A stretch of 4,909 nt of DNA from IMG/VR virus record IMGVR_UViG_2681813274_000011. One strand, given 5' to 3'. Source of the stretch: a virus (Duplodnaviria; Heunggongvirae; Uroviricota; Caudoviricetes). The position numbers were made by a program, and so were the translations under genes. The notes below the pieces were generated by a model. It was given only the letters and a program-made list of their open reading frames with translations. It was not told the DNA's origin and ran no database searches. Shown piece by piece: positions 1-4,909 of this stretch (within the stretch, counting starts at the first letter, position 1; each line of letters begins with the position of its first letter).

Positions 1-494
1 ATTAGAACCTGTATTTTTTGCAACTGTTTCAGATATTTCAGCCAACTGCCATCAACACGTCCCTGAGCCAACTGTTCCAGTAATCGCCCGGTTCTACAGT
101 ACCGGACGCTGTATTTCTGTCGACATGCCTGTTCGCCCAGCGCATTGGCTATCCAGCTCTTACCGCATCCTGTCGGACCGGTTATCAGTAGGTTTTTCCT
201 GTGGATTATGTAGTGGCCGTTCAGCAGTTCCCTCATCTGTTCAGCCCGCAGACCTCTTGAGGCCGGATAACGCAGCCCTTCCGGTGTTGCCTGATATTTC
301 AGGCAGGCATTTTTTCTCAACCGTGCCACACGACTGTTTTCTCTGCTCAGAAGCTCGTCATCAACCAGCAGTGTCAGCCTTTCCTCGAACGACAGTTCGT
401 CGTAAGTCTGAGGCGTTTCCCGTTGCCGTATCAGGCTCCCGGCCATCGCCGGGAGTTTCAGTTGGGTCAGTTTGTTTAACAGATTATCACTCAT
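1..494 (-). CDS. istB: IS21-family IstB-like ATP-binding transposition helper, 5' part only (about 164 N-terminal codons; C-terminus lies beyond window position 1)
   Basis: Minus-strand frame open from ATG at 494..492 to the window edge with no stop (absent from the ORF track because it is open-ended). Translation begins MSDNLLNKLTQLKLPAMAGSLIRQRE and contains a Walker A P-loop LLITGPTGCGKSW. GAAGGA Shine-Dalgarno-like sequence a few nt upstream. Starts 16 nt after the istA stop, the canonical IS21 istA-istB arrangement. Confidence 0.8.
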   Translation of the reverse strand, partial: MSDNLLNKLTQLKLPAMAGSLIRQRETPQTYDELSFEERLTLLVDDELLSRENSRVARLRKNACLKYQATPEGLRYPASRGLRAEQMRELLNGHYIIHRKNLLITGPTGCGKSWIANALGEQACRQKYSVRYCRTGRLLEQLAQGRVDGSWLKYLKQLQKIQVL

Positions 495-510
495 ACGGTT
501 GTTCCTTCTG

Positions 511-2046
511 TCAGTGATAGTAGCCAGGACCACGCAGGTTTTCATGCTCTGAAGCATATGCCGGATGTTGTTCGCCCTGGCGGGATAACGGAAGCTCAAC
601 GTTATCCCGATGATGACGCAGCAGATTGTCGATAAAGCGTCTGTCCGGGGCGTTATAGTGCAGGGCAACGTAACAGGCCTTTTCCAGCCGTTCCGGGCCG
701 TATTTTTTCTGAAGTGCCAGCAGACCCAGGACTGCACGGTAAGCCAGCTCCGGATGGGGTTTGGCTTTCAGCATGGATTCAACCACCCGGCCTGTGGACG
801 GACCTGTACGGTTTCCCTGCTCGATAAGGCGTTCCGGTGTCCATGTCCCATGCCGCCGGTGGCGTTCTGGCATGTGAAGCGGATTGGTTGTGTGTTTATA
901 TTCATGTGTGCTGCGCGGATGTTGCGCCACACACTGCCCCTTGTGCCAGAGCTGTACCACCGACTGCCCCACCTTCAGTGACAGACGCTGACCGACCAGT
1001 TCGTGTGGAACGGAGTACCAGTGACGGGCATATTCAACGTGGTAGTCAGGGCCAACCTTCACGGCTTTGTATTCCGTGTATTCATAAGGCTCCAGAGGCA
1101 GCGGAGAGAGTGCTGGTGCATCCAGCATGCGGAAGCGTTCTGCGCGGGTTTGATTACCGTATCCCTTCATTGGTCGGTTATTCATGTCCGTCAGCAACTC
1201 CCGAAGGCGTGCATTCAGCGCCCTGAGCGTGTGGAAGGTTTCATTACGGATGCGGGCAAGAAGCCATCGCTCGACGATGAGGACGCCGTTTTCTGCTTTT
1301 GGTTTATCTTTAGGTTTGCGCGGGCGGGCCGGGATAATAACCGTGCCATAGTGCTCAGCCAGCGCCTGATAACTGTCGTTGATGACAGGCTCATAGCGAT
1401 CGGCTTTTTTCACTGCGCTTCTGAGGTTATCGGGGATGAGCAGCTTCGGTACGCCGCCCAGGAAGGTCAGGCAACGGCTGTGGGCATTTAACCATGACAT
1501 CATGTCCTGACCTTCGCACGCTTCAACATAGGTATAGTTGGACGCCCCCATTACAGCCACGAAGATTGCCACGCGGCGTATCTCTCCGGTGTCCGGATTA
1601 ATAACAGGGACCGTAGGACCACAGAAGTCGATAAAGAGCTTTTCGCCAGCACGATGCTCCTGTCGCATGGAGAGGCGTCGCGTTTTTTTCCACTTCCGGT
1701 AGCAACGGCAGAAGTGTGAGTATCCCATCGCTTTGTCACCCGCCTGTGCCTTGTATTCCATCCACAACAGTTGGCGCGTCACGCCAGGTTTTCTCATTTC
1801 CGTATCGAAGTACAGCATGTCAGGCATAACAAGCTCTGACGCAGAGGTGTCTTTGGGCGGGAAAATGAGTTTCTCCAGCGTGTCATGGGATATATCCGCA
1901 GGTAATGGCCATGACAGAGAAGAGGCTTTGAAGCGGGCAAGAACCTCAAAAACGGTTGAGGCGCTGATGTGTAACGTCAGTCCGATACAACGGTTAGTCA
2001 GCTTCTTATCGAACTTGAGCTGAAGGATCTTAAAACAAGTTTCCAT
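511..2046 (-). CDS. istA: IS21-family IstA transposase (HTH + DDE/rve catalytic domain), 511 aa from the preferred start
   Basis: The ORF track gives 511..2100 (529 aa). I prefer the in-frame ATG at 2046..2044 (METCFKILQLKF...) because it is preceded by AGGAG with a 4-nt spacer; the ATGs at 2100 and 2076 lack an obvious SD. DDE-type motifs read from the translation: FIDFCG, LLIPDN, and KPKDKPKAENG (K-x-K-x-E pattern typical of IS21 IstA). TGA stop at 513..511. Confidence 0.85.
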   Translation of the reverse strand: METCFKILQLKFDKKLTNRCIGLTLHISASTVFEVLARFKASSLSWPLPADISHDTLEKLIFPPKDTSASELVMPDMLYFDTEMRKPGVTRQLLWMEYKAQAGDKAMGYSHFCRCYRKWKKTRRLSMRQEHRAGEKLFIDFCGPTVPVINPDTGEIRRVAIFVAVMGASNYTYVEACEGQDMMSWLNAHSRCLTFLGGVPKLLIPDNLRSAVKKADRYEPVINDSYQALAEHYGTVIIPARPRKPKDKPKAENGVLIVERWLLARIRNETFHTLRALNARLRELLTDMNNRPMKGYGNQTRAERFRMLDAPALSPLPLEPYEYTEYKAVKVGPDYHVEYARHWYSVPHELVGQRLSLKVGQSVVQLWHKGQCVAQHPRSTHEYKHTTNPLHMPERHRRHGTWTPERLIEQGNRTGPSTGRVVESMLKAKPHPELAYRAVLGLLALQKKYGPERLEKACYVALHYNAPDRRFIDNLLRHHRDNVELPLSRQGEQHPAYASEHENLRGPGYYH

Positions 2047-2155
2047 AGTGCTCCTGGATTTTCTCTTTTTGGACATTGACGTCTCCACTGGTTTAAACAC
2101 GGCAATGGAGACTGTGGTGAAAAGAGTTAATTCCCGGAGTGACTGGCGAATTCCA

Positions 2156-2292
2156 NNNNNNNNNNNNNNNNNNNNNNNNNNNNNNNNNNNNNNNNNNNNN
2201 NNNNNNNNNNNNNNNNNNNNNNNNNNNNNNNNNNNNNNNNNNNNNNNNNNNNNNNNNNNNNNNNNNNNNNNNNNNNNNNNNNNNNNNNNNNN
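2156..2292. other. Run of 137 undetermined bases (N): assembly gap or masked sequence
   Basis: Directly visible in the sequence. The three track ORFs containing X residues (2048..2305 +, 2093..2329 -, 2139..2393 +) are artefacts of translating across it. Confidence 0.95.
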
Positions 2293-2333
2293 ATGCTACC
2301 AATGAAAGATACTGGAAAGCCAACTGCAAAAAG

Positions 2334-2648
2334 CTAACAACCCGTAATCGAGTTATCAGAACTGTTAATTTTTATGGTATACCGCGCCTCTGAACAGGGG
2401 CGCGTTTCTGGCAACAGCTCGTCCCCTTCACATAACCCGGCAGCAACATCCAGGAAGACCTGTCTGATGCTCCTTCTGGCTGCTGCCTCATAAAACTCCA
2501 GCGCGGCACCTTCAACACGGTCCAGCGAGATGTCCAGGTCAAAAATTTCACCGTCAAAGCGTTTTTTGTCCCGTAACGCTAAAGTTACCGTAACTTTATT
2601 CTCAAAATTGCGGATCCCTTTCACAATCAGTTCATAGTTTTGAGTCAT
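2334..2648 (-). CDS. Small acidic cytoplasmic protein of unknown function, 104 aa; YdfR-like (DUF1327-type) by position and size, not verified by sequence
   Basis: ATG at 2648..2646 lies 4 nt after the holin stop (2655..2653), with GGGGAG upstream, suggesting translational coupling. No hydrophobic segment and many D/E residues. In E. coli K-12 cryptic prophage Qin, a ~103-aa gene (ydfR) sits between holin essQ and endolysin rrrQ (recalled synteny); this gene has the same position and size. TAG stop at 2336..2334. Confidence 0.6.
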   Translation of the reverse strand: MTQNYELIVKGIRNFENKVTVTLALRDKKRFDGEIFDLDISLDRVEGAALEFYEAAARRSIRQVFLDVAAGLCEGDELLPETRPCSEARYTIKINSSDNSITGC

Positions 2649-2652
2649 TGAA

Positions 2653-2868
2653 TTACTCTCCCCGTGCAGCCTTACGACGGTCCTCTCTGATTTTGAAATA
2701 CAGGTTAGTCAGATATGTCAGCAGCCCAAACAGCAGACTCCCCAGCACGCCTATTGCCGCCCACTGAGACGGGGAAACCCTGTCCAGCAACTGCAGGAAC
2801 CAGTAGCCCGTTCCCACCGCTGACGTGGTGTATGACACACCTGTTGTGATTTTTTCCATCTGGTACAT
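2653..2868 (-). CDS. S: Phage class II holin of the S21 pinholin type, 71 aa, with a second in-frame start giving 68 aa
   Basis: The track ORF (97 aa, 2653..2946) is over-extended. The start at ATG 2868..2866 (MYQMEK...) is preceded by GGGAGA, and a second in-frame Met at codon 4 (2859..2857) gives 71/68-aa products, the lengths of the phage 21 antiholin/holin pair. Two transmembrane segments: a weakly hydrophobic Gly/Ser/Thr-rich TMD1 ([24 protein letters not shown]-like) and TMD2 ([23 protein letters not shown]). Highly charged C-terminal tail [13 protein letters not shown]. Confidence 0.8.
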
Positions 2869-2903
2869 ACCCCGTCTCCCGTTATCCGGAAGCTGACAAC
2901 AAT

Positions 2904-2933
2904 AAAAAAAGCCACCAGTTAAGTACTGATGGC
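2904..2933 (-). terminator. Rho-independent (intrinsic) terminator between the esterase gene and the holin gene
   Basis: On the minus strand: 8-bp stem (gccaucag / cugguggc, one G-U wobble; plus 2926..2933 and 2911..2918), 7-nt loop, then a run of 7 U (plus-strand A-run 2904..2910). Lies 86 nt downstream of the esterase stop and 35 nt upstream of the holin start. Confidence 0.75.
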
Positions 2934-3018
2934 TCTGATAACTCATGCAGGCATCTCAGACGACCCACTGACACTACCGGTGAGTTTAACGATACCTTCC
3001 ATTTGGCTGGCTCACTTT

Positions 3019-4872
3019 TTATGATGATGCCGGTGCATTTATCTCCAGCACCAGACTTTCTATCTCAACGCCATACGCTGCATTTTTGGTAATATCCGTC
3101 AGCGTCAGCGCATTCAGCCCCAGTGTCAGACTGTCTTTTATGACCTGGAATGCCGGGCCAGCCACTCCATTCAGTTTCGGAGTAACCGTGGCACTGCCGG
3201 CGGTGAACACCAGCTCCAGCGTCAGCCAGTCGTTACTGTAATTCCCGAACTCGCCCAACTTTGTGTTTCCTGCTTTCTTGTGATGCATCAGATTCAGTTT
3301 GCCGTCTGTGGTCTGGGTGAAGAACGACATCAGGAACGGGTTACCAGTCCCGGTCATCGCCACGACGTCAGGTAACGCTACATCGGTATACAGATAAATT
3401 CCCAGACCGAACTGGTTGTTGGTCAGTGCGCCTGACAGTCGAAACTTACAGCTCAGTCTGCCACCCCGTGTCAGCAGGGAGACTGCGTCATCCACCGGGC
3501 GCGTCAGGGACCAGGCTTTATTGCTCTGCTTGGTGATCTTAAATACACCATCTGACAACTGAACTCCGCCATTCTTAATGCTCCAGCCCTGCGCAGCAGC
3601 GTCTCCGGCTGTCGGCAACAGGGAGATTGTGCGTATGGATGCATCTTCAGACGGCCCCGATGGCGTGTCGCCGCCGGGCGAGGGTTTGATTTCCGGTGCC
3701 TTACCACTAATGAAGGCTAAGGTGCGACCGGCTACGTTCAGAATAGCAGTTGCCATACGATCGGGAATAATGCCACGACGCGCCCATGAGCTGAAATGCG
3801 TCGGGCGATTTGATGATACCCAGTTTTTGTTCGTTCGGGATGCCGAACCGTAATAACCAGACCCGGCAATATCAGGATCTTCTGACGGGTTGTTTGTCGG
3901 TGTATTAACTCCGCTACCATCGGTCATAAAGGGAACAAAATAAATCTGCTGGGATTCTTTACCTTTATATGCACCATATACCACTTCATATTGCGTACCG
4001 TGTTCTTGTTTCCACGCGTATGTCGTGTCGCCACAAATCCAGGGGACTGATGCCGGACTTCCACCGTGACACTGCGCCGCCAGCCCGGCAAGGTCAGCAC
4101 GGAACTGCTGTACCATTGCAAGAAATGCTGCTGGCTGCTGGGCGTAACTGGCATTCGTCATATCGAATTCCCCCTGCATCCAGCATATCGCCAGCAAAAC
4201 GTTTTTCGGGTTTTTCTGCAATGCTGCCTTCGTGCGGAAAAGCAGATCCTGATATAACGGCTTACCCACTCCCCAGCGAGCCGAATCCTGACTGGCCCCC
4301 GTGGACTCGCTGAATGTCCCCTCCGTGCCCTGGGTGAATGCCGAACCACCACGACAGCATGGTACCAGCAGGATCCCCGCATTATTAGGGATATACGGAA
4401 GCAGTTTTTTGGCAATATGTAAGCCCTGTCCGACACAGCCGTACTGCCCTTTGCTCAGGTCAGCCCGGGGATGGTTAATCGTACTCATATCCTGAACATC
4501 ATGCAGACAATGGTCAGCAGGAATGATGTCGTTAAATACGCATACTTCACCACCGGGAGTCACTGTGTTACGACGGGCCAGTTGCTTAATGCGCGGATGG
4601 GGCGCATCGTATGAATCCGGAAGCGGAAGACCTTCACCGTAAGCCATGGCATTGGATTGCCCGGCCAGTACGATGACGTAGTACCACTCCGGCTCAGTTG
4701 CACCACTGACGACCACATCACCTTCTGCTGCAATCGCCTGCATCAGGGTATAAGGGGTTATGGCCACCGGACTACCAAACGGCTGCCAGCCCTCCTTCAG
4801 TTTTTGTGTCAGTCGTTTCGCAAGGTCTGACGGCGATGCCGCCCTGACCACGTCATAGTGTTTAAATGCCAT
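3019..4872 (-). CDS. nanS-p: Prophage-encoded sialate O-acetylesterase (NanS-p-like): N-terminal DUF1737-like region, SASA/DUF303 SGNH-type esterase domain, and a ~205-aa C-terminal domain of unknown function
   Basis: 617-aa ORF with ATG at 4872..4870 preceded by GGGAGG (4-nt spacer). SGNH/SASA motifs in the translation: GQSNA (aa 71-75, nucleophile Ser block), WMQGEFD (aa 231-237), THF (aa 358-360, candidate catalytic His). Pro/Ser/Gly-rich linker KPSPGGDTPSGPSEDAS (aa 396-412). Size and position immediately upstream of the holin match the nanS-p genes of lambdoid/Stx-type prophages of E. coli (recalled). Confidence 0.7.
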   Translation of the reverse strand: MAFKHYDVVRAASPSDLAKRLTQKLKEGWQPFGSPVAITPYTLMQAIAAEGDVVVSGATEPEWYYVIVLAGQSNAMAYGEGLPLPDSYDAPHPRIKQLARRNTVTPGGEVCVFNDIIPADHCLHDVQDMSTINHPRADLSKGQYGCVGQGLHIAKKLLPYIPNNAGILLVPCCRGGSAFTQGTEGTFSESTGASQDSARWGVGKPLYQDLLFRTKAALQKNPKNVLLAICWMQGEFDMTNASYAQQPAAFLAMVQQFRADLAGLAAQCHGGSPASVPWICGDTTYAWKQEHGTQYEVVYGAYKGKESQQIYFVPFMTDGSGVNTPTNNPSEDPDIAGSGYYGSASRTNKNWVSSNRPTHFSSWARRGIIPDRMATAILNVAGRTLAFISGKAPEIKPSPGGDTPSGPSEDASIRTISLLPTAGDAAAQGWSIKNGGVQLSDGVFKITKQSNKAWSLTRPVDDAVSLLTRGGRLSCKFRLSGALTNNQFGLGIYLYTDVALPDVVAMTGTGNPFLMSFFTQTTDGKLNLMHHKKAGNTKLGEFGNYSNDWLTLELVFTAGSATVTPKLNGVAGPAFQVIKDSLTLGLNALTLTDITKNAAYGVEIESLVLEINAPASS

Positions 4873-4909
4873 GAATCCTCCCGGCCGGGATAATATTGTG
4901 AGTAAAATA

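Follow-up and report, generated by a model that had tools for sequence, protein, structure and literature searches.

ISSso4 at a truncated endolysin gene of a decayed Shigella sonnei prophage

In Stx phages the late genes run Q, stx, nanS-p, S, and pinholins are paired with SAR endolysins (PMC10462455, which also covers the literature on NanS-p of EHEC). S. sonnei carries an expanded load of insertion sequences (IS) that includes ISSso4 and IS600 (53G IS list), and IS insertion directly accounts for 50% of its pseudogenes (Hawkey et al. 2020, PMC7373316); the word prophages has 0 occurrences in the main text of that paper. The ISSso4 copies found in the S. sonnei plasmid pINV and in S. sonnei, E. 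coli, and E. albertii genomes encode istA (511 aa) and then istB, an arrangement shared by the window, by which we mean the whole 4,909-nt stretch of DNA analyzed here.

We find that the window is an ordinary piece of a decayed S. sonnei prophage of the lambda/Stx-phage type, drawn from its lysis region. It falls into an ISSso4 half (1-2155) and a phage half (2293-4909) encoding a YdfR/DUF1327 protein, an S21-type class II holin, and a NanS-p-like esterase, with a run of 137 N between them (2156-2292). The order of esterase (nanS-p), S21-type holin, and YdfR matches that of Stx-type lambdoid lysis cassettes, such as those of Stx2-converting phage 86, H-19B, and 933W and the phage 21 paradigm, and the nucleotide identity of the cassette to Stx2 phage 86 is 93%. 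Relative to an Stx-type cassette, however, the locus lacks stx, the spanins, and any nearby terminase or head genes, has its endolysin gene reduced to 50 nt, and is bordered by insertion sequences on both sides.

Table 1. Features of the window, with the evidence for each.
Feature	Position	Strand	Basis
istB, first 164 of 251 codons, cut by the window end	1..494	-	PF01695 IstB_IS21, E=1.9e-31
ISSso4 body (IS21 family)	1..2155	-	Element positions 2277 down to 123 of 2638 bp, gene orientation
istA, IS21-family transposase, 511 aa, intact	511..2046	-	NCBIfam NF033546, 287.4 bits vs cutoff 160; Pfam rve and Mu-transpos_C_2
Part of the IS also present in the 285-bp stub	1993..2155	-	BLAST of full ISSso4 vs L007-L016, L024, L039
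N-run, scaffold gap of estimated size	2156..2292	.	186 nt here in relatives
Spacer downstream of ydfR	2293..2333	-	First 41 of 55 nt before the endolysin start codon; identical in uninterrupted prophages
YdfR/DUF1327 gene, 104 aa, intact	2334..2648	-	Pfam PF07041, E=5e-39; relatives annotated YdfR family protein
Class II (S21-type) holin, 71 aa, intact, putative pinholin	2653..2868	-	PF04971, E=9e-33; annotated class II holin
Terminator-like hairpin then T-run, between esterase and holin (putative terminator)	2908..2936	-	Consensus scan, 12-pair stem
NanS-p-like sialate O-acetylesterase gene, 617 aa, intact	3019..4872	-	Pfam DUF1737, SASA, and DUF6645

The phage half is identical (2617/2617) in ten finished chromosomes (L007-L016), two of which, CP022672 and CP041322, are confirmed as S. 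sonnei. A 70-nt exact pattern taken from 2293-2362 matched 45 IMG/VR viral contigs, none of them identical to the window throughout; among genome contigs it returned only an uninterrupted E. albertii locus. The holin gene has two candidate start codons, M1 and M4. Phage homologs of the esterase are annotated as 9-O-acetyl-N-acetylneuraminic acid deacetylase, and the function of the protein encoded here is assigned, by annotation, as a putative esterase; its exact sequence is indexed in 2869 collection blocks.

An endolysin would be expected immediately after YdfR, as the initial annotation had pointed out. The uninterrupted relatives, namely E. coli 042 (L002), E. albertii (L006), and most of the 45 IMG/VR contigs, bear this out: their genes run esterase, holin, YdfR, a 14-nt spacer, lysozyme (177 aa), and Rz, the last identified as PF03245 in the E. 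coli 042 locus. The lysozyme is encoded by a 534-nt gene and has a Phage_lysozyme domain at residues 33-167 behind a hydrophobic N-terminus; it is an endolysin of the SAR type, with an N-terminal membrane anchor. Neither open reading frames nor Pfam searches revealed an endolysin or spanin gene in the window, and the Rz region of E. coli 042 has no match in the window or in 21.8-kb S. sonnei loci. The distances on which the initial annotation had built its case (YdfR ending at 2334, 41 nt of non-IS sequence before the N-run, and an istA start codon 109 nt from the N-run on the other side) are all correct.

What lies in the gap can be read from relatives. The left end of ISSso4 abuts nucleotide 50-53 of the endolysin gene in ten finished chromosomes (L007-L016) and in six IMG/VR contigs (L024, L031, L032, L034, L039, and L059), all of which match the window fully or almost fully in the phage flank; at this junction the IS terminus ...CCATTTTGCA is followed directly by ATCAGCGCCAG. 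We defined the end of the IS by comparing ISSso4 copies in different contexts. The interval corresponding to the N-run is 186 nt in these relatives and consists of 122 nt of ISSso4 left end, with five sub-terminal repeats, 50 nt of endolysin 5′ end (MSAKIKYGLSAAVLAL plus 2 nt), and the 14-nt spacer. Because the window has 137 N where relatives have 186 nt, we regard the N-run as a scaffold gap of estimated size. One contig, L031, has the same flanks as the window but a single N at 2156, and its IS runs from position 2277 to the junction, whereas three further drafts (L032, L034, and L059) end 33-65 nt into the IS end. The near-side junction had no match in metagenome contigs. The remnant in relatives thus amounts to 50 nt of the 534-nt gene, and the resulting S. 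sonnei stump ORF encodes MSAKIKYGLSAAVLALIA before passing into IS-derived residues. Hence the earlier proposal that the IS had inserted into or replaced the 5′ part of the endolysin gene is right about insertion, at nucleotides 50-53, but not about replacement, as the first 50 nt and the 14-nt spacer remain, concealed by the gap.

The IS itself is unambiguous. Positions 1-2155 match annotated ISSso4 copies from S. sonnei pINV and E. coli at 2154/2155 positions, with one mismatch, and the name follows the RefSeq label 'IS21-like element ISSso4 family'. The annotated start of istA is at 2046, and there is also a longer ORF that begins at a GTG at 2100; istB starts 16 nt after the istA stop, and identical copies are annotated as the ISSso4 helper ATPase. 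We defined the full 2638-bp element from the pINV copy (L004) and other copies, including L001 and L003. Both termini are hidden in the window, the left under the N-run and the right beyond position 1, and were read from copies with 99.9-100% identity in the part they share with the window (L004, L062-L067). Full copies have TGC...GCA termini and sub-terminal repeats of ~23 nt, ~5 on the left and two to three on the right; one copy (L005) has a shortened right end. These terminal features are also present in the stub that adjoins the cassette in relatives. Target duplications of 6-7 bp flank the element at seven other sites. The IS21-type ends and target duplication that the initial annotation had proposed looking for therefore exist in copies elsewhere, but the right junction at this locus was found in no sequence. 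The exact IstA protein occurs in full ISSso4 copies at at least six other chromosomal sites, none of which adjoins this cassette.

A related insertion is found in an E. coli prophage, E21 (NZ_CM143892.1), where an IS of the ISSso4 group lies in the same esterase/holin/YdfR/lysozyme region. That IS is 96% identical, sits between an esterase remnant and the holin with a target duplication of GATAAC, and leaves the lysozyme and lysis protein genes intact downstream. We considered whether E21 carries the same insertion and rejected this, given the different site and the 96% identity; it is an independent event.

Finished genomes differ from the window in how much of the IS they retain. Whereas ISSso4 elsewhere occurs as full 2638-bp copies, every finished locus has only ISSso4 positions 1-285 (gene orientation), a left-end stub, followed by IS600 (10 of 10 places among the matches listed, with 30 contigs read). 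We read this junction sequence directly: IS600 interrupts the stub at the point corresponding to window position 1992/1993, and the IS600 copy there is 100% identical to copies annotated as IS600. A second IS600 sits between the esterase gene and the Q/late-promoter region. The initial annotation had raised the question of whether endolysin coding sequence resumes past the far IS end; in the finished loci we found no further endolysin or Rz sequence within ~9 kb past the junction, nor elsewhere in the 21.8 kb, and terminase and head genes are not near the cassette. Because finished genomes keep only the IS600-cut stub, followed by deletion or rearrangement, the disappearance of the spanins and of the remaining endolysin sequence is associated with IS600 and not with ISSso4.

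How, then, did a 2-kb IS body come to stand beside ydfR in the window? Most likely it is a collapsed, multi-copy repeat contig that was scaffolded onto a unique phage contig. The IS segment begins and stops precisely at sites where ISSso4 copies differ, which marks it as a collapsed repeat contig. Window position 1 corresponds to IS position 2277, next to which one copy has an 81-bp deletion (2278-2358) and another a SNP at 2279; at the other end the first N, at 2156, corresponds to IS position 122, where copies differ (T/C) and where L031 has its single N. This T/C difference explains the contig end at 2155 better than internal repeats would, as ISSso4 contains no internal exact repeats of at least 12 nt and no partial IS matches end at position 122. 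We consider it probable that the window is a short-read scaffold from S. sonnei or a very close relative, with the IS body scaffolded on.

The main competing explanation is that the source strain has a complete ISSso4 here, a simple insertion ancestral to the IS600 event. Phage sequence, with the remaining endolysin gene and Rz/Rz1, would then be expected past the far end of the IS, together with a 6-7-bp target duplication. Such an insertion is mechanistically expected from the duplications at other sites, and several observations speak for it and against a collapsed contig attached to a stub. The IS in the window is unbroken at 1992/1993, where a de Bruijn assembler should break the IS contig if the stub and IS600 were present; the IS body of L031 is continuous up to the junction; and IS600 content varies among strains, with the L032 strain lacking at least one IS600 copy present in the finished genomes, such that an older state with a full-length ISSso4 could exist. 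However, the finished places uniformly have the stub, the right junction expected of it (endolysin remainder, 0-12 nt, and right IS end) is absent from IMG/VR and JGI metagenome contigs, and a window-wide similarity search of complete E. coli genomes found neither junction and no ISSso4 adjoining ydfR, its one hit with IS and cassette joined being the separate insertion in E21. Moreover, the variant-site ends of the IS segment are those of a collapsed repeat contig, the join in the window crosses the N gap, and the continuity of L031 depends on a single-N scaffold join of a type that also occurs in these drafts at a place where 2.4 kb were skipped. We therefore judge a complete ISSso4 at this site unlikely.

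Far less credible still are two readings that take the N-run, or the join itself, differently. If the 137 N were a length-exact mask, an independent insertion would have placed ISSso4 directly at the endolysin start codon, and the arithmetic happens to fit, since 137 minus 122 leaves 15 nt, the 14-nt spacer plus one base. All related sequences with these flanks nevertheless have the junction 50-53 nt inside the gene, an interval of 186 nt with 64 nt of phage DNA in place of 15; the clonal S. sonnei locus matches the phage half at 100% identity; L031 has its single N at the same 2156, as expected of a filled version of one scaffold gap; and it would be unparsimonious to assume two independent insertions in backgrounds that are otherwise identical. 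We rejected an exact mask for its 15 nt and also in a variant based on the L068 copy, whose 47-nt left-end deletion would give 139 nt, not 137; overall we hold it to be extremely improbable. Scaffolders do often misplace repeat contigs, and the join here consists of an N-run only, so the link between IS and phage contig could in principle be wholly spurious, with no ISSso4 adjoining ydfR in the real genome. As the junction of the ISSso4 left end with the endolysin gene was read directly in the 10 finished chromosomes and the six IMG/VR contigs, we give that idea next to no credence.

Taking the window as a collapsed IS contig scaffolded onto phage DNA, the locus may have arisen as follows. An ancestral late region would have comprised the esterase, an S21-type holin, YdfR, a SAR-type endolysin, and Rz/Rz1. 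ISSso4 would then have transposed into the endolysin gene 50-53 nt after the ATG, within the segment encoding the hydrophobic N-terminus, leaving an 18-residue endolysin stump and, presumably, a lysis-defective prophage. Later, IS600 may have cut into this copy of ISSso4, leaving 285 bp of the left end. That is the state of all finished S. sonnei chromosomes examined, where the locus no longer has the remainder of ISSso4 and of the endolysin gene, the spanins, or the genes for packaging and heads. The source strain would thus carry the stub and not a full copy. In the draft assembly, whose method we can only infer, the ISSso4 body copies would have collapsed into one contig (1-2155), read pairs reaching the stub would have linked this contig to the phage contig (2293-4909), and the 186-nt junction would have become a 137-N gap.

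For work on similar records, the real junction may be concealed by an N-run beside an IS in a scaffolded short-read assembly, and the length of that run should be taken as an estimate. What is drawn as a full-length IS beside a unique gene can likewise be a collapsed repeat that was attached because read pairs reached a short stub and no further. An IS segment that ends exactly at copy-variant sites is a useful diagnostic for such artefacts.

It is conceivable, if very doubtful, that selection has kept the esterase/holin/YdfR module in S. sonnei, for example for sialate O-acetylesterase activity in the gut, with IS-mediated loss of the endolysin and spanins having made its retention safe. Because S. 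sonnei is clonal, identical sequences across thousands of assemblies say little about selection, and an IS600 also stands between the module and the Q/late-promoter region. Nor did anything we tested support the initial description of the prophage as domesticated: what remains is riddled with insertion sequences, without terminase and head genes, and with another IS600 between the esterase gene and the Q/late-promoter region. It is textbook knowledge that Shigella genomes carry IS insertions in prophage genes and that their prophages decay step by step. We conclude that the locus, already present in many finished S. sonnei chromosomes, is a case of a known phenomenon in Shigella, an IS-disrupted prophage gene. 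The phenomenon is the same as that behind the IS-driven pseudogenes of Shigella, insertion of an IS into coding sequence and then IS-associated loss (PMC7373316), and its biological weight is small, that of an IS insertion in a prophage gene followed by stepwise decay.

Every gene of the window lies on the minus strand, with the holin, YdfR and esterase reading frames intact, and the coordinates in the initial annotation were all correct (see table). In E. coli 042, which is 99.5% identical to window positions 2293-4909, the genes run esterase, holin, YdfR, a 177-aa lysozyme and then Rz ("lysis protein"). Past YdfR, E. albertii NBRC 107761 continues in the same way, as do most of 45 IMG/VR contigs; the suggested comparison with uninterrupted prophages bears out the expectation that an endolysin should follow YdfR. 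The lysozyme ATG lies 55 nt past the ydfR stop; the window shows the first 41 nt of this distance, and 14 nt more follow. Residues 33-167 of the lysozyme form a Phage_lysozyme domain, and its N-terminus is hydrophobic (MSAKIKYGLSAAVLALIAAGASAP), as in SAR-type endolysins, which have an N-terminal membrane anchor and pair with S21-type pinholins (PMC10462455). Among deposited phages the closest is Stx2-converting phage 86 (93% identity); the region is thus the late region of an Stx-phage-type lambdoid element that lacks stx.

Features of the window and differences between ISSso4 copies (IS, position in the 2638-bp element, counted in gene orientation)
Feature	Coordinates	Strand	Details
Esterase, 617 aa	4872..3019	minus	DUF1737 + SASA esterase + DUF6645 domains
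Class II holin, 71 aa	2868..2653	minus	PF04971 "Bacteriophage P21 holin S"
DUF1327/YdfR protein, 104 aa	2648..2334	minus	
Spacer, 41 nt	2333..2293		between YdfR gene and N-run
N-run, 137 N	2292..2156		
IS sequence	2155..1	minus	
istA	2046..511	minus	IstA 287 bits vs NCBIfam IS21 transposase model, cutoff 160
istB, first 164 codons	from 494	minus	
ISSso4 copy difference	IS 122		T/C
ISSso4 copy difference	IS 2278-2358		81-bp deletion, in-frame-looking, istB 3' part, copy next to mtl genes
ISSso4 copy difference	IS 2279		C/T
ISSso4 copy difference	left-end repeats		47-nt deletion between repeats, one copy

A strong terminator-like hairpin (12-pair stem plus T-run; window 2908-2936, minus) separates the esterase and holin genes, and a weaker second one at 2359..2334 overlaps the ydfR stop; if both are functional, Q antitermination would be needed for late transcription into holin. 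In the holin N-terminus, MYQM..., both M1 and M4 are candidate starts (window 2653-2868, minus), which resembles the antiholin/holin pair that phage 21 S encodes, and a longer 97-aa ORF from an ATG at 2946 overlaps the first hairpin. The annotation of E. coli 042 gives YdfR as a frameshifted gene (locus L002, 5042-5357); in the window and the S. sonnei loci the gene is intact.

The junction hidden by the N-run can be read in L031, an IMG/VR contig sharing the window's phage flank. The contig and the window share their first base and do not differ anywhere in 1-2155; at 2156 the contig has a single N, after which come the 121 remaining IS bases, ATCAGCGCCAG...GCGCTCAT (codons 17 to 1 of the endolysin, which is read from the opposite strand), the 14-nt spacer and finally the window sequence from 2293 on. 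Because five more IMG/VR contigs and ten finished chromosomes carry the same junction, the true interval is 186 nt (122 + 50 + 14), not 137, and the N-run is a scaffold gap of estimated length. The insertion point is 50-53 nt into the endolysin gene, its exact position ambiguous because the IS end has three bases (TGC) in common with the target. The stump ORF encodes MSAKIKYGLSAAVLALIA before it continues into IS-derived residues. The ISSso4 left end breaks the endolysin within its N-terminal hydrophobic segment. An IS21-family end therefore does lie where the endolysin should continue, as first proposed; of the two events envisaged, insertion into the 5' part of the gene stands and replacement of that part does not, as the first 50 nt are retained.

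The 2155 nt of IS sequence differ by one base from copies annotated in RefSeq as "IS21-like element ISSso4 family", which are found on S. sonnei pINV, E. albertii plasmids and some E. coli genomes. By comparing copies from unrelated contexts, we defined a full-length element of 2638 bp that extends 122 nt past window 2155 to the terminus ...GATGCCATTTTGCA. ISSso4 has the organization of an IS21-family element: the usual istA-istB pair, multi-repeat ends (sub-terminal repeats of ~23 nt, about five on the left and two to three on the right) and 6-7-bp target duplications. Target duplications, which the initial annotation had proposed to look for, were found in copies elsewhere. The pINV copy (L004, 1625-1640 / 4278-4300; target duplication GCCTGAG) is apparently inserted in the end of another element, its flank, TGAGGTAGCCTGAG...TTTAACGGACACTCC, looking like an IS3-family terminus. 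In E. coli E21 (L001, 5546-8184), an independent ISSso4-like copy, 96% identical, separates an esterase remnant from the holin at a point corresponding to window 2937-2942. Its 6-bp target duplication, GATAAC, directly adjoins the base of the terminator-like hairpin, and the downstream lysozyme and Rz genes of that strain are intact.

The exact esterase protein is indexed in 2869 collection blocks of public assemblies, and the longest contig bearing it measures 2-5 kb in 2687 of them, as expected for a unique segment between repeats in short-read assemblies. Among the matches listed, ten finished-chromosome loci (chromosomes of 4.80-4.91 Mb) are identical to window 2293-4909 (2617/2617); papers identify two accessions, CP022672 (strain 866) and CP041322, as S. 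sonnei. Among 5,426 complete E. coli genomes, none places this IS beside the cassette or carries its junction with the endolysin. In the ten listed loci and contigs L024 and L039, ISSso4 is limited to positions 1-285, and the sequence that follows, TGAGGTGTACTGGCAATAGCGG..., is IS600, 100% identical to annotated IS600 copies. The 21.8-kb loci contain no other match to ISSso4 or to the 042 endolysin/Rz region. Beyond IS600 lie tail-fibre-assembly genes, except in strain 866, where another IS21-family element stands in their place, with tail genes Z, U and so on after it; terminase and head genes are therefore missing too. An IS600 also lies, in the finished genomes, between the esterase/holin/YdfR genes and the Q/late-promoter region. 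The draft contig L032 spans this esterase-upstream site (3209-3213) without the IS600 that finished chromosomes have there (L007, window orientation, 12391-13653), so the IS600 content of the prophage varies between strains.

The initial annotation took the 2-kb IS body to be inserted here, whereas the finished loci hold only the 285-bp stub, with IS600 marking the downstream lysis-gene loss, and the body is probably a scaffolding artefact absent from this site in the window's source. In finished chromosomes of this size class, full copies with exactly this IstA occupy at least six other sites, making ISSso4 a multi-copy repeat; none of these copies adjoins the cassette. Window position 1 is IS position 2277 and window 2156 (the first N, and the single N of L031) is IS position 122. 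Read against the differences among ISSso4 copies within one genome (L062-L071, finished chromosomes), both ends of the IS segment thus fall, to the base, on copy-variable sites. A rough estimate of the chance of this, with ~six variable sites in 2638 bp, is <1e-4; such ends are typical of a collapsed repeat contig and very unlikely to be coincidental. Pairs of reads anchored in the unique phage contig would reach the part of the stub common to the repeat contig (window 1993-2155), and a scaffolder could then join the two across an N gap.

The drafts L032, L034 and L059 stop once they have entered the IS by 33-65 nt. Single-N joins occur in the IMG/VR drafts, and L032 and L034 carry them at repeat-mediated jump sites; L031 (window orientation, 4795-6752) passes at the 5' end of the esterase into a paralogous prophage region and so leaves out 2.4 kb present in L032 (2638-2679 and 5101-6972 compared). 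Joins in these assemblies are therefore untrustworthy. We consider it rather unlikely, if well short of negligible, that the source strain holds a genuine full-length ISSso4 copy at the site. Such a copy would explain why the IS contig is unbroken at 285/286, where the stub/IS600 branch should have split it, and would suit the strain-variable IS600 content; however, the far-side junction that it predicts, beyond which the endolysin would resume, has no match in IMG/VR or JGI metagenome contigs. Were the copy genuine, the endolysin would still be disrupted.

The core of the original interpretation is right, and three details, the fate of the 5' end, the gap length and the IS body, are wrong. 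The IS-broken endolysin is a real and ordinary feature, which finished genomes in public databases already show. ISSso4 and IS600 both figure among the IS elements listed for S. sonnei 53G, and IS insertion directly accounts for 50% of the pseudogenes in S. sonnei (PMC7373316); for Stx phages, IS elements between Q and S have been described as well (PMC10462455). We infer that ISSso4 broke the endolysin first; loss of the endolysin remainder and the spanins is associated with a later IS600 event, which could be a deletion or a rearrangement. Nothing tested supports "domestication", and because S. sonnei is clonal, identity across assemblies is no evidence of selection. Expression of holin, YdfR and esterase is uncertain, given the IS600 between their genes and the Q/late-promoter region. 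With 18 native residues, muramidase activity of the truncated endolysin would be impossible, and because spanins, terminase and head genes are missing, the element should be incapable of lysing cells in the manner of a phage or of producing particles.

Follow-up and report, generated by a model that had tools for sequence, protein, structure and literature searches.

A 137-N run between an ISSso4 interior and a lambdoid prophage lysis cassette as a probable assembly gap over the insertion junction

The stretch of DNA analysed here (4,909 nt; hereafter the window) contains a single run of exactly 137 N and is free of N elsewhere (Table 1). The left flank, up to position 2155, is identified by sequence as the interior of ISSso4, an insertion sequence of the IS21 family, and the right flank, from position 2293, is DNA of a lambdoid prophage lysis cassette (YdfR, holin, and a SASA esterase). 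The istB gene is partial because the window starts inside it, and the istA start codon (position 2046, minus strand) lies 109 nt from the N-run. Since one flank is IS interior and the other prophage DNA, the IS/prophage junction must lie under the Ns.

Table 1. Coordinates and supporting evidence for the features of the window.
Feature	Positions	Strand	Evidence or comment
istB (helper ATPase), partial, N-terminal 164 codons	1–494	minus	Pfam IstB_IS21, E = 1.9e-31; annotated istB in identical E. coli copies
istA (DDE transposase, 511 aa), intact	511–2046	minus	Pfam Mu-transpos_C_2 (7e-20) and rve (1e-7); E. coli annotation "IS21-like element ISSso4 family transposase"
Visible non-coding region of the ISSso4 left end	2047–2155	minus	Same in all aligned ISSso4 copies but for one base in L006
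N-run	2156–2292		137 N; judging from 13 relatives, stands for 186 nt (122 nt ISSso4 left end + 64 nt prophage)
Spacer between ydfR and the lysozyme gene	2293–2333	minus	No annotated feature in the uninterrupted prophage of E. coli 55989
ydfR-type gene (DUF1327, 104 aa)	2334–2648	minus	Pfam DUF1327, 5e-39; annotated "YdfR family protein"
Class II holin (P21 S type, 71 aa)	2653–2868	minus	Pfam Phage_holin_2_1 (PF04971), 9e-33; annotated "class II holin family protein"
DUF1737-SASA-DUF6645 carbohydrate esterase, 617 aa	3019–4872	minus	Pfam

ISSso4 takes its name from Shigella sonnei under ISfinder naming. Window positions 1–2155 differ by 0–1 mismatch over 2155 nt from copies annotated as "IS21-like element ISSso4", and they show the gene order of the IS21 family (istA then istB on the same strand), in agreement with the RefSeq annotation of identical copies. 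The exact IstA protein was found in 1832 blocks of the assembly collection. The element is multicopy, as had been proposed from the letters alone: one E. coli genome has it in up to 33 places, and Shigella-type chromosomes carry several full copies (up to three were fetched from one of them, e.g., CP032523.1). The 12 IS listed for S. sonnei 53G also include it (PMC7373316).

Complete ISSso4 copies begin with TGCGTATTCC... and end with ...CCATTTTGCA (TG...CA ends), the terminus of the window's own copy being hidden. One complete copy (L006; 2638 bp, starting TGCG... and ending ...TGCA) has five direct repeats of ~23 nt (ATGCCAA..TGATCG) plus a terminal partial one at its left end, and two to three inverted copies of the same repeat at its right end. 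Repeated motifs inside IS21 ends are the presumed binding sites of IstA. Target duplications of 5–7 bp were found across the other ISSso4 copies examined, and the end anatomy is standard for the IS21 family. In the window, the first of these terminal repeats straddles the edge of the gap, so that it is only partly visible (about 2147–2155). Uninterrupted left ends elsewhere run exactly 122 nt past the position equivalent to 2155, with 0–1 mismatch, and end in ...GATGCCATTTTGCA (...TTTTGCA), after which the host DNA differs from copy to copy; the terminus of the IS must thus lie inside the gap. The preliminary description had placed both the junction and the left terminus under the Ns, and both placements are borne out by these copies. 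It had further put the terminus 100–200 bp upstream of istA, which was right as to the gap and slightly short as to the distance: in complete copies elsewhere, the terminus lies 231 nt upstream of the istA ATG.

Several other features of ISSso4 copies were observed along the way. The istB gene of one copy (L024, L025) has an in-frame deletion of 81 nt, giving 224 aa instead of 251 aa; this version is present in at least two Shigella-type chromosomes, beside full-length copies, with the deletion immediately to the left of window position 1. In unrelated E. coli strains (L002/L003, about 5748; L004, about 5701), an IS4-family element (transposase WP_072301575.1) has entered two different end repeats of ISSso4 right after the ATGCCAA, in opposite orientations, which hints at a target preference of that element for the repeated ATGCCAA motif. 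Nested insertions also occur, with IS110-family and IS3-family transposase genes lying against or inside ISSso4 ends (L022, L023, and L026); the interruption of the left end in L023 falls about 50 nt beyond the equivalent of window position 2155.

On the prophage side, the window has the holin and ydfR genes and lacks Rz and the remainder of the lysozyme gene. The 617-aa esterase is intact, and exactly the same protein is found in 2869 blocks of the assembly collection, mostly on contigs of 2–5 kb, so breaks on both sides of the esterase module are usual in short-read assemblies. In about half of 785 E. coli records, similarity ends within 2 nt of window position 2293, which on these alignments is a frequent mosaic boundary between lysozyme and ydfR. 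The end of the window (4909) was examined in the same respect, and no recognisable repeat or mosaic boundary was found there.

The content of the hidden stretch can be read from relatives that span it. An exact look-up of the 617-aa protein led to ten finished Shigella-type chromosomes (L007–L016), and a pattern scan of viral contigs with a spacer of 171–201 nt added three IMG/VR contigs (L027–L029). In the seven loci compared directly (six of the ten chromosomes and L027), window positions 2293–4909 are 100% identical over 2617 nt; positions 1993–2155 are matched at 100% in the six chromosome loci, L027, and L029, apart from one gap in L013. All 13 spanning loci have 186 nt between the two flank matches, and the sequence of this stretch is the same in 11 of them, with the other two set apart by one substitution or one ambiguous base. 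Its first part is the 122-nt ISSso4 end, and the 64 nt of prophage DNA that follow read ATCAGCGCCAGAACAGCAGCTGACAGGCCGTATTTGATTTTTGCGCTCATGGATATTTATCAGG. Judging from these relatives, the hidden 122 nt would hold four further repeats of ~23 nt and the terminal ...GATGCCATTTTGCA. In the uninterrupted prophage of E. coli 55989, these 64 nt correspond to the first 50 nt of a minus-strand lysozyme gene and a 14-nt spacer on the side of ydfR; thus, in the relatives, ISSso4 interrupts the endolysin gene after codon 16. By comparison with E. coli 55989 and with the 64 nt kept in the relatives, the start of the endolysin gene would also lie under the Ns of the window. The suggestion that the start of the interrupted gene is hidden therefore agrees with the relatives, in which the ATG and first 50 nt of a lysozyme gene of the R/rrrQ type fall within the stretch concerned. 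The lysozyme remainder and Rz are absent from all relatives fetched.

The ORF that spans the junction in these relatives is a 56-aa fusion, which is on record as a hypothetical protein of Shigella sonnei (197 contigs). Well over 100 short "hypothetical proteins" (P0002–P0120), recorded in E. coli, Shigella, Salmonella, and Klebsiella, end in the same ~40 residues as this fusion. They are apparently ORFs that run from diverse host DNA into a left end of the ISSso4 type, and are thus likely to be gene-calling artefacts that mark IS insertion sites.

Searches for the source of the window itself were negative within the collections scanned. Pattern scans for the two flanks 122–152 nt apart gave no match in viral, genome, or metagenome contigs, and a scan for flanks 171–201 nt apart gave none in genome contigs; in a local test, the pattern symbol N matched a literal N in such scans. 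Within these collections, no sequence matched the window identically on both flanks, no complete E. coli genome had both flanks joined, and the distal junction (lysozyme remainder beside the ISSso4 right end) had 0 matches in viral contigs. When the unmasked IS end and the uninterrupted phage spacer were scanned against Rfam, no sign of a structured RNA under the gap emerged; the only match, to snR67, was a sub-threshold chance match (18 bits, with the threshold at 55; E = 0.31).

Our preferred reading, to which we assign a probability of about 0.8, is that the N-run is an assembly or scaffolding gap over the junction between the ISSso4 left end and a cryptic lambdoid prophage in an S. sonnei-type genome, and that the 137 N most likely stand for 186 nt. 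By this account, ISSso4 would have inserted 50 nt into the minus-strand endolysin gene, just downstream of the holin gene and ydfR; the position of the IS inside the endolysin gene means that the lysis cassette of the prophage would be inactivated. Short-read assembly or scaffolding would then have left the N-run, which would reflect neither biology nor a base-for-base mask. The Ns would cover the 122 nt of the IS end, with its repeated ATGCCAA..TGATCG motifs and terminal ...TTTTGCA, and after it the 64 nt of phage DNA with the lysozyme ATG. That the source of the window carries the same insertion as its relatives is probable, being the parsimonious reading of the identical flanks, IS orientation, and prophage.

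Because the 13 spanning loci carry essentially identical stretches of 186 nt, the N count is most likely a scaffolder's estimate, which is 49 nt too short; it would represent an estimate from insert size. The doubt raised in the preliminary description as to whether 137 nt is the true length was therefore probably justified. The 49-nt shortfall was also considered as the k-1 of a de Bruijn assembler, and we make no claim to that effect.

We infer that the Ns are of assembler origin, and several positional coincidences, at positions 1, 2156, and 2292/2293, point to an assembler rather than to a mask. The gap starts at a site that varies between copies on a single chromosome (CP151357.1), being A in L018 and L030 and G in L017. 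In the draft contig L028 (IMG/VR UViG 2690316058_000009), the only ambiguous base, at 4597, corresponds to window position 2156. Window position 1 coincides both with the edge of the 81-nt istB deletion of the other ISSso4 copy and with the end of the L028 contig, and the last N lies within 2 nt of the common lysozyme/ydfR mosaic boundary. The contig runs unbroken across a further difference between copies, at window position 517, so such differences are not by themselves enough to produce a gap; the idea that the left piece is the exact stretch common to all copies is weakened by the same observation.

The adjacency of a full-length ISSso4 to this prophage is a separate matter. In finished chromosomes, ISSso4 at this locus is cut at about window position 1993 by an element annotated as IS600 in E. 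coli; this was the case in 24 of 24 finished chromosomes reached via the junction ORF (24 of the 75 blocks with long contigs were read) and in 10 of 10 reached via the 617-aa protein. What is left of ISSso4 at the locus in finished Shigella-type chromosomes is a terminal remnant of 285 bp (window position 1993 to the IS end), and no further ISSso4 or lysozyme sequence occurs within 6–10 kb beyond the IS600 cut in the finished chromosomes read. The loss of the remaining ISSso4, the distal lysozyme sequence, and Rz looks like an IS600-associated deletion. The IS600 element itself lies at about 12929–14160 in L007–L016 and at about 6330–7570 in L030–L039 (window position about 1993).

A long ISSso4 beside this prophage was seen only in the window and in the draft contig L028. 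Because every finished chromosome read has the IS600-cut form, the full-length IS of the window may be an assembly or collapsed-repeat join: window positions 1–2155 would be a collapsed consensus of all ISSso4 copies, scaffolded to the prophage, and the real genome would have only 285 bp of ISSso4, followed by IS600. This refines the explanation of the N-run as an assembly gap and does not contradict it. We regard it as a serious possibility, at somewhat less than even odds. Beside the uniform state of the 24 and 10 finished chromosomes, it draws on L028, in which the ambiguous base at a copy-variable site suggests that reads of several copies were merged, and which stops at the same point as window position 1. 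However, if the IS branched to IS600 at about 1993, one would expect its contig to end there, and the contig is unbroken. Lineages with an intact copy may also exist among the 75 long-contig blocks, of which 24 were read, and an intact copy is a necessary ancestral state that could persist in some lineage.

The window might instead represent an S. sonnei-type lineage that retains a full-length ISSso4 in the lysozyme gene, that is, the ancestral state before the truncation and deletion associated with IS600, or else a junction that arose independently at the lysozyme start codon and measures exactly 137 nt. Taken together, these two possibilities are rather unlikely; if either held, the locus would have minor use as a phylogenetic marker of prophage decay driven stepwise by IS, and would not be a new kind of element.

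It is improbable that the Ns replace exactly 137 real bases, whether as a mask or as a gap of exact length, in a source whose junction differs from that of all relatives. Such a length could arise if ISSso4 had inserted independently at the first base of the lysozyme start codon, 15 nt from the right flank, for which the arithmetic (122 + 15 = 137) is possible; it would nevertheless be unparsimonious for the same IS to have entered an otherwise identical prophage a second time, 49 nt away and in the same orientation. Alternatively, the common junction could have suffered a 49-nt deletion, but slippage between the end repeats (spacings of 22–24 nt) would delete 45–47 nt; the loss of two repeat units was likewise rejected as the cause of the difference between 186 and 137 nt. 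One of the searched collections is documented to contain deliberately masked stretches, and the negative scans described above, in three collections at 122–152 nt and in genome contigs at 171–201 nt, mean that the source was not found unmasked. Against these points, 186 nt are present in all 13 spanning relatives, including ones that are 100% identical on each flank, and a mask would have no reason to begin at a site that varies between IS copies.

The preliminary description correctly quoted the 45 bases that follow the gap (ATGCTACCAATGAAAGATACTGGAAAGCCAACTGCAAAAAGCTAA, positions 2293–2337), and its proposal that they are the C-terminal tail of a plus-strand gene emerging from the Ns and ending at the TAA of 2335–2337 (residues ...MLPMKDTGKPTAKS) is spurious to all appearances: beyond the 14 open codons visible after the gap nothing speaks for such a gene, whereas the reconstructed sequence (...GRI*FLRSWIFIRMLPMKDTGKPTAKS*) has an in-frame stop 9 codons upstream of ATG CTA and thus only 23 codons from stop to stop, the stretch is a spacer between the minus-strand ydfR and lysozyme genes without plus-strand annotation in the uninterrupted prophage, and L028 has no ORF of at least 50 aa in that frame.

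The junction is an ordinary one, already sequenced in many Shigella sonnei genomes, where it measures 186 nt; it represents the disruption of a prophage endolysin by a known IS in an IS-rich Shigella-type genome, as found in many public genomes. If the N-run is the assembly gap that we favour, its value is one of quality control only, since the Ns would conceal no unknown biology and their content is readable from public S. sonnei genomes. For users of the record, the N count is unfit as a measure of distance, no annotation should be given to the plus-strand ORF beside the gap, and the adjacency of full-length ISSso4 and prophage should be taken as provisional.

Compared with known systems, the IS part of the window has the same istA/istB pair as ISSso4 and shows no difference from it in the visible part, the terminal 122 nt being hidden. 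The prophage part resembles the lambdoid lysis cassette of the Qin/P21 type (holin S, ydfR, lysozyme R/rrrQ, and Rz; E. coli 55989), whose gene order it shares and to which its DNA is 98.3% identical over the visible side; it differs in that the lysozyme gene would be interrupted after 50 nt, and in that its remainder and Rz are missing from the window and from the flanks of the relatives. A further counterpart is the disrupted lysozyme locus of finished S. sonnei chromosomes (e.g., CP151357.1, CP049169.1, and CP104423.1), which match the window at 100% over the 2617 nt of the prophage side and are identical to it over the adjoining 163 nt of ISSso4, with the IS in the same orientation; those chromosomes differ from the window in having ISSso4 cut by IS600 at about 1993 and 186 rather than 137 nt between the flanks, whereas the window has the full istA and part of istB. 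The gap itself is like the scaffold gaps found at IS in short-read assemblies of IS-rich Shigella genomes, in that it involves a multicopy element, has edges on copy-variable sites, and has an N count that differs from finished genomes. Unlike typical gaps of that kind, its start is not at an IS boundary but 122 nt within the IS, and it reaches 64 nt into unique-looking phage DNA.

Follow-up and report, generated by a model that had tools for sequence, protein, structure and literature searches.

The C-terminal DUF6645 domain of a prophage NanS-p esterase: a divergent member of a structurally solved family with a putative glycan-binding role

The window analysed here, a 4,909-nucleotide stretch of viral DNA (IMG/VR record IMGVR_UViG_2681813274_000011), encodes an esterase whose polypeptide chain continues beyond its catalytic region, which raises the questions of whether this C-terminal extension is a domain in its own right, what it is related to, and what it contributes to the enzyme.

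The nanS-p gene and its product

Judged by domain content and homology, the open reading frame at 3019..4872 on the minus strand is a NanS-p-type prophage sialate O-acetylesterase gene. It shares 99.5% nucleotide identity with a gene annotated as 'SASA family carbohydrate esterase' in a prophage of E. coli 042, and 95.8% with orf3 of the Stx2 phage 86. Both the domain order of NanS-p proteins (DUF1737, SASA esterase, C-terminal domain) and their late-region position, with Q on one side and the lysis genes on the other, are found: the gene order in the E. coli 042 prophage is Q, tRNA, esterase, holin, lysozyme, and within the window the holin lies immediately downstream of nanS-p. The closest relatives of this copy, such as that of E. 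coli 042, carry nanS-p away from stx, and NCBIfam contains no model for the 617-residue protein. The allele is of the phage 86/434 type, which is present in 1391 of 5426 complete E. coli genomes; the C-terminal region of this type has been named 'CTR4', and that of the 933W/phi24B type 'CTR1' (PMC10462455). The features are as follows.

3019..4872, minus strand: nanS-p gene, predicted 617-aa prophage sialate O-acetylesterase, stop codon at 3019-3021; Pfam DUF1737, SASA and DUF6645
4708..4872, minus strand: DUF1737 domain, aa 1-55 (Pfam PF08410, E 1.3e-15, aa 3-50)
3688..4698, minus strand: NanS-like SASA/SGNH esterase domain, aa 59-395 (phmmer match to 3PT5; Pfam SASA at aa 66-262)
3856..3918, minus strand: conserved esterase segment GSGVNTPTNNPSEDPDIAGSG, aa 319-339, in unbroken alignment to NanS (3PT5)
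3637..3687, minus strand: Pro/Ser/Gly-rich linker KPSPGGDTPSGPSEDAS, aa 396-412, variable in length between alleles and the site of an identity breakdown
3022..3636, minus strand: C-terminal lectin-like jelly-roll domain, aa 413-617 (Pfam DUF6645; 'CTR4'/phage 86 type allele)

In gp84 of phage phi24B the DUF1737 domain is the anchor of a hexameric capsid decoration, and the whole esterase protein is displayed on the capsid faces, off the tail (bioRxiv 10.64898/2026.04.10.717836). The DUF1737 copy in the window is 96% and 78% identical to those of PhiR5_1 and 434, respectively, and is of that type, as compared with 64% identity to the phage 86 type.

The esterase domain aligns with the crystal structure of NanS (YjhS; PDB 3PT5) from aa 59 to aa 379 with a phmmer E of 4.3e-122, and aa 379 corresponds to residue 332 of the 337-residue 3PT5 chain. 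The SGNH-type motifs of a NanS-like catalytic domain are present, with GQSN (Ser73) and RPTH (aa 356-359, the catalytic His block with His359) both falling in invariant columns. The RPTH form of the motif is the one seen in phage-86-type alleles (PMC10462455), and esterase activity on Neu5,9Ac2 or mucin O-acetyl groups has been demonstrated for other NanS-p alleles only (PMC8065619). Given the end of the 3PT5 alignment and the position of RPTH, the original prediction that the esterase motifs end at about aa 370 is roughly right. It also noted a low-complexity stretch inside the esterase at aa 319-339, and this does exist but is not a linker. It holds a TNxPxEDPD...GYYGS segment that is invariant or nearly so across five phage alleles (conserved residues T326, N327, P329, E331, D332, P333, D334, I335 and G339), and because it aligns without a gap to NanS and is conserved among the alleles, we reject it as a second linker and assign it to the esterase fold.

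The C-terminal domain folds separately from the esterase

The Pro/Ser/Gly-rich linker was placed exactly by the original prediction, with the linker and the region that follows (aa 396-617) corresponding to nucleotides 3022-3687. Its length differs by allele, PhiR5_1 having an insertion of about 22 residues, and it is here that the identity of the window protein to other allele types collapses. The crystallised phi24B construct begins at G423, which aligns to A411 of the window protein. The SSP motif that is the proposed processing site in phi24B is absent from the window linker.

Through this flexible linker a separately folding C-terminal domain is attached to a NanS-type 9-O-acetyl-sialate esterase, as the original prediction of a separable domain had supposed. 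Chromosomal NanS (3PT5, 337 aa) is a complete esterase that ends at the equivalent of aa ~385 and has no such domain, and identity between alleles drops from about 60% to about 30% right at aa 380-400. The homologous phi24B domain was crystallised on its own (6YP6, 218 aa), and AlphaFold2 models aa 413-617 alone as a confident all-beta sandwich of 16 beta strands and one short helix (pLDDT 88.7, pTM 0.85), the class of fold anticipated from the alternating hydrophobic pattern. The domain folds again in a full-length run, where aa 1-410 have a pLDDT below 50, the alignment rows being C-terminal fragments. The domain also occurs in proteins without an esterase: a 294-residue DUF1737-linker-DUF6645 protein (L006) occupies the same Q-to-holin slot, and a second protein (P0070) combines two DUF1737 copies with DUF6645 and an extra C-terminal extension of about 100 residues, although a search for its genomic context among viral and metagenome contigs found none. 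Were the C-terminal region instead built into the fold of the esterase, it would be difficult to account for a NanS that is complete at the aa ~385 equivalent, for a homologue crystallised alone, for esterase-less carriers, or for a segment predicted to fold confidently both in isolation and in the full-length run; we found no point that supports this reading and, on this indirect evidence, answer it in the negative as extremely improbable.

Family membership and fold

The C-terminal domain is rich in Leu (13.2%), Thr (10.2%) and Gly (10.2%), in agreement with the composition first described for it. As a whole, the window protein matches Pfam DUF6645 (PF20350) at aa 467-577 with an E of 4.7e-19 and a score of 69 bits, and aa 413-617 alone score 71.6 bits, both above the curated cut-off of 27 bits. 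No other Pfam family matches the C-terminal region at E ≤ 1, and there is correspondingly no sequence similarity at this threshold to the L-type lectins and other concanavalin-A-like domains (VIP36, ERGIC-53, Emp47p, peanut lectin, and the CBM2 of the phage J-1 Dit). PHROG 3591 and PHROG 143 also match the window protein. All of the family-wide core residues are present (Q428, W430, G470, G471, F477, Y493, W549 and Y600), and the invariant DUF6645 core of QGW, GG, F, the W of the DNxWH motif, and Y is found, with changes at two near-invariant positions, His to L550 and Asp to N568.

The match to PDB 6YP6 spans aa 421-613 with an E of 8.2e-30, or 2.1e-81 with the family profile, and this significant sequence similarity is accompanied by the same fold. 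The window domain is the same module as the crystallised phi24B NanS-p domain in a divergent allele with 36% identity, and is in this sense already known from the solved structure of a phage relative. Previously the 'CTR4' region of phage 86 was treated as a group without homology along its length (PMC10462455); our comparison shows instead that this region and the crystallised 'CTR1' domain are homologues with a common fold, which is a small addition to the literature.

The phi24B protein (vb_24B_21/gp84; PDB 6YP6; Franke et al. 2020, J Struct Biol 212:107596; DUF6645) is the closest known system, and its domain is likewise C-terminal and follows the flexible linker of a DUF1737-SASA esterase. 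In both cases the gene sits in the interval from the Q antiterminator region to the holin, and of the four aromatics in the proposed phi24B sugar site the window domain keeps three. It differs in being of the 'CTR4' rather than the 'CTR1' type, in being about 13 residues shorter through deletions in two loops, in having no aromatic counterpart of F611, in the L550 and N568 changes, in the absence of SSP from its linker, and in a location that, in its closest relatives, is away from stx.

The Vibrio-type CBM40, the N-terminal lectin domain of the Vibrio cholerae sialidase NanH (1W0O/1W0P/2W68), provides a more distant comparison. Both domains are non-catalytic wings on sialic-acid-processing enzymes and the fold of the window domain is close to the VcCBM40 beta-sandwich, but their identity is only 14-16%. 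Using hhalign, the family profile aligns weakly to the Vibrio domain, with a probability of 61.5% and an E of 7.8e-5 over 158 columns at 16% identity, the template being a single sequence, and the QGW, (W/Y)HxxEL and DG motifs are in register. No link to CBM40 was seen in Pfam, nor in a PDB hmmsearch at E ≤ 10. The Vibrio lectin contacts sialic acid through Arg74, Arg118, Gln188, Gly196, Ser197 and Ser198 (PMC12355970), a numbering that we checked against the 1KIT/1W0O sequence. These contacts are not conserved in the window domain, where, in an hhalign register that is uncertain in loops, Arg118 corresponds to L494, Arg74 to a two-residue deletion, Gln188 to L586, and the GSS to I594-T595-K596. 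The partner enzyme also differs, being a GH33 sialidase in Vibrio and a SASA esterase here, and CBM40 occurs exclusively with sialidases (PMC5736709); within the DUF6645 family the only fusion to a BNR sialidase is in a distant member (P0106), whose sole match in viral contigs was at 39% to the sialidase part. Membership of CBM40 is rejected despite the near fold, on the mismatch of contact residues and partner enzyme.

Exhaustive profile searching was the means by which the other domain architectures were seen, the word-indexed homologue searches having returned nearly all Escherichia fragments. A family genome scan with alignment A4 gave matches only in Escherichia sp. and E. albertii.

Possible roles of the C-terminal domain

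The most likely role is that of a non-catalytic glycan-binding module that would steer the esterase, a capsid-displayed protein in phi24B, to sugar chains, and we consider this probable. For the phi24B homologue, the lectin-like jelly roll has been proposed as a carbohydrate-binding module (PMC10462455, PMC8065619), with Y510, Y515, Y540 and F611 of vb_24B_21 as the proposed sugar-site aromatics (PMC10462455); the binding by the NanS-p C-terminal domain is explicitly described as without experimental evidence (PMC8065619). The three aromatics retained in the window domain are F488, Y493 and F518, and the Y493 position is Tyr in 13 of 14 family representatives; F611 aligns, depending on the alignment, to L584 or to an adjacent one-residue gap. 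The glycan-binding hypothesis gains support because the nearest structural neighbour is a proven sialic-acid-binding module, and the profile alignment to the Vibrio domain and the sialidase fusion of P0106 point the same way. The concanavalin-A-like fold is also found in non-lectins, including glucanases, lyases and toxin domains, which counts against this reading, as do the unconserved Vibrio contacts and the lost F611 aromatic.

Under the proposed mechanism, the domain would bind a glycan, with sialylated or O-acetylated mucin-type structures as the likeliest candidates, through a mainly aromatic and hydrophobic platform of F488, Y493 and F518 on one sheet face, and this binding would raise the local substrate concentration for the esterase. 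While NanS-p sits on the phage head, the domain could also tether virions to mucus, with domain and esterase acting as a receptor-binding plus receptor-destroying pair, and the sequence types of the domain may correspond to differing ligand preferences. Stored phi24B particles lose the C-terminal domain by cleavage, and the cryo-EM map contains the N-terminal anchor only (bioRxiv 10.64898/2026.04.10.717836), so that a lasting display of the lectin-like domain on the virion is no more than putative.

The haemagglutinin-esterases of influenza C, coronaviruses and toroviruses combine a virion-surface SGNH-class sialate O-acetylesterase with a jelly-roll lectin, so pairing receptor binding with receptor destruction on O-acetylated sialic acids; their lectin is inserted within the esterase. 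The likeness is a functional analogy only; the lectin parts have no detectable homology, and the NanS-p domain is appended by a linker and its binding is putative. We reject L550 and N568 as ligand residues, because WH and DG motifs occur generally in LamG/ConA-like sandwiches, as is supported here by the alignment of both with the Vibrio domain.

The C-terminal domain is the most divergent part of the protein, with 34-37% identity between alleles as compared with 67-69% for the esterase, and at least five or six C-terminal sequence types are found on the conserved enzyme, a pattern typical of receptor-binding modules. Variation among the 16 window-type alleles is concentrated in aa 413-472. 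These observations would also suit a domain that serves the phage by binding a bacterial surface polysaccharide (O-acetylated O-antigen, a capsule such as polysialic acid, or colanic acid) rather than being aimed at host mucin, with possible uses in reversible first attachment, escape from debris, or modification of the host surface. An O-antigen idea has been raised before (PMC8065619), a SASA-DUF6645 protein lacking DUF1737 (L092) is encoded beside tail-fibre-assembly-like and LPS-modification-type genes, and structural neighbours in BFVD include SGNH-esterase virion proteins of the Pseudomonas phages LIT1 and KPP21. However, the NanS-p enzyme family acts on Neu5,9Ac2 and mucin O-glycans (PMC8065619, PMC5923452), the phi24B protein is on the capsid faces and not the tail, the domain is structurally nearest to lectin domains associated with sialidases, and any tie between allele type and host serotype would be conjectural, and we regard a surface-polysaccharide ligand as quite unlikely.

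Divergence between types could also mean weak constraint, as would be expected if the domain had no ligand and were a structural or regulatory appendage: an aid to folding or solubility, an element that spaces or oligomerises the hexamer bound to the capsid, or a self-processing substrate that releases the enzyme from the virion. Slow (auto)proteolysis removes the phi24B domain after phage release, the Vibrio sialic-acid contact residues are absent from the window domain, and relative to phage 434 the dN/dS of the C-terminal domain is 0.27 as compared with 0.15 for the esterase. These ratios are nonetheless far below 1, and with values of 0.22-0.27 at moderate divergence the domain is under purifying selection. 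Aromatic positions of surface type are conserved family-wide, the window linker lacks the phi24B processing motif, and the existence of DUF1737-DUF6645 proteins without an esterase makes a mere esterase-helper role unlikely. An appendage without a ligand is an unlikely explanation overall.

An extension of the preferred glycan-binding role is that DUF6645 is an exchangeable specificity cassette, with types of less than 40% identity that are carried either on the esterase or directly on the DUF1737 anchor, and that would each recognise a different O-acetylated sialoglycan or polysaccharide. We offer this tentatively and with considerable doubt. Under it, the ligand preference of 'CTR4' would be distinct from that of the 933W/phi24B type because one site aromatic is missing and two motif positions differ.

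The practical outcome for the window is an annotation: the domain belongs to a known family with a solved structure, and its ligand binding is putative. NanS-p esterases enable E. coli, enterohaemorrhagic strains among others, to grow on the O-acetylated sialic acids of mucin, and decorate Stx-phage capsids (2026 preprint, bioRxiv 10.64898/2026.04.10.717836). Should the domain prove to be a lectin, the gut glycans targeted by the enzyme, and possibly by the virion, would depend on its sequence type, and if the cassette reading is true, the heads of temperate coliphages would carry a haemagglutinin-esterase-like device controlling where virions stick in mucus.

The esterase gene and its surroundings

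The nanS-p esterase gene in the window encodes a 617-aa product, to which all residue numbers refer. It is 95.8% identical in DNA sequence to orf3 of Stx2 phage 86 and 99.5% identical to an E. coli 042 prophage gene annotated 'SASA family carbohydrate esterase'. Genes in that prophage run in the order Q antiterminator, methyltransferase, tRNAs, esterase, holin, YdfR, lysozyme, Rz and terminase; no stx gene was found around the esterase gene in that prophage. In the window a holin gene directly follows the esterase gene, and the prophage is then broken by a scaffold gap. The features, with protein segments placed by exact residue-to-nucleotide mapping, are as follows.

1-2155: ISSso4, an IS21-like element, 100% identical to copies in other E. 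coli
511-2100, minus strand: istA of ISSso4, with the start of istB
2156-2292: run of 137 N (scaffold gap)
2334-2648, minus strand: YdfR/DUF1327-like ORF, truncated by the scaffold gap
2653-2946, minus strand: holin ORF, an overextended mechanical call of 97 aa
3019-4872, minus strand: nanS-p esterase gene, 617 aa (ORF listing)
3022-3687, minus strand: linker plus C-terminal domain, aa 396-617
3637-3687, minus strand: linker, KPSPGGDTPSGPSEDAS
3022-3636, minus strand: C-terminal domain, aa 413-617

Because the 137-N run lies between them, the junction of ISSso4 and the prophage is a scaffold gap rather than a true insertion site. The class II holin of the E. coli 042 prophage (99.5% identical) has 71 aa in RefSeq, equal to a start at M27 (nt 2868) in the window. 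A terminator-like hairpin with a 12-bp stem and T run (2908-2936, minus strand) sits between the esterase stop codon and this real holin start, and terminators are likewise annotated after the esterase gene in the phage 434 record.

A C-terminal domain separable from the esterase

Pfam matches identify DUF1737 (aa 3-50), a SASA esterase (aa 66-262) and DUF6645 (aa 467-577; E 4.7e-19, 69 bits against a cut-off of 27). Among solved structures, aa 59-379 match E. coli NanS/YjhS (3PT5, E 4.3e-122) and aa 421-613 match a 218-residue chain, 'NanS-p' (6YP6, E 8.2e-30), the C-terminal domain of vb_24B_21 (gp84), the phi24B homologue, from work cited by PMC10462455 and the review PMC8065619 as Franke et al. 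2020. The original prediction had placed a separate domain after the linker, suggested a beta-sandwich, and proposed structure prediction and fold comparison of aa 413-617; these observations are confirmed. Modelled alone with AlphaFold2, aa 413-617 form an all-beta domain of 16 strands and one short helix (pLDDT 88.7, pTM 0.85), and they fold the same way in a full-length run, in which the alignment rows were C-terminal fragments only and aa 1-410 have pLDDT below 50.

Several lines of evidence show that this region is separable. The NanS crystal chain of 337 residues ends at the equivalent of aa ~385, and the esterase fold is therefore complete without the C-terminal region. The fragment of the phi24B protein that was crystallised begins at G423, the counterpart of A411 in the alignment. 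Relative to the 933W-type and PhiR5_1-type alleles, identity drops from about 60% to about 30% across aa 380 to 400, and length variation among alleles sits in the linker. Two related proteins carry the domain without an esterase: in P0061 (294 aa) a Gly/Ser linker joins DUF1737 to a divergent DUF6645, and P0070 combines DUF1737 repeats with DUF6645. The P0061 gene (8001-8885 of locus L006, plus strand) occupies the same slot as the window gene: the Q/tRNA region lies on one side of it and the holin, lysozyme and Rz genes on the other. Complete E. coli genomes lack it except for its first 163 nt. That the C-terminal region is an integral part of the esterase fold is contradicted by the completeness of NanS and by these esterase-less proteins, and is extremely improbable. 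The second low-complexity stretch, aa 319-339, does lie within the esterase region as predicted; judged by its alignment to NanS and its conserved TNxPxEDPD...GYYGS residues, it belongs to the esterase.

Distribution and variation of the domain

Searches with tblastn found the window type at 87-96% identity in 40 phage records, including phage 86, phage 434 and many Stx1a phages, and the 933W/phi24B type, at about 35% identity, in 308 further records. Of 5426 complete E. coli genomes, 1391 contain window-type DNA with at least 80% of its length covered. When 1.84 billion cluster representatives were searched exhaustively with a profile, only 75 proteins matched at E <= 1e-3, 20 of them at E <= 1e-30, which makes this a small family; among species-representative genomes, a scan gave matches in Escherichia sp. 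and E. albertii only. C-terminal regions have been sorted into CTR1 to CTR4, with phage 86 the sole CTR4 and the SASA domain alone homologous along its whole length in all sequences (PMC10462455). The window domain shares 96% identity with its phage 86 counterpart; this CTR4 type and the crystallised CTR1 type are homologues with a common fold. The window domain is an ordinary, widespread member of a family with an existing Pfam entry and crystal structure.

Identity of the window protein to four phage alleles, by domain
DUF1737: phage 86, 64%; phage 434, 78%; 933W type, 66%; PhiR5_1, 96%
Esterase: phage 86, 95%; phage 434, 84%; 933W type, 69%; PhiR5_1, 67%
C-terminal domain: phage 86, 96%; phage 434, 88%; 933W type, 37%; PhiR5_1, 34%

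These identities show that the window protein is a mosaic whose C-terminal domain diverges most. The DUF1737 capsid anchor (aa 1-55; 4708-4872, minus strand) is of the PhiR5_1/434 type (96%/78%) whereas the remainder is of the phage 86 type (95-96%), implying a recombination breakpoint around aa 50-60. Within DUF1737, Y41 is the counterpart of the phi24B Tyr 'tooth', Y42.

For the C-terminal domain dN/dS is 0.27 relative to phage 434 and 0.22 relative to a divergent E. albertii allele (esterase, 0.15), values that indicate purifying selection. Among 16 window-type alleles, 36 of 60 positions vary in aa 413-472, versus 31 of about 145 elsewhere. Two positions that are otherwise constant in 13 of the 14 family representatives are altered: Leu stands in place of the DNxWH His in the window (L550; 3223-3225, minus strand), as Gln does in other window-type alleles, and Asn in place of the xDG Asp (N568; 3169-3171, minus strand). 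The WH and DG motifs are probably structural features of ConA/LamG-like sandwiches, not ligand residues.

A putative role in glycan binding

In phi24B, gp84 is a virion protein whose DUF1737 forms hexamers plugging the central hexon of each capsid face, and whose C-terminal domain is present on fresh particles and later lost by slow self-processing (preprint 10.64898/2026.04.10.717836). We favor, with moderate confidence, the interpretation that the C-terminal domain serves as a non-catalytic module for glycan binding, carries an aromatic/hydrophobic platform and targets the esterase to sialylated or O-acetylated glycans. Four aromatics of vb_24B_21 have been named for a proposed site, Y510, Y515, Y540 and F611 (PMC10462455); the review PMC8065619 notes a lack of experimental evidence for binding. 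Three are kept in the window domain, as F488, Y493 and F518, at positions where most family members have an aromatic residue (at Y493, Tyr in 13 of 14), but alignment finds no aromatic counterpart of F611.

Comparison by hhalign of a profile of 14 diverse DUF6645 domains with the lectin domain of Vibrio cholerae sialidase (query 192/192 identical to 1KIT/1W0O) gave a probability of 61.5% (E 7.8e-5), with the QGW, (W/Y)HxxEL and DG motifs in register; at the level of sequence profiles the relationship is suggestive, not conclusive. The Vibrio sialic-acid contacts Arg74, Arg118, Gln188 and Gly196-Ser198 (PMC12355970) are, however, not conserved in the window domain, aligning in this register with a deletion, L494, L586 and I594-T595-K596. 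Because of this, and because PMC5736709 describes CBM40 as restricted to sialidases, with the Vibrio type an outlier, we rejected membership of CBM40. A distant relative, P0106 (831 aa), is a fusion of a BNR-repeat sialidase with a DUF6645-like domain that matches only weakly (E 1.3e-6 by profile; 24.6 bits in Pfam, under the cut-off) and with a C-terminal extension like that of a protein from locus L092. A search of viral contigs for the P0106 gene gave nothing beyond a 39% match to the sialidase part. A BFVD fold search of aa 413-617 found no close viral model; its better matches include virion proteins of the SGNH-hydrolase class from Pseudomonas phages LIT1 and KPP21 (TM 0.61-0.63), so that an esterase coupled to a ConA-like domain is a recurring combination among unrelated phages.

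A bacterial polysaccharide as the ligand would fit the receptor-like diversity of the domain and the position of the L092 relative beside a tail-fibre-assembly-like gene, and we consider it unlikely. That relative (5875-7992, plus strand; 705 aa) has a SASA esterase, DUF6645 and an extra ~95-aa C-terminal domain without DUF1737. It is preceded by a Macro-domain gene and the DUF4376/tail-fibre-assembly-like gene and followed by DUF1353 and HtrL_YibB genes and a gene for a large membrane protein, and its subgroup has a YNGRRGDG..QGW motif ahead of the lectin-like domain. Cleavage of the phi24B domain would be consistent with a non-binding, structural or processing role, which also seems rather unlikely. 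The glycan-targeting role that the original prediction called plausible is supported; such a module would bring the tethered esterase, and for a time the virion as well, to glycans that are sialylated or O-acetylated. In this reading homology, fold, autonomy and purifying selection are established, and ligand binding, the identity of the ligand and any resulting benefit are inferred.
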